Origin: Cyanophyceae cyanobacterium
GTDB taxonomy: Bacteria; Cyanobacteriota; Cyanobacteriia; Cyanobacteriales; JBHJGN01
Direction: 5' to 3'
Length of the DNA: 64,000 nucleotides
NCBI GenBank assembly: GCA_050331735.1
Contig: JBHJGN010000024.1
Location: 10,755 to 74,754 of the forward strand
Shown: positions 1 to 64,000 of the stretch, one piece after another
Layout of the letters: the number at the start of each line of letters is the position of its first letter
Position numbering within the stretch: position 1 is the first letter of the stretch
Notes under the pieces: generated by a model
Told to the model about the DNA's origin: nothing
The model's input: only the letters and a program-made list of their open reading frames with translations
Databases searched by the model: none
Position numbers and translations under genes: made by a program

Positions 1-600
1 GAGTGGACGCAGCGGGAACGCCGTCAGGTGTTGGCGGCGCGGTCCCAGTTTAGCGTGGGAATTGATGCCTTTGAGGCCACCGTGAATGAAAATGCGCCAG
101 ACAGCCAGTTTTTTGCCTGGCGCGGTCAATTACTTTATCTGCTGCTGCTCGATGCGACCGCTGATGCCTCCGGGGGACCGACCCTGCTGCTGCGCTCGGA
201 TCTTCAGCTCGCCACAGACTCTCTGCTGTCGCTCGAGCAGTTTGCCCTCGGTGGTCAGTTTACGGTGCGGGGGTATCGACAGAATGCGCTGCTGAGCGAT
301 AATGGCGTTTTGGCTGCGGCTGAAGTTCGCCTGCCCATCGCTCAAGCGGAATCGTTAAGGAGCACCTTACAGGTGGTTCCGTTTGTCGATTTTGGCTATG
401 CCTGGAATACTAACCGAGCGGACCCCGAAACAGATACTTTAATTGGCATTGGTCTCGGTTTACTATGGCAAGGGGAAAACTTGTCGGCTCGCCTAGATTT
501 TGGCATTCCTTTGACAGATACTGATAGCGTGGGAGATGAAAGTACGTGGCAAGAAAATGGCGTTTATTTTCAGGTCGAGTACAACTTCAATCCGTTTTGA
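1..600 (+). CDS. ShlB/FhaC/HecB-family (TpsB) outer-membrane secretion/activation protein, C-terminal part (5'-truncated by window edge)
   Basis: EQFALGGQFTVRGY motif, amphipathic beta-strands, terminal Phe (YNFNPF); directly upstream of a CHAT gene, as in cyanobacterial TPS clusters. Confidence 0.9.
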   Translation, partial: EWTQRERRQVLAARSQFSVGIDAFEATVNENAPDSQFFAWRGQLLYLLLLDATADASGGPTLLLRSDLQLATDSLLSLEQFALGGQFTVRGYRQNALLSDNGVLAAAEVRLPIAQAESLRSTLQVVPFVDFGYAWNTNRADPETDTLIGIGLGLLWQGENLSARLDFGIPLTDTDSVGDESTWQENGVYFQVEYNFNPF

Positions 601-3293
601 GCTGGTGCGGGAGCGCTACTGGAAATTTAAGAAGGCGGAAACGGCGAATTTGGGGAGTAATGCTAGCGGCGTTATTGGGGCTGCTGTCTGTGCTGAGTCT
701 TCCGGTGCTTTCTCAGTCACCGTCTCCGTCCACGGGAGGATTAGCCCTCGCCCGAGCAGCCCAGCAACGCTATAGCGTCGGGCAATTCGACGAAGCGGCC
801 AAGCTTTGGCAGCAGGCGGCGGAGCAGTACGAGCAGGCAGGCGATCGCCAAGGGACGACTAAAAGCCTGATCGACAGGTCGCAAGCGCTCCAAAATCTCG
901 GACTGTATCCCAAAGCCTGCGATACTCTGCTCCAGGCGTTTGCGGTCGATACGCTGGAGTGTCGCCCACCACAGCTAGCCGCTCTCTGGGAACAGGTGTT
1001 TCCCCAGGCTCTTTCGCTCACCGAAGCCGTAGGGCTACGCAGCCTCGGTCACGTACTGCGTCGGCAAGGCTTTTTAGACCAGTCTCAAGACTTTTTACGG
1101 CTCAGCCTCGCCGCTACCCGAGGAACTCCCCAAGAAAGCGCTACGCTGCTAAGTTTAGGAAATACAGAACGAGCGCTCGCCCATCGCCTCCGCGATCGCC
1201 TCGACTACGAGCAGATTACCGCCATTATCGACCGCCAATCGGTGTCAGCGGCGCTCGAGCCTTACCAAGAAACGGTTCGCCTCTATCGGACGGCGGCGCG
1301 TTCTGCCTCACCGCTGATTTCCGTCCAGGCACAGCTCAACCATCTAAGCCTCCTGTTAAATATTCAGCAGTGGTGGAGCGAGCAGATTAGCCGACGCACC
1401 AACTCCTGGTCGCGGCTGAAACAGACAAAGCTCAGCAAGCGCGCCGCCAGTTTTTCATCCCAGCTAGACAGGCAGCTCGACAGCAGCACTCAGCGGTTGC
1501 AGCGGCAACTTTGGGCTAGCGTTGCGTCTTTACCCTCCAGTCGGGCCGCTATTAATGCTCGGATCAACTATGCTAATTGTCTCATTCGGCTTCAGCAGCT
1601 CGACCGAGCAAAAGCGATGCTAGCAACGGCTCAAGAACAGGCCAGAGCGATCGCCGACTGGCAAGCCCAGAGTTATACTTTAGGCTATTTAGGCAGAATT
1701 AGCTTTCTCCAGGGACAAATCGAGCCCGCTCTTGACCTCACCCGACAGGCGCTGCTGCTTGCCCAGGAACATCAGCTTGTCGGAGACTCGCGTGAAATTT
1801 CCTATTTGTGGCAGTTTCAGCTCGGGCGCTTGCTCCAAGAACAGAATCCATCAGAGGCGATCGCGGCCTATGCCGCTGCTTACAACACGCTCCAGTCTCT
1901 GCGGAGCGATCTTAACGCCAATAATCAAGACCTTCAGTTCGACTTTCGGGAGGAAGTCAAGCCCGTTTACCTCGGTCTCGTCGATCTGCTGCTTCAGGCA
2001 GAGCTGACGGAGGCTGAATTAGCGTCTTTAGTCTTGCTCGACACGGTCCAAGATGAACTGGGACGACAAGAAGTCACGGCCACCAGTAAGCTCAAGCTGG
2101 CGCGAAACATCATCGAATCTCTTCAGCTTGCAGAGTTAGACAACTTCTTTCAAGATCCCTGTGTTGAGGAGAGCGCCGTCGCGGTGCAGCTTGACGACCT
2201 CGACCCGCGAGCAGCGGTTCTCTATCCAATCGTTTTACCAGACCGGGTGGCCGTGATTCTTTCCTTACCGGATCGGACTCTACGCGCTAGTGCCACTCCC
2301 ATCGGTGAAACAGCCGTAAACGCTACCCTCGATACTCTTTACGATCGCCTCGATAACCCCACGGTAGATAACTCAGCCCGCAACATTCTCTCCACCTCTA
2401 ATCCGATCCAGGGAGAGCTAGCCGAAAACCTCCAAAGCCTGTTGCCGATGCTAACGCAAGTATACGACTGGCTAATTCGACCGTTTGAAACCGAGCTAGC
2501 GACGAGTCAAATTGAAACTCTGGTGTTCGTGCTCAACGGTCAGCTTCAGAAAGTTCCCATGGCGGCACTCTACGATGGCCAACACTATTTGCTGGAAAAT
2601 TACCAGATTGCGCTCGCTCCTAGCCTACAGCTTCTCAATCCCAATCCTCTAGACAGCCAGCGGCTGAGAGTGTTGGCGGCTGGAGTGAGTCAGCCAGCGC
2701 AGGTGCGCGGAGAAACGTTTCCGGCTCTAGATAACGTCCCGGAAGAACTGAATCAGATTCAATCCGTTTTCCCCCGTTCTCGACAGCTTCTTAACGAGGA
2801 GTTTACCGTTTCGTCTCTTCAGACTCAGCTTCAAGAAGACTTTCCCGTGGTTCATTTTGCCACCCATGCTCAGTTTAGCTCTAATCCCGAACAGAATTTT
2901 ATCGTAACGGGACAAGACAGCAGTCTTGGCATCGAGCAGTTGAGTAATCTTTTTCAAGCTGAATCTGCTCCTGAATTGTTAGTCCTGAGTGCCTGTCAAA
3001 CCGCCACCGGAGACGAGCAGGCAGTCTTAGGTTTGGCAGGAGTCGCTGTGCGTTCGGGAATCCGCAGTACGCTCGCGACTCTCTGGCCCGTTGAAGACGT
3101 TTCTACGGCTCAATTGATGGGACAGTTTTATCAGGAGTTAGCCCAGCCGACAACACAATCGGAGGCGCTTAGAAGTGCTCAGCTATCGCTCCTAGACAGG
3201 CTGAAAGTCAACCCCCCCATGCCTGAGCTGCAAGGCTTGCCTCCTCATCCCTACTATTGGGCACCCTACGTTCTCGTCGGTAATTGGCAGTAA
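597..3293 (+). CDS. TPR + CHAT (caspase-like peptidase) domain protein, probably secreted
   Basis: TPR-like helices, QLAELDNFF, HFATH and LSACQT (His/Cys dyad), HPYYWAPYVLVGNW C-terminus; signal-peptide-like RRRKRR+hydrophobic stretch. Start uncertain (TTG 597 overlapping the upstream stop, or ATG 660). Confidence 0.88.
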   Translation: MSWCGSATGNLRRRKRRIWGVMLAALLGLLSVLSLPVLSQSPSPSTGGLALARAAQQRYSVGQFDEAAKLWQQAAEQYEQAGDRQGTTKSLIDRSQALQNLGLYPKACDTLLQAFAVDTLECRPPQLAALWEQVFPQALSLTEAVGLRSLGHVLRRQGFLDQSQDFLRLSLAATRGTPQESATLLSLGNTERALAHRLRDRLDYEQITAIIDRQSVSAALEPYQETVRLYRTAARSASPLISVQAQLNHLSLLLNIQQWWSEQISRRTNSWSRLKQTKLSKRAASFSSQLDRQLDSSTQRLQRQLWASVASLPSSRAAINARINYANCLIRLQQLDRAKAMLATAQEQARAIADWQAQSYTLGYLGRISFLQGQIEPALDLTRQALLLAQEHQLVGDSREISYLWQFQLGRLLQEQNPSEAIAAYAAAYNTLQSLRSDLNANNQDLQFDFREEVKPVYLGLVDLLLQAELTEAELASLVLLDTVQDELGRQEVTATSKLKLARNIIESLQLAELDNFFQDPCVEESAVAVQLDDLDPRAAVLYPIVLPDRVAVILSLPDRTLRASATPIGETAVNATLDTLYDRLDNPTVDNSARNILSTSNPIQGELAENLQSLLPMLTQVYDWLIRPFETELATSQIETLVFVLNGQLQKVPMAALYDGQHYLLENYQIALAPSLQLLNPNPLDSQRLRVLAAGVSQPAQVRGETFPALDNVPEELNQIQSVFPRSRQLLNEEFTVSSLQTQLQEDFPVVHFATHAQFSSNPEQNFIVTGQDSSLGIEQLSNLFQAESAPELLVLSACQTATGDEQAVLGLAGVAVRSGIRSTLATLWPVEDVSTAQLMGQFYQELAQPTTQSEALRSAQLSLLDRLKVNPPMPELQGLPPHPYYWAPYVLVGNWQ
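841..848. repeat. HIP1 octamer GCGATCGC (example; iterated throughout the window)
   Basis: Recurs dozens of times in coding and non-coding DNA; a cyanobacterial hallmark. Confidence 0.9.
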
Positions 3294-3294
3294 G

Positions 3295-3478
3295 TCGCTG
3301 CGCGACGGGGAGAATCGCTCGCGATGGGGAAAGGGGGAAACTGTCCCTATCGGGACGGGGAAAGAACACAGAAGCGAGTAATCGGCTGAGTCCTCCTTCC
3401 TTTCCCCTTTACCCCTTCCCCTTTACCCGTTGCGGAGCAACTTTTCCCGGCACCTGCGGTGCCCGCAGCGAAGCTGCG
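3295..3478. repeat. Modular purine/pyrimidine-rich intergenic repeat (family C: GGGGAAA/TTTCCCC heptamers plus short hairpins)
   Basis: Shares AAGAACACAGAAG.GAG..AATCGGCTGAGTC and CCCGTTGCGGAGCAACTT with 7372-7570. Confidence 0.75.
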
Positions 3479-4447
3479 TTAGTATTTTTCTCCGGCTTCT
3501 TCTTCGTAATATTCTGGCTCTTTCCGCTTTTCAGGAATGTTGATGCGGGGAGGATCGTAGGGTTCGGGTTCTACGTCGTCATCCCAAACGTCATTGTGAA
3601 CATCACCGTACTCGTAAGCTTCCTCGTCAGCGGGTTCGTATTCAAGCTGAGCTTCATAGCGAGCGGGAGGTTCACTTCTGACCTCGCCCCAGTTATCCTC
3701 TTCTCCTTCATACTGCTCATAGCGAGCTTCAGCTCTCTGCGGTGGCGGTACGCGGCGAGATTCTTCCCACGCATCTTCATCCCAGCGCTCTTCAACAACG
3801 GGGCGCGCTTCAACCGGAGTCCGTACCGGAATTCCTGTCCCGAGCTGATTTTCCGGCTTGACCGTGGGAGGATAGTACATTTCTTCTTCGTCTTTTTCCC
3901 AAGGAGGTCTGCCAATACCAACGCGCTCTAGAACACCAACCGTAAGCTGAGAGAGGGTATTTTCGGCATCCTCAAACACGATGAGGCGATTTGGTCCGCT
4001 ACTGACAATCTGCTCGACCGGAAGCTCGTAGGTGCTAATGACCTGGTCGGGAATTTGGGGCACCCCAATAGAAGCCAGGATCAGCGAGGAAACCGTGCCG
4101 TTCTCAAGGTTGAACTGAAAGTCTCTCACTTTGCCCAAGGGTTCTCCGGTTTCGGTAATGACTTCACACCCAATGAGCTGATTGTAGGCCTCAACATCAA
4201 CATCTTCAATTACGTCCTCATCCTCGACGAGAACCACATCACCGCTTTGACGAATGCTGGTGAGGTACATATATTTGGGAATTCCAGAAAGAGCAAGTCG
4301 ATTATCGCGGAGACCTAACGCCACGACCTCCCGGCGATCAATATCGACTAATACTTCTCGGACAACTCCTAACCGCTTTCCGGTGTTGCGAGTAATCACT
4401 TGAGTATTAAGAAATTCGTTACGAAGACGGATATAGTCAGTTGTCAT
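3479..4447 (-). CDS. PRC-barrel domain protein (tandem PRC barrels, acidic C-terminal tail)
   Basis: Two VITxxGxxLGxVxxxxxD repeats; E/D/Y/P-rich tail typical of the conserved cyanobacterial protein. Confidence 0.88.
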   Translation of the reverse strand: MTTDYIRLRNEFLNTQVITRNTGKRLGVVREVLVDIDRREVVALGLRDNRLALSGIPKYMYLTSIRQSGDVVLVEDEDVIEDVDVEAYNQLIGCEVITETGEPLGKVRDFQFNLENGTVSSLILASIGVPQIPDQVISTYELPVEQIVSSGPNRLIVFEDAENTLSQLTVGVLERVGIGRPPWEKDEEEMYYPPTVKPENQLGTGIPVRTPVEARPVVEERWDEDAWEESRRVPPPQRAEARYEQYEGEEDNWGEVRSEPPARYEAQLEYEPADEEAYEYGDVHNDVWDDDVEPEPYDPPRINIPEKRKEPEYYEEEAGEKY

Positions 4448-4631
4448 AGTGTCCTGTTTTGTGGGAAGGCTTTTACATCCAGTAGAAATATAAAGATTTT
4501 CTTAAGCAACACGTTTTTAACTTAATTCATAGATGATAGCTTAAGATTTACATTATTTAATAATTGAGGTTTAAATACAGCAGCTTTCACTTTAATGAGG
4601 TATGGTTTAACGTCTTAGTTTTTTGTTAATT

Positions 4632-4742
4632 GTGAGGGCGTAGTTCCGAGGTTTTCAACTCCTGCGGAGACGCTTCGCGAACGGAACGTAAGACCGTCCG
4701 AATGGTTGATGGTTCCTCGCATCCTTCGATGGCGTCCCTCAC
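4632..4742. ncRNA. Candidate structured RNA (multi-stem junction) carrying a 21-nt insert
   Basis: GC-rich island in an AT-rich intergenic region; closing stem GTGAGGG-CG/CG-T-CCCTCAC and three internal hairpins; family not recognised. Confidence 0.4.
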
Positions 4743-5129
4743 TCGTTCAAAAAACTCTATACATTCATTCAGCATTCAGCGATTTTAAAACCGCAGTCTC
4801 GAGCAGTAAACAGCCTGCGAGCACTAAAAATAGTTGAGTAAGCTTACTGACTTTTTCTATTTTAGCTAATCGCTCTGCGCTGGCTGTACTCGCTGAGCAA
4901 TAAACTCCGTCGCGACTAAACCCTGAGCTACTCATAGCATGGAATCGTGTTAAGACCACCGAGCGTAGCAGACCCCAAAATTAGCTTCAATGGTATTCCC
5001 GCTGAAGGCGAAGCCTGCCCAGATTACCTGCATGAAATGAGCTTCTCGGTGAATGTGTACCCTTTGGTGCTGACAGTTAATCAGTTACCTGTCACGATCG
5101 AGCTATCTCTTTAGAAATGCCCGTTAATT

Positions 5130-5819
5130 TTGTCTCTTTCTCAGCCTAACCAGATACTAGCTGCCCTACCCAACGCAGAATATCAGCGCCTTGCTCCTCA
5201 TCTCACTGCCAGTGAGCTATCTGCCAATCAAAACCTCTTTAAACCCAAGCAAAAGACTTTCTCGGCGTATTTCCCTACTCAAGGAGTTGTTTCATTAGTC
5301 ACGGTGATGCAGAACGGCTCCACAACAGAAATTGGTTTGATTGGTCGAGATGGACTCGTCGGCATTTTTCAAACCTTGGGAGAGGACCATATTAATAGTC
5401 GCGCTACTGTTCAAATTGCCGGAGAAGCCTTGCAGATCGATGCCGATACGCTGCGAGCTGAATTTGAGCGAGGCGGCATGTTGCAAAAACTGCTGTTGCG
5501 CTACAGCCTGACGCTATTTAATCAGGTCAGTCAGTGTTCTGCCTGTAACAATCATCATACCGTTGAGCAGCGCTTCGCCCGCTGGCTGCTGATGGTTCAA
5601 GACCGCCTCGACCGGGAGGAATGCATTCCCTTTACTCAGCAATTTCTATCTCGGATGCTCGGAACGCGCCGTGCCAGCATTACTGAAGTTGCTCAAGACG
5701 TTCAGCGCCAGGGAGCGATCGCCTACCATCGCGGTCGGATTGAAATTACTGACCGCCCTGCTCTCGAAGCGATCGCCTGCGAGTGTTATCAGATTGTCAA
5801 AGCTGAGCTGACTCCTTAA
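5130..5819 (+). CDS. Crp/Fnr-family transcriptional regulator
   Basis: cNMP-type domain (YFPTQGVVS..EIGLIGRDG), CNNHHTVEQRFARWLL, HTH TQQFLSRMLGTRR, C-terminal CECY. Confidence 0.93.
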   Translation: MSLSQPNQILAALPNAEYQRLAPHLTASELSANQNLFKPKQKTFSAYFPTQGVVSLVTVMQNGSTTEIGLIGRDGLVGIFQTLGEDHINSRATVQIAGEALQIDADTLRAEFERGGMLQKLLLRYSLTLFNQVSQCSACNNHHTVEQRFARWLLMVQDRLDREECIPFTQQFLSRMLGTRRASITEVAQDVQRQGAIAYHRGRIEITDRPALEAIACECYQIVKAELTP

Positions 5820-6001
5820 TTAAGTCTTCTCCCTCGTGCTGAATTTTTCGATCAGTTGGTACGGCAACTGACCAAACTTTACTACCCCATCAGCTACTGT
5901 AAAGAGTATTCCTTGAGAACGAGCACATAAGAGGCGAATCGTGCTGACTTGTCTGGCAACGCGGTGCTCTTGTTCACTAGCGTACTAAGTAAGTTACAGA
6001 G

Positions 6002-6748
6002 ATGTCCCAACCAAAGTTTGACAATCCCGTTAATCAGCTTTTGGCTGCTTTACCCCAGGCAGACTACCAGCGTCTTTGCCCTCATTTCCAAGCTGTGCAG
6101 CTCTCTCAAAACAAAATTCTTTACAGCGCTGGGGAAGACTATAATTTTGCTTACTTTCCCAGCCACTCGGTAATTTCTAGCATTGCTATTTTAGAGAATG
6201 GCGCGACAACGGAGATTGGAGTGGTTGGTAATGAGGGCATGGTTGGACTGCCAATTATTTTGGATAGCAGTTTTACCCAGACGACAGCGATTGTGCAGGT
6301 GGGTAACAGTGCCTGGAAAATTCCTGCCGCCGCGCTCAAAGCCGAGTTTGATCGGGACGGTGCGCTCCAAAAGCTTCTGCTGCGCTACATTCAAGCACGG
6401 CTAGTCCAGCTCGGTCAAACTGCTGCCTGCAACCGTCACCACTCAATCGAGCAGCGATTTGCCCGCTGGCTGTTAACGGTTCGTGACAGTACCCAGAGGC
6501 ATGAATTTCGGCTGACTCAGGAATTTATCTCCCAGATGCTTGGTGTACGTCGCGCTGGCGTTTCAGAGGTAGCTAGCGAGTTTCAAAAGGCAGAGATTAT
6601 TCGCTATCATCGCGGCTGGATTAAAATTGTCGATCAGATGAGGCTAGAATTAGCAAGCTGTGAGTGTTACCCGCTCATCGCTCAAGAGTTCTCCCGCCTA
6701 GTAGGCAGCCGCTCAAAAGTACTAAGCAGCAACAAGTTAAGCAACTGA
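6002..6748 (+). CDS. Crp/Fnr-family transcriptional regulator (tandem paralog)
   Basis: CNRHHSIEQRFARWLL, TQEFISQMLGVRRAGV, CECY. Confidence 0.93.
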   Translation: MSQPKFDNPVNQLLAALPQADYQRLCPHFQAVQLSQNKILYSAGEDYNFAYFPSHSVISSIAILENGATTEIGVVGNEGMVGLPIILDSSFTQTTAIVQVGNSAWKIPAAALKAEFDRDGALQKLLLRYIQARLVQLGQTAACNRHHSIEQRFARWLLTVRDSTQRHEFRLTQEFISQMLGVRRAGVSEVASEFQKAEIIRYHRGWIKIVDQMRLELASCECYPLIAQEFSRLVGSRSKVLSSNKLSN

Positions 6749-6914
6749 AGAAGGCAAGGTTATGCTCTAACTACTTTCTTGGCGCGAAGCCTTGTCGCTC
6801 CTGATTTTCCACCTCCACAAGCGTAGCTAGTCATTTTAGTTCAGTTCCGTATAGATGAACCAGGGGCATCGCTCTAGACTCTACGTATAGTCGAGCAATG
6901 AACGGAGGCTGATC

Positions 6915-7370
6915 GTGTCCCTGCCCCAATTTTCCCAGCTTTTAGAGGCCAACCTCCTTGCTAATCTGGCATTGCTGATTGTCGATAACAGTAGTGACGA
7001 AAGAGAACTGTTGTCGATGCTATTCCAAGAGTACGGAGCGCAGACCATTGCCGTTTACTCAGCCAGCGAGGCGCTGGCAGTATTGGAATGGTCTCGACCC
7101 GATGTGATTATTAGCGAACTCGTACTCAAGCCAGAGGATGGCTACTCGCTGATTGCTGATATTAGAAGTCGCTCGACCTCCATCAGCCGAATTCCGATAC
7201 TCTCCTTTACTACAGCAGCAAAGGAAAGCGATCGCGCTGCGGCCCTCTCAGCCGGATTTGATGCGCACTTACCCAAACCCACCGATATTGATACTATTGT
7301 GGCCACCGTCGCTCACCTCGCTCGTTCTCAACAGCCAATTTTCGATTGCTCCTCGAATGCGTATAACTAG
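6915..7370 (+). CDS. Single-domain response regulator (receiver), possibly atypical
   Basis: LIVDN, PDVIISE (Glu at the expected phospho-Asp position), GFDAHLPKP. Confidence 0.85.
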   Translation: MSLPQFSQLLEANLLANLALLIVDNSSDERELLSMLFQEYGAQTIAVYSASEALAVLEWSRPDVIISELVLKPEDGYSLIADIRSRSTSISRIPILSFTTAAKESDRAAALSAGFDAHLPKPTDIDTIVATVAHLARSQQPIFDCSSNAYN

Positions 7371-7371
7371 G

Positions 7372-7570
7372 TTGCTGCGGGACGGGAAAATCGCTGCGCG
7401 ATGGGGAAAGGGGAAAGGAAAAGTTGTCGCGTTCGCGACGGGCCAAGAACACAGAAGAGAGGGAATCGGCTGAGTCACCCCCCTTTACCCGTTCCCCCTT
7501 CCCCTTTTCCCGTTGCGGAGCAACTTCCCCTTTACCCGCGCCCACGGCGCTATGCCTGCGGAGCTTCCGT
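7372..7570. repeat. Modular intergenic repeat family C
   Basis: Similar to 3295-3478; GGGGAAA heptamers and short hairpins. Confidence 0.75.
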
Positions 7571-7622
7571 TCTCTTCATTGCTTGTGTTAGCGTGAGGAA
7601 TGACTTGAGGTGCTATGGGTCA

Positions 7623-9116
7623 ATGAAATTTGATGTAGTTGTTATTGGAAGCGGGATTGGGGGCTTAACCGCTGGCGCTTTGTTAGCAAGGTACGGCAAA
7701 ACAGTTCTGGTTTGCGAAAGTCATACTATTCCTGGTGGTGCTGCCCATAGTTTTTCCCAGCGGGGCTTTCATTTCGATTCTGGTCCTTCCTTTTACTGTG
7801 GTTTGGGCAGTGAGCCGAGTTTGAATCCTCTCAAGCAGGTACTTGATGCCTTAGAAGAGTCTTTAGAAGTCGTTCGCTACGATCCGCTTGGGCATTACCA
7901 CTTTCCGGAAGGAACGCTGCCAATCTGGAGCAATCTGCACCAGTATCGTCAAGCGATCGCTCAGTTTACCTCTCAAGGAGCTATAGAACTCGAACGGTTT
8001 GAACAGCGGCTGCTCTCTCTCTACGACTGCCTTAAAGAGATTCCAACGATTACCCTAAGAGCAGATTGGCAGGTGGTTCCAGTGCTGTTATCGCGTTTTC
8101 CGGCTTTAGTGAAAATGCTGCCTCAGCTTGGCGTTGTTAACAGTTCTGTCGGAGACATCATGGATCGGGAGGTTCACGATCCGTGGGTTCGCCGACTGAT
8201 CGATTTAGAATGTTTTTTGCTGTCGGGACTCAAAGCCCACGGAACGATCGCCCCAGAAGTGGCTTTTATGTTGGGAGAGCGCCATCGGGCCGGAGTCGAA
8301 TATCCAGTGGGCGGTAGCGGAGCGATTGTCAAAGCTTTGGTATCAGGACTAGAACGGTGGGGCGGAAAGCTCCGTCTGCGATCGCACGTCGAGCAAATTC
8401 TGGTCGCATCCGGCCAGGTGACGGGCGTACAGTTACGCTCTGGGGAAGTGATTGAAGCTCCGATCGTCATCTCTAACGCGACGGTTTGGGATACCTACGG
8501 TAAGCTGTTGCGCCCGGAAGATTTACCGACCGCTTGTCAACAGCAGCTAGCAACGCCCGCCATCGATAGCTTTATGCACCTCCACCTCGGCATTACAGCA
8601 GACGGGCTTGACCGCTTAAGCGGACATCACGTCGTCGTTCACAGCAGCGAACGGGATCTTACTGAACCGGGCAATACCTGCATGATCTCCATTCCTTCGG
8701 TTTGGGATCGTTCTTTAGCCCCGACTGGGCATCACGTGGTTCATGCCTATACCCTCGAACCCTATCAGGGCTGGCAGCAAGCCGGGTATGAAGAGAGAAA
8801 GCAACAGCGAGCGCAACCTTTATATCGGGCTTTAGAAACAGTGATTCCCGATTTGAGCGATCGCATTAGCTTAGAATTAATCGGCACTCCGCTCACTCAT
8901 GCTCGTTTCCTGCGTCGTCATCAGGGAACTTACGGTCCAGCCATTCCAGCCGGACAGGGATTGTTCCCGAGTTGCCATACTCCGATTTCTGGCTTATACC
9001 GTGTGGGAGACAGTACTTTACCTGGAATTGGAGTTCCCGCAGTTGCTGCCTCTGGCATTTTGTGCGCGAATACGCTCGTTCCACTGCGGCAAACAAAGAA
9101 GATGCTGAATCATTAA
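7623..9116 (+). CDS. FAD-dependent phytoene dehydrogenase/CrtISO-like oxidoreductase
   Basis: MKFDVVVIGSGIGGL Rossmann motif, FDSGPS, GTPLTHARF, GDSTLPGIGVPAVAASG; ATG 7623 chosen because the upstream extension is repeat-derived. Confidence 0.88.
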   Translation: MKFDVVVIGSGIGGLTAGALLARYGKTVLVCESHTIPGGAAHSFSQRGFHFDSGPSFYCGLGSEPSLNPLKQVLDALEESLEVVRYDPLGHYHFPEGTLPIWSNLHQYRQAIAQFTSQGAIELERFEQRLLSLYDCLKEIPTITLRADWQVVPVLLSRFPALVKMLPQLGVVNSSVGDIMDREVHDPWVRRLIDLECFLLSGLKAHGTIAPEVAFMLGERHRAGVEYPVGGSGAIVKALVSGLERWGGKLRLRSHVEQILVASGQVTGVQLRSGEVIEAPIVISNATVWDTYGKLLRPEDLPTACQQQLATPAIDSFMHLHLGITADGLDRLSGHHVVVHSSERDLTEPGNTCMISIPSVWDRSLAPTGHHVVHAYTLEPYQGWQQAGYEERKQQRAQPLYRALETVIPDLSDRISLELIGTPLTHARFLRRHQGTYGPAIPAGQGLFPSCHTPISGLYRVGDSTLPGIGVPAVAASGILCANTLVPLRQTKKMLNH

Positions 9117-9367
9117 AAATGCCAAGTCAACAATACTTGTTCAATTTTTGGCATTGCTGCCAATCGTCATGACAGCCTAGACTAAACCAGATTGAAATTG
9201 ACCGTAAACGACTAATCTCTATTCATCCTCATCATTCCCTATCTAGCAACCCCTGATTTTTCCGTCTGCTCAAGCTCTCTGTAGGATGCAGCTAGGAGCT
9301 AGCCTTGTGGCATCTCGGTCATTCTCGTTCTTGGGTGTAAACTGCTATCTATGAACCGCTACCGTGC

Positions 9368-10306
9368 ATGAAAGCTCTAAAAGTTATTAAGCCCTATCTA
9401 CGCTGGTTTATTTTAGGCGGAACGCTCTTTTTCCTGCTCAAAGCCTTTAAAGACCGCTGGCAAGACGTGCTGGCGGTACAGATTAATTCTCAGGGCTGGC
9501 TCGTTCTGGCGATCGCCTTACTCGTGACTTTCTGTGCTCATGCGTGGTCTGGCTGGGTATGGACGTGGATTCTCAAAGCGTTTCGGCAACCCCTCCGCGG
9601 TTGGCCAGCCGTTCGGGTTTATTTGGTGACGAATATTGCTAAATACCTTCCAGGCAACGTTTGGCATTTCTACGGACGCATAGCGGCAGTGACCAAAACT
9701 GGAGGCTCTATTGGGGTCGCCAGCCTGAGTGTGTTGCTCGAGCCTCTCCTCATGGCGGCAGCGGCTTTATTAGTTGCCCTGCTTTGTGGAGCTTCAAGTT
9801 GGGTGAGACTGGCCACAGCTCAAAGCCTCGGACTACAAATTCTCAGTCTTGTCTTTGTCTTGGGAGGAATCCATCCGCGCCTCCTTAATCCAGTTGTTCA
9901 TGCCCTCAGCCGTTCTAAAACAGCGAGTGCCGAGACAGTCGTCCTCCAGCAATATCCCTTTGTCCCTTTACTCGGAGAAGTTGGTTTTGTCCTGCTGCGA
10001 GGCGCGGGCTTTCTGTTAACGGTGGGAGCATTAATGTCTATCACGCCTCAACAGCTCCCTTCATTGCTCAGTGCCTTTAGCTTTGCCTGGTTACTTGGAC
10101 TAATTGTCCCAGGCGCACCAGGAGGTCTAGGCGTTTTTGAAGCCACAATTATTGCTCTTTTAAACGATCAGGTTCCGGCAGAAATTATTCTAAGCACGGT
10201 AGCAATCTTTCGCTTTATTAGTATTGTTGCAGAAGCGATCGCCGCCGGAATTTCCTGGCTTGGATCTTCAGGCAATCGCGCCAGTCAGCAGGCGGACCAC
10301 CCCTAG
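9368..10306 (+). CDS. Lysylphosphatidylglycerol synthase TM-domain (UPF0104) membrane protein
   Basis: KYLPGNVW and PGAPGGLGVFE motifs, multiple TM helices. Confidence 0.85.
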   Translation: MKALKVIKPYLRWFILGGTLFFLLKAFKDRWQDVLAVQINSQGWLVLAIALLVTFCAHAWSGWVWTWILKAFRQPLRGWPAVRVYLVTNIAKYLPGNVWHFYGRIAAVTKTGGSIGVASLSVLLEPLLMAAAALLVALLCGASSWVRLATAQSLGLQILSLVFVLGGIHPRLLNPVVHALSRSKTASAETVVLQQYPFVPLLGEVGFVLLRGAGFLLTVGALMSITPQQLPSLLSAFSFAWLLGLIVPGAPGGLGVFEATIIALLNDQVPAEIILSTVAIFRFISIVAEAIAAGISWLGSSGNRASQQADHP

Positions 10307-10932
10307 GAATTGGGAGCTGTATCATTGCTGCTGAAAACAACATTGTCAATCAATTTGCCAACGAAATCTGTATCGCTTTGATTAGCAATAACAATTTTTG
10401 TGATCAAATCGGCGTCAAAAATAACCCCAAAAAAAGTCGGCTGCTGAGCCAATTCTACCGTTTCTGTTGCCAAGAGTCCGCTGTCTCCGAAAATTTTTAC
10501 TTCGACAGTTCCCGAGGCTAGATCGGCTAGCAGATCAAAGCCTGCTTGACTAACTGGCTCAGTAAAATTGATAGCCAGATCGCTTAAAAAAGAGCTGGGA
10601 CCAATTACATCCGAAGGGACTCCTAAAACACCTTGAGCCAGCAGATCTAATTCGTTAATATTAGCCCCGACAGCAGAAAACCGAATTCCTGTTTCAATAT
10701 CGCCTGGGGAAAAAGCAGAATTTTTGGTCGTACTATCTAGATATCCCGAGAAACTAACAATATTGTTTTCTGTCAGGTTATTGTCTTCAAAGTCTTCTAG
10801 TCTTGGCTGGGAAGCCACGGCCAGAAACGCCTCTCGCTCTCTAAAGAATAAAATTTTAGCACAAACAGTCCCCTTAACTCCTAGAGCGATTAATGCAGCT
10901 CCAGCAGCAGCAATGATTTTTTTCATGGTCAT
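10303..10932 (-). CDS. Hypothetical secreted beta-rich protein resembling PEP-CTERM passenger domains
   Basis: MKKIIAAAGAALIALG signal peptide, EDFE, AGFD, FFGV, IDNVVF motifs; no PEP-CTERM tail. Confidence 0.6.
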   Translation of the reverse strand: MTMKKIIAAAGAALIALGVKGTVCAKILFFREREAFLAVASQPRLEDFEDNNLTENNIVSFSGYLDSTTKNSAFSPGDIETGIRFSAVGANINELDLLAQGVLGVPSDVIGPSSFLSDLAINFTEPVSQAGFDLLADLASGTVEVKIFGDSGLLATETVELAQQPTFFGVIFDADLITKIVIANQSDTDFVGKLIDNVVFSSNDTAPNS

Positions 10933-11541
10933 AAAAGTCGTTGCTGTTATTTCAGATGAAAAGACAGCAGGTCGAGCCGAAACTAAATAAATTTTTGTGT
11001 GTTTTTTGGGCTTGCTCAAAGAGTCAAGCCGCTAGTTTTAAGTAAATCAAGAAGATTTAATCTTTTAATAATCAATTGATAACATAGCGGTCTGAGGAGT
11101 CGTCAATGCGCTTGTGACTTCTTCATTAAATTAATAAACAAAAGATTTTCAATATAAAGGTTTTATGAAGAAGCTATGAGGCTAGATAAGAATGACATGA
11201 AAGAAAAATAAGTCACTAAATAAGTCACTTCTTTCACAAGTTTATTGAAAACAAGATTTTTTTTGCTAGGTAGCTCAATCAGGATGAAAGAGAAAACGGT
11301 AATTGACAGGAACTAAGTATCCGCTCGTTTTTCTGCCTGCTAACCGAGAAAATTGGTCAAGGCACAGTTTGAAGACGATCCACTAAATAAGGGCTAAACA
11401 TCCACAAAACTCTGGCTACTTTCGTAAAAATTTTGCTAGCAATAAGAACGGAGGCTTCATAGCCTTTGCTAGTTCTAATGATTGATGAGGGTTTGCTTTT
11501 TGCTAAACTGACCAATAGTATTGACAGTTGGAGATGAAAAG

Positions 11542-12840
11542 ATGGTCGCTGCTCAAGCTTCGCTCACAGAAATTGCGCAAGCAACTCGCCAAGGCGTACG
11601 CCAGCTAGCGGTATTGCCGACAGATCATAAAAACCAGGCGATAGAGGCGATCGCCCAGGCGCTAGAGGCGGCTGCCCCCGAAATTTTGGCGGCCAATGAA
11701 GCTGATTGTCAGGCAGCACAAACTAGCGGCATTGCTCACTCCCTGTACGCTCGGCTGAAGCTGGGAGAAACGAAGCTTAAGGCGGCGATCGCTGGCGTGA
11801 GAGATGTCGGCAAATTGAGCGATCCGGTAGGTCATACTCAAATTCACCGTCAACTGGACGAGGGCTTAATTTTGAAGCGAGTCACCTGTCCTCTCGGAGT
11901 TTTAGGCATCATTTTTGAAGCTCGTCCCGATGCATTGATTCAAATTACGAGCCTTGCCATCAAATCGGGGAATGGCGTGATTCTCAAAGGTGGCAAAGAA
12001 GCGACCCGTTCCTGTCAAGCCTTGACCAAGGCGATTCACAAGGGACTGGCCACCACACAAGTTTCTCCTCGTGTGGTCCAGCTACTGACAACCAGAGAAG
12101 AAACTCGGGCCTTGCTAGCGCTAGATGAGTACGTCGATTTAATTATCCCGAGAGGTTCTAATGCTTTTGTTCGCTACGTGCAGGAGAACACGCGCATTCC
12201 CGTTCTCGGACATGCAGACGGAATTTGCCACCTTTATGTAGATAGGGCGGCTGAGGTGGAAAAGGCCGTTGCCCTAGCAGTAGATGCAAAAACGCACTAT
12301 CCCGCTGCCTGCAACGCCATCGAGACGTTGCTGGTGCATCAGGACATTGCTGCCCAGTTTTTACCGCAGGCGGCAGCCGCTTTGCAAGCCGCAGGAACTC
12401 AACTATTGGGGGATGCTCAAGTTCGCCAGCTTGTGCCGATGACAGCGGCAATAGAAGCGGACTGGAGTACCGAGTATAGCGATTTAGTTTTAGCGATCAA
12501 AGTGGTTCCTTCCTTAGAAGCGGCGATCGCCCACATCAATACCTACGGTTCTAAACATACTGACGCGATCGCCACTGAAGATCGAGCCGCTGCCCACACT
12601 TTTTTGAACCAGGTCGATGCTGCCGGAGTCTTTCATAACTGTTCGACTCGCTTCGCCGATGGCTTCCGCTATGGGTTGGGGGCAGAAGTGGGCATCAGCA
12701 CCCAAAAAATGCCGCCTCGCGGTCCTGTCGGCTTAGAAGGGCTAGTCACCTACAAATACCAGGTAGTGGGGAACGGACACATCGCCGCTACCTACACAGG
12801 CACAACTGCCAAACCCTTTACTCACCAAGATTTAGCATAG
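11542..12840 (+). CDS. proA: Gamma-glutamyl phosphate reductase
   Basis: [52 protein letters not shown]. Confidence 0.97.
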
Positions 12841-12842
12841 CG

Positions 12843-13199
12843 TTGGATTCTATTCAGGTGACAGGCATTCGCTGCTACGGCTACACCGGCTACCTCAGCG
12901 AAGAACAGATTCTCGGACAGTGGTTTGAGGTCAATCTGACCCTCTGGCTCGATCTAGCACCAGCGGGGAGGAGCGATCACATCGAACACACTCTGGATTA
13001 TCGGGCGGCGATCGCCATTGTTAAGGAGTTAGTAGAGACCCAAAAGTTTGCCCTCGTCGAAAAATTAGCGACGGCGATCGCTCAGCAATTATTACAGCTA
13101 GATCTGGTGCAGAAAGTCCGTGTCCAGCTCACTAAACCGGCTGCCCCGATTCCTGACTTCGGCGGCAAAATTACCATCGACATCACCCGCACTCGGTGA
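12843..13199 (+). CDS. folB: Dihydroneopterin aldolase
   Basis: YGYTG..EEQILGQWFEV, TLDY, LVEKLA, KPAAPI. Confidence 0.93.
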   Translation: MDSIQVTGIRCYGYTGYLSEEQILGQWFEVNLTLWLDLAPAGRSDHIEHTLDYRAAIAIVKELVETQKFALVEKLATAIAQQLLQLDLVQKVRVQLTKPAAPIPDFGGKITIDITRTR

Positions 13200-13873
13200 G
13201 TCCAAGTCCCCTGCCTAGACCTAAGACAGATGTAGCGCTTTTGTGTCGAATCCTACAATGAACCTAAAATTGCCTTCAGTTATCTACTTAGCGATACGGA
13301 TTCTTGAACTCGTCCTAGATTTCCGTAATTTCACTAGGGAGATTGCTGTCTCTATTTGGGAAGTTTGTATTAAGAGGCTAAGCGTTAGAGCCATTTTAAT
13401 GCAATAAGCCAAAGCTTAGTAATCTAAACCTGTTTTTTGAATTAAGGCTGATGAATGCGAAAATTAGGCTAGCTGTTCACTGTTTTTGGCTGTATCTCAA
13501 CCAACCCGTCTTTGATTCCCAATCTTTATCAGTTTGGAGTATTTATCGCTTTTGGTATCTATATAAAGTTCAGTGGCTAGAAGATTGTTTAGCGAAAGAC
13601 TTACCTTCAAAAAGCCACCATTGATAGCAGTTGTCTCTTTGAGAAGGTACAGTCCTAAGTTTTAGTATTTGTTGATGGTTAATAGTTCATTGTTCTTTAA
13701 ACTACTACAAGGGCACCCTCAATAGCTTAGGAATTTCTGTCTATAGGCTTTAGGATAAGTTAATCTATTATTCTTGCTCCTGAGCCTATTGCATACGTCT
13801 ACTAGGGGACAATTTGCTATTAACCACTAACAAAAACTGTACTTGTTACTCTCTCCGCGTTAATCTAAAAATA

Positions 13874-15382
13874 CTATTTGATGTCGTAGCCAAACAAGTT
13901 AGCATCAACGTCGCCTAACTTTAAGTCATCCAGTCCGTATTCGGCCCAGCGCCTTTCTACCATTGCAGCAACTTCCGCATCGGACTCTAGCGGTTCTCCC
14001 CATTCGTGTTCGGTTTCGGGAGGAATTTTTGTGGTAGCATCGATCCCCATGCGTCCCCCTAAGCCAAGTTTTTGACTAGCAAAATCTAACGTATCAAAGG
14101 GCGTATGGGGCAAAATAAACACATCTCGGGAAGGATCAACCTTAGAACTGATGGCCCAAACCACCTGACGCGGGTCGCGGATGTTGATATTTTTGTCAAC
14201 AACGATGACAAATTTAGTGTAGGTAAATTGGGGCAAGGCGCTCCAAAACGCCAAGGCTGCCCGTCTTGCCTGCCCTGGATAGGCTTTATCAATGGAGATG
14301 ATGGCCGCTTTATAGCTGAGGGCTTCCATCGGCAGAAAGAAATCGACGATTTCAGACACCTGCTGGCGCAGGATCGGGGTATAAATGCGGTTAAGAGCGA
14401 TCGCCATCATCGCTTCTTCTTTCGGCGGACGACCGCTAAACGTGGTTAAATAAACCGGGTCTTTGCGGTGGGTCAGGCAGTGGAAGCGAATCAGCGGGGA
14501 ATCTTCAACTCCGCCGTAGTATCCCATATGGTCGCCAAAGGGACCATCTGGCAGCACTTCCCCTGGGGTAATCGTTCCTTCTAACACCAATTCTGAGTCG
14601 GCTGGCACTTCGAGATCCAGCGTCTTACAGTTTGCCAACTGTACGCCAGAACCGCCATAGAGTCCGGCAAACAGCCATTCAGATAAATCGACAGGAATGG
14701 GGGTGGCGGCGGCCATAATAATGAGAGGATCGACACCAAGGGCGATCGCAATTTCTAATTTTTTCCCCGCTTGTGCCGCTTTCCGCAGATGCCTAGCTCC
14801 GCCCCGAACCGACAGCCAATGTACCGTCATGGTATTTTTAGACTGGAGCTGCAAGCGATAGACTCCGACGTTAGGAGTGCCTGTTTCGACATCTTTGGTA
14901 ATTACCAACCCCAGCGTGATAATTTTGCCCGCATCTCCCGGATAGGGCCGAATGAGCGGGAGTTTGGTCAAATCTAGTTCATCCCCGGTAATCACCACCT
15001 GCTGACAGGCTGGAAAAAAACTTTTCCCTGGCTTGGCCTTCACTACGTCAAACAGCACTTTTCCAAAGTCTACGGCTTGGGAAATTTTCTTCGGCGGTTT
15101 GGGCTGTTGCAGCATGCCGAGCTTTTTACCCAGAGTTTCTAATTCCTCTGGCCGATCCATGTTCATCGCCCAGCAGATTCGTTCCACTGTTCCCATGAGG
15201 TTAATGGCCACCGGAAAATCAGCTCCTTTAACGTTTTCAAACAGCAGTCCCGGACCGCCTGCTTGCAGCATCCGGTTAGCAATCTCGGCAATTTCTAAAT
15301 CCGGATCGACAAGGGCATTGATGCGTCGTAGTTGCCCTCTTGTTTCCAACAGTTGAATAAATCCCCGTAGATCTCTTGCCAT
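13874..15382 (-). CDS. ubiD: UbiD-family decarboxylase
   Basis: NVGVYRLQ, DGPFGDHMGYY, GRPPKEE, DTLDFAS, GIDAT. Confidence 0.95.
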   Translation of the reverse strand: MARDLRGFIQLLETRGQLRRINALVDPDLEIAEIANRMLQAGGPGLLFENVKGADFPVAINLMGTVERICWAMNMDRPEELETLGKKLGMLQQPKPPKKISQAVDFGKVLFDVVKAKPGKSFFPACQQVVITGDELDLTKLPLIRPYPGDAGKIITLGLVITKDVETGTPNVGVYRLQLQSKNTMTVHWLSVRGGARHLRKAAQAGKKLEIAIALGVDPLIIMAAATPIPVDLSEWLFAGLYGGSGVQLANCKTLDLEVPADSELVLEGTITPGEVLPDGPFGDHMGYYGGVEDSPLIRFHCLTHRKDPVYLTTFSGRPPKEEAMMAIALNRIYTPILRQQVSEIVDFFLPMEALSYKAAIISIDKAYPGQARRAALAFWSALPQFTYTKFVIVVDKNINIRDPRQVVWAISSKVDPSRDVFILPHTPFDTLDFASQKLGLGGRMGIDATTKIPPETEHEWGEPLESDAEVAAMVERRWAEYGLDDLKLGDVDANLFGYDIK

Positions 15383-15529
15383 TACCCATTTAATTTAGCT
15401 TTGCTTCTCTATTATCTCTTCTTTTCAGGGGAAACTGAAGCAGTTAAAGAAGCGCTTAACTCTTAGCTGTTAGCTATTTGAGAAATTTTCTACCATGTGA
15501 AGTGTTGAGAGTCTAAATTAAGCTCAGAG

Positions 15530-16093
15530 CTATTCTAGTCCAGACGCTAAAACCTGTTTGACGGCGACAGCAAGCTCTAGCTGGTTAGAAATGATGCGGT
15601 CTTCACCCGTAAATACCATCTCGTCGTATAGACCCTCGTTCAATATTAGAACCGTTACTCGCTTCTCCAGCGGATCGACAATCCAATACTCAGGAACACC
15701 TGAAGCTGCATACTCCGAACGCTTATAACGGTAGTCTCGCGTTACTGAGTCAGGGCTAACAATTTCTACCACTAATTGGGGAACCGTCTGAAAAATTGCC
15801 GTTTGATCTAACAGTTCTAGTGCCGCTTCTCTAGGAATAATTAATAAATCGGCAAGGCGCGATTTCTGCCATCCTGTTCTCACCCCAGCTTCTTTAAAGC
15901 AGACCCAAGGTAAAGCTCTGCGTTCTATTTCAGCATCAAAACATTGCTCTAAATACTTAGCGATCAATAGATGTCTGACTCTTGGTGGGTTCATCAATTC
16001 CAACTTGCCATCCACCAATTCATAACGGTTTTCTGTTCCGTTATCGTATTGGCAATACTCCTCAAAACTGTAGATTGCTTCAGTCTCAATCAT
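15530..16093 (-). CDS. Uma2-family (PD-(D/E)xK) endonuclease-like protein
   Basis: RYELVDG, LVVEIVSP, DYRYKRSEYA, GVPEYWIVDP. Confidence 0.92.
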   Translation of the reverse strand: MIETEAIYSFEEYCQYDNGTENRYELVDGKLELMNPPRVRHLLIAKYLEQCFDAEIERRALPWVCFKEAGVRTGWQKSRLADLLIIPREAALELLDQTAIFQTVPQLVVEIVSPDSVTRDYRYKRSEYAASGVPEYWIVDPLEKRVTVLILNEGLYDEMVFTGEDRIISNQLELAVAVKQVLASGLE

Positions 16094-16298
16094 CAGTTTC
16101 CATTCCTGTTTTGGTCTAGTGCTGATTGTTGTTACGTGAGGTCAACGCTTTCAGTTCCTGTCATTATTATTCTGCCAGCTTGACTTAAATGAGCTGTGGT
16201 GATACTCGGTAGAAAGCGCTCACTAAAGTTTTTCACTCCAGGGTGAATCTATTTTTGGTGCTGCTTCCTATCTGATTTAACTCGTTAATGCTTTAAAA

Positions 16299-16370
16299 CT
16301 CCCCAGGTAGGATTCGAACCTACGACCAATCGGTTAACAGCCGACCGCTCTACCACTGAGCTACTGAGGA
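16299..16370 (-). tRNA. trnN: tRNA-Asn (GTT)
   Basis: Reverse complement TCCTCAGTAGCTCAGTGGTAGAGCGGTCGGCTGTTAACCGATTGGTCGTAGGTTCGAATCCTACCTGGGGAG; cloverleaf, anticodon GTT, CCA not encoded. Confidence 0.98.
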
Positions 16371-16513
16371 TTGCTGACAACAGTTATTTATTATAGCAAC
16401 AGAAAACGTGTTTAGGCAAGGATATTTAGATTTTACCACAGACGCTTCCTGGGCGCTGGAAAGCCAACGTTTTTACCGCTATTTTAGAAAGTGTTCTCCA
16501 CCTTGAGCGGCTC

Positions 16514-16978
16514 ATGCTGGCACATCACCGTAAATCCGTTTGCCTATCTTTGCTTTCTACAGATTTGCCTATCCTAGCCTCTTTAGAATCGGCAGCGACT
16601 ATTTATCAAAAAGATCGGGAACGGTTTCATTTACTATTGAGTCAGCCATTTGGGGCAGAATCGACAGATGATTGTCATCAGTCATCTCGTCAGCAATTAT
16701 TGTGGCTAGAACTCTCTCCCTATCGAGTCTTGATGACGATGCAGGAAAACGGTCGCTTGGGGTATCGCCACTTCTGGGAAGAAGGAATTTATGGCAGCAG
16801 TCGCTACTGGCTGCACAGTTATGCCGAAGACAGCAGCTCTTTTCGCTTACGCAACTTTACCCGCAGCCTTAAGCTCCAGGGCAATCCTTTTCCTCAAAAT
16901 CTACGACTTGACTATGAACTGTGGTCAGACCAAGTTCAGTTAGGACACTACGTTCTGCATCTTGAAATTCACCAATGA
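16514..16978 (+). CDS. Conserved cyanobacterial hypothetical protein
   Basis: WLELSPYRVLMTMQ..YRHFWE..YGSSRYWL..LRNFTR; directly upstream of map. Confidence 0.7.
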   Translation: MLAHHRKSVCLSLLSTDLPILASLESAATIYQKDRERFHLLLSQPFGAESTDDCHQSSRQQLLWLELSPYRVLMTMQENGRLGYRHFWEEGIYGSSRYWLHSYAEDSSSFRLRNFTRSLKLQGNPFPQNLRLDYELWSDQVQLGHYVLHLEIHQ

Positions 16979-17052
16979 CGCGGAGCGAGAGTGAGCTGGA
17001 GGTAACGAGGAAAGGTTTATGATGAAAGAAGCGTTGGTCAATTACTTAAATA

Positions 17053-17829
17053 ATGGGAAGCGAAACACTTACTCTTCTTTCAAGCCGAGAAATCGCAAAA
17101 ATGCGTCAGGCGGGACTTTTAGCTGCTCAATTGTTAGATCATTTAGCCCCGCTAGTCAAGCCCGGGGTTAGTACCCTAGAGCTAAATGAAGAAGCCGAAC
17201 GCTGGACGCAAGCCCACGGAGCCAAAAGTGCTCCTCTTGGCTATCCTGGTGCGGTGATCGACTTCCCAAAATCTATCTGTACCAGCGTCAATGAAGTCAT
17301 TTGTCACGGTATTCCCAACGCGCAGCAAATTCTCCGCGATGGTGACATTATTAACATCGACGTTACCCCCATCGTTGATGGCTATCATGGCGATACCTCT
17401 CGCACCTTCTTTGTTGGAGAGCCGACACCGCAAACGCGCAAATTAGTCGAAGTTACCGAAGAATGCTTGAGACGAGGCATTGCCGCCGTACAGCCAGGAG
17501 GAAAAATCGGCGATATTGGTGCAGCTATTCAAGAATATGCCGAAGCGAACGGATTTAGCGTGGTCAGAGATTTTGTTGGTCACGGCGTTGGCCGCATTTT
17601 CCATACAGCACCGCAAATTCCTCACTACGGAACGCGAGGCAAAGGCAAGCGGATTCGTCCCGGTATGGTGTTTACAATTGAACCGATGATTAACGAGGGA
17701 ACCTATGAAGCGGAGGTTCTCGAAGATGGCTGGACGGCAGTAACAAAAGACCGCAAGCTTTCAGCACAGTTTGAACATACCATTGCAGTGACGAAAGAGG
17801 GAGTGGAAATTTTAACTCGCAGAGATTAA
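17053..17829 (+). CDS. map: Methionine aminopeptidase type I
   Basis: SVNEVICHGIP, NIDVT, GDTSRT, GHGVG, TIEPMIN, SAQFEHT. Confidence 0.97.
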   Translation: MGSETLTLLSSREIAKMRQAGLLAAQLLDHLAPLVKPGVSTLELNEEAERWTQAHGAKSAPLGYPGAVIDFPKSICTSVNEVICHGIPNAQQILRDGDIINIDVTPIVDGYHGDTSRTFFVGEPTPQTRKLVEVTEECLRRGIAAVQPGGKIGDIGAAIQEYAEANGFSVVRDFVGHGVGRIFHTAPQIPHYGTRGKGKRIRPGMVFTIEPMINEGTYEAEVLEDGWTAVTKDRKLSAQFEHTIAVTKEGVEILTRRD

Positions 17830-17837
17830 ATAGATAC

Positions 17838-17863
17838 TTGTCCCCAGGTGTGCCTGGGGACAA
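17838..17863. terminator. Hairpin between convergent map and fbaB (likely bidirectional terminator)
   Basis: TTGTCCCCAGG-TGTG-CCTGGGGACAA perfect 11-bp stem. Confidence 0.7.
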
Positions 17864-17868
17864 CAGGA

Positions 17869-18951
17869 TTAAGCAATGGTCACTTCAGACGATAGGTACA
17901 CATCCTGAATCAGGTGGAAAATCTTCACGCCTTCTTTCAAAGGACGCTGGAACGTTTTCCGACCAGAAATCAAGCCACAGCCGCCAGCGCGTTTGTTAAT
18001 CACAGCAGTACGAACCGCTTCAGCAAAATCATTTTTTCCGGAAGCTCCCCCAGAGTTGATTAAACCGCTGCGTCCAGCGTAGCAGTTGAGCACCTGATAG
18101 CGAGTGAGATCAATGGGATGGTCGGTTGTCAGTTCTGTATAAACGCGGTCGTCGGTTCTGCCATACTTTTTACCAGTCGCTTTCGCCACCGCTTCATAGC
18201 CACCGTTGCACAGTGGGAGTTTTTGCTTAATGATGTCGGCTTGAATCGTTACGCCCAGGTGATTCGCTTGTCCGGTTAAGTCCGCCGCTACATGGTAGTC
18301 CTGGTCTTGCTTGAAAGCGCTGTTACGCAGATAACACCAGAGAATCGTCGCCATTCCGAGTTCGTGTGCTAGTTCAAAGGCGCGGCTCACTTCTTGAATT
18401 TGACGGTCCGATTCAGGGGAACCGAAGTAAATAGTGGCTCCCACCGCGACAGCCCCCAAATTCCAAGCCTGTTCAACACTACCAAACATGATTTGATCGT
18501 GCTTGTTGGGGTAAGTGAGTAGTTCATTGTGATTCAGCTTAACAATAAAGGGGATGCGGTGAGCATACTGGCGAGACACTATACCGAGAACGCCTAGAGT
18601 GGTGGCAACGGCGTTACAGCCTCCTTCGAGAGCCAGTTTAATGATGTTTTCTGGGTCAAAGTAGGCGGGGTTGGGCGCAAAAGAGGCGGCTCCTGAATGT
18701 TCAATGCCCTGATCGACAGGCAGAATGGAAAGATAGCCCGTATTGGCTAGTCGTCCGGTAGAATAGAGCTGCTGAAGGCTACGCAGCACTTGAGGCGAGC
18801 GATCGCTTTTGGCAAACACTCGCTCGATAAAATCAGGACTAGGTAAATTGAGCCTGTCTTGAGAAACTTTTGCCTGATAGGTGAGCAGGCTTTCTGCCTC
18901 ATTGCCCAACCAAGATTCAATCGATTGTGGAGCAGATAAAGTAGTTGTCAT
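17869..18951 (-). CDS. fbaB: Class I fructose-bisphosphate aldolase (DhnA/FbaB type)
   Basis: [18 protein letters not shown] Schiff-base Lys, INKRAGG.GLISGRK. Confidence 0.95.
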
Positions 18952-19045
18952 CGTTAAAATTCTTAAATTCTCATAAGAGTCATTATATTTTTTATACGCT
19001 AGGCAAGTCTTTTAAAACTCCCGCCGGTGTCAGAGTTTAGTTCAG

Positions 19046-19414
19046 ATGATTAAATATACTGATGCGTTTGTCACGTTAGCTGCCGCCGATAGCACAGTAC
19101 TTGTTAATTTTTATCGCCAACTGTTAGGCAAAGAGCCTCATCCACATATTCCGAATGTCTATGCTGAGTTTCGGCTGAGCGGGCTACGCCTCGGCATTTT
19201 TCAGCCCCGGGCCGATCGTCAGTCGGAGTTTGCTGATTCGACTCAGAGTGGCATGAGCTTATGCTTAGAAGTAGAAGATTTAGAGGCGGTGATCGCCCAT
19301 CTCACTCAAATCGGTGCGTCACCGCCGGGAAAAATGACCGTTGCCTCTCACGGTCGAGAAATCTATGCCTACGATCCGGCAGGCAATCGCCTGATTCTGC
19401 ACCAGTCTCCCTGA
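19046..19414 (+). CDS. VOC/glyoxalase-family protein
   Basis: FY..LLG, LCLEVEDL, HGRE..YDPAGNRL. Confidence 0.88.
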   Translation: MIKYTDAFVTLAAADSTVLVNFYRQLLGKEPHPHIPNVYAEFRLSGLRLGIFQPRADRQSEFADSTQSGMSLCLEVEDLEAVIAHLTQIGASPPGKMTVASHGREIYAYDPAGNRLILHQSP

Positions 19415-19481
19415 GAGAGCGTGTTGTCAACCAGCCACCACCGCTATAAGCTAGACCTTACTCGTTGTTAGTCGTGCCTTT

Positions 19482-19901
19482 ATGTCTCCGCTACCCGACC
19501 ATCGACCCGCTCAACTGTCCTTGGGCCCTTTAGAAGCAGAAATCCTGAGCATTATTTGGGAGTTAGGTTCTGCTACAACCAAAGAAATTCACGAACAAAT
19601 CTTAAGCAACCCAGAGCGAGAACTCGCCTACGCCTCGGTTTCAACCGTCCTGCGTCGTCTAGCTCAAAAGGAGTGGATTAGCTGCGATAAACAGGAGCGA
19701 GCGTTTGTCTGGCGAGCACTCGTTTCTCCACAAGAAGCCAAGATGCTTCAGGCCCACAGTCGCTTACAGCAGTTTCTCGATGTGGGCAATCCCGATGTGG
19801 TCGCTGCCTTTGCCGACCGCTTAGACAGAGCGAGCATCGAGAAAATAGAGGCGATCGCGCAACGCTTACAGGCCATTCGTCAACAGCGGGAGGAAGAATA
19901 A
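19482..19901 (+). CDS. BlaI/MecI/CopY-family transcriptional repressor
   Basis: LGPLEAEILSIIW, LAYASVSTVLRRL. Confidence 0.92.
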   Translation: MSPLPDHRPAQLSLGPLEAEILSIIWELGSATTKEIHEQILSNPERELAYASVSTVLRRLAQKEWISCDKQERAFVWRALVSPQEAKMLQAHSRLQQFLDVGNPDVVAAFADRLDRASIEKIEAIAQRLQAIRQQREEE

Positions 19902-20725
19902 TGCATCTAAGCTTAATGGCGATCGCCATTGCTGGAGCGCTTCTGTTCAGACTAACCTGGACTAAAACCAGAAACTGGCAGCAGAGATGGCAAAGAGCGT
20001 TAGGAGCGTTCGTTATTCCTCCCCTACTGCTGTTAACGTCCTCTCTAGCGGTTCTGTTCATGGGAACGCAAGGCACCATGCTTGGGTTAAAGGTCGGCAA
20101 TGGCGGCTATTTCATCGCGGGGAGTTTCCTCAGCTTTGCCGGAGGAATGCTGCTTCATCTCGGCGGGCAAGGGTGGCGTTCTCTTCAGCAGGTGCAGAAT
20201 TTTGCTTGGGTAGAAGTGCAAGGAAGCCGGGGACGCTTGCTAAACTCTGACAGCCTGTTTGCCGCTCAGATTGGCTTTTGGCACTCGGAATTAGTTATTA
20301 GTCAAGGTCTGCTGCGATCTTTCGACTCTGCTCATCTAGGGGCAGTTATTGCTCACGAACAGGCTCACAGCCACTACCGGGACACCTTTTGGTTTTTCTG
20401 GTTAGGCTGGTGTCGTCGCCTCAGCGCCCTGCTTCCTCAAACTGAACCGTTATGGCAAGAGCTATTGCTGTTACGGGAATTGCGAGCCGATCGTCGGGCA
20501 GCGCAGCAGGTAGATTCGTTACTCCTCGCTGAATCGCTGCTGCTGATGGTTAAAGCTCCTCTAGTCGAATCAGGATTAGCTACCTGTAGTGCCGCGGCAG
20601 CTTCTACCAGTCGCCTAGAGGAGCGCATCGAGGCTTTACTTTCCCCAGAAGAAATCACACCCAAGCGTCAGCTATGGTGGCTAGTCGGACTATTGCCGCT
20701 TCTCACGATGTTGCTTCATCGCTAA
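19901..20725 (+). CDS. M56/BlaR1-like membrane metallopeptidase (no penicillin-sensor domain)
   Basis: HEQAH (HExxH), ELRAD, two N-terminal TMs; TAATG coupling to blaI. Confidence 0.88.
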   Translation: MHLSLMAIAIAGALLFRLTWTKTRNWQQRWQRALGAFVIPPLLLLTSSLAVLFMGTQGTMLGLKVGNGGYFIAGSFLSFAGGMLLHLGGQGWRSLQQVQNFAWVEVQGSRGRLLNSDSLFAAQIGFWHSELVISQGLLRSFDSAHLGAVIAHEQAHSHYRDTFWFFWLGWCRRLSALLPQTEPLWQELLLLRELRADRRAAQQVDSLLLAESLLLMVKAPLVESGLATCSAAAASTSRLEERIEALLSPEEITPKRQLWWLVGLLPLLTMLLHR

Positions 20726-20831
20726 AAAACAGTGATAGCGGTCATTGAGTTAGAGAGGAATATCCCAAGGCAGTCCAGGAATTATCTATCAACAATTAAC
20801 CATCAACAAAATACAGGGTAAAACCTTGTCT

Positions 20832-21740
20832 TCAGTGAGAAACGGACTCCCCAAGGGTTTGTGCTAGCCAATCGATGATTAAAGAGTTAACCCGGTCTGG
20901 TTTCTCGTCGTGAGGACAATGACCAGCATGAGGAATCGAATAAAAGTTCGTATCACTATCGTTTTCTTCAGCTAGTCGTTGATAAATTTCTGCCCCTTTA
21001 ATCGGAGTCCAGGGATCGTTTTCTCCCCAGAGTACTAACAACGGATGCTGAAGCTTTGCTAGCAGTGCTTGCGGCTTGGGGCCTGCTGGTGCTGTGAGTA
21101 CAGAGGCAAACACTTTTTGCGCTCCGCGATCGCACGAAGGCGCATAGAGTAGCTCTACCAGTTCGTCGGTGACGGCATTGCGGTCTTGGTACACTTGGTA
21201 AAGCGAACGACGAATTTGGGATTTCCGACGGACGGCATTAAAAACAAAGCCACCAATTCCTGGCGCACTAACCAGTTTCGTGAACGCTCCCATGATGGTT
21301 CGGAGGGGCAGATTGAGTTCGTCAGGACGATGATTGAGTCCGCCAGCACTGTTAAGCAGCACTCCACCTGCGGCAATTTCAGGAAATTCCGTCATCACCA
21401 TCAGGCACAGCAAGCCGCCAATCGAGTTGCCAACGAAGACGGTTGGTTCTTGAATGTGAGCGTCCCAAAAGTCTTTGATCTGCTGCTGCCACAGTTCTAG
21501 TCGGTAGTCCAGCGCTGGCTTATCAGAACCACCAAACCCTAAGAGATCTAGGGCAAAGACGCGATAGCCAGCTTCAGCGAGGACAGGAATATTTTTCCGC
21601 CAGTGACCAATCGAAGCCCCAAAGCCATGTACCAGAAGCAGAGGGAAGCCTTCTCCCCTGACGGTGTATTGAATTGAATGTCCTTGCCACGTCCAGGACA
21701 GTTTTTCCAATGGTTCTACAATTGGTTGTGTTGTTGCCAT
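20832..21740 (-). CDS. Alpha/beta fold hydrolase
   Basis: HGFGAS, GNSIGG nucleophile elbow, GHCPHDE. Confidence 0.92.
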   Translation of the reverse strand: MATTQPIVEPLEKLSWTWQGHSIQYTVRGEGFPLLLVHGFGASIGHWRKNIPVLAEAGYRVFALDLLGFGGSDKPALDYRLELWQQQIKDFWDAHIQEPTVFVGNSIGGLLCLMVMTEFPEIAAGGVLLNSAGGLNHRPDELNLPLRTIMGAFTKLVSAPGIGGFVFNAVRRKSQIRRSLYQVYQDRNAVTDELVELLYAPSCDRGAQKVFASVLTAPAGPKPQALLAKLQHPLLVLWGENDPWTPIKGAEIYQRLAEENDSDTNFYSIPHAGHCPHDEKPDRVNSLIIDWLAQTLGESVSH

Positions 21741-21893
21741 ACTGTGAAGTTTTATTAACTCTTTTCATGATACAAAACATCTTTATGAATAGAGACTACC
21801 CGGGCGCAGAAAACAAAGCTGTAGCGATCGCTCTCTAGGCTAGCAAACAAGCTGTCCCACTCTGTTTCTTCGCTCTCTCCTTCGCGTACCTCA

Positions 21894-22005
21894 TCCCATT
21901 TCTTAATGGTGATGCGACACAAAAAGAGAGGCTCGCTCCTTTCCCCCTTCCCCTTGCCCCTTTTCCCCTCCTACACATCTGTAGCTTTACTTGTCAGAAA
22001 TGGTA
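21894..22005 (-). mobile_element. MITE family A copy
   Basis: Reverse complement of 26086-26197; TIR T(C/A)CCATTTCT...AGAAATGGTA. Confidence 0.8.
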
Positions 22006-22067
22006 TCCAGCGTTGGTTGCATGAACCCTAAATACTAAATTCCATTAGTCTCTTTCCTGATGTAGGT

Positions 22068-23864
22068 TTAAGAGCTCTGTCCTCTTAACCCCGTTTGGAC
22101 ACGCCATAGATTGGCATAGATGCCCTGCTGCTGCACCAAATCTTCGTGGGTGCCCTGCTCGACAATTTTCCCCTGTTCCATGACGTAGATACAGTCTGCG
22201 TGACGAATGGTAGACAGACGATGGGCGATCGCAATGGTTGTGCGGTTCTGGGTAATGCGCTCTAGGGAGCGAGCGATCGCCGCTTCCGTTTCGTTGTCAA
22301 CAGCAGAGGTTGCTTCATCTAAAATCAAAATTGGCGGAGCTTTGAGCACGGCTCGGGCGATCGCAATCCGCTGTCGCTGTCCTCCCGATAGTTTCTGACC
22401 TCTCTCCCCTACAATCGTGTCGTATTGGTCGGGTAAGCGCTCGATAAAGTCGTGTGCTTCGGCTACTTGCGCCGCGGCCACAATCTCTGTGAGATCTGCT
22501 CGGGGGCTACCGTAGGCGATATTCTCCCGCACCGTCCCGTGAAAGAGAAACACATCCTGACTAACTAAGCCAATGCTGCGCCGCAGGTCGTACAGTAAAA
22601 TATCGCGAATGTTAGTGCCGTCGAGGGTAATCGTTCCCTGCTGAACTTCGTAAAGCCTCAGCAGCAGCTTAACGAGGGTACTTTTTCCAGAACCTGTTGA
22701 GCCGACGATGGCAATAGTTTTACCCGCCGGAATATGCAGCGAGAAGTTCTCAATCACAGGGTGGCCTGACCGATAGGCAAAGGTAATATCGCGCAGATGT
22801 AGCTCGCCGCGCACGGTCGTGATGGGCAAAGATTTTTTTCCCGAGTGAATCGTGATGGGGGTATCGAGAAGATTCATGACTCGGCGGGTCGAGGCAATCG
22901 CCCGCTGATATAGATCTAAGGTTTGCCCGAGGCGGGTCAGGGGCCACAGTAAGCGCTGCGTGAGGAAGACGAGGACGCTATAGGTTCCTACTGCCAAGTT
23001 ACCGTCGATCACTGCCATGCCTCCGTAGAGAAGAGTGGCGGTAAAAGCAAACAAAATTAAGATCCGAATCAGCGGGATAAAGGCGGCACTGAGGGCGATC
23101 GCTCGCTGGTTACTGTGGCGGTAGGCTTCACTATCCTGCCGTAAGCGCTCAATTTCATACGCTTCAGCGGTAAAGCTTTTGATGGTGGTTATACCGCTCA
23201 GGTTGTTTGCCAGTCGGCTATTGAGTAATCCTACCTTATCTCGCATATCTGCGTAGCGAGAGGCTAAGAGCTTTTGGAACGCGATCGATCCCCAGATAAT
23301 AAACGGAATCGGCAGAACAGCGAGCCAAGCGATATTGGGAGCCAGCACAAAAAAAGCGGCGCTAATAATGATGGCCGTTGTTAGTACCTGAAGAATTTCG
23401 TTGACTCCGACATCCAAAAATCTCTCTAGCTGATTCACATCATCATTAAGAATCGCTAGCAGCGTTCCCGTTGAGCGTTCTTCAAAATAGGCGAGCTCTA
23501 GTTCCTGGACGTGGCTGTAGGCATCCAGACGGAGGTTATGCTGAATGTTTTGGGCTAGGTTGCGCCACAGGCGATCGTAGGCATACTGAAAGGCCGATTC
23601 TAACCCCCACAGAATCAGAGAGAGAAAGGCAAGCACCACCAGTTGCCCAAAGACATCGGTGAGGCCTAAATTGGCAATAATTGAATCCTGCTGTTGCACA
23701 ACAACGTCTATCGCCGCGCCAATGAGCAGTGGCGGAGTCAGATCGAAAACTTTGTTAAGAATCGAACAGATAATAGCTTGCCAGATTAACGGGCGATATT
23801 TGCGTCCATATTGGAAGAGACGCACCAGGGGGTGTTGAGATTGGGATTGCTGGGGCAAAGTCAA
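22068..23864 (-). CDS. ABC exporter, fused permease/ATP-binding (MsbA/ATM-like)
   Basis: TM domain + [28 protein letters not shown]. Confidence 0.95.
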
Positions 23865-24108
23865 GAGGGAGGAGGAAGGTATGCTGCTTTTTATTGTCGC
23901 TCATCATTAGGCATAACGAACTCAAGGATTTGTCTTCGTCAGTCTCGAATCGTGTTCAGTATCCTGCTGCTCCCAACCAAGCCAACTATCATTCCTAAGC
24001 GAGTCATAAAAACCTCGAAGTGCCACCGAAATTTTTTCTAGAGGCTACTTTGAGCAGGCAATCGCTAACAATCAGCTACCCTCGTCGCACCTTATTTAGC
24101 AACACAAT

Positions 24109-24282
24109 CTAACTAATTACTTCTTTAATCATGCTGAGAATATCGTCATTAATATTGCGGGGACTTTTCAAGTACAGCTTATCCTTTTCAATCTGCAAGA
24201 CTCGTTCAATAATTTGCCGCACTTCCGGGTCTGCACTGGTAATCGGTTCTTGAACTTTGTCGATGTTTTGCTCTTGGTTCAT
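24109..24282 (-). CDS. 57-aa small protein downstream of the helicase (not in ORF track)
   Basis: Manual translation MNQEQNIDKVQEPITSADPEVRQIIERVLQIEKDKLYLKSPRNINDDILSMIKEVIS; amphipathic helices; co-oriented with the helicase. Confidence 0.75.
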   Translation of the reverse strand: MNQEQNIDKVQEPITSADPEVRQIIERVLQIEKDKLYLKSPRNINDDILSMIKEVIS

Positions 24283-24359
24283 AGGTTTGTAGTAGTTTCT
24301 ACGTTAATGAGGAGAAGGCTCGGGTTCTAGTTTTTTGTTCATTGTTCTCTCATGATTGC

Positions 24360-25841
24360 CTACAGTAACTGATATTTCTCTTGCAGTCCTAACAGCGCTG
24401 TTTTGGCTTCATCAGCGTTGTCCGCTAAATTAGCAAACTCGATAAACCGCTTCAGTTCCTTGTTCAATAAATTCCGTTCTACTTCCCTGGTTTCGCGCTC
24501 TAGCTCTGGCGGCATTACAATCATGTCAAACAGAGTGGCGCCGGTTTTACCCGCGTGAGGGCGTAAAATCCTGCCGCGTCGCTGAATAAACTGACGCGGA
24601 TTGCCAGTACTCGCTAAAATTACAGCCGTTTGAATTGACGGAATATCGACCCCTTCATCTAAGCAGCGGATGGCGACTAACCCCTGCAATTCTCCCCGTT
24701 CAAACTGCTGCCGCATCGCTTCGCGTTCGGCGAGAGGCGTTTGGGCAGTATAGGTATTGACTCGGTAGCCTAATTCCTTGCCCAAAAGACGAGTCACGGC
24801 TTCTAGCTGACGACGTTCGTAAGCCTCAGCCGTCACTAGCCCATCGCCGCAGTAAAACAGGGTATGATGAGTGTGCAAACGGTTTGCCATGAGCTGTCGT
24901 AGGGCGTTAAGCTTGTTGGCCGCAGCCCCAATCAGGCGCGATCGCTGCATCAATAGCGCCGTTAAAGCGGCGTTGGTTTTCCAGTTGTCATTTTCCGCCA
25001 TTGCCCAGCCAATTCGCTGAGTGAGCTTAGCGTAGGCAAACGCTTCGGCGGTCGTCAGCTCTACTAGAACTGGATAGTAACGGTAGTGAACTAATGCCCC
25101 CTGCTGAATCGCATCGGCCAAAGTAAATTCCGGCTGCAACACTGCCCCAAAATAATGTAGCAAGGTATCTGTTCCCTCCTCATCGAAGTATCTTTCTGGA
25201 GTAGCTGATAGAGCTAATCGAAGGCCGATACTGCGCGGCAAGCTCGCTTCTAGGCGAGGAGAACCAAGATTATGGGCCTCGTCGCCGACAATTAACGTTT
25301 TTTCTGGAAAAAACCGAAGCTGAGACTGAAATCCTTCCCCGATGAGCGTTGAGTTCGTAGTAATAATCGTCAGGAAAGGTTGGCTATTGGAAGTGACGTT
25401 GTATAATTCCGTAGAAAGTTGGCTTTGCCAGTGACGAACGTTTTCAAACGCCAAGACTGGTTTTAGAGCAAATTTCTCGCACTCTCTAGCCCACTGAGTG
25501 ACGAGATGGCGATGCGGACAGAGAACGAGGAGCACCTGTAAACCGATTTTCTGGTACAGTTCTGTGGCAATAGCGAGGGCAGTGATGGTTTTACCACTCC
25601 CCGTGGCCATCTTTAACGTTCCCCGTCCCCGGTTTTTGAACCAACTAACAACGGCTTGCTGCTGATACGGACGCAGGGCGATCACCGCCGGAAATCTTGG
25701 CCGTCCTGACGGTTTGTGCTGGTAATACCCACCTAACTCGGCAACTTTTGTCGGTCGTTGAGCAACATCCCGGGCTAGCCGATCCCAGTCTAGCTCAGCG
25801 ATCCGATTGAACTGAAGACGAGCAACGAGGTCTTGGTTCAT
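24360..25841 (-). CDS. SF2 (ResIII/DEAH) helicase of the 'DNA phosphorothioation system restriction enzyme' type
   Basis: LRPYQ, MATGSGKT, DEAH, LSATP, CLDEGVDIP, FIQRRGRILR; no N-terminal PLD nuclease (HKD) domain. Confidence 0.85.
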   Translation of the reverse strand: MNQDLVARLQFNRIAELDWDRLARDVAQRPTKVAELGGYYQHKPSGRPRFPAVIALRPYQQQAVVSWFKNRGRGTLKMATGSGKTITALAIATELYQKIGLQVLLVLCPHRHLVTQWARECEKFALKPVLAFENVRHWQSQLSTELYNVTSNSQPFLTIITTNSTLIGEGFQSQLRFFPEKTLIVGDEAHNLGSPRLEASLPRSIGLRLALSATPERYFDEEGTDTLLHYFGAVLQPEFTLADAIQQGALVHYRYYPVLVELTTAEAFAYAKLTQRIGWAMAENDNWKTNAALTALLMQRSRLIGAAANKLNALRQLMANRLHTHHTLFYCGDGLVTAEAYERRQLEAVTRLLGKELGYRVNTYTAQTPLAEREAMRQQFERGELQGLVAIRCLDEGVDIPSIQTAVILASTGNPRQFIQRRGRILRPHAGKTGATLFDMIVMPPELERETREVERNLLNKELKRFIEFANLADNADEAKTALLGLQEKYQLL

Positions 25842-26008
25842 TTTTTCTGAGGATAACGATAGCTTCTAGCCCCCTTGGAGATGTAAGCCAGAAAAAACGT
25901 CGTTAAACCCGCCATGCCGAAACTAAACGAGTGCGTGAGGGCGATCGCCGTACCAGCGAGCAGTATCCCTGGCAAATAGGCTGATAGCCTGTCAGTAGAA
26001 GATTTCAT
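25838..26008 (-). CDS. 56-aa putative small membrane protein coupled to the helicase (not in ORF track)
   Basis: MKSSTDRLSAYLPGILLAGTAIALTHSFSFGMAGLTTFFLAYISKGARSYRYPQKK; its TGA overlaps the helicase ATG (ATGA). Confidence 0.55.
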   Translation of the reverse strand: MKSSTDRLSAYLPGILLAGTAIALTHSFSFGMAGLTTFFLAYISKGARSYRYPQKK

Positions 26009-26085
26009 AAAAATAAAGCTATATCCAGCAATTTAGCAATTGATTAGCGTCTTTTCAAGCCATTTTTCTTCTAGCCTTAGTTTAA

Positions 26086-26197
26086 TACCATTTCTGACAA
26101 GTAAAGCTACAGATGTGTAGGAGGGGAAAAGGGGCAAGGGGAAGGGGGAAAGGGTCAAGTCTCTCTTTTTGTGTCGCATCATCATTAAGAGATGGTT
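26086..26197 (+). mobile_element. MITE family A copy
   Basis: TACCATTTCT...AGAGATGGTT flanked by TAA/TAA. Confidence 0.8.
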
Positions 26198-26295
26198 TAA
26201 CTTCATTAAAGCAGCGAAGCTGCGGGAAAAGGGGAAAGGGTTAAGGGAAAAGGTCTTGACAGTTATCAGTTAACAGTTATCAAATCAGCTAGTTA

Positions 26296-26430
26296 TACCA
26301 TTTACCGAAAGTAGTCAGATAGTTCCTTAAACTCACCAAGCATTGGAGGTTCAAGGGCAAAGAGCTGCTGTGCTTCCCTTTCCCCTTTCCCCCAACTCAT
26401 CAAGTCTCCTATTACTTTTTCTAATTGGTA
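26296..26430 (+). mobile_element. MITE family B copy
   Basis: TACCATTTACCGAAAGTAG...CTAATTGGTA flanked by TTA/TTA; near-identical to 53029-53170. Confidence 0.85.
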
Positions 26431-26472
26431 TTAGTTTGGTCACTGTTTCCCCTTTCCCCGTCCCGCAGGAAC

Positions 26473-29400
26473 TTACAAAGCTTGCCTAATCCACTGATGG
26501 GCTCGGTTTGGTCTTGCTTGGAACCCAAAACGATGCAGGAGCTCAACGATTTTGCTTTCTGTCACTCCTGTGCTCATGGCGGCACGTTTCACGTCGAAGC
26601 GAACCTGAATCGGCAAATGCTGCCGTTGCTGGGCCAAGAGTTCGTTCATCTCATCACGGAGCGAATCGCGAACGGCAATATACTGATTTGTGAGCGGGCT
26701 TTTGATGCGTTCTACTGCCGTCTGGACAGCCTGCTCAATTGCGCCAGTATTATCTACCATTGTCAATTCGTGCTTTGCTCCCATCGCGATGAGGCGATCG
26801 TAGATGCAGCGAATCATCTCAAAATGGTCCTGATAGCGCTTGGCATCTCGATGCACGGCTGTTTGGGCGCGGCGAGCAAAATGTTGATAATGCTGGTGAC
26901 GTTCGACTTGAACCACTAGCCAGTCGATATTGAGCAGCTCAAACAGTCTCTCTGCGAGTAATCCTGGCATCAGTACCACTCCTTCTAGAAGAGCAGAGGT
27001 ATTTTGTTTGTGTAAGCGTTTGACTAACCCGGCAACCCCAATGGTGGTGAGAATCGCTTGGCAGTAGTAGGACTCCAGGCTGCCCTCAAACGAAGATTGG
27101 TAGAGACCGGGAAAAGCGCGAGCCGCCTCCTCTCCAAATAGAAACTCCAAAATTGCTTTAGTATTAGCTCGTCCCGCCTCATCGGTAGAAAAGACCTTCT
27201 GTATATTGAAGCGCTGTGCGAGGTGCGTACACAGAGTTGATTTGCCCGATCCGGTAGCTCCGCTTACCAAAACAATCGTTGGTTTTGTAATGTCTTTCCA
27301 GCGCGGCAGATCGTAGACCCGCAGCATCACCCCCCGAACGAGCTGGTAGAGGTCTGCGGCTGAAAATTGATCGCGCATCGGGTCGAGAAGTGCATGGCGA
27401 TAGAGCGTCGTTTCTAAGCGGTCTTTCAGCGATTTCCAGCGGTGGTATTGCTGAAAGTAGGTACTTTCTAAGTGATTAATGTCTTCCTCCCACTCAGCCA
27501 CCATATTTTCTAGCGGGACTAAATCGAGCGCTGGTTGTTGGGCTTCGTGTTGAAGCTCGTGATACCAGCGATTGAGCCGCTGAGATGAAGGGGGGTCAGC
27601 TTCAGTTTGCCGCAGGTCTTCAAAACAGCGTTCTACGGCTTGCCACGGTACCACTCGTACCGACTGCAAAACGAGAAGCTGTTGCAGCAGTTGCTGCATA
27701 AATTGCTTGAGTGAAGGCAAATCGTTGACCTTAGTGTGCAGCAGATGGAGCAGTGCCTGCACAATTTGCTGATGAGAGACTTCCAAAGCGTTGATGTAGT
27801 CGCCAATTTTCCGCTTTAGCTCTGGCAAGAGTTTTTTCTTGAGAAAAGATTTGCTGTCGTGAAGATTTCCTAAATCAGCAGTCAGTTCCTGCGGCACCTC
27901 GGTTTCCTGCCAGGGATAGAGATCCCGATTCTGATCGAGAAACAGGGCGGAGGTTTCAAAGAGTTCTAGCACCACCTGACGTGCCGTATCGTAGGTATAT
28001 TCGGGTAAAACAGCCAGGCGATCGATCAGAGCATACTGGCGCTCCACGAGCTGACCGAGTTTGAAATGAGTGGTGTACAGTTGTTTGTAATGTTGCTGAA
28101 TTAGCGTGTAAATGTGCTGATCGGTGAGCAGTTCGCTGATGGATGGATGTTGAGCCTGCGCCTGCCAAATCAGCTTTTCATGACGAATGCGAAACGGCAT
28201 TAGCCGCTCTAGAACCTGCTGAGCCTTCGCGGCTAGAGGCGTTTGAGAGGCTGTGAGTTCTCGGAGGGTGCGCACAACGTGTTTAAGCTGTTCCTGTTCC
28301 AGCAGCTCTTGCACCACACTTTGCTCCTCTAGAGTCTGCCCCCGATTCGCATCGTAGTGAATGCCCATGATGCCTTCGCAGGCAAAGGCGCGATCTAGAT
28401 TTCTCGTTTTGTCATCGATAAAAATGGTTTGCTGAGCAATCTGCTCGTAGTGCTGCGTCCAAAAGTCGTCCCATTGCTGACGAAAAGAAGCCAAGGCCAC
28501 CGGAGCATGACCAAGTTCCTTGAGAAAGTGATTGTACTGGGTGAGGGCCGCTTGAGAGTCGGGGCGATCGCCTGAGGCAAAAGTCGCTCGCCAGAGCTGA
28601 TGCAGCATCGGATTGGGAAAGTTGACCCCAAGCACCTCTTGAGCAAACCGATCGAGGAAAACGTGCTGTTTAAAGGAGCGATAAATTTTAGGATCGGGTT
28701 TACTGGCTCCAAAGGTTTCAGAAACAATCGCGACTAGCCCCTGGAGGTAGTCAAACTCATGCTGGCCGAGGAAGTATTCAATTTTTGCCATAAAGTTGTT
28801 GGTTAACCCGTACTGACGAATTCCCAAAAGATTGATGCGGTGCAGAACCGAGCGGTTCTCGTGCTTGGCATCGTAATGGCTATAGTAGAGGGTGAGGAAA
28901 TGACGAATTTCGGCATCCGTAATCTGAATCTGCTTTCCGATTTCGGCAAAAGCGGTATTAAAGGTTTCAATGGCGTGACGAGCAAACTGTTCGGGAGTGG
29001 CCTGACCGATTTTAAGAGCATCATAGTTGACTCCTGGAACCGGCTCGCCTTTAAAAATGGTGCGCCAAATCTGCGTTAATTGCTCTTGGGGTAACTCACC
29101 CCCCTTGTCGTGAGCGTAAAGCTCCACAAAAAATTGATTATGGCCATCCATCAACACCCCACCAAAATCCCAGGCGATCGCCGCAGGACTGTGAACGCGC
29201 AGCAGCGTTTGTTCTATTCGTTCTAGAGCGTACCGCCTTACCTCCTCAGGTCCATTCTTGACAAGCTCTAAATATCCAGCAATATATTCTAGTCTGTCGC
29301 AATCGTCTTGCTGATAATCAGGTTCTGTCTGTTCTTCGAGCTTGTACATTAAGGTCTCAGCCTCGACAACTGGGTTCTGACTCCAATGGCTTAAGAGCCG

Positions 29401-29577
29401 CTCAACTCTTTGAGCTAGTGGCGGGAGTTGCTGTTGACGTTTGTGATGTAGATAATCCTTCAGCAAGTCCTGAGGAGTTTGCCGTGTCGTTTGCTGCCGC
29501 TCGTGGGTTAACAATCGAATTGCCAATATTTGTGGAACCATCACCAAGCCTGCTCTAAGTATCTCTCTCATTGTCAT
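26473..29577 (-). CDS. Large fusion: HAD-like phosphatase + helical linker + 2-phosphoglycerate-kinase-like P-loop domain
   Basis: HAD motifs WDFGGVL / LTNN / SKPDPKIY / IFIDD; C-terminal SGATGSGKST, STD, LLEGVVLMPG, RYQDHFEMIR. Confidence 0.75.
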   Translation of the reverse strand: MTMREILRAGLVMVPQILAIRLLTHERQQTTRQTPQDLLKDYLHHKRQQQLPPLAQRVERLLSHWSQNPVVEAETLMYKLEEQTEPDYQQDDCDRLEYIAGYLELVKNGPEEVRRYALERIEQTLLRVHSPAAIAWDFGGVLMDGHNQFFVELYAHDKGGELPQEQLTQIWRTIFKGEPVPGVNYDALKIGQATPEQFARHAIETFNTAFAEIGKQIQITDAEIRHFLTLYYSHYDAKHENRSVLHRINLLGIRQYGLTNNFMAKIEYFLGQHEFDYLQGLVAIVSETFGASKPDPKIYRSFKQHVFLDRFAQEVLGVNFPNPMLHQLWRATFASGDRPDSQAALTQYNHFLKELGHAPVALASFRQQWDDFWTQHYEQIAQQTIFIDDKTRNLDRAFACEGIMGIHYDANRGQTLEEQSVVQELLEQEQLKHVVRTLRELTASQTPLAAKAQQVLERLMPFRIRHEKLIWQAQAQHPSISELLTDQHIYTLIQQHYKQLYTTHFKLGQLVERQYALIDRLAVLPEYTYDTARQVVLELFETSALFLDQNRDLYPWQETEVPQELTADLGNLHDSKSFLKKKLLPELKRKIGDYINALEVSHQQIVQALLHLLHTKVNDLPSLKQFMQQLLQQLLVLQSVRVVPWQAVERCFEDLRQTEADPPSSQRLNRWYHELQHEAQQPALDLVPLENMVAEWEEDINHLESTYFQQYHRWKSLKDRLETTLYRHALLDPMRDQFSAADLYQLVRGVMLRVYDLPRWKDITKPTIVLVSGATGSGKSTLCTHLAQRFNIQKVFSTDEAGRANTKAILEFLFGEEAARAFPGLYQSSFEGSLESYYCQAILTTIGVAGLVKRLHKQNTSALLEGVVLMPGLLAERLFELLNIDWLVVQVERHQHYQHFARRAQTAVHRDAKRYQDHFEMIRCIYDRLIAMGAKHELTMVDNTGAIEQAVQTAVERIKSPLTNQYIAVRDSLRDEMNELLAQQRQHLPIQVRFDVKRAAMSTGVTESKIVELLHRFGFQARPNRAHQWIRQAL

Positions 29578-29629
29578 ATACAGACTTCAGACTCGAACAA
29601 GTTTCTTCGCCCAAGGGAGAAGCCGCTTT

Positions 29630-29835
29630 CGCGGCGGGAAAAGGGCAAAGGGGAAGGGGGAAAGGGAGGAATGAATGAGCTTGTTCCTCGGCTCTGTGTT
29701 CTTTCCCCGTCCCAGAGGGACTTTCCCTTTCCCCGTTCCGGAGGAACAGTTTCCCCTTTCCCCATCCCAGAGGGACTTTCCCTTTCCCGTCGCGTACTTC
29801 CTGCGGAAGAACTGCGTAAACGCGACATTTCCTTG
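29630..29835. repeat. Modular repeat family C, upstream of treS
   Basis: GGGAAAAGGGCAAAGGGGAAGGGGGAA, CCGTTCCGGAGGAACAGTTTCCCC and CTTCCTGCGGAA.AACTGCGTAAACGCGACATTTCC shared with 33263-33439. Confidence 0.85.
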
Positions 29836-29945
29836 TCAGTATAATTGGCAAGGGCAGATTAATAGCGTAAGCTAGCGGGTTTTCCTGCTAAATTTGTGTC
29901 AGTATCTATTCCTGTGACACTCAATCCTCCAGCAACCAGACAGCT

Positions 29946-32900
29946 ATGCAACACTCGCTTCTCAAAGACGATCCCCTGTGGTTTAAAGATGCCGTGATTT
30001 ATGAAGCGCCAGTTCGGGCATTTGCCGACAGCAATGGCGACGGTATTGGCGATTTTCGGGGCTTGACAGAAAAGCTTGACTACCTCAGAGATTTAGGCGT
30101 GACAGCCGTCTGGATACTGCCCTTTTTTCCTTCTCCGCTGCGAGATGACGGCTACGATATCGCTGATTACGGCAACGTTAATGCCATCTACGGTAATTTA
30201 GATGACTTTCAAGCGTTTCTCGATGCGGCCCACGAGCGAGGCATCCGCGTCATTATTGAGTTAATTGTTAACCATACATCCGATCAGCACCCCTGGTTTC
30301 AACGGGCGAGAAAAGCTCCCCCCGGCAGTAAGGAGAGAGATTTTTATGTGTGGAGCGATACGCCAGATAAGTTTCCAGACGTGCGCATTATTTTCCAGGA
30401 TTACGAAACCTCTAACTGGGCGTGGGATCCAGTAGCGAAAGCGTATTACTGGCATCGCTTCTACTCTCATCAGCCTGATTTGAACTACGACTCTCCAGAG
30501 GTCCAGCAGGCAGTACTTAATATTGTTGATTTCTGGCTTCAGATGGGGGTAGATGGTATGCGTCTAGATGCGGTCCCCTACCTGTGCGTTGAAGAAGGAA
30601 CGAATTGCGAAAATCTTCCCGGGACTCATGCCTTTCTCAAGAGTTTGAGAGCGCATATTGACCAGAAATTCCCGAACCGGATGTTGCTCGCGGAAGCGAA
30701 TCAGTGGCCCGAAGATGCCGCCGCCTACTATGGAGAAGGCGATGAGTGCCACATGAACTTTCATTTTCCCCTGATGCCGCGCCTGTTTATGGCGCTGCGC
30801 ATGGAAAACAGCTTTCCGATCATTGATATTTTGCAGCAAACGCCTGCTATTCCCGATAACTGTCAGTGGGCGCTGTTTTTACGGAACCACGACGAATTGA
30901 CCCTAGAAATGGTCAGCGATGAGGACCGGGACTATATGTACCGGGTGTATGCTCAAGATCCCGATGCCCGTCTCAATTTGGGCATTCGCCGTCGGTTAGC
31001 TCCCCTACTGGGCAACGATCGCCGACAAATCGAGCTGATGAACGGGCTGCTGCTGTCTTTACCGGGAACTCCGGTGCTGTACTACGGTGACGAAATCGGC
31101 ATGGGCGATAATATATACCTTGGCGATCGCAACGGAGTGCGGACGCCGATGCAGTGGAGCGCCGACCGCAATGCCGGGTTTAGTCGTGCCAATCCCCATC
31201 GGCTCTACTTCCCCGTAATTTTAGAATCAGAGTATCACTACGAAGCAGTCAACGTGGAGGCGCAGCAAAGCAACACTAATTCGCTGTGGTGGTGGATGAA
31301 GCGCCTGCTGGCCACGCGGGCGCGGTTCAAAGCCTTTGGTCGCGGCACCTTTGAACTCCTGCATCCAGAAAATCGCAAAGTGCTTGCGTTTGTTCGCACC
31401 TACGAGGGCGAACACATTTTGGTAGTAGCCAATTTGTCGCGCTTTGCCCAAACCGTCGAACTTGACTTGACTCCCTTCAAAGGAATGATTCCGGTGGAGA
31501 TCTTCGGACAAACGAAGTTTCCCGCCATTGACGAATCGAGCTATTTTCTCAGCATTAGTCCGCACGCGTTTTACTGGTTTACGCTTCAGTTCCAAGATCT
31601 CTACCAGCTTCCTTACCCGAAAGCTGAGCCACCGCTGATTACCGTCAACGGCAAGTGGCAGAACGTGTTTGCCCAAAGCGAAGCTCAAAAGTCTTTAGAA
31701 TCGAGCCTGTCAGCTTATCTATACTCCTGTAGCTGGTTTGGACGCCACCGAACCATCCAATCTACTCACATCATCGAAGCGATTCCCATTGCCTACAAAG
31801 ATCGAGAAGCGGTGCTGACGCTTGTTCGGGTAGAATACACCGAAGGAACGCCAGAAATTTACGTGTTGCCTTTCGCCTATGGCACCGCTCATCCAGAAGG
31901 GGAAATTGCCAAAATTCAAACGAGCGAAGAGACGGGTGTGTTGTTTGATGCCTTGGCAGACAAAGACTTTTTAACCATTCCCCTAGAGGCGGTTGCTAAA
32001 GAACGAACGTATCAGGGGAAATCCGGTGAACTCAGAGCAGCGGCGACGGAAACCTTTGCGTCTCTATCGCAAGCGGTTAGCAATATCACCCCCCATCTGT
32101 TCCGAGGAGAGCAAGATAATAGCTCAATCGTTTATGGTGATCGCTTTATTCTTAAAGTTTATCGTCGAGTGGAAGCGGGCATCAATCCAGACTGGGAACT
32201 CGGTCGCTTTTTGACCGAAACCGCTGGCGACCTCGTCGCTCCAGCCGCGGGCGTGATTCGCTATCATCCCCGACAGGGAGACTGGATCACCGTCGCGGTG
32301 CTGCAAGGATATGTTTCCGATACCATCGATGCCTGGTCCTATACACTCGATAATTTGCGGGATTATTTCAACCGGATTATGGTCGAACAGACCGCGCTGG
32401 ATGAGGTTTATCTCCCCGACTCCATGAGAACTGTTCAATCTTTGGAAATTCCCGATTTTGTCTACGAAAGTATTGGCTCTTATCTCGTTTCGGCCCAGCA
32501 GTTAGGACAGCAAACCGCACAGCTCCATATGACTTTGGCCGCTGAAACGGACAATCCAAATTTTAAGCCAGAGCCGTTTACCTCTTTCTACCAGCGCTCT
32601 ATCTACCAATACAGCCGCAATCTTGCCGGACAGGTCTTGCTCTCGCTCAAAAACCAGCTCGACCAGCTTCCAGAGGCGACGCAGCAGTTAGCTCAAATCG
32701 TTCTCAATCGGCAAGCTCAAATTCTAGAGGGCTTTCGCGCTGTGCTAGATTATAAAATTGCCGCGATGAGAACCCGCTGTCACGGGAAATACCATTTAGG
32801 TCAGGTGCTGTATACGGGCAAAGATTTTTTGATCACCGACTTTAAAGGCGAAACTAATCGGCCCTTAAGCGAACGGCGGATGAAGCGATCGCCTTTGCGA

Positions 32901-33245
32901 GACGTAGCGGGTATGCTTCAGTCATTCAACTTTGCTGCTAGACTGGCTCTGCGTCGAGAACTAGAAAGCGGCATCATGCGTCCAGATAATCTACCGCTAA
33001 TGGAGCAGTGGAGTCACTTTTGGTATAGCTGGGTGAGCGCAGCCTTTCTCAATGCCTATCTAACGACTGCCGATCAAGCGGCCTTCTTGCCCAAGTCAGA
33101 TGCCGAACTCCAGGTGTTGCTGGATGCCTACCTTTTGGAGAAAGCGATTCAAGAGTTAAATAGCCAACTCCAGAATCCCCATCCTGAGTGGTTAGACATT
33201 GCTCTGCAATGGATTTCTCAACTGCTAGGAGCGGAAAGCGTCTAG
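29946..33245 (+). CDS. treS: Trehalose synthase (maltose alpha-D-glucosyltransferase) fused to a maltokinase-like domain
   Basis: GH13 motifs DDGYD, NHTSDQHPWF, RLDAV, LAEANQWPED, FLRNHDELTLE; C-terminal Mak/Pep2-like domain (HLGQVL, SPLRDVAGM). Confidence 0.95.
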   Translation: MQHSLLKDDPLWFKDAVIYEAPVRAFADSNGDGIGDFRGLTEKLDYLRDLGVTAVWILPFFPSPLRDDGYDIADYGNVNAIYGNLDDFQAFLDAAHERGIRVIIELIVNHTSDQHPWFQRARKAPPGSKERDFYVWSDTPDKFPDVRIIFQDYETSNWAWDPVAKAYYWHRFYSHQPDLNYDSPEVQQAVLNIVDFWLQMGVDGMRLDAVPYLCVEEGTNCENLPGTHAFLKSLRAHIDQKFPNRMLLAEANQWPEDAAAYYGEGDECHMNFHFPLMPRLFMALRMENSFPIIDILQQTPAIPDNCQWALFLRNHDELTLEMVSDEDRDYMYRVYAQDPDARLNLGIRRRLAPLLGNDRRQIELMNGLLLSLPGTPVLYYGDEIGMGDNIYLGDRNGVRTPMQWSADRNAGFSRANPHRLYFPVILESEYHYEAVNVEAQQSNTNSLWWWMKRLLATRARFKAFGRGTFELLHPENRKVLAFVRTYEGEHILVVANLSRFAQTVELDLTPFKGMIPVEIFGQTKFPAIDESSYFLSISPHAFYWFTLQFQDLYQLPYPKAEPPLITVNGKWQNVFAQSEAQKSLESSLSAYLYSCSWFGRHRTIQSTHIIEAIPIAYKDREAVLTLVRVEYTEGTPEIYVLPFAYGTAHPEGEIAKIQTSEETGVLFDALADKDFLTIPLEAVAKERTYQGKSGELRAAATETFASLSQAVSNITPHLFRGEQDNSSIVYGDRFILKVYRRVEAGINPDWELGRFLTETAGDLVAPAAGVIRYHPRQGDWITVAVLQGYVSDTIDAWSYTLDNLRDYFNRIMVEQTALDEVYLPDSMRTVQSLEIPDFVYESIGSYLVSAQQLGQQTAQLHMTLAAETDNPNFKPEPFTSFYQRSIYQYSRNLAGQVLLSLKNQLDQLPEATQQLAQIVLNRQAQILEGFRAVLDYKIAAMRTRCHGKYHLGQVLYTGKDFLITDFKGETNRPLSERRMKRSPLRDVAGMLQSFNFAARLALRRELESGIMRPDNLPLMEQWSHFWYSWVSAAFLNAYLTTADQAAFLPKSDAELQVLLDAYLLEKAIQELNSQLQNPHPEWLDIALQWISQLLGAESV

Positions 33246-33262
33246 CTTAACGCCTGCGGCGT

Positions 33263-33439
33263 TGGGGAAAAGGGCAAAGGGGAAGGGGGAACGGGATGAA
33301 CTAGACAGCTTGTTCCTTAACCCTGTGTTCTTGACCTGTCCCGTGCTTCCTGCGGAAAAACTGCGTAAACGCGACATTTCCCTTGCCCCTTTCCCCGTTC
33401 CGGAGGAACAGTTTCCCCCTTCCCCGTCCCTACGGAACA
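33263..33439. repeat. Modular repeat family C, downstream of treS
   Basis: Same modules as 29630-29835 in a different order. Confidence 0.85.
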
Positions 33440-34309
33440 CTAAACGATTTTCCGAACAATTGGGAAGCCCACACTCACCCGAGTGCCTTGAGCGGAGGAC
33501 CGAAGCTCTAGCCTGCCTCCGTGGGCTTCTACGATCTGTTGAGCGATCGCTAAACCGAGTCCGTTGCCGTCTGGTTTAGTGGTCAAAAATGGCTCGGTGA
33601 TGTGGGGCAATAGCTCTGGAGCGATCGGCTGGCCGCCGTTCGAGATGCTGACCCACGCTTGCGCTGCGTTGATGTCAATGCGCCAGCTAACGTCTTCTCC
33701 CGGGGAAATCGCTTCACAGGCGTTGCTGGCCAAATTGATGAACACCTGCTTGAGCTTGTCGCGATCGCCTTTGACCCAAACTGCCGTCGAGGGACTGACA
33801 AAACGCATGTTGCGCTCTGAGGCCACTGGTAAGGTCAAAACCAGGTTCAGAGTGTCTCTGATGAGCTTGTTGAGTTCGAGCTCGTGACGCTGAAGCACCA
33901 GCGGTCTAGCATAGAGCAAAATCTCGTCTACGAGTCTTTGTAAGCGTTCTGCTTCTTCTAAGGCGAGCGCCAGTCGGTCTTTTGCTGCTTCTGGCAAGGT
34001 TAACTTTTGGCAGGCGGACAGTCCCAGTAAAATCGTTGTCAGAGGACTCCGCATTTCATGAACAATTGTGGTTGCCTTAGCCCCAATTTTCGCTAAACGG
34101 GCAGTGGAATCAGGAGCTTCTAATTCCACATCTGGTGCGTGTTCTGGTTGCTGAGTCCTCTCTGGGTAGAATTGTTCGTCTAAGTGAGCTGGCACACCGG
34201 AGCTGCCTCCGGTGTGCCAGTTGTTTCCCGCCGTCTCACGGCGGGAAAGGTTGGCACCGGAACTTTGAGCTTTGGCTGCCCTTTGCTGATCTGGCATTCG
34301 GTTCTTCAA
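33440..34309 (-). CDS. Cytoplasmic histidine kinase (HisKA + HATPase, no sensor domain)
   Basis: HEMRSPLT H-box, QVFINLASNA N-box, PFLTTK..GNGLGL; start uncertain. Confidence 0.9.
   Translation of the reverse strand: MKNRMPDQQRAAKAQSSGANLSRRETAGNNWHTGGSSGVPAHLDEQFYPERTQQPEHAPDVELEAPDSTARLAKIGAKATTIVHEMRSPLTTILLGLSACQKLTLPEAAKDRLALALEEAERLQRLVDEILLYARPLVLQRHELELNKLIRDTLNLVLTLPVASERNMRFVSPSTAVWVKGDRDKLKQVFINLASNACEAISPGEDVSWRIDINAAQAWVSISNGGQPIAPELLPHITEPFLTTKPDGNGLGLAIAQQIVEAHGGRLELRSSAQGTRVSVGFPIVRKIV
34189..34270. repeat. Palindromic repeat D, copy 1 (within the kinase 5' region)
   Basis: CTGGCACACCGGAG-CTGC-CTCCGGTGTGCCAG and TTTCCCGCCGT-CTC-ACGGCGGGAAA hairpins; inverted partner at 35509-35597. 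Confidence 0.85.
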
Positions 34310-34463
34310 CGCTGTCTAAACAGCCTAGGAAACTGTGTTACTCCGACCAGAGGACGGCAAGCCTACTTGACATCGACGATCGAGAGTTCTCTTTGCCAGA
34401 TATCCTACCAAAGTCTCCTTTAAAAACAAAGCTTTTAATAATACCAAAATTACTTGATCTAGA

Positions 34464-35075
34464 TCAAGCTACTGAGGAAGTATTTAGCCTAATAGAGCGT
34501 CCTGAACGAGTGATGCTGCCTTCCTGCTCTAGACGCTTAAGGGCACGAGAGAGGGTTTCAGGAGTGAAACCTAGTTCGGTCGCGACATCTTTTAGGGGGC
34601 TATCCAAGGTAATAACGTTGTCGTTGGAGCGAGCCAGATAACGCAAGTACTGATGAACCCGTCGATGAGCTGTGCGCATATCTTGTAACTCCAGCCGCAC
34701 ATAGAGAGCCTGAATTTTGAAGGCGAGTTTGGCGATGAGATCTTCTGCCAATTCTGGGTAGTCGCGGAGGGTAGGGAGTAAAACTGGCTTAGGATAAACA
34801 ATCACCTGAGACTCGGTATCGGCGATCGCTGTACAAGAGTAGCTATCCGCGACGAGGGCTTCTTCTCCTAAACTGTCACTCTGGCGAGCAACTTGTAACA
34901 AAGCGACTCGCTCTTCCAAGGTATTGCGAATGAGCCTGACTCGTCCAGTGTTTAACATGAAAAAAGCAGTAGCTACATCCCCCTGGCAAAAAAGAGATTG
35001 TCCGTCGACAAGGTTTTGGATAGTAACAGCTTGGCGTAAAGTAAGCGGGAGGCTGGCCGGACTCAAAAGATCCAT
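34464..35075 (-). CDS. Crp/Fnr-family transcriptional regulator
   Basis: LFCQGD..GRVRL, LGE, HTH VATELGFTPETLSRAL. Confidence 0.9.
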   Translation of the reverse strand: MDLLSPASLPLTLRQAVTIQNLVDGQSLFCQGDVATAFFMLNTGRVRLIRNTLEERVALLQVARQSDSLGEEALVADSYSCTAIADTESQVIVYPKPVLLPTLRDYPELAEDLIAKLAFKIQALYVRLELQDMRTAHRRVHQYLRYLARSNDNVITLDSPLKDVATELGFTPETLSRALKRLEQEGSITRSGRSIRLNTSSVA

Positions 35076-35305
35076 AAATTTAACAAGTAGCTAGTGATTG
35101 CAAAAGCAGTAGCAGACGCGCTTTCCATCGCCGATCCAAAGACGCTGGTTGTTTGTAGTCTCTTGCTTAATTGTGCTGGTTCTTTAATTATTAAAGGGCG
35201 TTTCTGAGAGATAGCTGATTTTTTGGCGAGATCCTGCCCAAAATTGGCGATTTTACTGCTTATCTATGGCTGATTTGGCCTTCATTTACCCCCACACGAA
35301 ATCTT

Positions 35306-35420
35306 AGTTGGGGGAAAGGGGAAGGGGTAAAGGGGAAAGGGAAGCACAGCAGCTCTTTGCCCTTGAACCTCCAACTCTTGGTTAGTTTGGGAACTATCTG
35401 ACTACTTTCGGTAAATGGTA
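35306..35420 (-). mobile_element. MITE family B, truncated copy
   Basis: Reverse complement of the first ~115 bp of 53029-53170; one intact TGGTA+TTA end. Confidence 0.8.
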
Positions 35421-35472
35421 TTATCCAGCAAAGCAATTGTCTCCTAAGTTTTACCCCCTGCTATACCTGCAC

Positions 35473-35504
35473 AAAAAACTGGCACTTCTTGTATAAGAAG
35501 TGCC
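35473..35504 (-). terminator. Rho-independent terminator downstream of the Met-rich protein gene
   Basis: GGCACTTCTT-ATAC-AAGAAGTGCC stem followed by AGTTTTTT on the minus strand. Confidence 0.7.
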
Positions 35505-35508
35505 GACT

Positions 35509-35597
35509 GCTCAAAGTTCCGGTGCCAGTTGTTTCCCGCCGTCTCACGGCGGGAAACAACTGGCACACCGGAGGCAGCTCCGGCGGCTGCTTTGAGC
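35509..35597. repeat. Palindromic repeat D, copy 2
   Basis: GCTCAAAGTTCCGGTGCC...ACGGCGGGAAACAACTGGCACACCGGAGGCAGCTCCGG matches the reverse complement of copy 1. Confidence 0.85.
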
Positions 35598-35689
35598 AAG
35601 CTTAACCTTGGATATAGCTAGTTTTCTCTAGTAGAGCAAAACCGGGCCTGACGTACAATACTTTTTGTCTAGGCGACAGGAACAACCGC

Positions 35690-36127
35690 TCACCGACTCA
35701 TCACTAAAGCTAAATTGCGGAGCTGTAGATCGACAGCTCCTAGGTAGGTTTCATCTTCTGCTGCTTCAGGGGCTAAATCTCCAGATGCTACTGCCGCCTG
35801 TACCAGAGAATCTGAGTCAATTTCTCCAGAACGAACCCCCTCGGCGAATTGGGCAAAAGCGGGAATTCCCTGCTCTGTATACTCCCCTCCGTAGGCAGAG
35901 CGAACGAGACTGAACGCCTCTGTCATCGGAACGTTAAATTCCATCATCATCATTTCCATCATCATCATCTGCATCATCAGAGACATCTCTCGGTCTCTGA
36001 GTCTCTCAGTAAACTGAGCAATGCGCGTCTCCTCTGTTTGCTCTTGTTTTAGCTCTGCCATTGCCGAGGGTGCAAAGGCAGTAGACGCTAATAAAACAGA
36101 CAAACCACCAACAAATAATTTTTTCAT
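35690..36127 (-). CDS. Secreted hypothetical protein with a methionine-rich tract
   Basis: Signal peptide MKKLFVGGLSVLLASTAFAPSAMA; MSLMMQMMMMEMMMME; C-terminal AFSLV..AYGG..QGIP..LVQAAV..YL.AVD.QL domain. Confidence 0.8.
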   Translation of the reverse strand: MKKLFVGGLSVLLASTAFAPSAMAELKQEQTEETRIAQFTERLRDREMSLMMQMMMMEMMMMEFNVPMTEAFSLVRSAYGGEYTEQGIPAFAQFAEGVRSGEIDSDSLVQAAVASGDLAPEAAEDETYLGAVDLQLRNLALVMSR

Positions 36128-36382
36128 TGTTTAACCTTTGACTGATTCAAATACGTTGTCGAAACTTGACGAGTTTTAGAATCTCGTTTGCTTCAAGCCT
36201 AATATTGGCTTATAAGTTCAGCGAGAGCAACCACTCCTGCCAAGAAAAGTTTATTGATTGGCAGTAAGAAGCAGAATACAGCATTGGGGATAAATTTGAA
36301 AAGCTGCATCTTCATTGAGACAATGCTTGGCAAGTTTAGGAGAACAAACTGAAAAAACGCTGAGAAATATGCCACTTTTTCT

Positions 36383-38383
36383 TTAAGATTCTCGTCCAGT
36401 AGCCCAGCGATCGCGCCACTTAACCGTTCCTTCACTAGCGATTACCCAGCGGCGACAGACCAAGTTTTCCCGCAGCGGAGATTGTCCGGCTCGCCAGATG
36501 GCATATTTGTAGGCAATCAGTTGACCGACACTTTCTTCAAAGGGAATCTCACCGAACCAGGTATTGGAGTTGATGTATTCTAGCGGATAAGCTTTAGCAA
36601 TATCCCAGTTCCCTAATTCTGGGCAGTCTCCGGTGACGACGACGGTTTCTCCCGGTTGAGTCTGTACGCCGTTAAGCTGAACGCGCACAATCGTTTGTCC
36701 TTTCACCCGTTCTCCCACATGACTGAGAACAATCACCTGTTTCGAGTCGAGGGCCAAATTGTAGAGATGTCCGTCCTCTACTTCCAGCTTGTTCACCGAC
36801 ATTACATCCGTGTGTTCTCCATTCGGTAACTCGGTGTCAACGGCTTCAACGGTGGTTGGTTCTCCCCGGTTCATCGCCACAAATAGCACCGAATCTCGAT
36901 AGCGACGCACATAGCAGTACACGTCAGGAGTAATGTATTTTTGCCACTGACCGCCCATAGAAACGGCGGGATTCAGTCGCCGCAACCCAGAAAGGAGGCG
37001 AATCTCCCGATAGATATCGGTATCAGCATCCCAGGTCTCCATCATTGGGCGGTTGTAGGGATCGTTATTGCCGTAGGGATTGCTGTCGCCATTGGTATCG
37101 TTGTGCAAGTACTGTTCTGTACCGTAGTACAGACAGGGAATCCCGCGAGCCGTCATCACGAAAGCTACGGCCAAACGCAACGCGTCTGGGTCGGGGTTGA
37201 GGGTTTGGAACCGATGCATGTCATGATTGTCGATAAAAGTGACGAGTTCAGTCGCGCCGTCGTAGCGATCATCAAGATCGAGAATGTCCTGAACTAAGTA
37301 GAAACCTTGCTCATCGTAAGTGCCCAAAGCCTGACGAACGGCCATCGCCAAGCCAAAATCCAAGAGCGTAATCCCAGCATTGTTGGCAAATTCTACAGAA
37401 CGCTCGTCTTCAGGATGGTTGTAGATCCATTCCCCAAACATAAACACGTCTGGTCGATGGGACTGAATATCGGCGCTGAACTCTTGCCAGAACCAGATTG
37501 GCATGTGTTTGACAGTATCAATCCTCAGGGCATCTACGCCCCGGTCTAGCCACTGCTTGATGGCCGATTTAATATAGTTGCGATACTCAGTATTATTTTC
37601 ATTGAACGTTGCTAACCCAGAGAGTTCGCCGTTTTGCACCTGCCACTCGTCTTCCCAATTCGTGATGATGCCGTAGTGGTGATACCAGCCGTTGTTGTCG
37701 TTGTTAAAGTCGGCAATTTTCACGCCATCGTCGTAGAGTTCGCCTTTTTTGCCGCTGAAATCAGGATTACTATGGTTACAAACGATGTCTAAAATTAGCT
37801 TCATGTTCCGCTGATGTAGTTCATCAATCAGGCGGTCGAAGACAGTATTTCGGGTTTCCTGTGTTTTGTTGAGGGAAGGCTCTTCTCCTTTGGCAATGTA
37901 GCGCTGGTTGAGACGTTTAAAATCTTTGGTCCAGTAACCGTGAATGGCGGCTTGCTCAATAAATAAAGCTTCGACTTGTTCAAACAAGGGCGTTAACCAT
38001 AAGGCGGTCACGCCCAAGTTTTTTAAATAGTCCAGCTTATCGATGATTCCTTGCAAATCTCCGCCCCAGTATTTACCCCAATCTTGCTGTTCTGGATCGT
38101 ATAGTTCCGGGTTTGGTCCCTCGCTATTATTGGGGTCTCCATCGTAGAAACGGTCTACCACCACAAAATAAATGGTTTCTTGGCGAAACTCAATATCTCT
38201 GGTGTAGAGAAAGTCAAGGTCTACATCGCTTTCTGGTGGGGGTTCGGTAACGAGCGTTTCTACCTTCGCGTCCGCTTCTGGTTGAGGAACTTCGTACTGA
38301 GAGCGGGACGATCTCAGAGTGGGGTCTGCTGTGGATGGGCTAGCCTGAGCTTGAGAAGGATCGGAGGGAGGATGTGCAACCAT
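36383..38383 (-). CDS. GH13 alpha-amylase/CGTase-like glycoside hydrolase with C-terminal CBM20
   Basis: DRFYDGD, GGDLQGI, HGYW, RIDTVKH, FGEW, FIDNHD, GDCPELGNWD (CBM20); no signal peptide. Confidence 0.92.
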   Translation of the reverse strand: MVAHPPSDPSQAQASPSTADPTLRSSRSQYEVPQPEADAKVETLVTEPPPESDVDLDFLYTRDIEFRQETIYFVVVDRFYDGDPNNSEGPNPELYDPEQQDWGKYWGGDLQGIIDKLDYLKNLGVTALWLTPLFEQVEALFIEQAAIHGYWTKDFKRLNQRYIAKGEEPSLNKTQETRNTVFDRLIDELHQRNMKLILDIVCNHSNPDFSGKKGELYDDGVKIADFNNDNNGWYHHYGIITNWEDEWQVQNGELSGLATFNENNTEYRNYIKSAIKQWLDRGVDALRIDTVKHMPIWFWQEFSADIQSHRPDVFMFGEWIYNHPEDERSVEFANNAGITLLDFGLAMAVRQALGTYDEQGFYLVQDILDLDDRYDGATELVTFIDNHDMHRFQTLNPDPDALRLAVAFVMTARGIPCLYYGTEQYLHNDTNGDSNPYGNNDPYNRPMMETWDADTDIYREIRLLSGLRRLNPAVSMGGQWQKYITPDVYCYVRRYRDSVLFVAMNRGEPTTVEAVDTELPNGEHTDVMSVNKLEVEDGHLYNLALDSKQVIVLSHVGERVKGQTIVRVQLNGVQTQPGETVVVTGDCPELGNWDIAKAYPLEYINSNTWFGEIPFEESVGQLIAYKYAIWRAGQSPLRENLVCRRWVIASEGTVKWRDRWATGRES

Positions 38384-38587
38384 AGATTTTTTAAAGTACC
38401 TGGAACACAAAACGATGTCTCCTAAGATTACAAAATTTTACAAATTACCGAAATACATCTTTGGATAGGAGAATAGGCAGTCGCCACCAGTCGGCTCAAC
38501 CCCCCAGTGATGAATAGATTTTCATTAAGATTAAGATAGTAGAGGAACCAGCTCTCGTCGCCGATTAGGGCTACTCGGAGTCTTTCT

Positions 38588-40156
38588 ATGAAGTCTGCTG
38601 CTCCTGTCCTCTGGGAATGTTCCGGTGCGCCTCCGCAGTGGAAAGCCCATTTCCCAATCGTGAACTATAGCGAGACTTGCTATATTTGCGGTTGCCCTAA
38701 ACCGGAATTGAAGACGCCGCCTCTCCTCGCTCCAACTGCTCTGTTCTCTAAAAGGACGATAGCCCTGGGAGTTTTGCTGAGCGCTGTTGTTGTCGGTAGC
38801 GGAGTGTGGTGGATCAATCAACGAGAAACTCGTCTTCAAACGATTAATTTGGTCACGCCGCTGAACAGAGTTTCTCCCAGTCATTCGTCTTCTGTGCCCG
38901 CCACAGCTTCTCCCGAACGATTTTCTCAAGGAGAGCGCCGTCTGCTCCGGAATCAGTCGAACAGTAGTGCCGATCGCGGGACGAATGCTTACGCTCAAGG
39001 AGACTACGAAAGAGCCAAAGTATTCTTTGAGCGAGCCGTTGCTGGCGATCGCCGCAACCCCGAAATCCAGATTTACCTGAACAATGCGCTAGCCCGTCTC
39101 TCCAACGAGATTCCGTTGCGGATTGGGGTAGTCGTGCCCGTTGAATCGAATCTCTCTTCAGCCGAAGAAATGTTGCGAGGCATTGCTGATGCTCAGACCG
39201 AGTTTAATCAGTCTGGAGGAAGCGGCGATCGCCTGCTAGAAATTGTCATTGCCAACGATGGGAACGATCCTCAGCTCTCTCCAGAAGTAGCCAGAACCTT
39301 AGCTGCTGATGCAGATATTCTTGGCGTGATTGGGCATAATTCTAGCGGTGCGACAGCAGCAGCCATTGAGGAATACGAGCAGGCTAATTTGCCGATCATT
39401 TCACCAACAAGTACTAGCTCGTTAATTGATAGTCCCGTTTTTTTTAGAACAACGGCTGAGTCTAAGGTGTTAGCAGCCGCATTAGCTCAGTACGTCCGCC
39501 AAGACTTAGACTTAGAACAAATAGCCATCTTTTATATCCCGACAGATCCCAACAGTAAAGGGTGGCAAGAGGCATTTCTGCGTCGCTTTAGAGAGTTAGG
39601 AGGGCAAACCGCTCAACTAATCGATATGAGTACTCCTGACTTTCAGCCGCAACAGATTAAATCTCTGCCCTTTGAAGGGGCGATTTTGCTGCCCAGTACC
39701 GACCATCTGACCGTTGCTCTCAGCATTGCTGCCAGTAATCAGGAGTTGCCGACACAACAGCAGCTCAAACTGTTGGGAAATACGGCGTTATTTACCCCCC
39801 GAACCTTAACCTCTGGGGGAAGTGCGGTGGAGAATCTGATTGTTTCTGTTCCTTGGGTAGCTCAAACTCCCTACGCTCAAAGAGCGGCTCGCCGCTGGGG
39901 TGGACAAGTAAACTGGCGAACCGCCATGAGCTACGATGCTCTCCAGGCGATGGTCGCCGCTTTTGCCAAGGATGCCTCTCGCAGCACTGTTTTAAACAGC
40001 CTTAAATCTGTTCGCCTTACTCCTGAGCAAACCTCCGGAAGAGCGCTAGAGTTTTTACCCTCGGGCGAGCGGGCTAGTCGATCTATTCTAGTCCAGGTTG
40101 TGCCGGGAGAAGGAGGTCCACAGAGCTCTAAGCTGACCTTTCGCTCGCTTGAGTAG
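38588..40156 (+). CDS. Membrane-anchored Leu/Ile/Val-type periplasmic binding domain protein with TPR and N-terminal Cys/His ribbon
   Basis: WEC..H..CYIC, one TM, NPEIQIYLNNA TPR, EEMLRGIADAQ, ANDGND, GVIGHNSS, VNWRTAMSYDA. Confidence 0.8.
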   Translation: MKSAAPVLWECSGAPPQWKAHFPIVNYSETCYICGCPKPELKTPPLLAPTALFSKRTIALGVLLSAVVVGSGVWWINQRETRLQTINLVTPLNRVSPSHSSSVPATASPERFSQGERRLLRNQSNSSADRGTNAYAQGDYERAKVFFERAVAGDRRNPEIQIYLNNALARLSNEIPLRIGVVVPVESNLSSAEEMLRGIADAQTEFNQSGGSGDRLLEIVIANDGNDPQLSPEVARTLAADADILGVIGHNSSGATAAAIEEYEQANLPIISPTSTSSLIDSPVFFRTTAESKVLAAALAQYVRQDLDLEQIAIFYIPTDPNSKGWQEAFLRRFRELGGQTAQLIDMSTPDFQPQQIKSLPFEGAILLPSTDHLTVALSIAASNQELPTQQQLKLLGNTALFTPRTLTSGGSAVENLIVSVPWVAQTPYAQRAARRWGGQVNWRTAMSYDALQAMVAAFAKDASRSTVLNSLKSVRLTPEQTSGRALEFLPSGERASRSILVQVVPGEGGPQSSKLTFRSLE

Positions 40157-40213
40157 CGATCGCTAGAGTATTTCATGGGCTGCCCGTCAGCTTTCGGAGA
40201 AAACTCTGACTCT

Positions 40214-42040
40214 TTACGGCTGAGTGGGGACGAGCTGAACTTTGACTTTAACTCGCTTGTTGGTCCTTGGGAGCTTGACCGTCAATTTTTCCGCATCATA
40301 GTGCGTATAGGTTTCTCCGTCGATTTCGCACCGACCAATTTGAATACTGCCGGGGGGCAAAATATCGGGAGACACTCTGAGAATCCCGTCAGGAAAACCC
40401 TGGGGAAGAGGCTTGAAGTAAAAGTCTAGCGGTTGTTTAGTAATGAGTAGGTTGGTATAAACCGCCGCTAGGTAACACAGCTCGGTAGAGTGATAGCTAC
40501 TCATGGAGTGACTGCCTTTGGTGCGTTCGTTGCCGTTTGCTAAGTAGGGAATTCCGTTCGCCAGCACGTTGAAATACACTCCTCCATCTTCAGTATCTAG
40601 AAACCAAGCATTATAGAAAGCGGCGGCTTCGCGAGCTAGCTTGAGGTAGGCTTGATTTTGCTGACTGCCCGCGAGGATTAGATAAGCTAAGATTGCCTGT
40701 TCCTGCTGCCACCAAGCTTTGCGATCGTGCCAAACAAAGCGATGCTGCTTTTCCCCAGGTTTAAGCAACCGCTCCACTACGTCATACCAGCCACCGCGTC
40801 GGCGATCGCAGCCCACAGACGGCAATAGCTCGGCCAGTTGCTGAGCTAAAGTTAGATACTGCTCTTTGGGTCGGAGATGGTACATTCTCATCAGATTCCA
40901 AACAAGCTTCAGATTGTGACCGACGACAGCGCGATTTTGCTGCCAGCCCCAAGCAAGATCGCTGGACCAATCCTCATTGAATCGTTCCTGAATAAACGGA
41001 CTCTGCTCTCGGTTAGGAAAATAGGTGCCGAGCAGATCGAAGGTGTCCTCTAGCATCTCGGCGTATTCAGGGTTGCCAGTCGCTAACCACAGGTTGATCA
41101 AATACGCCGGGGCATGGTCACCGATGGAGTTCCAGTTTTTTTTGGCCCGATTGCACCCCAAAGCCTCGCTGCGGGGATCGAGCGTGACCGGATCGAGGTG
41201 AGAAAAATAGCCGCCGGAAGCGCTGCGATCGCGGAAAAACCGATTAAAGAGTTGCAGGGTCAGTTCGGCATCGTGCAAAATCTGCGGGTCGCCCGTTAGT
41301 CTGTAGGTCTGTACTGGTCCCGCCAGGGCATAAATCTGTTCGTAGGCCGGGATAGCATCGTAGTCATCGCCAAATTCCGAAGTAAAAAACTTGTGCTCTT
41401 GCTCTCCTTCAATATCAATTCCGTGATACCAGTAAACAACATTTTCGTCTAAGTCTAGAAACCGCATGTGGTCTCGCAGATACTCGACCCCTTTCTCGGC
41501 AGCGTCTAAAAAGCGTTCCTCTCCGGTCATTAAGTAAGTTGTGGCTAATCCGTAGACGAGACGAGAAATCGTGCCAGTTTCCTGGCGAAAGTTAACCGAC
41601 GATTTGGCTCCCAATAAATTGAGAACCGTGCGATAGCTGGAGTAATCAATTTCTCGAAGACCCAACTGAGATCTCAGGTAGAAGTTTCCCAGCGAGTGAA
41701 GCTGGTCGAGCCACCAGTTGGGAGCTTCAAACCGGTAGTTATCCGCTTGACGACCAACAAACACAATTTTTTTGACTTCAAACTGGACGCTGTCTGGATA
41801 GAAAATGCCGTAGGCAAACAGATAGCGGGGAGCAACCAGCATGGCTCTTAGAGAAGCTGTCGCATCCGGACAAGCCTCATCAAGATTCTGCAAGAGCTGA
41901 GCGGAGGTCATCGGGCTAAGAACGCACTGAAATTTCCGTCCGTCTGAGGTTTCAAGCCCAAAGATGTCGTTGTCTCCGTCGTAGTGGGTCACGTAACCAG
42001 AAACGAGGTCAGAAAAGGCACAATCTATGTTGATTCCCAC
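40214..42040 (-). CDS. AGE-family (N-acyl-D-glucosamine 2-epimerase-like) protein
   Basis: YEQIYALAG, KNWNSIGDH, VVGHNLK, WWQQEQA, KGSHSMSSYHS. Confidence 0.85.
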   Translation of the reverse strand: MGINIDCAFSDLVSGYVTHYDGDNDIFGLETSDGRKFQCVLSPMTSAQLLQNLDEACPDATASLRAMLVAPRYLFAYGIFYPDSVQFEVKKIVFVGRQADNYRFEAPNWWLDQLHSLGNFYLRSQLGLREIDYSSYRTVLNLLGAKSSVNFRQETGTISRLVYGLATTYLMTGEERFLDAAEKGVEYLRDHMRFLDLDENVVYWYHGIDIEGEQEHKFFTSEFGDDYDAIPAYEQIYALAGPVQTYRLTGDPQILHDAELTLQLFNRFFRDRSASGGYFSHLDPVTLDPRSEALGCNRAKKNWNSIGDHAPAYLINLWLATGNPEYAEMLEDTFDLLGTYFPNREQSPFIQERFNEDWSSDLAWGWQQNRAVVGHNLKLVWNLMRMYHLRPKEQYLTLAQQLAELLPSVGCDRRRGGWYDVVERLLKPGEKQHRFVWHDRKAWWQQEQAILAYLILAGSQQNQAYLKLAREAAAFYNAWFLDTEDGGVYFNVLANGIPYLANGNERTKGSHSMSSYHSTELCYLAAVYTNLLITKQPLDFYFKPLPQGFPDGILRVSPDILPPGSIQIGRCEIDGETYTHYDAEKLTVKLPRTNKRVKVKVQLVPTQP

Positions 42041-42194
42041 TTATTAGTAACTCCAGCTAGGTAGAACAAATTACGCAGGAAAAGCCGAGCGATGATGGTC
42101 CATGATGATGGGGACATAGAACCAACTCAAAGGAGCAAATAGCGGCATAGTGTTTAGATAAGACGGATGACGCTTTTAGGGAGGCAGCATCGGT

Positions 42195-42818
42195 TTAAAG
42201 TGCAGAAGCAGCCAGTTGATTGGGTTTTTCTAGCTGCTTCAAAAAAACCTGCATAAATTCTTCGACAACGCCGGGATGCCTTCCTGAGATTAAATTGCCG
42301 TCAATATGAGTAGCTACTGTTTCGCCCTCTCGGTAAACGACAATTCCGCCAGCATTTTCTACATCACAGATAATGTTATGAGCACAGGTTACGCAACGTC
42401 CCCGGAGCAGAACTGGATCGGCGCAAAATAACCACAGGCTATGGCAAATAGTTCCAATTTTAAGACCGCCTGCGTCCATCAGCTTGACGGCTTGGCGAAG
42501 AAATTCTACTGCTGGAGAATCATTAGGCTGACGAGGACGCGGACTAACCTGATAGCGGAGGCGATCCATAGCATAGCCACCGATTAAAATCAACCCCTGA
42601 TAGGCCGCTGGAGTAACGCTCTTGAAATCAACGGTGACGGTGACTTGTTCTTTCCGCTCGTTGCCCTCAAAGATCAGTTGTCTCTGACCCCAAAGATGCG
42701 AGAGATATTCTACTTGGTAGCCATTTTGGGGGAAGAACTGATTAAATCTCTGATATTCAGCGTCATCAAAATGAGCTTCAATCAGTACTCCAATCTTGCC
42801 CTTTTTGAGATGAGTCAT
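42195..42818 (-). CDS. DJ-1/PfpI-family protein
   Basis: IEAHFDDAE, IGGYAMDRLR, TICHSLW (Cys-His), DGNLISG. Confidence 0.9.
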   Translation of the reverse strand: MTHLKKGKIGVLIEAHFDDAEYQRFNQFFPQNGYQVEYLSHLWGQRQLIFEGNERKEQVTVTVDFKSVTPAAYQGLILIGGYAMDRLRYQVSPRPRQPNDSPAVEFLRQAVKLMDAGGLKIGTICHSLWLFCADPVLLRGRCVTCAHNIICDVENAGGIVVYREGETVATHIDGNLISGRHPGVVEEFMQVFLKQLEKPNQLAASAL

Positions 42819-43409
42819 TCTTGTTCAGCTCCTGCATCTACGGCTTTTTCTGGTCAAAGGTTAATCGGCATCAAAAAAATCTGACGCTTATTTAGACAAT
42901 AAAGAAAGTTAGCGTTTTTTAAGCAGTTTTTTAACCGATGCTGGTTAGTGTTTAGCCATGAATATCAGCAGACCAGAAAAGTCCTCTTCTTAGAGATTAA
43001 ATTCCTTAAGGCTGAGTTTTTCCTGAGAGTGTCTCATCAATTTAAATTGTTTCCTCTAGCGACCCTAGAGTAGAGATGAACAGTAGCCATACATAGAAGT
43101 CTTGGCCAAAGTCAAGGTTTGAAGATGGCTAACTAACTCGAACAGCACAGACGCTCACGGTGGTACATCGAATTGGCCACTTCTGTTCTCAATAGCAAGC
43201 AAACTTGCGCACACATTGCTTAGCTTGCAACCAAACAGCTTCTATAGAGGCAACGCGCCATTGACGAAGTCAACGCAAGCGAGAAACTTTTGCACCAGCA
43301 TCGCCAGATGAGCAAAATACTGAAAAGCACTATTTAGTAAAAATAGAAACAATATTCTTCCTTCTCCCCCTGTACTCTCATCTTCATTAGTAAGAGAGGA
43401 GGCAGAGTA

Positions 43410-43589
43410 TTGTTAGGCCAACCGAAGAAGACAGCGATAACAATCACTATTCCAGCAGCATTTCTTGACTTTTCCTCTAAACCAGCTAGCGCGACTGTGT
43501 TTCAGCTAGAAGAGGCAATGATCGCAGAAATTGACCAGGCGTTCAACGCTGGGGCGTTGTCTTCCGAAGAGTGAGTGCAGCCCTACCTC
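43410..43589 (+). pseudogene. Decayed 5' fragment of a fourth PEP-CTERM amidase
   Basis: MLGQPKKTAITITIPAAFLDFSSKPASATVFQLEEAMIAEIDQAFNAGALSSEE*VQPYL aligns with the N-terminus of 45520-47226; upstream RBS regions are also homologous. Confidence 0.85.
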
Positions 43590-43639
43590 GCAAAAAGATG
43601 AGCCAAACAACTGCCCTACAATTTTTGAGAAGAAACTCA

Positions 43640-45274
43640 ATGAAACTCCTGCCTACAACAACGCTGATTGCCACTCAAGCTGCTGTTTTTGGCATTGCAG
43701 CGACAGCGCAAGCTGTGACGTTTAATTTAGTTGAAGCGACAATTCCAGAAATTCAAGAGGCCTTTGAATCTGACTTACTCACCTCAGAGGAATTAGTGCA
43801 GCTCTATTTAGACCGTATTGAAGCTTACGATAACCAAGGTCCGACCATCAATTCGTTCATCGAGCTTAATCCCGATGCCCTAGAGCAAGCTAGAGAATTA
43901 GACCGCGAACGAGACCGCACGGAAGCGAGAGGACCGCTATTTGGCCTTCCTGTCATGCTCAAAGACAACATCGATACCTTCGATTTGCCAACCACTGCCG
44001 GAGCAATTCTTCTCGAAGATTCAGTACCGCCGGACGATGCATTTATTACGCAACAACTGCGCGAAGAAGGAGCCATTGTTTTGGGAAAGGGCAATCTGAC
44101 AGAATGGGCTAATTTTATTGCCTTCGATATGCCTAATGGCTTTAGTGCTCTCGGCGGCCAAACGTTAAATCCTTACGGTCCCGGTACTTTTGATGTTGGC
44201 GGATCTAGTTCTGGACCGGGTGCGGCAGTGGCCGCTAATCTGGTGACGGTGGCGGTAGGCACTGAAACCTCTGGTTCAATTCTGAGCCCTTCGAGCCGAA
44301 ACTCGATAGTCGGCATTAAGCCAACCGTTGGATTGGTCAGTCGTGACGGAGTTATCCCCATTGCGGCTAGTCAAGATACCGCAGGTCCAATGGCTCGTAC
44401 CGTTACCGATGCTGCTATCTTGCTTGGCGCTCTAACCGGAGTCGATTCCAGCGATCCGGCAACCGCCGCGAGCGCAGGGCAATTCCTGACAGACTACACA
44501 CCATTTCTAGACCCGGAAGGTCTTGAAGGAGCGCGAATTGGAGTGTTTCGCAATATTTTTACTTCTCGCCTGTCTCCGGACGAACTAATCTTAGCCGAGA
44601 CAGCCTTTGCAGAGCTAGAACGTTTAGGCGCAACAGTCATCGATCCCGTTACAATTGAATCGGCAAGCGAGATTTCTGGGTTTGATGTTCTTCTTTACGA
44701 GTTCAACGACGGAGTTGAAAACTACCTAGAAAGTTTAGGACCAGACGCGCCCGCTGATTCTTTAGAAGACATCATTGCATTTAACCGAGAAAATCCAGAT
44801 GAGAGAATTCCTTTTGGTCAAGGAATATTCCTACTATCAGAGGAAACGGGCGGAGACCTAAGCGATCCAGAATACCTTGAAGCTAGGGCAACAGATATTC
44901 GCTTAGCAAGAACAGAAGGCATTGATGCCTTGCTAGAGGAACTCGAGCTAGATGCCATCTTGCTTCCCAACAATAGCGAAGCAGGCATTGGTGCGCGGGC
45001 TGGATATCCGAGCATTACCGTTCCGGCTGGCTATGGAGAAACGGGAGAGCCGTTTGGGTTGACCTTCCTTGGCGATGCTTTTAGCGAACCTGAATTAATT
45101 CAGTATGCCTACGCTTACGAACAGGGAACTTTGCTTCGCACTCCTCCAGAAAGCACCCCTCCACTGTCAGGAGATACGATAACGGTTCCAGAGGCTGATA
45201 CCGCTACTCCTCTGCCAATCCTTGCTCTAATCGGCATCGGCTATCGTTTTCTTCGACGGGGAGCGAGTATTTAG
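43640..45274 (+). CDS. Secreted amidase-signature family enzyme with PEP-CTERM-like tail
   Basis: Signal peptide (AQA), KDNID, GGSSSG, GTETSGSI triad, VPEA + TM + RR. Confidence 0.9.
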   Translation: MKLLPTTTLIATQAAVFGIAATAQAVTFNLVEATIPEIQEAFESDLLTSEELVQLYLDRIEAYDNQGPTINSFIELNPDALEQARELDRERDRTEARGPLFGLPVMLKDNIDTFDLPTTAGAILLEDSVPPDDAFITQQLREEGAIVLGKGNLTEWANFIAFDMPNGFSALGGQTLNPYGPGTFDVGGSSSGPGAAVAANLVTVAVGTETSGSILSPSSRNSIVGIKPTVGLVSRDGVIPIAASQDTAGPMARTVTDAAILLGALTGVDSSDPATAASAGQFLTDYTPFLDPEGLEGARIGVFRNIFTSRLSPDELILAETAFAELERLGATVIDPVTIESASEISGFDVLLYEFNDGVENYLESLGPDAPADSLEDIIAFNRENPDERIPFGQGIFLLSEETGGDLSDPEYLEARATDIRLARTEGIDALLEELELDAILLPNNSEAGIGARAGYPSITVPAGYGETGEPFGLTFLGDAFSEPELIQYAYAYEQGTLLRTPPESTPPLSGDTITVPEADTATPLPILALIGIGYRFLRRGASI

Positions 45275-45519
45275 GCTCTTCAAAAGAACGAAATCTCAGC
45301 CTAAACCCTTAGCTTTTGCCTTAAAACTAATTTAAGTCAAGACAACTCTTACTACCAAGGTCTAGGCACAAAATTGGCATTTTGCCAAACCTAGGAATTT
45401 CTCAGCATGAAAGATTCGAGTTCCCAAACCGATTAAAGATGAGATTGTTTAGTAACAAGCAAAACAGTCTTCCTTCTTCCCCTTTACTGTTGTCGCCATT
45501 AAGTTGAGGAGTCAGAGCA

Positions 45520-47226
45520 GTGTTGAGCTACCCACAAAAAACAGCAATAACGATCGCAATTCCGGCAGCAATTTTTGCCTATTCTTCTCAACCAACGACC
45601 GCGGCTGTATTTCGGCTAGAAGAGGCGACCGTTGCTGAGATTAATGAAGCTTTCGATGCCGAAGCGCTGACCTCCGAGCAGTTAATCCAGCTTTATCTCA
45701 ATCGAATAGAAGCTTACGACGAACAGGGTCCGAGTCTTAACTCCATTATTACGATTAATCCAAATGCTCTCGAACGGGCAGCCGCCCTAGACAGAGAACG
45801 TCAAACCACTGGTCGGCGCAGTCCTCTCCACGGGATTCCGGTAATTCTTAAAGACAACTACGATACCTTCGATTTGCCAACCACAGCCGGATCGGCGGTA
45901 CTGGAAGACTCGATTCCTCCCGACGATGCTTTTATTGTTGAACAATTTCGGGAGGCGGGAGCTATCATCTTCGCCAAAGCAAATATGAGCGAGTTTGCCT
46001 CCCAGGTTCCCGGAGGTTCACTGATCGGACTGACTCGTAACCCCTACCAGCTAGACCGCAGCCCGTCTGGTTCCAGCGGCGGAAGTGCCGCGGCGATCGC
46101 CGCGAACTTTGGCGTGATTGGGACAGGAAGCGATACGGGAGGGTCGATTCGCGGTCCCGCTGCTGCTAACGGTCTTGTCGGAATCAAGCCGACCTTGGGG
46201 CTAACGAGTCGAGACGGCATTATTCCCTTGGCTCTCTCGTTTGATGTTGGCGGTCCTTTTGCTCGCACCGTTGAAGATGCGGCGATCGCCCTAAGCGTTA
46301 TAGCCGGAGTCGATCCGGCTGACCCCGCTACTTTAGATAGCGCCGGGAGAATCCCCGCCGACTACACCGAGTTCCTCGATCTAGAAGCCCTCGAAGGAGC
46401 GCGGATTGGAGTTGCTCGCGATTTTTTTGGTCGCAACCCAGAAGTAGATCAACTGATCAACGAGGCCATTGCCGAAATGGAGGCGGAGGGGGCCACCATC
46501 GTTGATTCGCTATTTTTTCCAGAAGAGGTCATTGAGTCGAAAGATTCTATCTACACCCGCATTCGCTGGCCGGAGTTTAAGGCACAGATTCCCGATTATC
46601 TAGCCACCCTAGAACCTCAGTATCCAGATAATCTGGCAGAAATTATTGAAGTCGCTGAAACAATTGACTTTTTCGAGACCTATCCCGACCGCCTAGAGTT
46701 GTTCAGACAAGAGCAGGCGAGCGTTCCCTTAACTGACCCCGACTACCTGGATGCCCTGACTAATGGACGAGCGTTAGTTCGCAATGCAACGGTAGATCTC
46801 TTTGCCAGTAATGAACTCGATGCTCTAATTTATCCAACTTCTGCCTGTCCGCCTGGTCCTCTCCCAAATTTGGAAGAGCCGGACTATGTGTGCGAACCGG
46901 GGCCGTTTGCCTCAAACATCGCTAATATTACGGGCTTTCCAGATATTCAGGTTCCGGCGGGCTTGACCTCAGAAGGTCTGCCAGTCACCGTCTCCTTTTT
47001 AGGAGAAGCCTATAGCGAACCTGAACTACTAGGATTCGCCTACGACTACGAGCAAGAAACTCAGCTTCGCCGTCCGCCAGCGACGACTCCTTCCTTACCG
47101 GGGGAAGTGATCGAATACGAAGTTGAAACCGTCCCCGAACCTAGCTCGATTCTCGGTTTACTCGCTTTCGGTCTCAGTTCATTCGGAATGGGGTTTGCTA
47201 AACGGTGGAAAGACTCAGGACAGTAA
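45520..47226 (+). CDS. Secreted amidase-signature family enzyme with PEP-CTERM
   Basis: KDNYD, GSSGG, GSDTGGSIR, VPEPSSILGLLAFG..KRWK. Confidence 0.92.
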   Translation: MLSYPQKTAITIAIPAAIFAYSSQPTTAAVFRLEEATVAEINEAFDAEALTSEQLIQLYLNRIEAYDEQGPSLNSIITINPNALERAAALDRERQTTGRRSPLHGIPVILKDNYDTFDLPTTAGSAVLEDSIPPDDAFIVEQFREAGAIIFAKANMSEFASQVPGGSLIGLTRNPYQLDRSPSGSSGGSAAAIAANFGVIGTGSDTGGSIRGPAAANGLVGIKPTLGLTSRDGIIPLALSFDVGGPFARTVEDAAIALSVIAGVDPADPATLDSAGRIPADYTEFLDLEALEGARIGVARDFFGRNPEVDQLINEAIAEMEAEGATIVDSLFFPEEVIESKDSIYTRIRWPEFKAQIPDYLATLEPQYPDNLAEIIEVAETIDFFETYPDRLELFRQEQASVPLTDPDYLDALTNGRALVRNATVDLFASNELDALIYPTSACPPGPLPNLEEPDYVCEPGPFASNIANITGFPDIQVPAGLTSEGLPVTVSFLGEAYSEPELLGFAYDYEQETQLRRPPATTPSLPGEVIEYEVETVPEPSSILGLLAFGLSSFGMGFAKRWKDSGQ

Positions 47227-47341
47227 ACGAAAACGATTGCCGCTACGGTGGAATGCTAGCGCTAGCCAGCAATTTAATTTCTCGTGAAATATTTAACCAA
47301 CTACAGATGAAGACCGATCCTATTGTGCTGAGGAGCTAGTT

Positions 47342-49042
47342 ATGTTGAAACTGCAACCATCGACACCATTCATTTTCGGAATGACTACCCTGCTAGCCTG
47401 TACTGCCTCACCGACGACGGCAGCTACTTTTGAATTAGAAGAAGCGACGGTGGCTGATGTTAACCGTGCTTTTGAGGCCGGAGCGCTCACCTCCGAGCAA
47501 CTGGTTCAGCTTTACATTAACCGCATCCAAACCTACGACAAAACCGGGGAGCAGCCGCTGAACTCGATTATTGAAATTAATCCTGACGCAGTGGCAGCAG
47601 CCCGCGCCCTCGACCAGGAACGCCAGCAATCAGGACCGAGAGGCCCACTCCACGGCATGCCAGTGATTGTTAAAGACAACTACGATACTTTCAACCAGCC
47701 GACCACGGCGGGTTCTCTCTCTTTAGCTGGCTCCATCCCGCCCAATGATTCCTATCAGGTGCGCCAGCTTCGGGAAGCCGGAGCGATTGTTTTGGCTAAG
47801 TCCAACATGGCAGAATTTGCCTGGAGTCCCAACGTAACCGAGAGTTCCATTCTCGGCACCACTCGCAATCCTTACAACCTAGACCGGGTTCCGGCAGGCT
47901 CTAGTGGCGGGACTGCCGCAGCGGTAGCCGCTAACTTCGGCACCCTCGGCTTGGGAACCGATACCGGAAATTCGATTCGCGGTCCTTCTTCTCATACTGC
48001 CCTCGTCGGATTGAGATCGACCATTGGGCTAACGAGTCGGGATGGCATTGTGCCGCTCTTTCTCAACCGGGACATTGGCGGACCAATGGTAAAGTCCGTC
48101 GAAGATGCAGCACTAGTTCTTAATGCCATAGCCGGATACGATCCTGCCGATCCGGTGACGGCAGCCGTCCAGGGCGTAGACTTGCCAGATTACACTACTT
48201 TTCTCGATGAAAGCGGTCTTCTAGATGCTCGGCTGGGAGTCGTGCAGCAGTTGTTTAGAACCGATACCGCCGATGCCGAAGTAGTGGCGCTGATGGAGCA
48301 GGCAATTTCGGAACTGACGAGTCAAGGAGCGATCGTCGAACCCGTAACGATTCCAAACCTAGACAGTTTAGTAGGGCGAGTGTGGAGCGGAGCCAACACC
48401 TTTGCCTTCGACATTAATAATTACTTGGAGAGTCTCGGACCTGATGCTCCGGTTCAGTCTCTCGAGGAGATTATCGCGTCCGGGCAATACGCTGACTACA
48501 TCGAGTCAAGAATGCTGAATGCTGCCGCGATTGGAGACGTACCTCCGGAGAGCCGAGAAGACTTTTTAGCAAGTGAAGCAGCCCGAGAAGAAATGCGGCA
48601 GGTGGTGCTATCGATTATGGATGCTGGCGAGTATGATGCCCTAATTTATCCCACCTGGAGCAATCCGCCGCGTCTGATTGGAGACCTAGACAGCCCGACT
48701 GGAAATAACAGTTTCCAGCTTTCTCCGCCAACGGGATTTCCAGCCATTACCGTGCCGATGGGCTATACGGTCAACGATACTCTTCCAGCAGGTCTTCAGC
48801 TCCTCGGACGACCTTTCGACGAGTCGACGTTGCTGGAGCTGGCTTATGATTACGAGCAAGAGACACAGTCCCGTCGCCCTCCGGCACTTTTCCCACCTTT
48901 ACCGGGGGAGGTGATTGAATACGAATCTGTTCCCGAACCCAGCACTCTTCCCGCTCTGAGTGTTCTAGCTTTAGGTGCCATTTTTGTTAAGCGAGGTCAG
49001 CGACATTCTCAGCAAGCTGTTGAACCCTTTATCAAAGAATGA
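47342..49042 (+). CDS. Secreted amidase-signature family enzyme with PEP-CTERM
   Basis: [41 protein letters not shown]. Confidence 0.92.
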
Positions 49043-49094
49043 ATTCAGCTTTCAGCGTATGAGAGCAATAGTTGACAATTGTTGTTACATCCGT

Positions 49095-49199
49095 GGTTTT
49101 GAGGTGATGCACGAGCGCAATGCCCACAACTTCCCCTTAGACTTAGCTAGTGCTGAGGCCTAGACAGTCGCTCTGACGGCTCCGGCTATCAACGGCTAA
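49095..49199 (+). pseudogene. psbA: 3' fragment of psbA (D1 C-terminus) with an in-frame stop
   Basis: Translates [33 protein letters not shown], i.e. the D1 C-terminus plus its precursor extension. Confidence 0.93.
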
Positions 49200-49225
49200 T
49201 TCTTAGCTAGCTTTTTCTCTCACTT

Positions 49226-49255
49226 GGCTCTCCCTTTACCGGGAGGGCTTTTTTT
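49226..49255 (+). terminator. Rho-independent terminator
   Basis: GGCTCTCCC-TTTACC-GGGAGGGCT followed by a T-run. Confidence 0.8.
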
Positions 49256-49302
49256 GTGCTTGATTAAACATCTACATAGTTTATTGACTGAGGCAAGTAT
49301 TA

Positions 49303-49423
49303 TACCATCTCTGGAAAGTAAAGCGACAGATGCTTAGTAGGGGAAAAAGGGGAAATCGTTCTCATCAGAACGGGTAAAGGTTTCAGCTCTCTTTTGTTTA
49401 TGTAGCATCACTAAGAAATGGTA
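49303..49423 (+). mobile_element. MITE family A, diverged copy
   Basis: TACCATCTCT..AAGTAAAGC.ACAGATG...AGAAATGGTA flanked by TTA/TTA. Confidence 0.75.
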
Positions 49424-49501
49424 TTACAGGCTGGCTGATTAATCTTAAGATCGCCGATGATAGAGTTATTAAGTTGCTCGCTCCCCAACCACTAATCTTA
49501 T

Positions 49502-52132
49502 ATGAATAGTCTCAAGCGTATTCGGACCTTGTTTAGTACTCGCTACTTAACTAAACGGTCTTTGGATGTTCGCTATGCTTTGGTAGAAGCTTGTGGGATC
49601 GGGCTATTTTCGGCACTGGCAGCTCTATTTCTCAAAGAAGGTATTCGCTGGTTAGGAGGCTGGCGAATTCAGGCGGCTAACGCTGTTGGGGATGGTTTGG
49701 CACTGCCGATTGCAGGACTACTGTTTGGGGGATTAGCCGGACTAATCGTAGAACAGCTATCGCCAGAGGCAGCAGGAGGAGGAATTCCTCAAGTTAAGGC
49801 AGTTTTAGCCCGTTTTTCGCTGCCGCTCAATTTACGGGTCGCGATTGTTAAAACTGTCAGCACCGTTTTACTGCTCGGAGGAGCCGGTTTAACGCTGGGT
49901 CGTCGCGGTCCTACCGTTCATATTGGAGCGGCGCTAGCAGCGCAGCTTAGCCGCTGGGTTCCGACTTCCCCAGAACACCGTCGTCAGATGATTGCGTCCG
50001 GTGCGGCGGCAGGATTAGCGGCTGGGTTTAATACACCTATCGCTGGTGTTTTATTTGTGGTTGAAGAATTGATGCGGGATATTTCAGGCTTGACCCTGGA
50101 AACGGCAATTCTGGCCTCTTTTGTGGGAGCAGTCGTCTCTCGGAGGATATTAGGAACTCCAGACGAGATGAATCTCCCCGTTACCATGCTCGATGCCGCT
50201 GTGCAGCGTGGTTTCTCGGCTCAGGAAATTCCTTTCTATATTCTCCTGGGCGTTTTAGCGGGTGTTTTGGGAGGACTGTTTAATCGGGGCGTTCTCTTTA
50301 GCATAGCGGTGAATCGTCGTTTGCGTTTGGGAATGCCCTGGCGAATTGGGCTTGCAGGTCTTATTTCTGGAGCCGTTATTGCCGCTTTGCCGCCGGTATT
50401 CCGGGATAATGCGGGATTGCGGGAGTTCTTGATGATGAGCGAAGGAGATTGGCAAATCACGGTACTCGTCTTTGTGGTGCATTTCTTGCTAACTCTGCTA
50501 GCTTATGGTTCGGGAGCACCGGGAGGATTGTTCGCTCCGGCTTTAGTCCTCGGCTCGGCTCTGGGCTTTTTGGTCGGGAATGTCCAAGAATTGCTGTTAG
50601 GTGTTGGCTCGTCAAATACCTATGCCTTGGCAGGAATGGGCGCTTTTTTTACGGCTGTCGTGCGAGTGCCGGTGACGGCGATTGTAATCGTTTTTGAGAT
50701 GACAACAGATTTTAATCTGGTTCTGCCTCTGATGATCGTCTCGGCGGTGGCTTATGTGGTGGCAGAAAGCGTTTCCAGTGGTTCGCTGTACGAACACCTG
50801 TTAGAGCCGAGCGGCATTCAGCTCGATAGCGAGATTCCCAACAATATGCTGACTCGCCTAAAAGCAGATGACGTGATGCAGTCTCAGGTAGAGGTTCTCG
50901 CCAGCGATTTAACCATCGACGATGTGCTCCAGACAATCTCCCGTTCTCCCCATCGCGGCTTTCCGGTCGTTGAAGAGGGCAAATTGGTCGGCATAGTAGA
51001 CCAAGAAAATTTGACGGCGCTGGCACAAAAGTCAGGACAAACTCTCAAAGAGGTGATGACGCCGCAGCCGATTACAATTTGTCCAACCGCTTCATTAAGC
51101 GAAGTGCTGTACTTGCTCAATCGCTATCAGCTCAACCGCCTTCCGGTGGTCGAAGGTCGAGCCGTGGTTGGAATTATTACCCATAGCGATATTATTCGGG
51201 CTGAAGCCAAACAGCTCAGCGGTGATTCTCCCAGCGCCACAGCCCCCGCTCCTTCCTACGTAGTGTATCAAACTCACTCGCCAGCTACGGGAAAAGGCCG
51301 CCTTTTGCTGCCTCTGGCTAATCCGCAAACCGCTGCTGACCTGCTCGAAATTGCGATCGCCATTGCCTCTTACTATCACTATGAGCTAGAGTGCCTTCAG
51401 GTGATCGAAATTCCCAAGCATTGTTTCCCCGACCGGACACCCGTCAATACCTTAAACAGCCGTCGTTTGCTGCGGAGAGTAGAAAAGCTCGGTCGAGCGA
51501 GGAAAATTCCGGTTCATACTCAAATTAAAGTCGCGCCGGATGCGGCTGATGCCATTTTAGAAACCATTGCTCAGCGACATATCAACATCGTGCTGACGGG
51601 CTGGAAAGGCAGCACGTCTACCCAAGGAGCCGTTTTCGGAAATGTTGTTGATACTCTCATTCGCAAAGCGGCTTGCGATTTGCTGCTGGTCAAGCCCGGA
51701 GAGCCTCTCGATTTTCAGAATATTAGTCAGAAATGGCTCATTCCAATTGCTGGAGGTCCAAATGCTCAGCGCGCTCTCGAATTTTTACCAGCTTTAACAG
51801 CTCACGACCGCCGCCACGAATCAAACATTTTACTGTGTCAGGTTCATTCCCCTGATTCGCCTGCCGATACCACGAATCTGAAGAAAACGGTTGCCTCGCT
51901 ACAAGAACAGTTAAAATTACCCATTACGCCCGTTCCCATTCGTTCACATACCGTGGCCGATGCGGTGATTTGCCTCGCTATGACAGAGAAATGCGATGTC
52001 GTGATGCTCGGAGCCAGCCGAGAAGGTTTATTGCAGCAGGTGGTGCGCGGTAATATTCCACGGGCGATCGCCCGAGAAGTTAGCAGTACCGTAATTTTAG
52101 TGCGGGGAGCTTTCACTAAACCTCGCCCCTAA
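49502..52132 (+). CDS. ClC chloride channel/antiporter with CBS pair and two USP domains
   Basis: GGGIP, GRRGP (Arg at the gating-Glu position), GLFAP, CBS (HRGFPVV, LPVV), USP (PLANP, PIAGGPN, LGAS). Confidence 0.92.
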   Translation: MNSLKRIRTLFSTRYLTKRSLDVRYALVEACGIGLFSALAALFLKEGIRWLGGWRIQAANAVGDGLALPIAGLLFGGLAGLIVEQLSPEAAGGGIPQVKAVLARFSLPLNLRVAIVKTVSTVLLLGGAGLTLGRRGPTVHIGAALAAQLSRWVPTSPEHRRQMIASGAAAGLAAGFNTPIAGVLFVVEELMRDISGLTLETAILASFVGAVVSRRILGTPDEMNLPVTMLDAAVQRGFSAQEIPFYILLGVLAGVLGGLFNRGVLFSIAVNRRLRLGMPWRIGLAGLISGAVIAALPPVFRDNAGLREFLMMSEGDWQITVLVFVVHFLLTLLAYGSGAPGGLFAPALVLGSALGFLVGNVQELLLGVGSSNTYALAGMGAFFTAVVRVPVTAIVIVFEMTTDFNLVLPLMIVSAVAYVVAESVSSGSLYEHLLEPSGIQLDSEIPNNMLTRLKADDVMQSQVEVLASDLTIDDVLQTISRSPHRGFPVVEEGKLVGIVDQENLTALAQKSGQTLKEVMTPQPITICPTASLSEVLYLLNRYQLNRLPVVEGRAVVGIITHSDIIRAEAKQLSGDSPSATAPAPSYVVYQTHSPATGKGRLLLPLANPQTAADLLEIAIAIASYYHYELECLQVIEIPKHCFPDRTPVNTLNSRRLLRRVEKLGRARKIPVHTQIKVAPDAADAILETIAQRHINIVLTGWKGSTSTQGAVFGNVVDTLIRKAACDLLLVKPGEPLDFQNISQKWLIPIAGGPNAQRALEFLPALTAHDRRHESNILLCQVHSPDSPADTTNLKKTVASLQEQLKLPITPVPIRSHTVADAVICLAMTEKCDVVMLGASREGLLQQVVRGNIPRAIAREVSSTVILVRGAFTKPRP

Positions 52133-52228
52133 TTGACACGAACCACTCCCTTTAGAAAACTTGGCTCTTGCTGTCTCACCGTTCAAGCGAATGAATCCAA
52201 TTGAGGTACCATTAACAAGTTTTCCCAA

Positions 52229-52675
52229 TTAGAAGCGAGCAATCAGAATAACGCCGAGCACGAGAAAAAACGCACCGAGGGAGCGCATAACATTGAGCGG
52301 ATGCACAGCAAAGCCCAGCCAGCCAAAGTGGTCCAAGGCGATTGATAGCAGTAATTGACCCGTCACAAAAAACGAAATCCAAGCCGCTGCTCCAATTTGC
52401 GGCGCGACTACCAAAGCGATTGTGACAACTACAGCTCCAATAGCGCCACCGCAAACCCACAGCCACCAAGGTAGAGCAGACATTTTAGCTGTAGGAGGCA
52501 GGGGAACTTGTAAGGTGATAGTGATGCTGATAAGCAAGAACAGCCCGACGGCAAAAGAGAGCAAGGAAGCTAGCAACGGATTGCCAAGATGACTAGCGAC
52601 CAGGCTATTGATTCCGGGCTGAATGGCAAAGAGCGCTCCGGCTAAAAGAGCGGTGATAAGCAAAATAGAGGACAT
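52229..52675 (-). CDS. DMT-family transporter (YdcZ-like)
   Basis: Q.GIN, WW.W.GG, GQL..S..LDHFG. Confidence 0.9.
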   Translation of the reverse strand: MSSILLITALLAGALFAIQPGINSLVASHLGNPLLASLLSFAVGLFLLISITITLQVPLPPTAKMSALPWWLWVCGGAIGAVVVTIALVVAPQIGAAAWISFFVTGQLLLSIALDHFGWLGFAVHPLNVMRSLGAFFLVLGVILIARF

Positions 52676-53028
52676 TATTGCTTGTAGAAATCAATCACTA
52701 AGTCGGTGTAATTACATAAACAATAGACTAATAAACTATTCTTGCGTGGATTTTGGGATAAAATTACAAACTCAATCATTTTTACTGCTGATTTAAGCAA
52801 TAAATTGTGGATAATTTCTGATATACGGTACGAGACTTTTACAAGTCTTAGTAATTAGAAAAATATTTCTAGCCGCACAAATTAGTAAAGACTTTAAGGG
52901 TCAAAAGCAGAAATACTGAAGCCAGGAACAAAACTTTTCATTGATCAGCCTCTCAAGAGTTGGGTGCGGTCGGCGCCAGCATCATTCTTTCTTATCGATT
53001 GGTCGAACAGTATCAAAAAGGAAAGTTA

Positions 53029-53170
53029 TACCATTTACCGAAAGTAGTCAGATAGTTCCTTAAGCTAACCAAGCATTGGAGGTTCAAGGGCAAAGAGCTG
53101 CTGTGCTTCCCTTTCCCCTTTACCCCTTCCCCCAACTCATCAAGTCTCCTATTACTTTTTCTAATTGGTA
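53029..53170 (+). mobile_element. MITE family B copy
   Basis: Near-identical to 26296-26430 plus one extra heptamer; TTA/TTA flanks. Confidence 0.85.
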
Positions 53171-53554
53171 TTAACTAATCAGCTTCCAGCATTTCGATAT
53201 CTTGAATGGCTCGATTGGCAAGTGCGACAACATCTGAGCCATCAACTTCTCGAACCAAGTCGGGTGTTGTCTCTCTCCCCATTTGTCTGTTGATTGGTCA
53301 CACTTTTCAAATCCGAGGCATGGCACAAGGAGGTGATGTTGAGAAAGGGAATTCGCTGATATAATAGCGACGCTTTTCATTATCTGTCATTTGCTGTGTG
53401 ACTTTCCGAGAACATCCTGCTTATTTGGTGCCTACTGAACATTTACACAGATCTGTATTTGGCGATCGCTACTCTGGCCGATAGAGCAGTCCGCTTTGGT
53501 CTGACTGCGCTAATACTTGCCTGCTGCTGTATTGGATGAATTTAGCTAATCTCA

Positions 53555-54247
53555 ATGACTCCGGCTCAAACTCGTTCACCCCATTCATCTACTTCCTTAC
53601 TCGCTGTTGAGCATCTCGGTCGCAAGCTCGACCAGCGCTGGCTCTGGCGGGGGGTCAGCTTTGAGCTTAAGCCTCAGATGCGGCTAGGTTTGGTCGGACC
53701 CTCAGGAGCGGGCAAAACCCTATTGTTTCGTGCCCTAGTAAATTTAGATCCGATAGATGAAGGAAACATTAGCTTGGCTGGGCGATCGCTCTCTCAGTGG
53801 TCGCTTCCCGACTACCGTAAAAGAGTGCTCTATCTTCCCCAACAACCTGCTCTGTTTGAAGGGACAGTAGAGCACAATCTCAAAATGGTCTTTCAGCTTT
53901 CGGTCCATCAGAATCGCGCCTATGAACGCTCTCGGATTCTGATTGCTCTTGAAACCCTCGGTCGTGGCGATCATTTTCTGACTCTATCAGCAACTCAACT
54001 GTCGGGGGGAGAAAGCCAAATTCTGAGCCTACTACGAGCGCTACAGTTAGATCCCCAGATTCTCTTGCTAGATGAGCCAACTGCTTCTCTAGACCCTGAT
54101 TCAACTAGACGAGTCGAGGTGCTGCTCGAGCGCTGGCTACAGGCTAAGGCTGACCGTGCCTGCATTTGGACTAGTCACGACCCGGAGCAAATCCACCGAG
54201 TCACAGGAGAACAACTCAATCTACAGACGTTCAACTATGCCGGCTGA
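53555..54247 (+). CDS. ABC transporter ATP-binding protein (FetA/YbbL-like)
   Basis: GPSGAGKT, LSGGE, LLDEPT, TSHD. Confidence 0.88.
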   Translation: MTPAQTRSPHSSTSLLAVEHLGRKLDQRWLWRGVSFELKPQMRLGLVGPSGAGKTLLFRALVNLDPIDEGNISLAGRSLSQWSLPDYRKRVLYLPQQPALFEGTVEHNLKMVFQLSVHQNRAYERSRILIALETLGRGDHFLTLSATQLSGGESQILSLLRALQLDPQILLLDEPTASLDPDSTRRVEVLLERWLQAKADRACIWTSHDPEQIHRVTGEQLNLQTFNYAG

Positions 54248-55034
54248 ATACCTGACCATCTCTTACAGTCAACTTTTCCTTGCGACTTTACTCATCGCTG
54301 TCAATCTGGGCATTTCTATTGCCTTTCAGCTTCATCTGACTCGTTCTCTAATCATTGCTAGCCTCCGCATGGTAGTTCAACTGCTGCTGATTGGCTTTGT
54401 CCTGGAGTGGCTATTTAATCAGCAGAATCCTTGGCTAATTGTAGCGATCGCCTTGCTCATGGCTGGAGTGGCGGGGCGAGCAGCGGTGGAGCGCACAAAT
54501 CGGCGCTTCGGCGGCATCTACTGGAACAGTATTCTGTCTATTCTCAGTGCCGCAATGGTAGTAACGGGTTGGGCTGTCGTCGCGATTATTCAAGTAGACC
54601 CTTGGTACGATCCTCAGTATGTAATTCCTTTACTGGGTATGGTACTCGGTAACGCCCTCACGGGCATTTCCCTTGCTTTAGACCGCCTCATGGAAGGATT
54701 AGTGAATCAACAAAATCAGGTTGAATCTCTGCTGGCCTTGGGAGCAAACCGCTGGGAAGCTGCACGCCGTCAGGTTCAGGAGGCGGTGAGAACGGGGTTA
54801 ATCCCGATTACCAACTCGATGATGGTGATGGGCCTTGTGAGTCTGCCAGGGATGATGACAGGACAGATTCTGGCTGGGGCCAGCCCGATTGATGCAGTGC
54901 GATATCAGATTGTGATTGTTTTTATGATTGCTTCTGGGACCGCTTTAGGAACGTTTGGAGTCGTGCTATTGTCATTTAATCGGCTATTAAGTCCCTCTCA
55001 TCGGTTACGTTTGGAGCTGCTGCGAAAACCCTAA
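54237..55034 (+). CDS. fetB: ABC transporter permease (FetB/YbbM, UPF0014)
   Basis: RMVVQL, PQYVIP..GMVLGN, GLVSLPGMMTGQIL.G..P..AVRYQI. Confidence 0.88.
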   Translation: MPAEYLTISYSQLFLATLLIAVNLGISIAFQLHLTRSLIIASLRMVVQLLLIGFVLEWLFNQQNPWLIVAIALLMAGVAGRAAVERTNRRFGGIYWNSILSILSAAMVVTGWAVVAIIQVDPWYDPQYVIPLLGMVLGNALTGISLALDRLMEGLVNQQNQVESLLALGANRWEAARRQVQEAVRTGLIPITNSMMVMGLVSLPGMMTGQILAGASPIDAVRYQIVIVFMIASGTALGTFGVVLLSFNRLLSPSHRLRLELLRKP

Positions 55035-55205
55035 GAGAATATCTGAGATCAAATGCTGAGCTCTAGAGATATGGCTGAGTTCTCTCTACCTCATGCAGGG
55101 TTTGGGGAGCTATAGTACCCGCGCGATACCGTTGGGTTAGCGTTTAACCATCGTCAAAAAGCTAAGATAGGTCACTGTCCCTCATTCAACTAATATCTAC
55201 TGAGC

Positions 55206-55757
55206 ATGTTAAAACTTTACGGTGGCGCTAGAAGTCGGGCCTCGATTGTGCAGTGGTACTTAGAAGAACTCGGAATTGATTACGAGTTTGTGCTGCTGGA
55301 TATGGAAGCTGGAGAACACCGACAGCCAGAATTTCTTCGGATCAACCCGATGGGAAAGGTTCCGGCGATTGTTGATGGTGATTTTCAACTGTGGGAGTCG
55401 GGAGCTATTTTACTTTATCTGACTGAGAAGTATGCTCCGCCGCAGACTCTGGAGCAGAAAAGTATTTTATCCCAGTGGATTGCGTTTGCTAATGCGACTC
55501 TAGGACCGGGAATCTTTGTAGAAGCCAGTCGGGAACGGGAAATGCCGAAGCTGCTGACTCCCCTTAACAACATCTTCAGCCGTCAGTCATTCCTGCTGGA
55601 AGAATTTACCGTCGCAGATGTCGCGGTTGGCTCACTGCTTGCCTATATCCCCGTCATGCTAAAGCTCGACCTCAGCGACTACCCAGCAGTGATAGAGTAT
55701 ATTCAACGGCTGGCCCAGCGCGAAGCGTTTCAAAAGGTCATGGGCAAACGGTTTTGA
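55206..55757 (+). CDS. Glutathione S-transferase
   Basis: SRA..WYLEE, NPMGKVP, WESGAILLYL, FTVADV. Confidence 0.93.
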   Translation: MLKLYGGARSRASIVQWYLEELGIDYEFVLLDMEAGEHRQPEFLRINPMGKVPAIVDGDFQLWESGAILLYLTEKYAPPQTLEQKSILSQWIAFANATLGPGIFVEASREREMPKLLTPLNNIFSRQSFLLEEFTVADVAVGSLLAYIPVMLKLDLSDYPAVIEYIQRLAQREAFQKVMGKRF

Positions 55758-55794
55758 GCTAAGCTGCTTTTCTTCAGCATTGCTGCATACAAAA

Positions 55795-55815
55795 GGGCAT
55801 CTCGAGAAGATGCCC
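55795..55815. terminator. Hairpin between convergent GST and psbK
   Basis: GGGCATCT-CGAGA-AGATGCCC preceded by AAAA (T-run on the minus strand). Confidence 0.65.
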
Positions 55816-55840
55816 TGCCTTTAGAGTATCAATCAGCAGT

Positions 55841-55978
55841 TTATTTAAACCCAACGGCTGCTTGCCAAACAAAGGCAAGTAAGAGAAAGAATACCGGAAT
55901 AAGCGGTAAAACATCCACCAGGGGATCGAAGAGAGAGTAGGCTTCTGGCAGTTTTGCTAAAAGCAGTGCTGCTTCCAT
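55841..55978 (-). CDS. psbK: Photosystem II reaction center protein K (not in ORF track)
   Basis: [45 protein letters not shown]. Confidence 0.98.
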
Positions 55979-56117
55979 ATATCTATCTACCTTTTTAAAC
56001 TTTTGCTATCTTTATGAGAAATTTTAACATGGTTTGTTCTCTCGACTGTTAAACAGCAAAAATAGAGTAGTGCCTTCTCTGTATTTCAAGCCGATTCAGC
56101 CCGGAGAATTTTGCATC

Positions 56118-56744
56118 ATGTCAACCCTGAATGCCAGTACTTTGTCTCTTAATGATGTTCATCGTTTACTTGAATTGCAAGAACAAGACAGTGGCTCATT
56201 CGCTCATCTACTGTCTTTAAAACCGCTCACCGAATACGAACAGCAAGAACTCGATCGCATTTGGCAGGACTTTAAACCCTATGTAACATCAGGGAAAGTA
56301 TCTGAGGGGGTTGTTAAGGCAATGACTACTTTTCCTCTGTTACGGGCCGCCGGTTACTACAGTCCTCCGATTCGATTCAGAATTGAGGAGGGAATCGCTG
56401 CTCTTGATATTCGCAGTGAAGAGACTAAAATTACAGGACGATTTGACATCTTAGCCGTTAACAACGAGCAGGGATCCGCCGCTAGTACTCCTCTCTGGAT
56501 TTTGGTCATTGAAACTAAAGAAGGCTTAGCTAACGTTTGGGCTGGCTTACCGCAACTGCTCACCTATGCTTACCAAAGTCTAGAGCATCAAGAGTCTGTT
56601 TGGGGTTTGGCAACGAATGGACTTAACTATCAGTTTGTCTACCTAACAGAGAATCCGTTACAGTATCAGCTCATGCCGTTGCTCAACCTATTTGAACGGC
56701 AAAGCTCCTTTGAATTGCTCCAGGTGCTAAAAGCTATTCTTTGA
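56118..56744 (+). CDS. Stand-alone HsdR-N-like PD-(D/E)xK nuclease-fold protein
   Basis: SEG.VK, GRFDIL, VIETK, QLLTY, WGLATNG. Confidence 0.8.
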   Translation: MSTLNASTLSLNDVHRLLELQEQDSGSFAHLLSLKPLTEYEQQELDRIWQDFKPYVTSGKVSEGVVKAMTTFPLLRAAGYYSPPIRFRIEEGIAALDIRSEETKITGRFDILAVNNEQGSAASTPLWILVIETKEGLANVWAGLPQLLTYAYQSLEHQESVWGLATNGLNYQFVYLTENPLQYQLMPLLNLFERQSSFELLQVLKAIL

Positions 56745-56758
56745 AGCGCCGTTGGCGC

Positions 56759-56806
56759 AGGGGAAAGGGGAAAGGGGAAAGGGGAAAGGGGAAAGGGGAA
56801 AGGGAA
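56759..56806. repeat. Heptameric short tandem repeat (GGGGAAA)n
   Basis: About six consecutive GGGGAAA units between convergent genes. Confidence 0.9.
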
Positions 56807-56854
56807 GGTAAATTAGCTTGTTCCTCGATCCCTTTTTCCCGTCCCTCCGGGACT

Positions 56855-58324
56855 TTACTCCCTGGCTCCTGCCTGCTGCAATAACTGTACAACTTGAGGG
56901 TAGTTATTGAACTGAGCCAGCATAAGAGCCGTGTACCCTCCCTTATTTTTTAGATTGAGTTCAACCTGATTAGTAGCCAGGAGAGCTTTGACAATTTCAG
57001 CGTGGCCTCGATGCGCTGACCACATGAGAGCGGTGGCTTGAAACTGATCTTGTAGATTGACGTTGGCTCCTGCCTGAATTAATGCTTTAACAATTTCGAC
57101 ATGACCTCTGTCTGCCGCCTGCATGAGGACGGTTTTACCGTTGGAGAGGCGGGTATCGGGATTAGCTCCCGCTTCGAGTAACGCGGTGACGATTTCTTCA
57201 AAACCTTGAACAACAGCAACGGTGAGAGGCGTTTCTCCCTGATTCGACTGATTCGGTGTGGCCCCGGACTTCAGCAGTTCTTGAACAATACCAGTGTGTC
57301 CCTGCAAGACGGCCACCAGAAGAGCGGTATCTCCGAGGCGATCGCGCACGTTAACATCTGCCCCCCGCTTGAGTAAAGCCTGCACAATTCCTAAATGGCC
57401 TTCCACCGCCGCGAGGTGTAGGGCCGTGGCTCCGTCCGCGTCCTGAACGTTGACCGCTGCTCCAGCCTCTAGCAGGCAGTCCACGACATCACCATGACCT
57501 TCGGCGGCGGCGATCGCTAGCGCCGTCGCGTTCTCTTCTGTGGAGAGATTAACGTCTGCCCCGGCAGCGAGCAGAATGCGCAGCATCGCCACATCCCCTT
57601 GTTCCGCTGCTAAGGTAACGGCAAACTCCCCGTCTTTGTCTTGACGATTTACGTCTGCATTCGCCTGTATTAAGCGCTGGACGGCGGACAGATTGCCTAA
57701 AACCACGGCCTGCATGAGCGCTGTCCTGCCTTCGGCATCAGTGGAATTAACCTCCATGCCCTGCTCTAGCAACAAATTAATGGTTCCGAGGCTGCCTTCG
57801 CTCACGGCGGCGAAAAAAGCGCCTGTTCCCAAGTAGGGATCGGCTCCTTGCTGAAGTAAAGCTTGCACGATTTCTAGGCGATCAGCTTGTGCCGCTAAGT
57901 TGAGAGCCGTATCTCCATCTTTGTCTTCCCGATTGACCTCGGCCCCTGCCGCTATGAGCAGATTAACCAGCGCCAGATAACCTTTATAGGCAGCAATCAT
58001 CAGCGGCGGCGTACCATCATCATTAGTCGCATTTACGTCAGCGCCAGCATCAATTAGCAATTGAGCCGTTTCCAGCCGATTCGCTCCCACCGCTAACATC
58101 AAGGCTGTTTGCAGATGAGGAAATTTCTGCCGATTGACTTCTGCTCCAGCCTGGAGCAGTGCCTGCACCATTCCAGTGTGGCCTCGTTCAGCCGCATACA
58201 TGAGAGCTGTTGTGCTGTGGTTATCGGCTGCATTCGCGTTCGCGCCTTGAGCTAGCAAAAGTTGCACTCGCTGGGAATCCCCACTGCGGGCAGCCTGAAT
58301 CAAACGGCGGTCCCAGTTTGACAT
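56855..58324 (-). CDS. Ankyrin-repeat protein
   Basis: Many 33-aa TAL..AA..GH..IV..LL..GADVN repeats. Confidence 0.95.
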   Translation of the reverse strand: MSNWDRRLIQAARSGDSQRVQLLLAQGANANAADNHSTTALMYAAERGHTGMVQALLQAGAEVNRQKFPHLQTALMLAVGANRLETAQLLIDAGADVNATNDDGTPPLMIAAYKGYLALVNLLIAAGAEVNREDKDGDTALNLAAQADRLEIVQALLQQGADPYLGTGAFFAAVSEGSLGTINLLLEQGMEVNSTDAEGRTALMQAVVLGNLSAVQRLIQANADVNRQDKDGEFAVTLAAEQGDVAMLRILLAAGADVNLSTEENATALAIAAAEGHGDVVDCLLEAGAAVNVQDADGATALHLAAVEGHLGIVQALLKRGADVNVRDRLGDTALLVAVLQGHTGIVQELLKSGATPNQSNQGETPLTVAVVQGFEEIVTALLEAGANPDTRLSNGKTVLMQAADRGHVEIVKALIQAGANVNLQDQFQATALMWSAHRGHAEIVKALLATNQVELNLKNKGGYTALMLAQFNNYPQVVQLLQQAGARE

Positions 58325-58530
58325 CGCTTTATTCTCGTCAACGACTGCCACAGACTGCAATGGCAAGATAGTGATGCTGATACCAGCGTGACTGCATTCC
58401 GTAGCTATTGGTCTTATTTTCTCACCTTTTGTTCCTTTCTTGTGGCTTCACGGTCACGAATCGAACTCAGAACCAGCGGCGTTTGTGCTAAGTTTTATAA
58501 AGATTTCTTAGATCGATTGGGGAGAACACT

Positions 58531-59001
58531 ATGAGCGTTGAAATTCCAGAATCCGTAAAAGTCTGGTCCCAATTTGCTCATCCAATTTTGATGTGGCTGC
58601 TGTTGGGAGCGGCGGTTTATTCACTGTACTCTGGCATTCAAATTTGGCGCATTCGTAATGCCGACAAAGAGGTGAGGAAAGAGCTCAATCAAAAAGACTT
58701 TAGAACCAAACATCACCAGGTGGGGTCCGTGCTGCTGGCATTTATGGTGTTTGGCACCATTGGCGCGATGGCTGTCACCTACGTCAACAACGGCAAACTG
58801 TTTGTTGGTTCTCACCTGTTGACCGGATTAGCAATGACCGGACTGATTGCCAGTTCTGCTGCAACGGTTCCGTTTATGCAAAAAGGGCAGTCTTGGGCGC
58901 GCTATACTCACTGGACTCTTAATTTAGGTCTTTTAGGCCTGTTTGGCTGGCAAGCGGTCACGGGAATGACGATTGTGCAAAGGATTATTGAGAAGATGTA
59001 A
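58531..59001 (+). CDS. DUF4079-family membrane protein
   Basis: HP.LMW, HHQVGS, NNGKLFVGSHLL, ARYTH, QAVTG. Confidence 0.85.
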   Translation: MSVEIPESVKVWSQFAHPILMWLLLGAAVYSLYSGIQIWRIRNADKEVRKELNQKDFRTKHHQVGSVLLAFMVFGTIGAMAVTYVNNGKLFVGSHLLTGLAMTGLIASSAATVPFMQKGQSWARYTHWTLNLGLLGLFGWQAVTGMTIVQRIIEKM

Positions 59002-59172
59002 ACATAGCGATTCTCGAACCAAGAAAACACCCTTTGGTCGATGGGAAAAGGGGAAGGGGAAAAGGGAAAATTCTTTCCTCTCTAACCGTTTCAAAGTTCC
59101 TTTCTTCCCCTCCTCGGCAAGAAGCGCAATATCCGCTAAAGAAAAGAGATTTTTCGCTCTTCCTCTGCTTTT

Positions 59173-59931
59173 TTAGGTATCTTTGTGAGTCACTTTTTGG
59201 ACTTGACGAGAACTTTTGGGGGGAATCGGTAAGCCGAGCCGAGCGTGAAAGTCTTTTTGGACTTTCTCGGTGAGGCGAGGAGAAATTTGGCGGACGATCT
59301 GGGTTAAGAGGCGATCGCCTGTTGATTGGATGACCGAGAGAGGCAGTCGGCGAATGAATTGCGGAAAGTGAACGGTAACGCCCAGGCGAAGCTGCCATTC
59401 TACTTGAGTGACTACGGCTGGCGAGGGGATTCTTTGTTGACGAAATACCTTGCTCACGTCGGTCGCGGCAAATTCAGCATTGGTTTCCACCAGCTTCAAG
59501 GCGGCTTGATAGTCAACCTCATACCCGGTTGGCGGTCCCTCGCCGTCAACCGTATGCATCAGGTAAACTCCGTCTTGGGGCGGCTGCAAAACGACGGTAA
59601 TCTGAGGCTCAACCTGATATCCTAAAGCGCCAAATTGCCCGAGAGTCAGCGTATAGCCATTCTCTCCGAGTGGTTCTACCCTCATCGGCTGAGCACAGCG
59701 ACAGAACCAGCCTTCGTGGGCATCGAGATAGTCAGCAACAGTGGGGGCATCACTGTACATCTCCATGTAGCCCTCAAAGAGAGACCGAAAGTGAATTGGT
59801 TCTCCAGGAGGTGAGGACACAACCGACTTCTCCTGAACTGAGTTAGTGATGGCCTCACCTGCAACAGGCTCTGACGCTTGATTTGGATTAGACGGGAAAT
59901 TAACCACTTGAGATTCGATAACGCGATTCAT
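59173..59931 (-). CDS. DUF1997-family protein
   Basis: YLDAHEGWFCRCAQPM, TGDRLL.QIVRQISPRLT.KVQ.DFH. Confidence 0.85.
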   Translation of the reverse strand: MNRVIESQVVNFPSNPNQASEPVAGEAITNSVQEKSVVSSPPGEPIHFRSLFEGYMEMYSDAPTVADYLDAHEGWFCRCAQPMRVEPLGENGYTLTLGQFGALGYQVEPQITVVLQPPQDGVYLMHTVDGEGPPTGYEVDYQAALKLVETNAEFAATDVSKVFRQQRIPSPAVVTQVEWQLRLGVTVHFPQFIRRLPLSVIQSTGDRLLTQIVRQISPRLTEKVQKDFHARLGLPIPPKSSRQVQKVTHKDT

Positions 59932-60121
59932 GGGCAACTGTTTTTTATAGTAGTGAGTTTTTTCAGGCAGTTTTATATCTTTGCCTACCGTTGCCGGGGT
60001 GATGGCGAAGAAGGACAGGCTGAACGGTGGGTTCCTCCAACTTAAGAGCGAGGCTGACAGAAACAAGAAACATTACACTAACGGATCTAAGCAGAAGATA
60101 GAGAAAGGAAGGGGAAATGGT

Positions 60122-60781
60122 ATGAAGGCGTTTGTAGCAGGAGCAACCGGACAAACAGGACGACGGATTGTGCAGGAGTTAGTTAACAAAAATATTCCCG
60201 TGCGGGCGCTGACGCGAGATTTAGAGAAAGGCCAAGAGGTACTGCCTGATACAGTAGAGTTAGTGACAGGTGACGTGCTGAACCCCCAAAGCCTGGAGGG
60301 GGCGATCGCCGACAGCACCGTGCTGCTCAGCGCCACTGGGGCTACTCCAAGCTTTAATCCCACTCTGCCCTATCAGGTAGACTATCAGGGCACCAAAAAT
60401 TTAATTGATGTGGCCAAGGCGAAGGGCATTGAGCAGTTTGTGATGGTTTCTTCTCTGTGTACCTCTAAGTTTTTTCACCCCCTCAATTTGTTTTGGCTAA
60501 TTCTGTACTGGAAGAAACAGGCAGAAGAGTATTTAGCCTCCAGCGGCTTAACCTATACCATCGTTCGTCCTGGTGGTCTTAAAAACGAGGATAATGCCGA
60601 TGCCATCGTTATGTCATCCGCAGATACGCTGTTCGACGGCAGCATTCCGCGCACTAAAGTAGCTCAGGTGTGCGTAGAATCACTTCTTCAAACCGAGGCA
60701 AGAAACAAAATTGTGGAAATTGTTGCCCAGCCAGAAGCCGCGAAACTTAGTTGGGAAGAGTTGTTTGCTCAAGTAGCCTAA
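60122..60781 (+). CDS. Atypical SDR / NAD(P)H-binding oxidoreductase
   Basis: MKAFVAGATGQTG, VDYQGT.NL, YTIVRPGGL. Confidence 0.9.
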   Translation: MKAFVAGATGQTGRRIVQELVNKNIPVRALTRDLEKGQEVLPDTVELVTGDVLNPQSLEGAIADSTVLLSATGATPSFNPTLPYQVDYQGTKNLIDVAKAKGIEQFVMVSSLCTSKFFHPLNLFWLILYWKKQAEEYLASSGLTYTIVRPGGLKNEDNADAIVMSSADTLFDGSIPRTKVAQVCVESLLQTEARNKIVEIVAQPEAAKLSWEELFAQVA

Positions 60782-60785
60782 TGTT

Positions 60786-61095
60786 ATGACTGTCACTATC
60801 AAACGACTGACCTTAACAGAATATCTTGACTACCAAGATGGCGCAGATCAGCGCTATGAATTAGTGAGTGGGGAACTGGTTGAGGAGTCGCCAGAAAGTG
60901 ACATGAATAACCTCATCGCCATGTATCTACATCGGTGTTTTGTCTCAACTTGTACCTATTCAGCGGCTCCGGCGAGGCACAGAAATTATCGTCAGTGGCT
61001 TTCGTACCACGGCACGAGTACCCGGTCTGATGGTAGTGAGTGAAGAGTTAGGGGAAGCTCTCAGAAAAGACAAAATCCGTCTTCACGCACTCTAG
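60786..61095 (+). pseudogene. Frameshifted and truncated Uma2-family gene
   Basis: RYELVSGELVE..PES N-terminus; after ~60945 the homology continues in another frame (VPIQRLRRGTEIIVSG..ARVPGLMVVSEEL) and stops before the VEVVSP/EYWIVD motifs. Confidence 0.8.
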
Positions 61096-61161
61096 AAAGT
61101 GAAAAAATGGGGAACCTGCGCTAGAAAAGTTTTGTTTTAATAGCAGCGGTTTTAACTGTTG

Positions 61162-64000
61162 CTATTCTGATCTCGAACTCCCTCGTCCTGCTAGTTCCTG
61201 CACATTCATCGCCGTCCAGTTTCCGGAGGGAATGAAGGCCGCCCAGTAGAATGGATGACCGTACTCATCACTGTTTAGTAATTCCAATTGCGTTTGGCGC
61301 AATGCCTCACTTCTGCCAGCACCCGTCAGCAACTTTTGATAGTAGCTTGTCATCAAGTCTGTAGTGCCGAAGTCGGAGACATTCCACAGGCTAATTACTT
61401 GGCTTTCTGTGCCCGCAATTACCAAAGCCCGTCGCAAGCCGTAGACTCCCTCGCCATCAACGACTTCTCCGACTCCGGTTGAGCAAGCTGACAGCACGAC
61501 GAGCTTTGTCCCCCACAAGTTAATATTCGTAACCTCTAAGGCAGTCAGTGCGCCGTCTAGTTTACCTTGTGAGGGGTTAAATCCGGCAAGGGCTAAACCA
61601 GAGCGTAGCAGGGGATTTTCTCTCGCAGGTGAGGTTTCTGATATCGCTGTCCCTAACTCTCTAGTAGATTCGTCTGTTGCTTGAGCGGGCAGGAAAAAGC
61701 CGTGGGAGGCAATGTGCAAGAGGCTAGGAGCTTCAACATCTTTAACCATTGCTTCTGTCGCTTCCGATTCGGTAAAGACATTTACTTCTGGCAGTAAGGG
61801 AGCAATGGCTTCAACTTCTTGCTGAGTTCCGGCTAAAGGAGAGCAGCAACTATCTAGGCTTCTTAAATCTGCTGATTGGCGATCGCCCATAGCTAATTCG
61901 GTCTTCTGATTAGACTGCTGGCTATCGGCTTCCGTTTGATAGTCCGGATTCGCCACCACGACAGGAGCTTGCTGCGGAGCCGTCGTGGATTCGAGCTGAA
62001 GCAGATCTCGACCACTGGTGAGATACGTGATGGTGTAGGTTTCTACCAGGTAGCGATCGCTTTCATCCACCAATGCCCCGAAGGGAATCAGGTTCAGTTG
62101 GCTATCGGGCGAAAGCAGCAAGTTATCCGTATCGCCGAGGAGTTGACGCACAGGCTGCATCACTTGCTCGTCAAGGCGGCGGGCCGCTGCTTTGACTTGG
62201 CGACTAGCTCGTTTGCGTAACCCCGCACTTGCTGAAGGAGCTTGAGCAATTTGGCGGCGGAACTCATTAACCAACTGGTTAATCATCTCTGCGTTCCCCA
62301 AATCCACCCATTGCGGCTCGCCTCTCGCTGTCAGCACGTAGGCAGCGTAGCGCGGCGGTCCCCACTGTTCCTCTGGTTGTGTCGCTCTAGGAATAAAAGG
62401 TTCGTAGCGGATAAATTCAACTAAAGCGGCATCGGCGGGAATCTGCGGCTGAATAGCAGCAATCGTGACCGTCTGGGTTTCGCGGCGAAATTCGGCACTA
62501 CGCTGGAAAAGTTGCGTTTCTAAGTCTTCGGCTGCGGTTCTTAGAGTGGCCAGTTGCTCGCGGTATTCTTCACGAGGAGTATCGCCAGCTCCATTGAGTT
62601 CTAGGGCTTGCAGTTGCGCCCGAGTTGCCGCGAGTTTATCTAAGACAGTAACATCTTCTCCAGCGAGACGATCTCGCAGGATGGAATAAGTATCGGCAAC
62701 GGTATCGAGGACGCGACCTTTGCGACGGAGAATAGTCGTGAGAGCGAGGCGGGCTGCCTGAAAGTTATCGGGGGCTTGTTGCAGGTGGATGGAGATGGTG
62801 GCATCGGTGGTGCCAGAAAAGGTAGCTAGGAAAGCGCGTTTTTGGGCTTCCGTCCCGGCTATCAGATTGAGACTGAGGTTTTTCTCTTCTACATCGGTTC
62901 CGCGAGACAAAAATTCTAAAGCGCGAGAGATATTGTTCTGGTTTTGGTAAAGGTTAGCCAGGTTATTGAGGCTAAGGGCAACTTTAGGATGCTCGTCTGC
63001 AAACAGCCGTTGATGCATGGCTAAAGCTTCGCTATAGAGGGGTTCTGCTTTGCTGTATTCCCCTCGGGCTTCGTGCAGGGCAGCCAAATTGGTAAGACTG
63101 ATGGCAATATCGGGGTGATCTCCCTCGTACAGCCGCTGCCTCATGGTGAGAGCTTGAGTGTGTAGCGGTTCAGCTTCGCTATATCTCTCTTGAGAAGTGT
63201 AAAGGAGGGCCAAATTGTTGAGACTGGTGGCCACATCAGGATGGTCCCCCTCATGCAGTCGCCTCCTCATGGCTAAAGCTTGAGTGTAAAGGGGGTCAGC
63301 TTCGCTATATCTGCCTCGGGCTTGATAAAAGCCAGCCAGATTGTTGAGACTGGTGGCCACCTTGGGATGATCCCCCTCGAATAGCCGCTGCCACATTGCC
63401 AGGGCTTGGTTAGACAAGTCTTCGGCTTCACGATATCTGCCCTGGGATAGATGCAAGAAGGCCAGATTATTGAGGCTGGTAGCGACTAAGGGGTGGTCCC
63501 CTTCAAAGAGCCGCTGCCACATCGCCAGGGCTTGGGTGTACAGCGGTTCAGCTTCGCTATATCTCCCTTGAGCTTCGTACAGAGTAGCGAGGTTATTCAT
63601 GCTGCTGGCAACGTTAGGGTGGTCCCCTTCAAAGAGCCGCTGCCACATCGCCAGGGCTTGGTTAGATAAGTCTTCGGCTTCGCCGTATCTCCCTTGAGAC
63701 TCGTACAGGGTGGCGAGGTTATCGAGGTTGATAGCAATGTTGGGGTGGTCGCCCTCAAAGAGTCGCTGCCACATCGTCAGGGCTTGGGTGTACAGCGGTT
63801 CAGCTTCGCCGGATCGGCCTTGGTTGTCGTAGAGGGAAGCGAGGTTATTGAGGCTGAGAGCAATGTTAGGATGGTCGCCCTCAAACAGCCGTTGCCACAT
63901 CGCCAGGGCTTGAGTGTACAGGGGTTCAGCTTGGCGATATTTGCCTTGGTCTTTATACAATCCAGCCAGGTTATTAAGACTGGTGGCAACGTCGGGATGA
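61162..64000 (-). CDS. TPR (42-aa kinesin-light-chain-type repeats) + CHAT domain protein, 5'-truncated by window edge
   Basis: Repeated HP.VA.SLNNLA.LY..QGRY.EAEPLY..AL; HIASHG, LSACST, HPFYWAAF. Confidence 0.95.
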   Translation of the reverse strand, partial: HPDVATSLNNLAGLYKDQGKYRQAEPLYTQALAMWQRLFEGDHPNIALSLNNLASLYDNQGRSGEAEPLYTQALTMWQRLFEGDHPNIAINLDNLATLYESQGRYGEAEDLSNQALAMWQRLFEGDHPNVASSMNNLATLYEAQGRYSEAEPLYTQALAMWQRLFEGDHPLVATSLNNLAFLHLSQGRYREAEDLSNQALAMWQRLFEGDHPKVATSLNNLAGFYQARGRYSEADPLYTQALAMRRRLHEGDHPDVATSLNNLALLYTSQERYSEAEPLHTQALTMRQRLYEGDHPDIAISLTNLAALHEARGEYSKAEPLYSEALAMHQRLFADEHPKVALSLNNLANLYQNQNNISRALEFLSRGTDVEEKNLSLNLIAGTEAQKRAFLATFSGTTDATISIHLQQAPDNFQAARLALTTILRRKGRVLDTVADTYSILRDRLAGEDVTVLDKLAATRAQLQALELNGAGDTPREEYREQLATLRTAAEDLETQLFQRSAEFRRETQTVTIAAIQPQIPADAALVEFIRYEPFIPRATQPEEQWGPPRYAAYVLTARGEPQWVDLGNAEMINQLVNEFRRQIAQAPSASAGLRKRASRQVKAAARRLDEQVMQPVRQLLGDTDNLLLSPDSQLNLIPFGALVDESDRYLVETYTITYLTSGRDLLQLESTTAPQQAPVVVANPDYQTEADSQQSNQKTELAMGDRQSADLRSLDSCCSPLAGTQQEVEAIAPLLPEVNVFTESEATEAMVKDVEAPSLLHIASHGFFLPAQATDESTRELGTAISETSPARENPLLRSGLALAGFNPSQGKLDGALTALEVTNINLWGTKLVVLSACSTGVGEVVDGEGVYGLRRALVIAGTESQVISLWNVSDFGTTDLMTSYYQKLLTGAGRSEALRQTQLELLNSDEYGHPFYWAAFIPSGNWTAMNVQELAGRGSSRSE

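What the first reader, a model, noticed from the sequence alone, without database searches (positions are those of the whole stretch)
26473..29577. Unusual HAD-phosphatase + 2-phosphoglycerate-kinase-like fusion, divergent from treS
Seen: HAD motifs I-IV (WDFGGVL, LTNN, KPDPKIY, FIDD). A second cap-like segment (FLDRFAQ..LHQLWRATF, echoing FVELYAH..LTQIWRTIF) sits between motifs III and IV. A long helical linker follows, then an intact Walker A (GATGSGKST) in a domain matching the 2-phosphoglycerate kinase pattern (STD, EGV.L.PG, Y..F..IR.I, DN). Known: archaeal 2-PGK makes 2,3-bisphosphoglycerate for the solute cDPG, and bifunctional kinase/phosphatases such as PFK2/FBPase2 control signal metabolites. 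Inference: a writer/eraser enzyme for an unknown phosphorylated metabolite linked to trehalose/glucan stress metabolism. I do not recognise this architecture as described.
Basis: partly seen in the sequence, partly recalled or inferred. Interest (0 to 1): 0.85.

Follow-up and report, generated by a model that had tools for sequence, protein, structure and literature searches.

The report
Rare cyanobacterial HAD phosphatase–2PGK-like kinase fusion
A real, conserved but very rare 1,000-residue cyanobacterial protein joins a phosphatase-type domain carrying an extra inserted lid to a kinase related to archaeal 2-phosphoglycerate kinase; it probably adds and removes phosphate on one small metabolite, but its position next to the trehalose gene is not conserved.

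Summary
Window 26473..29577 (-) is one 1034-codon ORF; the library copy starts at M13. It has invariant HAD motifs I-IV, an extra ~80-residue four-helix unit between motifs III and IV, ~340 helical residues, then an intact P-loop kinase that matches 2-phosphoglycerate kinase models (E 1.4e-28) far below their cut-offs.

New here:
- Motif I is D-F-G, so the general-acid Asp is missing, as in E. coli glucose-1-phosphatase YihX.
- The tail is predicted as a winged-helix-like beta-alpha-alpha-beta-beta unit.
- The family is tiny: 24 clusters, every source-named one cyanobacterial; 1 of 401 genomes in each of two samples, the window's own.
- The treS link is not supported. None of 4 related loci with flanks shares any neighbour with the window.

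The kinase/phosphatase pairing is supported. This HAD subtype and this kinase subtype recur together in three unrelated larger proteins, in both orders. The kinase module is also fused to PEP-synthase-type ATP-grasp domains (5 of 20 scanned) and once to a bona fide phosphoglycerate mutase.

Best reading: a bifunctional kinase/phosphatase acting on a phosphorylated hydroxy-acid, with 2-PG/2,3-BPG the leading candidate. The substrate is unproven. This is a new variant of known kinds and is uncharacterised.

The parts
26473..29577 (-). Whole ORF, 1034 codons plus stop. The likely true start is M13 at 29541, giving 1022 aa.
   Evidence: the library copy P0005 starts at residue 13; starts of long homologues align there
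29323..29541 (-). Optional N-terminal helical extension, residues 13-85. It is present in about a third of family members and absent from the matches in loci L001-L005.
   Evidence: alignment A1; tblastn matches begin at query residues 74-85
28303..29316 (-). HAD-type phosphatase module, residues 88-425, including two leading helices (residues ~92-130) that are conserved with remote relatives.
   Evidence: PF00702 25.5 bits; TIGR02247 E 8.8e-5; the A1 profile hits the HAD regions of P0029, P0033 and P0047 at E 8.8e-53, 5e-45 and 2.2e-33, and those of P0029 and P0033 pass the Pfam cut-off (30.9 and 28.6 bits)
29137..29181 (-). HAD motif I, residues 133-147 (AIAWDFGGVLMDGHN). It has the nucleophile D137; the +2 position is Gly139, not Asp.
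   Evidence: invariant in 21 of 21 sequences; same D-x-G pattern in E. coli YihX and D-L-G/G/A in P0029, P0033 and P0047
28858..29151 (-). First (canonical C1-position) helical cap, residues ~143-240, with the invariant NYDALKIG motif.
   Evidence: model helices, pLDDT 77-95; 5-6 structure-search rows align it to caps of solved HAD enzymes, Z 4.9-6.5
28792..28812 (-). HAD motif II, residues 256-262 (YGLTNNF; T259).
   Evidence: invariant
28681..28707 (-). HAD motif III, residues 291-299 (ASKPDPKIY; K293).
   Evidence: invariant S292, K293, P294; aligned to YihX RKPEARIY by hhalign
28429..28671 (-). Family-specific insert between motifs III and IV, residues ~303-383. Together with the motif III helix it is predicted as a four-helix unit (residues 296-383): a second cap.
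   Evidence: absent from P0029, P0033, P0047 and YihX; pLDDT 79-95; 12 of 50 VIA rows align model 211-306 to cap residues of HAD structures, Z 4.8-7.2
28399..28428 (-). HAD motif IV, residues 384-393 (TIFIDDKTRN; D388, D389).
   Evidence: invariant; predicted strand 384-388
27934..28194 (-). Conserved helical segment, residues ~462-548 (profile positions 404-490). In relatives it precedes each kinase module.
   Evidence: matched separately in P0029-P0052, directly upstream of kinase modules; long helices, pLDDT ~90
27286..27933 (-). Rest of the helical middle region, residues 549-764. It includes a low-confidence stretch (542-575) and the pre-kinase extension (residues ~688-764) that is shared with Thermoplasmatota and giant relatives.
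   Evidence: no Pfam family at E <= 10 other than chance-level rows
26623..27285 (-). P-loop kinase core of the 2-phosphoglycerate kinase superfamily, residues 765-985.
   Evidence: PRK04220 E 1.4e-28, PRK12337 1.4e-24, PRK12338 1.4e-19, PRK12339 2e-7; Foldseek adenylate/UMP-CMP kinases E 3e-5; VIA gluconate kinases Z 13.2 and 13.1
27235..27261 (-). Walker A motif, residues 773-781 (GATGSGKST).
   Evidence: G773, G776, G778, K779 and S780 are invariant even when remote relatives are included
26476..26610 (-). Family-specific C-terminal tail, residues 990-1034, predicted as beta-alpha-alpha-beta-beta (winged-helix-like).
   Evidence: model pLDDT 79-91; no non-family hit extends past profile position 954 of 993; no Pfam support

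Best explanation
The gene encodes a stand-alone, bifunctional small-molecule enzyme with two opposed or linked activities.

Kinase. The C-terminal domain is an ATP-dependent P-loop kinase. It belongs to a distinct subfamily of the 2-phosphoglycerate kinase superfamily and is always preceded by its own helical module. According to the names of the NCBIfam models it matches, the superfamily's named members (2-phosphoglycerate kinase; mevalonate-3-phosphate 5-kinase) both turn a phosphorylated hydroxy-acid into a bisphosphate.

Phosphatase. The N-terminal domain is a YihX-like type-IA HAD phosphohydrolase. It has a nucleophile Asp, no Asp+2, and two helical lids instead of one. It would remove a phosphate from the kinase's product or from a metabolite one step away.

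Joint action (inferred). Together the two domains would set the level of a bisphosphorylated acid. The leading candidate pair is 2-phosphoglycerate / 2,3-bisphosphoglycerate.

Extras (inferred). The second lid would enclose the substrate or gate the phosphatase. The winged-helix-like tail may tie the enzyme to DNA or to a partner.

Shown: domain identities, conserved catalytic residues, the insert, and the recurrent co-fusion of the two modules.
Inferred: both activities, the shared substrate, its identity, and any regulatory role.
For: 1. Kinase homology: PRK04220 E 1.4e-28, with three further models of the same superfamily. The next tier of library hits are canonical 2PGK-type proteins (14 scanned, PRK04220 212-361 bits, 2 of 14 above the cut-off).
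2. Kinase catalytic set: the Walker A residues and R803, R854, S829 and S861 are invariant even with relatives of 22-30% identity in the alignment. Many conserved arginines fit an anionic substrate (inference).
3. HAD residues D137, T259, K293, D388 and D389 are invariant.
4. E. coli YihX, annotated in RefSeq as alpha-D-glucose-1-phosphate phosphatase, has the same D-x-G motif I. A missing Asp+2 therefore does not by itself imply a dead enzyme.
5. Co-fusion: among the best 150 library hits, 4 non-family proteins match the HAD module (P0029, P0033, P0047, P0163). Three of them also carry the kinase module: kinase-then-HAD in P0029 and P0033, HAD-then-kinase in P0047. The fourth is a 145-aa fragment.
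6. Fusion partners of the kinase module point to C3 phospho-acid chemistry. PPDK_N (PEP-synthase-type ATP-grasp) occurs in 5 of 20 relatives scanned. P0030 carries a cofactor-independent phosphoglycerate mutase that passes its equivalog cut-off (TIGR01307, 504 bits against 330.65).
7. The kinase model is confident (pLDDT 84.8, pTM 0.78). It resembles small-molecule and NMP kinases: gluconate kinases at Z 13.2 (rmsd 2.7, 159 aligned) and Z 13.1 (rmsd 3.1, 165 aligned).
Against: 1. No activity has been measured for any member of this subfamily.
2. The kinase scores far below every NCBIfam equivalog cut-off (100 against 343 bits), so it is not a 2PGK orthologue and the substrate may differ.
3. 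The HAD domain lacks the general acid/base Asp. Its Rossmann-like core was modelled poorly (pLDDT below 50 for residues 257-292, mean 68.7), and Foldseek gave no hit at E <= 0.001.
4. Pfam HAD is just below its cut-off for this protein (25.5 against 26.4).
5. Only 1 of 20 scanned relatives carries the mutase, so the phosphoglycerate link rests on few proteins. Those come from unnamed metagenome sources, or from Thermoplasmatota MAGs for the tandem-kinase forms.
6. There is no conserved gene neighbourhood to indicate a pathway.
7. I know of no reported role for 2,3-BPG in cyanobacteria beyond that of a mutase cofactor (my knowledge).
Confidence: 0.5

Rival explanations
1. The two domains catalyse sequential, non-opposing steps of one pathway rather than a writer/eraser pair. 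The kinase would make a phospho-acceptor. After an intervening step by a separate enzyme, the HAD domain would remove the phosphate, as in the synthase/phosphatase routes to compatible solutes.
For: The co-fusion of the HAD and kinase modules is equally compatible with consecutive steps. The giant relatives string several different enzymes together: PPDK_N, tandem kinases, HAD, phosphoglycerate mutase and a xylose-isomerase-like TIM barrel. That looks like a pathway assembly line. HAD phosphatases commonly finish solute pathways (established knowledge).
Against: No glycosyltransferase or other bridging enzyme is fused or conserved nearby: 0 of 4 loci with flanks share neighbours with the window. 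The cyanobacterial protein contains only these two catalytic domains.
Confidence: 0.18
2. The HAD domain is a sugar-1-phosphate phosphatase of the YihX type acting on maltose-1-phosphate or glucose-1-phosphate. The protein would then work with the neighbouring TreS-maltokinase to control flux into alpha-glucan.
For: Motifs I-IV follow the YihX pattern (D-x-G-x-V; S/T-N; KPxxxIY; F-x-DD). The divergent neighbour is a TreS-maltokinase fusion that passes both TIGR02456 and TIGR02457 cut-offs. An alpha-amylase with CBM20 lies 6.8 kb away.
Against: The adjacency is seen only in this genome; none of 4 related loci with flanks has treS or any glucan gene conserved beside the homologue. The hhalign match to YihX is weak (E 0.016, probability 2.9%, 62 columns). 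This reading does not explain the 2PGK-type kinase or the mutase and PPDK_N fusions.
Confidence: 0.1
3. The protein is mainly a sensor or regulator. One or both catalytic-looking domains bind a metabolite, and the winged-helix-like tail binds DNA, as in enzyme-repressors of the NadR or BirA kind.
For: A family-specific C-terminal beta-alpha-alpha-beta-beta unit is predicted with pLDDT 79-91 and contains invariant residues F994, D995, R998, F1017-F1019 and W1029. The HAD domain lacks Asp+2. The gene stands alone with no operon partners.
Against: The tail has no sequence match to any DNA-binding family, and its fold could not be searched on its own. All catalytic residues of both domains are invariant, which argues for catalysis. 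Remote relatives keep both modules without the tail.
Confidence: 0.12
4. It is a nucleic-acid end-healing enzyme like polynucleotide kinase-phosphatase (a HAD 3'-phosphatase plus a P-loop 5'-kinase). It might work with the PbeA-like helicase encoded downstream.
For: The domain pair is of the same general kind as PNKP (established knowledge). A polynucleotide kinase appears among the fold matches (4gp6, Z 10.2). The next gene downstream is a PbeA-like defence helicase (E 1.6e-159). The gene is rare and patchily distributed.
Against: The kinase is specifically related to 2PGK-type small-molecule kinases, and the polynucleotide kinase ranks below about 40 metabolite and NMP kinases. The PNKP-type DxDxT motif is not met, since position +2 is Gly. 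The helicase is not conserved beside homologues. PADLOC gives only P-loop-level hits for the protein.
Confidence: 0.05

Closest known systems
Archaeal 2-phosphoglycerate kinase (Methanothermus fervidus 2PGK; NCBIfam PRK04220, COG2074)
   Same: The P-loop kinase cores are homologous (E 1.4e-28 over profile positions 83-294 of 306). Walker A, the STD motif and the lid arginines are conserved. 2PGK converts 2-PG to 2,3-DPG on the way to cDPG (PMC12136491, passages read).
   Different: The score is 100 bits against a cut-off of 343. The first ~80 profile positions are not matched. Instead there is a ~340-residue helical module, an N-terminal HAD domain and a C-terminal tail. The host is a cyanobacterium. 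No cDPG pathway is implied.
Mevalonate-3-phosphate 5-kinase (NCBIfam PRK12339)
   Same: It is in the same kinase superfamily (E 2e-7). By the model's name it too phosphorylates an already phosphorylated hydroxy-acid, which supports a bisphosphate product as a family trait (inference).
   Different: The match is much weaker than to the 2PGK models. It is a single-domain enzyme of about 190 residues.
E. coli YihX, alpha-D-glucose-1-phosphate phosphatase (HAD type IA)
   Same: The motif pattern is the same, including Gly at the Asp+2 position: IFDLGNV against AWDFGGV; LSNT against LTNN; RKPEARIY against SKPDPKIY; FFDDN against FIDDK.
   Different: The profile match is only weak (hhalign E 0.016, 62 columns). 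YihX has one cap and 199 residues. The window protein has a second four-helix unit between motifs III and IV and is fused to a kinase.
PFK-2/FBPase-2 and polynucleotide kinase-phosphatase (bifunctional P-loop kinase plus phosphatase proteins)
   Same: Both are single polypeptides that pair a P-loop kinase with a phosphatase acting on the same phosphoester position. PNKP also uses a HAD phosphatase (established knowledge).
   Different: PFK-2/FBPase-2 uses a histidine-phosphatase fold. PNKP acts on nucleic-acid ends and has a DxDxT motif I. Neither kinase belongs to the 2PGK family. The resemblance is in logic, not descent.
Uncharacterised multi-domain relatives found here (P0029, P0030, P0033, P0035, P0041, P0047, P0048; Thermoplasmatota MAG proteins P0031, P0036, P0179)
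   Same: They share the helical-segment-plus-kinase module (E 1e-57 to 1e-82). In P0029, P0033 and P0047 they also share the HAD subtype with its leading helices and NY.ALKI cap motif.
   Different: They are 800-6500 residues long, often have two tandem kinase modules, and carry PPDK_N, phosphoglycerate mutase or TIM-barrel domains. They lack both the second cap and the C-terminal tail.

Membership tests
HAD superfamily phosphohydrolase (Pfam PF00702) | Motif I nucleophile Asp at the end of strand 1 | tested here: met
   D137 is invariant in 21 of 21 sequences and ends the predicted strand 133-137.
HAD superfamily phosphohydrolase (Pfam PF00702) | Asp at nucleophile+2 (the general acid/base of phosphatases and mutases) | tested here: not met
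   G139 is invariant. Relatives have G, G or A at this position. The same substitution occurs in E. coli YihX, which is annotated as an active glucose-1-phosphatase.
HAD superfamily phosphohydrolase (Pfam PF00702) | Motif II Ser/Thr, motif III Lys, motif IV acidic pair | tested here: met
   T259, K293, D388 and D389 are invariant.
HAD superfamily phosphohydrolase (Pfam PF00702) | Profile score above the Pfam gathering cut-off | tested here: inconclusive
   The window protein scores 25.5 bits against 26.4. The homologous modules of P0029 and P0033 score 30.9 and 28.6 bits and are linked to this protein at E 8.8e-53 and 5e-45.
HAD superfamily phosphohydrolase (Pfam PF00702) | Rossmann-like core fold | tested here: inconclusive
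   The core, residues 257-292, has pLDDT below 50. Foldseek gave no hit at E <= 0.001. VIA whole-domain matches are beta-phosphoglucomutase 5olw (Z 6.5, rmsd 7.9, 122 aligned) and 3qnm (Z 5.3, rmsd 6.6, 164 aligned).
2-phosphoglycerate kinase (NCBIfam PRK04220 / PRK12337 equivalogs) | Score above the curated equivalog cut-off | tested here: not met
   100.1 bits against 343, and 86.5 against 603.
2-phosphoglycerate kinase (NCBIfam PRK04220 / PRK12337 equivalogs) | Homologous P-loop kinase core with Walker A and lid arginines | tested here: met
   E 1.4e-28 over profile positions 83-294. G773-T781, D799, R903, R910 and R914 are invariant.
2-phosphoglycerate kinase (NCBIfam PRK04220 / PRK12337 equivalogs) | N-terminal part of the profile (positions 1-82 of 306) | tested here: not met
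   The match starts at profile position 83. The preceding residues form a different helical module.
2-phosphoglycerate kinase (NCBIfam PRK04220 / PRK12337 equivalogs) | ATP-dependent phosphorylation of 2-phosphoglycerate to 2,3-bisphosphoglycerate | not testable with these tools
   This needs an enzyme assay.
YihX-like HAD type IA phosphatases | D-x-G motif I, S/T-N motif II, KPxxxIY motif III, F-x-DD-x-x-x-N motif IV, single C1 cap | tested here: inconclusive
   The motif pattern is shared. The profile comparison is weak (E 0.016, probability 2.9%, 62 columns). The window protein has a second cap-like insert.
Polynucleotide kinase-phosphatase (PNKP) | HAD motif I DxDxT, and a kinase of the PNK family | tested here: not met
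   Motif I is D-F-G-G-V. The kinase's sequence relatives are 2PGK-type.
Winged-helix DNA-binding domains | Sequence or fold match of the C-terminal tail to a known wHTH family | tested here: inconclusive
   Only the topology, beta-alpha-alpha-beta-beta, is predicted. Pfam gave one chance-level row (PF24410, E 0.18) for 1 of 6 tails scanned.

The most novel reading that the evidence does not exclude
The protein is a self-contained metabolic switch that writes and erases a bisphosphorylated acid, 2,3-bisphosphoglycerate or a relative. In this reading the compound is used as a signal or protectant in a few stress-tolerant cyanobacteria. The duplicated HAD lid acts as a gate that makes the phosphatase conditional, and the winged-helix-like tail couples the enzyme's state to DNA binding. 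The same kinase-HAD pair, in archaeal and metagenomic megaproteins fused to dikinase and phosphoglycerate mutase domains, would then mark an undescribed branch of lower-glycolysis-derived phospho-metabolism shared by archaea and bacteria.
Probability: 0.12. Interest if true: 0.75.

Novelty: new variant of a known kind. Interest (0 to 1): 0.5.

Why it matters
- Only two activities are named among the NCBIfam models of the 2PGK superfamily, and sequence searches found no solved structure of it. Its members outside methanogens are of unknown function, including (recalled, not checked here) the plant low-phytate LPA1 proteins.
- A subfamily that is repeatedly welded to a dedicated HAD phosphatase, to dikinase ATP-grasp domains and once to phosphoglycerate mutase gives a concrete, testable handle on what these kinases phosphorylate.
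- A HAD domain with a second four-helix lid inserted between motifs III and IV is an arrangement I do not know from the described C0/C1/C2 cap classes (my knowledge, not searched in the literature).
- The practical pay-off is modest. The family is rare and its physiological role is unknown. The work also removes a misleading lead, the treS link.

Tried and rejected
1. Synteny with treS. 5 related loci were fetched and 4 have flanks. No ORF of at least 100 aa within +/-12 kb of the window gene has a homologue (E <= 1e-8) near any of them, except an unrelated histidine-kinase domain match. Only the two Brasilonema loci share flanks with each other. The pattern scan behind one search is not exhaustive: it missed the Pleurocapsa PCC 7327 and Myxosarcina GI1 proteins named.
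2. Defence-system reading. PADLOC gave only Walker-A-level hits for the protein (mad8 E 2.3e-6 over 35 residues).
3. PDB by sequence. The single sequence and the family profile found no relative, only P-loop scraps at E 0.015-0.58.
4. Foldseek on the HAD model found nothing at E <= 0.001. PFK-2 and other bifunctional kinases were not among the rows listed for the kinase half. Their absence from a list excludes nothing.
5. The middle region and the tail were barely tested by fold search, because the kinase fills the list. The ESM Atlas gave no usable hit for residues 425-755. Pfam at E <= 10 gave only chance-level rows.
The echo rests on reading by eye (about 9 identities in 28 aligned positions) and on the structural rows.
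7. The listing of cluster members could not be run because the database was off. The taxonomy of the giant relatives is therefore unknown, except for three Thermoplasmatota MAG proteins. P0033 has only metagenome sources.
8. P0032 and P0047 exceed 5000 residues and could not be scanned against Pfam.
9. There is no Rfam match in 25700-30100.
10. The promoter and terminator scans were at or below shuffle expectation.
11. No RNA holder was listed for the gene, so expression is untested.
12. Literature. Five searches found no paper on this architecture: '2-phosphoglycerate kinase'+cyanobacteria, +HAD, +mevalonate-3-phosphate, 'COG2074', and YihX. One search was rejected for a comma in the term.

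Full report
**1. The observation.**

Window 26473..29577 (minus strand) is one uninterrupted ORF of 1034 codons. The protein library holds the same protein from Met13 (1022 aa). Family members with long N-termini begin at the equivalent position, so 29541 is the likelier start.

In a 21-sequence alignment of full-length homologues (53-69% identical to the window protein, mean column identity 68%) these residues are invariant:
- HAD residues D137, T259, K293, D388 and D389.
- Kinase residues G773, G776, G778, K779, S780, T781, D799, E865-V867, R903, R910 and R914.

Pfam gives HAD (PF00702) 25.5 bits over residues 133-303, just under the 26.4 cut-off. NCBIfam matches the kinase region as follows:
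- PRK04220, 2-phosphoglycerate kinase: E 1.4e-28, residues 760-964, profile positions 83-294 of 306.
- PRK12337: E 1.4e-24.
- PRK12338: E 1.4e-19.
- PRK12339, mevalonate-3-phosphate 5-kinase: E 2e-7.

All four are far below their equivalog cut-offs. The divergent neighbour at 29946..33245 is a TreS-maltokinase fusion that passes both of its NCBIfam cut-offs.

**2.

(a) Motif I is A-W-D-F-G-G-V. The nucleophile Asp is present, but the +2 position is an invariant Gly. In HAD phosphatases that position normally holds the general acid/base Asp. E. coli YihX, annotated in RefSeq as alpha-D-glucose-1-phosphate phosphatase, has the same D-x-G arrangement and closely similar motifs II-IV. The substitution therefore does not by itself mean a dead enzyme. 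The profile comparison with YihX is weak, however (hhalign E 0.016, probability 2.9%, 62 columns).

(b) The stretch between motif III and motif IV is an insertion.
- The HAD modules of three remote relatives (P0029, P0033, P0047) and YihX pass from the KP..IY helix to the F-x-DD strand without it.
- In the AlphaFold model of residues 80-430 the insert, together with the motif III helix, forms four helices (residues 296-383, pLDDT 79-95). The canonical cap, residues ~139-250, is also helical and well predicted.
- In the representative-wide VIA search, at least 17 of the 50 listed rows are HAD enzymes by title. Twelve of them align model residues ~211-306 (protein ~290-385, the insert) to chain residues ~6-108 of those enzymes. 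Five or six align the first cap in the same way.
- The Z-scores are only 4.8-7.2. The tool itself warns that this range is common for helical bundles, so the structural support for a 'second cap' is suggestive, not strong.
- The sequence echo between the two caps was read by eye only.

(c) The HAD core is poorly modelled (pLDDT below 50 for residues 257-292, mean 68.7). Foldseek found nothing at E <= 0.001.

(d) Residues 425-1034 fold confidently (mean pLDDT 84.8, pTM 0.78).
- Long helices fill the N-terminal part.
- Residues 542-575 are a low-confidence stretch.
- A P-loop kinase core spans residues ~765-985.
- A C-terminal beta-alpha-alpha-beta-beta unit spans residues 990-1031.
- The kinase core resembles adenylate/UMP-CMP kinases by Foldseek (E 3e-5, TM about 0.65 on the target). 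By VIA it resembles gluconate kinases (3t61: Z 13.2, rmsd 2.7, 159 aligned; 1knq: Z 13.1, rmsd 3.1, 165 aligned).
- No solved structure is related by sequence.
- The winged-helix-like reading of the tail rests on topology alone. Pfam gives nothing for 5 of 6 tails scanned and a chance-level wHTH row (E 0.18) for the window's.

**3. Distribution and context.**

The word-indexed search of 5.8 billion proteins found 24 clusters. Every cluster that a source names to an organism is cyanobacterial: Pleurocapsa PCC 7327, Myxosarcina, Hydrococcus, Coleofasciculus, Scytonema and Brasilonema. Automatic names include '2-phosphoglycerate kinase/FMN phosphatase YigB (HAD superfamily)'.

In two evenly drawn samples of 401 genomes each, one of the phylum and one of the order, the protein was found only in the window's own genome: 1 of 401 each time. 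The samples overlap and are samples, so this is 'not found in those searched', not 'absent'.

Five related loci were fetched, and four have flanks. No neighbour within +/-12 kb of the window gene recurs beside any homologue. Only the two Brasilonema loci resemble each other. Neighbours elsewhere include a PAS-GGDEF-EAL protein, a UDP-glucose dehydrogenase fragment, HtpG, a fatty-acid desaturase and an aminotransferase. The gene is therefore a stand-alone unit, and the treS adjacency is peculiar to this genome.

**4. Remote relatives.**

A profile of the family was run against 1.84 billion representatives. It gave 870 hits at E <= 0.001 and 26 at E <= 1e-30. After the family itself come large multi-domain proteins (P0029 3015 aa, P0030 3482, P0032 5866, P0035 2401, P0041 2682, P0047 6541, P0048 2954) and mid-sized ones (P0031, P0033, P0036-P0046).

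Re-scoring them with the profile shows two portable modules.
- A helical segment (profile positions 404-490, protein residues ~462-548) followed by a pre-kinase extension plus kinase (profile positions ~640-940). This module is often present twice in tandem.
- The HAD module with its two leading helices, found in P0029 (directly after a kinase), P0033 (after a kinase) and P0047 (about 670 residues before a kinase).

Among the best 150 hits, four non-family proteins match the HAD module. Three of them also carry the kinase, and the fourth is a 145-aa fragment. No non-family hit covers the insert (profile positions 228-323) or the tail (beyond position 954).

Of 20 relatives scanned with Pfam:
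- 5 carry a PPDK_N ATP-grasp domain directly upstream of the helical-plus-kinase module.
- 2 carry PF00702 above its cut-off.
- 1 (P0048) carries a PEP-utilisers mobile domain and a xylose-isomerase-like TIM barrel.
- 1 (P0030) carries a cofactor-independent phosphoglycerate mutase. It passes its equivalog cut-off (TIGR01307, 504 bits against 330.65).

Three tandem-kinase relatives are named as Thermoplasmatota archaeon MAG proteins. The origin of the others is unknown, because could not be run and one search returned only metagenome sources. The next tier of hits (E about 1e-22) are canonical 2PGK-type proteins: 14 were scanned, with PRK04220 scores of 212-361 bits and 2 above the cut-off.

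**5. Mechanism.**

What is shown:
- Two catalytic-looking domains with fully conserved active-site residues.
- A dedicated HAD subtype that travels with a dedicated kinase subtype in both orders.
- Fusion partners that handle PEP/pyruvate-type and phosphoglycerate substrates.

What is inferred:
- The kinase phosphorylates an anionic phospho-hydroxy-acid. The two activities named by the NCBIfam models it matches (2-PG to 2,3-bisphosphoglycerate, as in PMC12136491, passages read; and mevalonate-3-phosphate to the 3,5-bisphosphate, from the model name) both make bisphosphates.
- The HAD domain removes a phosphate from that product or a near neighbour.
- The protein therefore sets the level of a bisphosphorylated acid, 2,3-BPG being the first candidate.
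- The second lid gates or encloses the substrate.
- The tail adds DNA or partner binding.

I give the bifunctional small-molecule reading 0.5. Within it, I give the specific 2-PG/2,3-BPG pair about 0.2 overall. The rivals are:
- consecutive pathway steps, 0.18;
- a mainly regulatory protein, 0.12;
- a YihX-like sugar-1-phosphate phosphatase working with TreS-Mak, 0.10;
- nucleic-acid end healing, 0.05.

**6. Comparison with known families.**

The protein works like a kinase/phosphatase pair of the PFK-2/FBPase-2 or PNKP kind, but it is not a member of either.
- It is a member of the 2PGK superfamily by homology, but not of the 2PGK equivalog family. The cut-off is not met and the N-terminal part of the profile is not matched.
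- It is a HAD-superfamily domain by motifs and by transitive homology, with an atypical motif I and an atypical second cap.

COG2074 was described as a characteristically archaeal gene shared with Thermus and Deinococcus (PMC1274311, one passage read). That fits the archaeal relatives seen here.

**7. Novelty and verdict.**

The architecture is recognised domain by domain in automatic annotation, but it is uncharacterised. No paper on it was found in five searches. It is a new variant of known kinds. The treS-based physiological story is not supported. Interest is moderate (0.5), for three reasons:
- A recurrent kinase-HAD pairing gives a way into an under-studied kinase superfamily.
- The double-capped HAD is unusual.
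- Against that, the family is rare and its role is unknown.

The earlier scan finding e1-3517060 (a PPDK-type ATP-grasp fused to a phosphoglycerate-kinase-like module in another genome) concerns a different kinase family. I note it only as a parallel lead, and it was not tested here.

Noticed in passing
window 24360..25841 (-): The next gene downstream is a 493-aa ResIII/Helicase_C helicase. It matches the PADLOC PbeA models at E 1.6e-159, but only over profile positions 241-681 of 682, so it lacks the N-terminal third. The 631-bp gap up to the studied gene holds no ORF that could supply that third. I did not look for PbeB-D genes.
   Followed up: partly
window 26116-26464, 29636-29789, 33264-33425 and other intergenic sites (e.g. 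3326-3428, 7403-7537, 56760-56804): Clusters of a 7-nt tandem unit (GGGGAAA and variants) give 62 matches to GGGGAAAGGG with at most 1 mismatch, against 4.25 expected. They often form a plus-strand cluster followed 70-250 nt later by a minus-strand cluster, that is, long imperfect inverted repeats. Such pairs lie in both intergenic regions flanking the studied gene and just after treS. They resemble the heptamer STRR repeats of cyanobacteria (recalled, not tested).
   Followed up: partly
proteins P0029, P0030, P0032, P0035, P0041, P0047, P0048 (library hits, not in the window): These are megaproteins of 2400-6500 residues. They string together PEP-synthase-type ATP-grasp domains, one or two 2PGK-like kinase modules, a HAD module, a phosphoglycerate mutase (P0030) or a xylose-isomerase-like TIM barrel with a PEP-utilisers mobile domain (P0048). 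Their origin is unknown. Smaller tandem-kinase relatives are named as Thermoplasmatota MAG proteins.
   Followed up: partly
window 29946..33245 (+) and 36383..38410 (-): A TreS-maltokinase fusion of 1099 aa passes both the TIGR02456 and TIGR02457 cut-offs. An alpha-amylase with a CBM20 starch-binding domain lies nearby. Between them are a truncated-looking histidine kinase (289 aa) and a CRP-family regulator.
   Followed up: no
window 15530..16093 (-) and 19482..19901 (+): A Uma2-family putative restriction endonuclease and a BlaI/MarR-type repressor lie upstream of an alpha/beta hydrolase and an ABC exporter. These are ordinary accessory genes, noted only for context.
   Followed up: no
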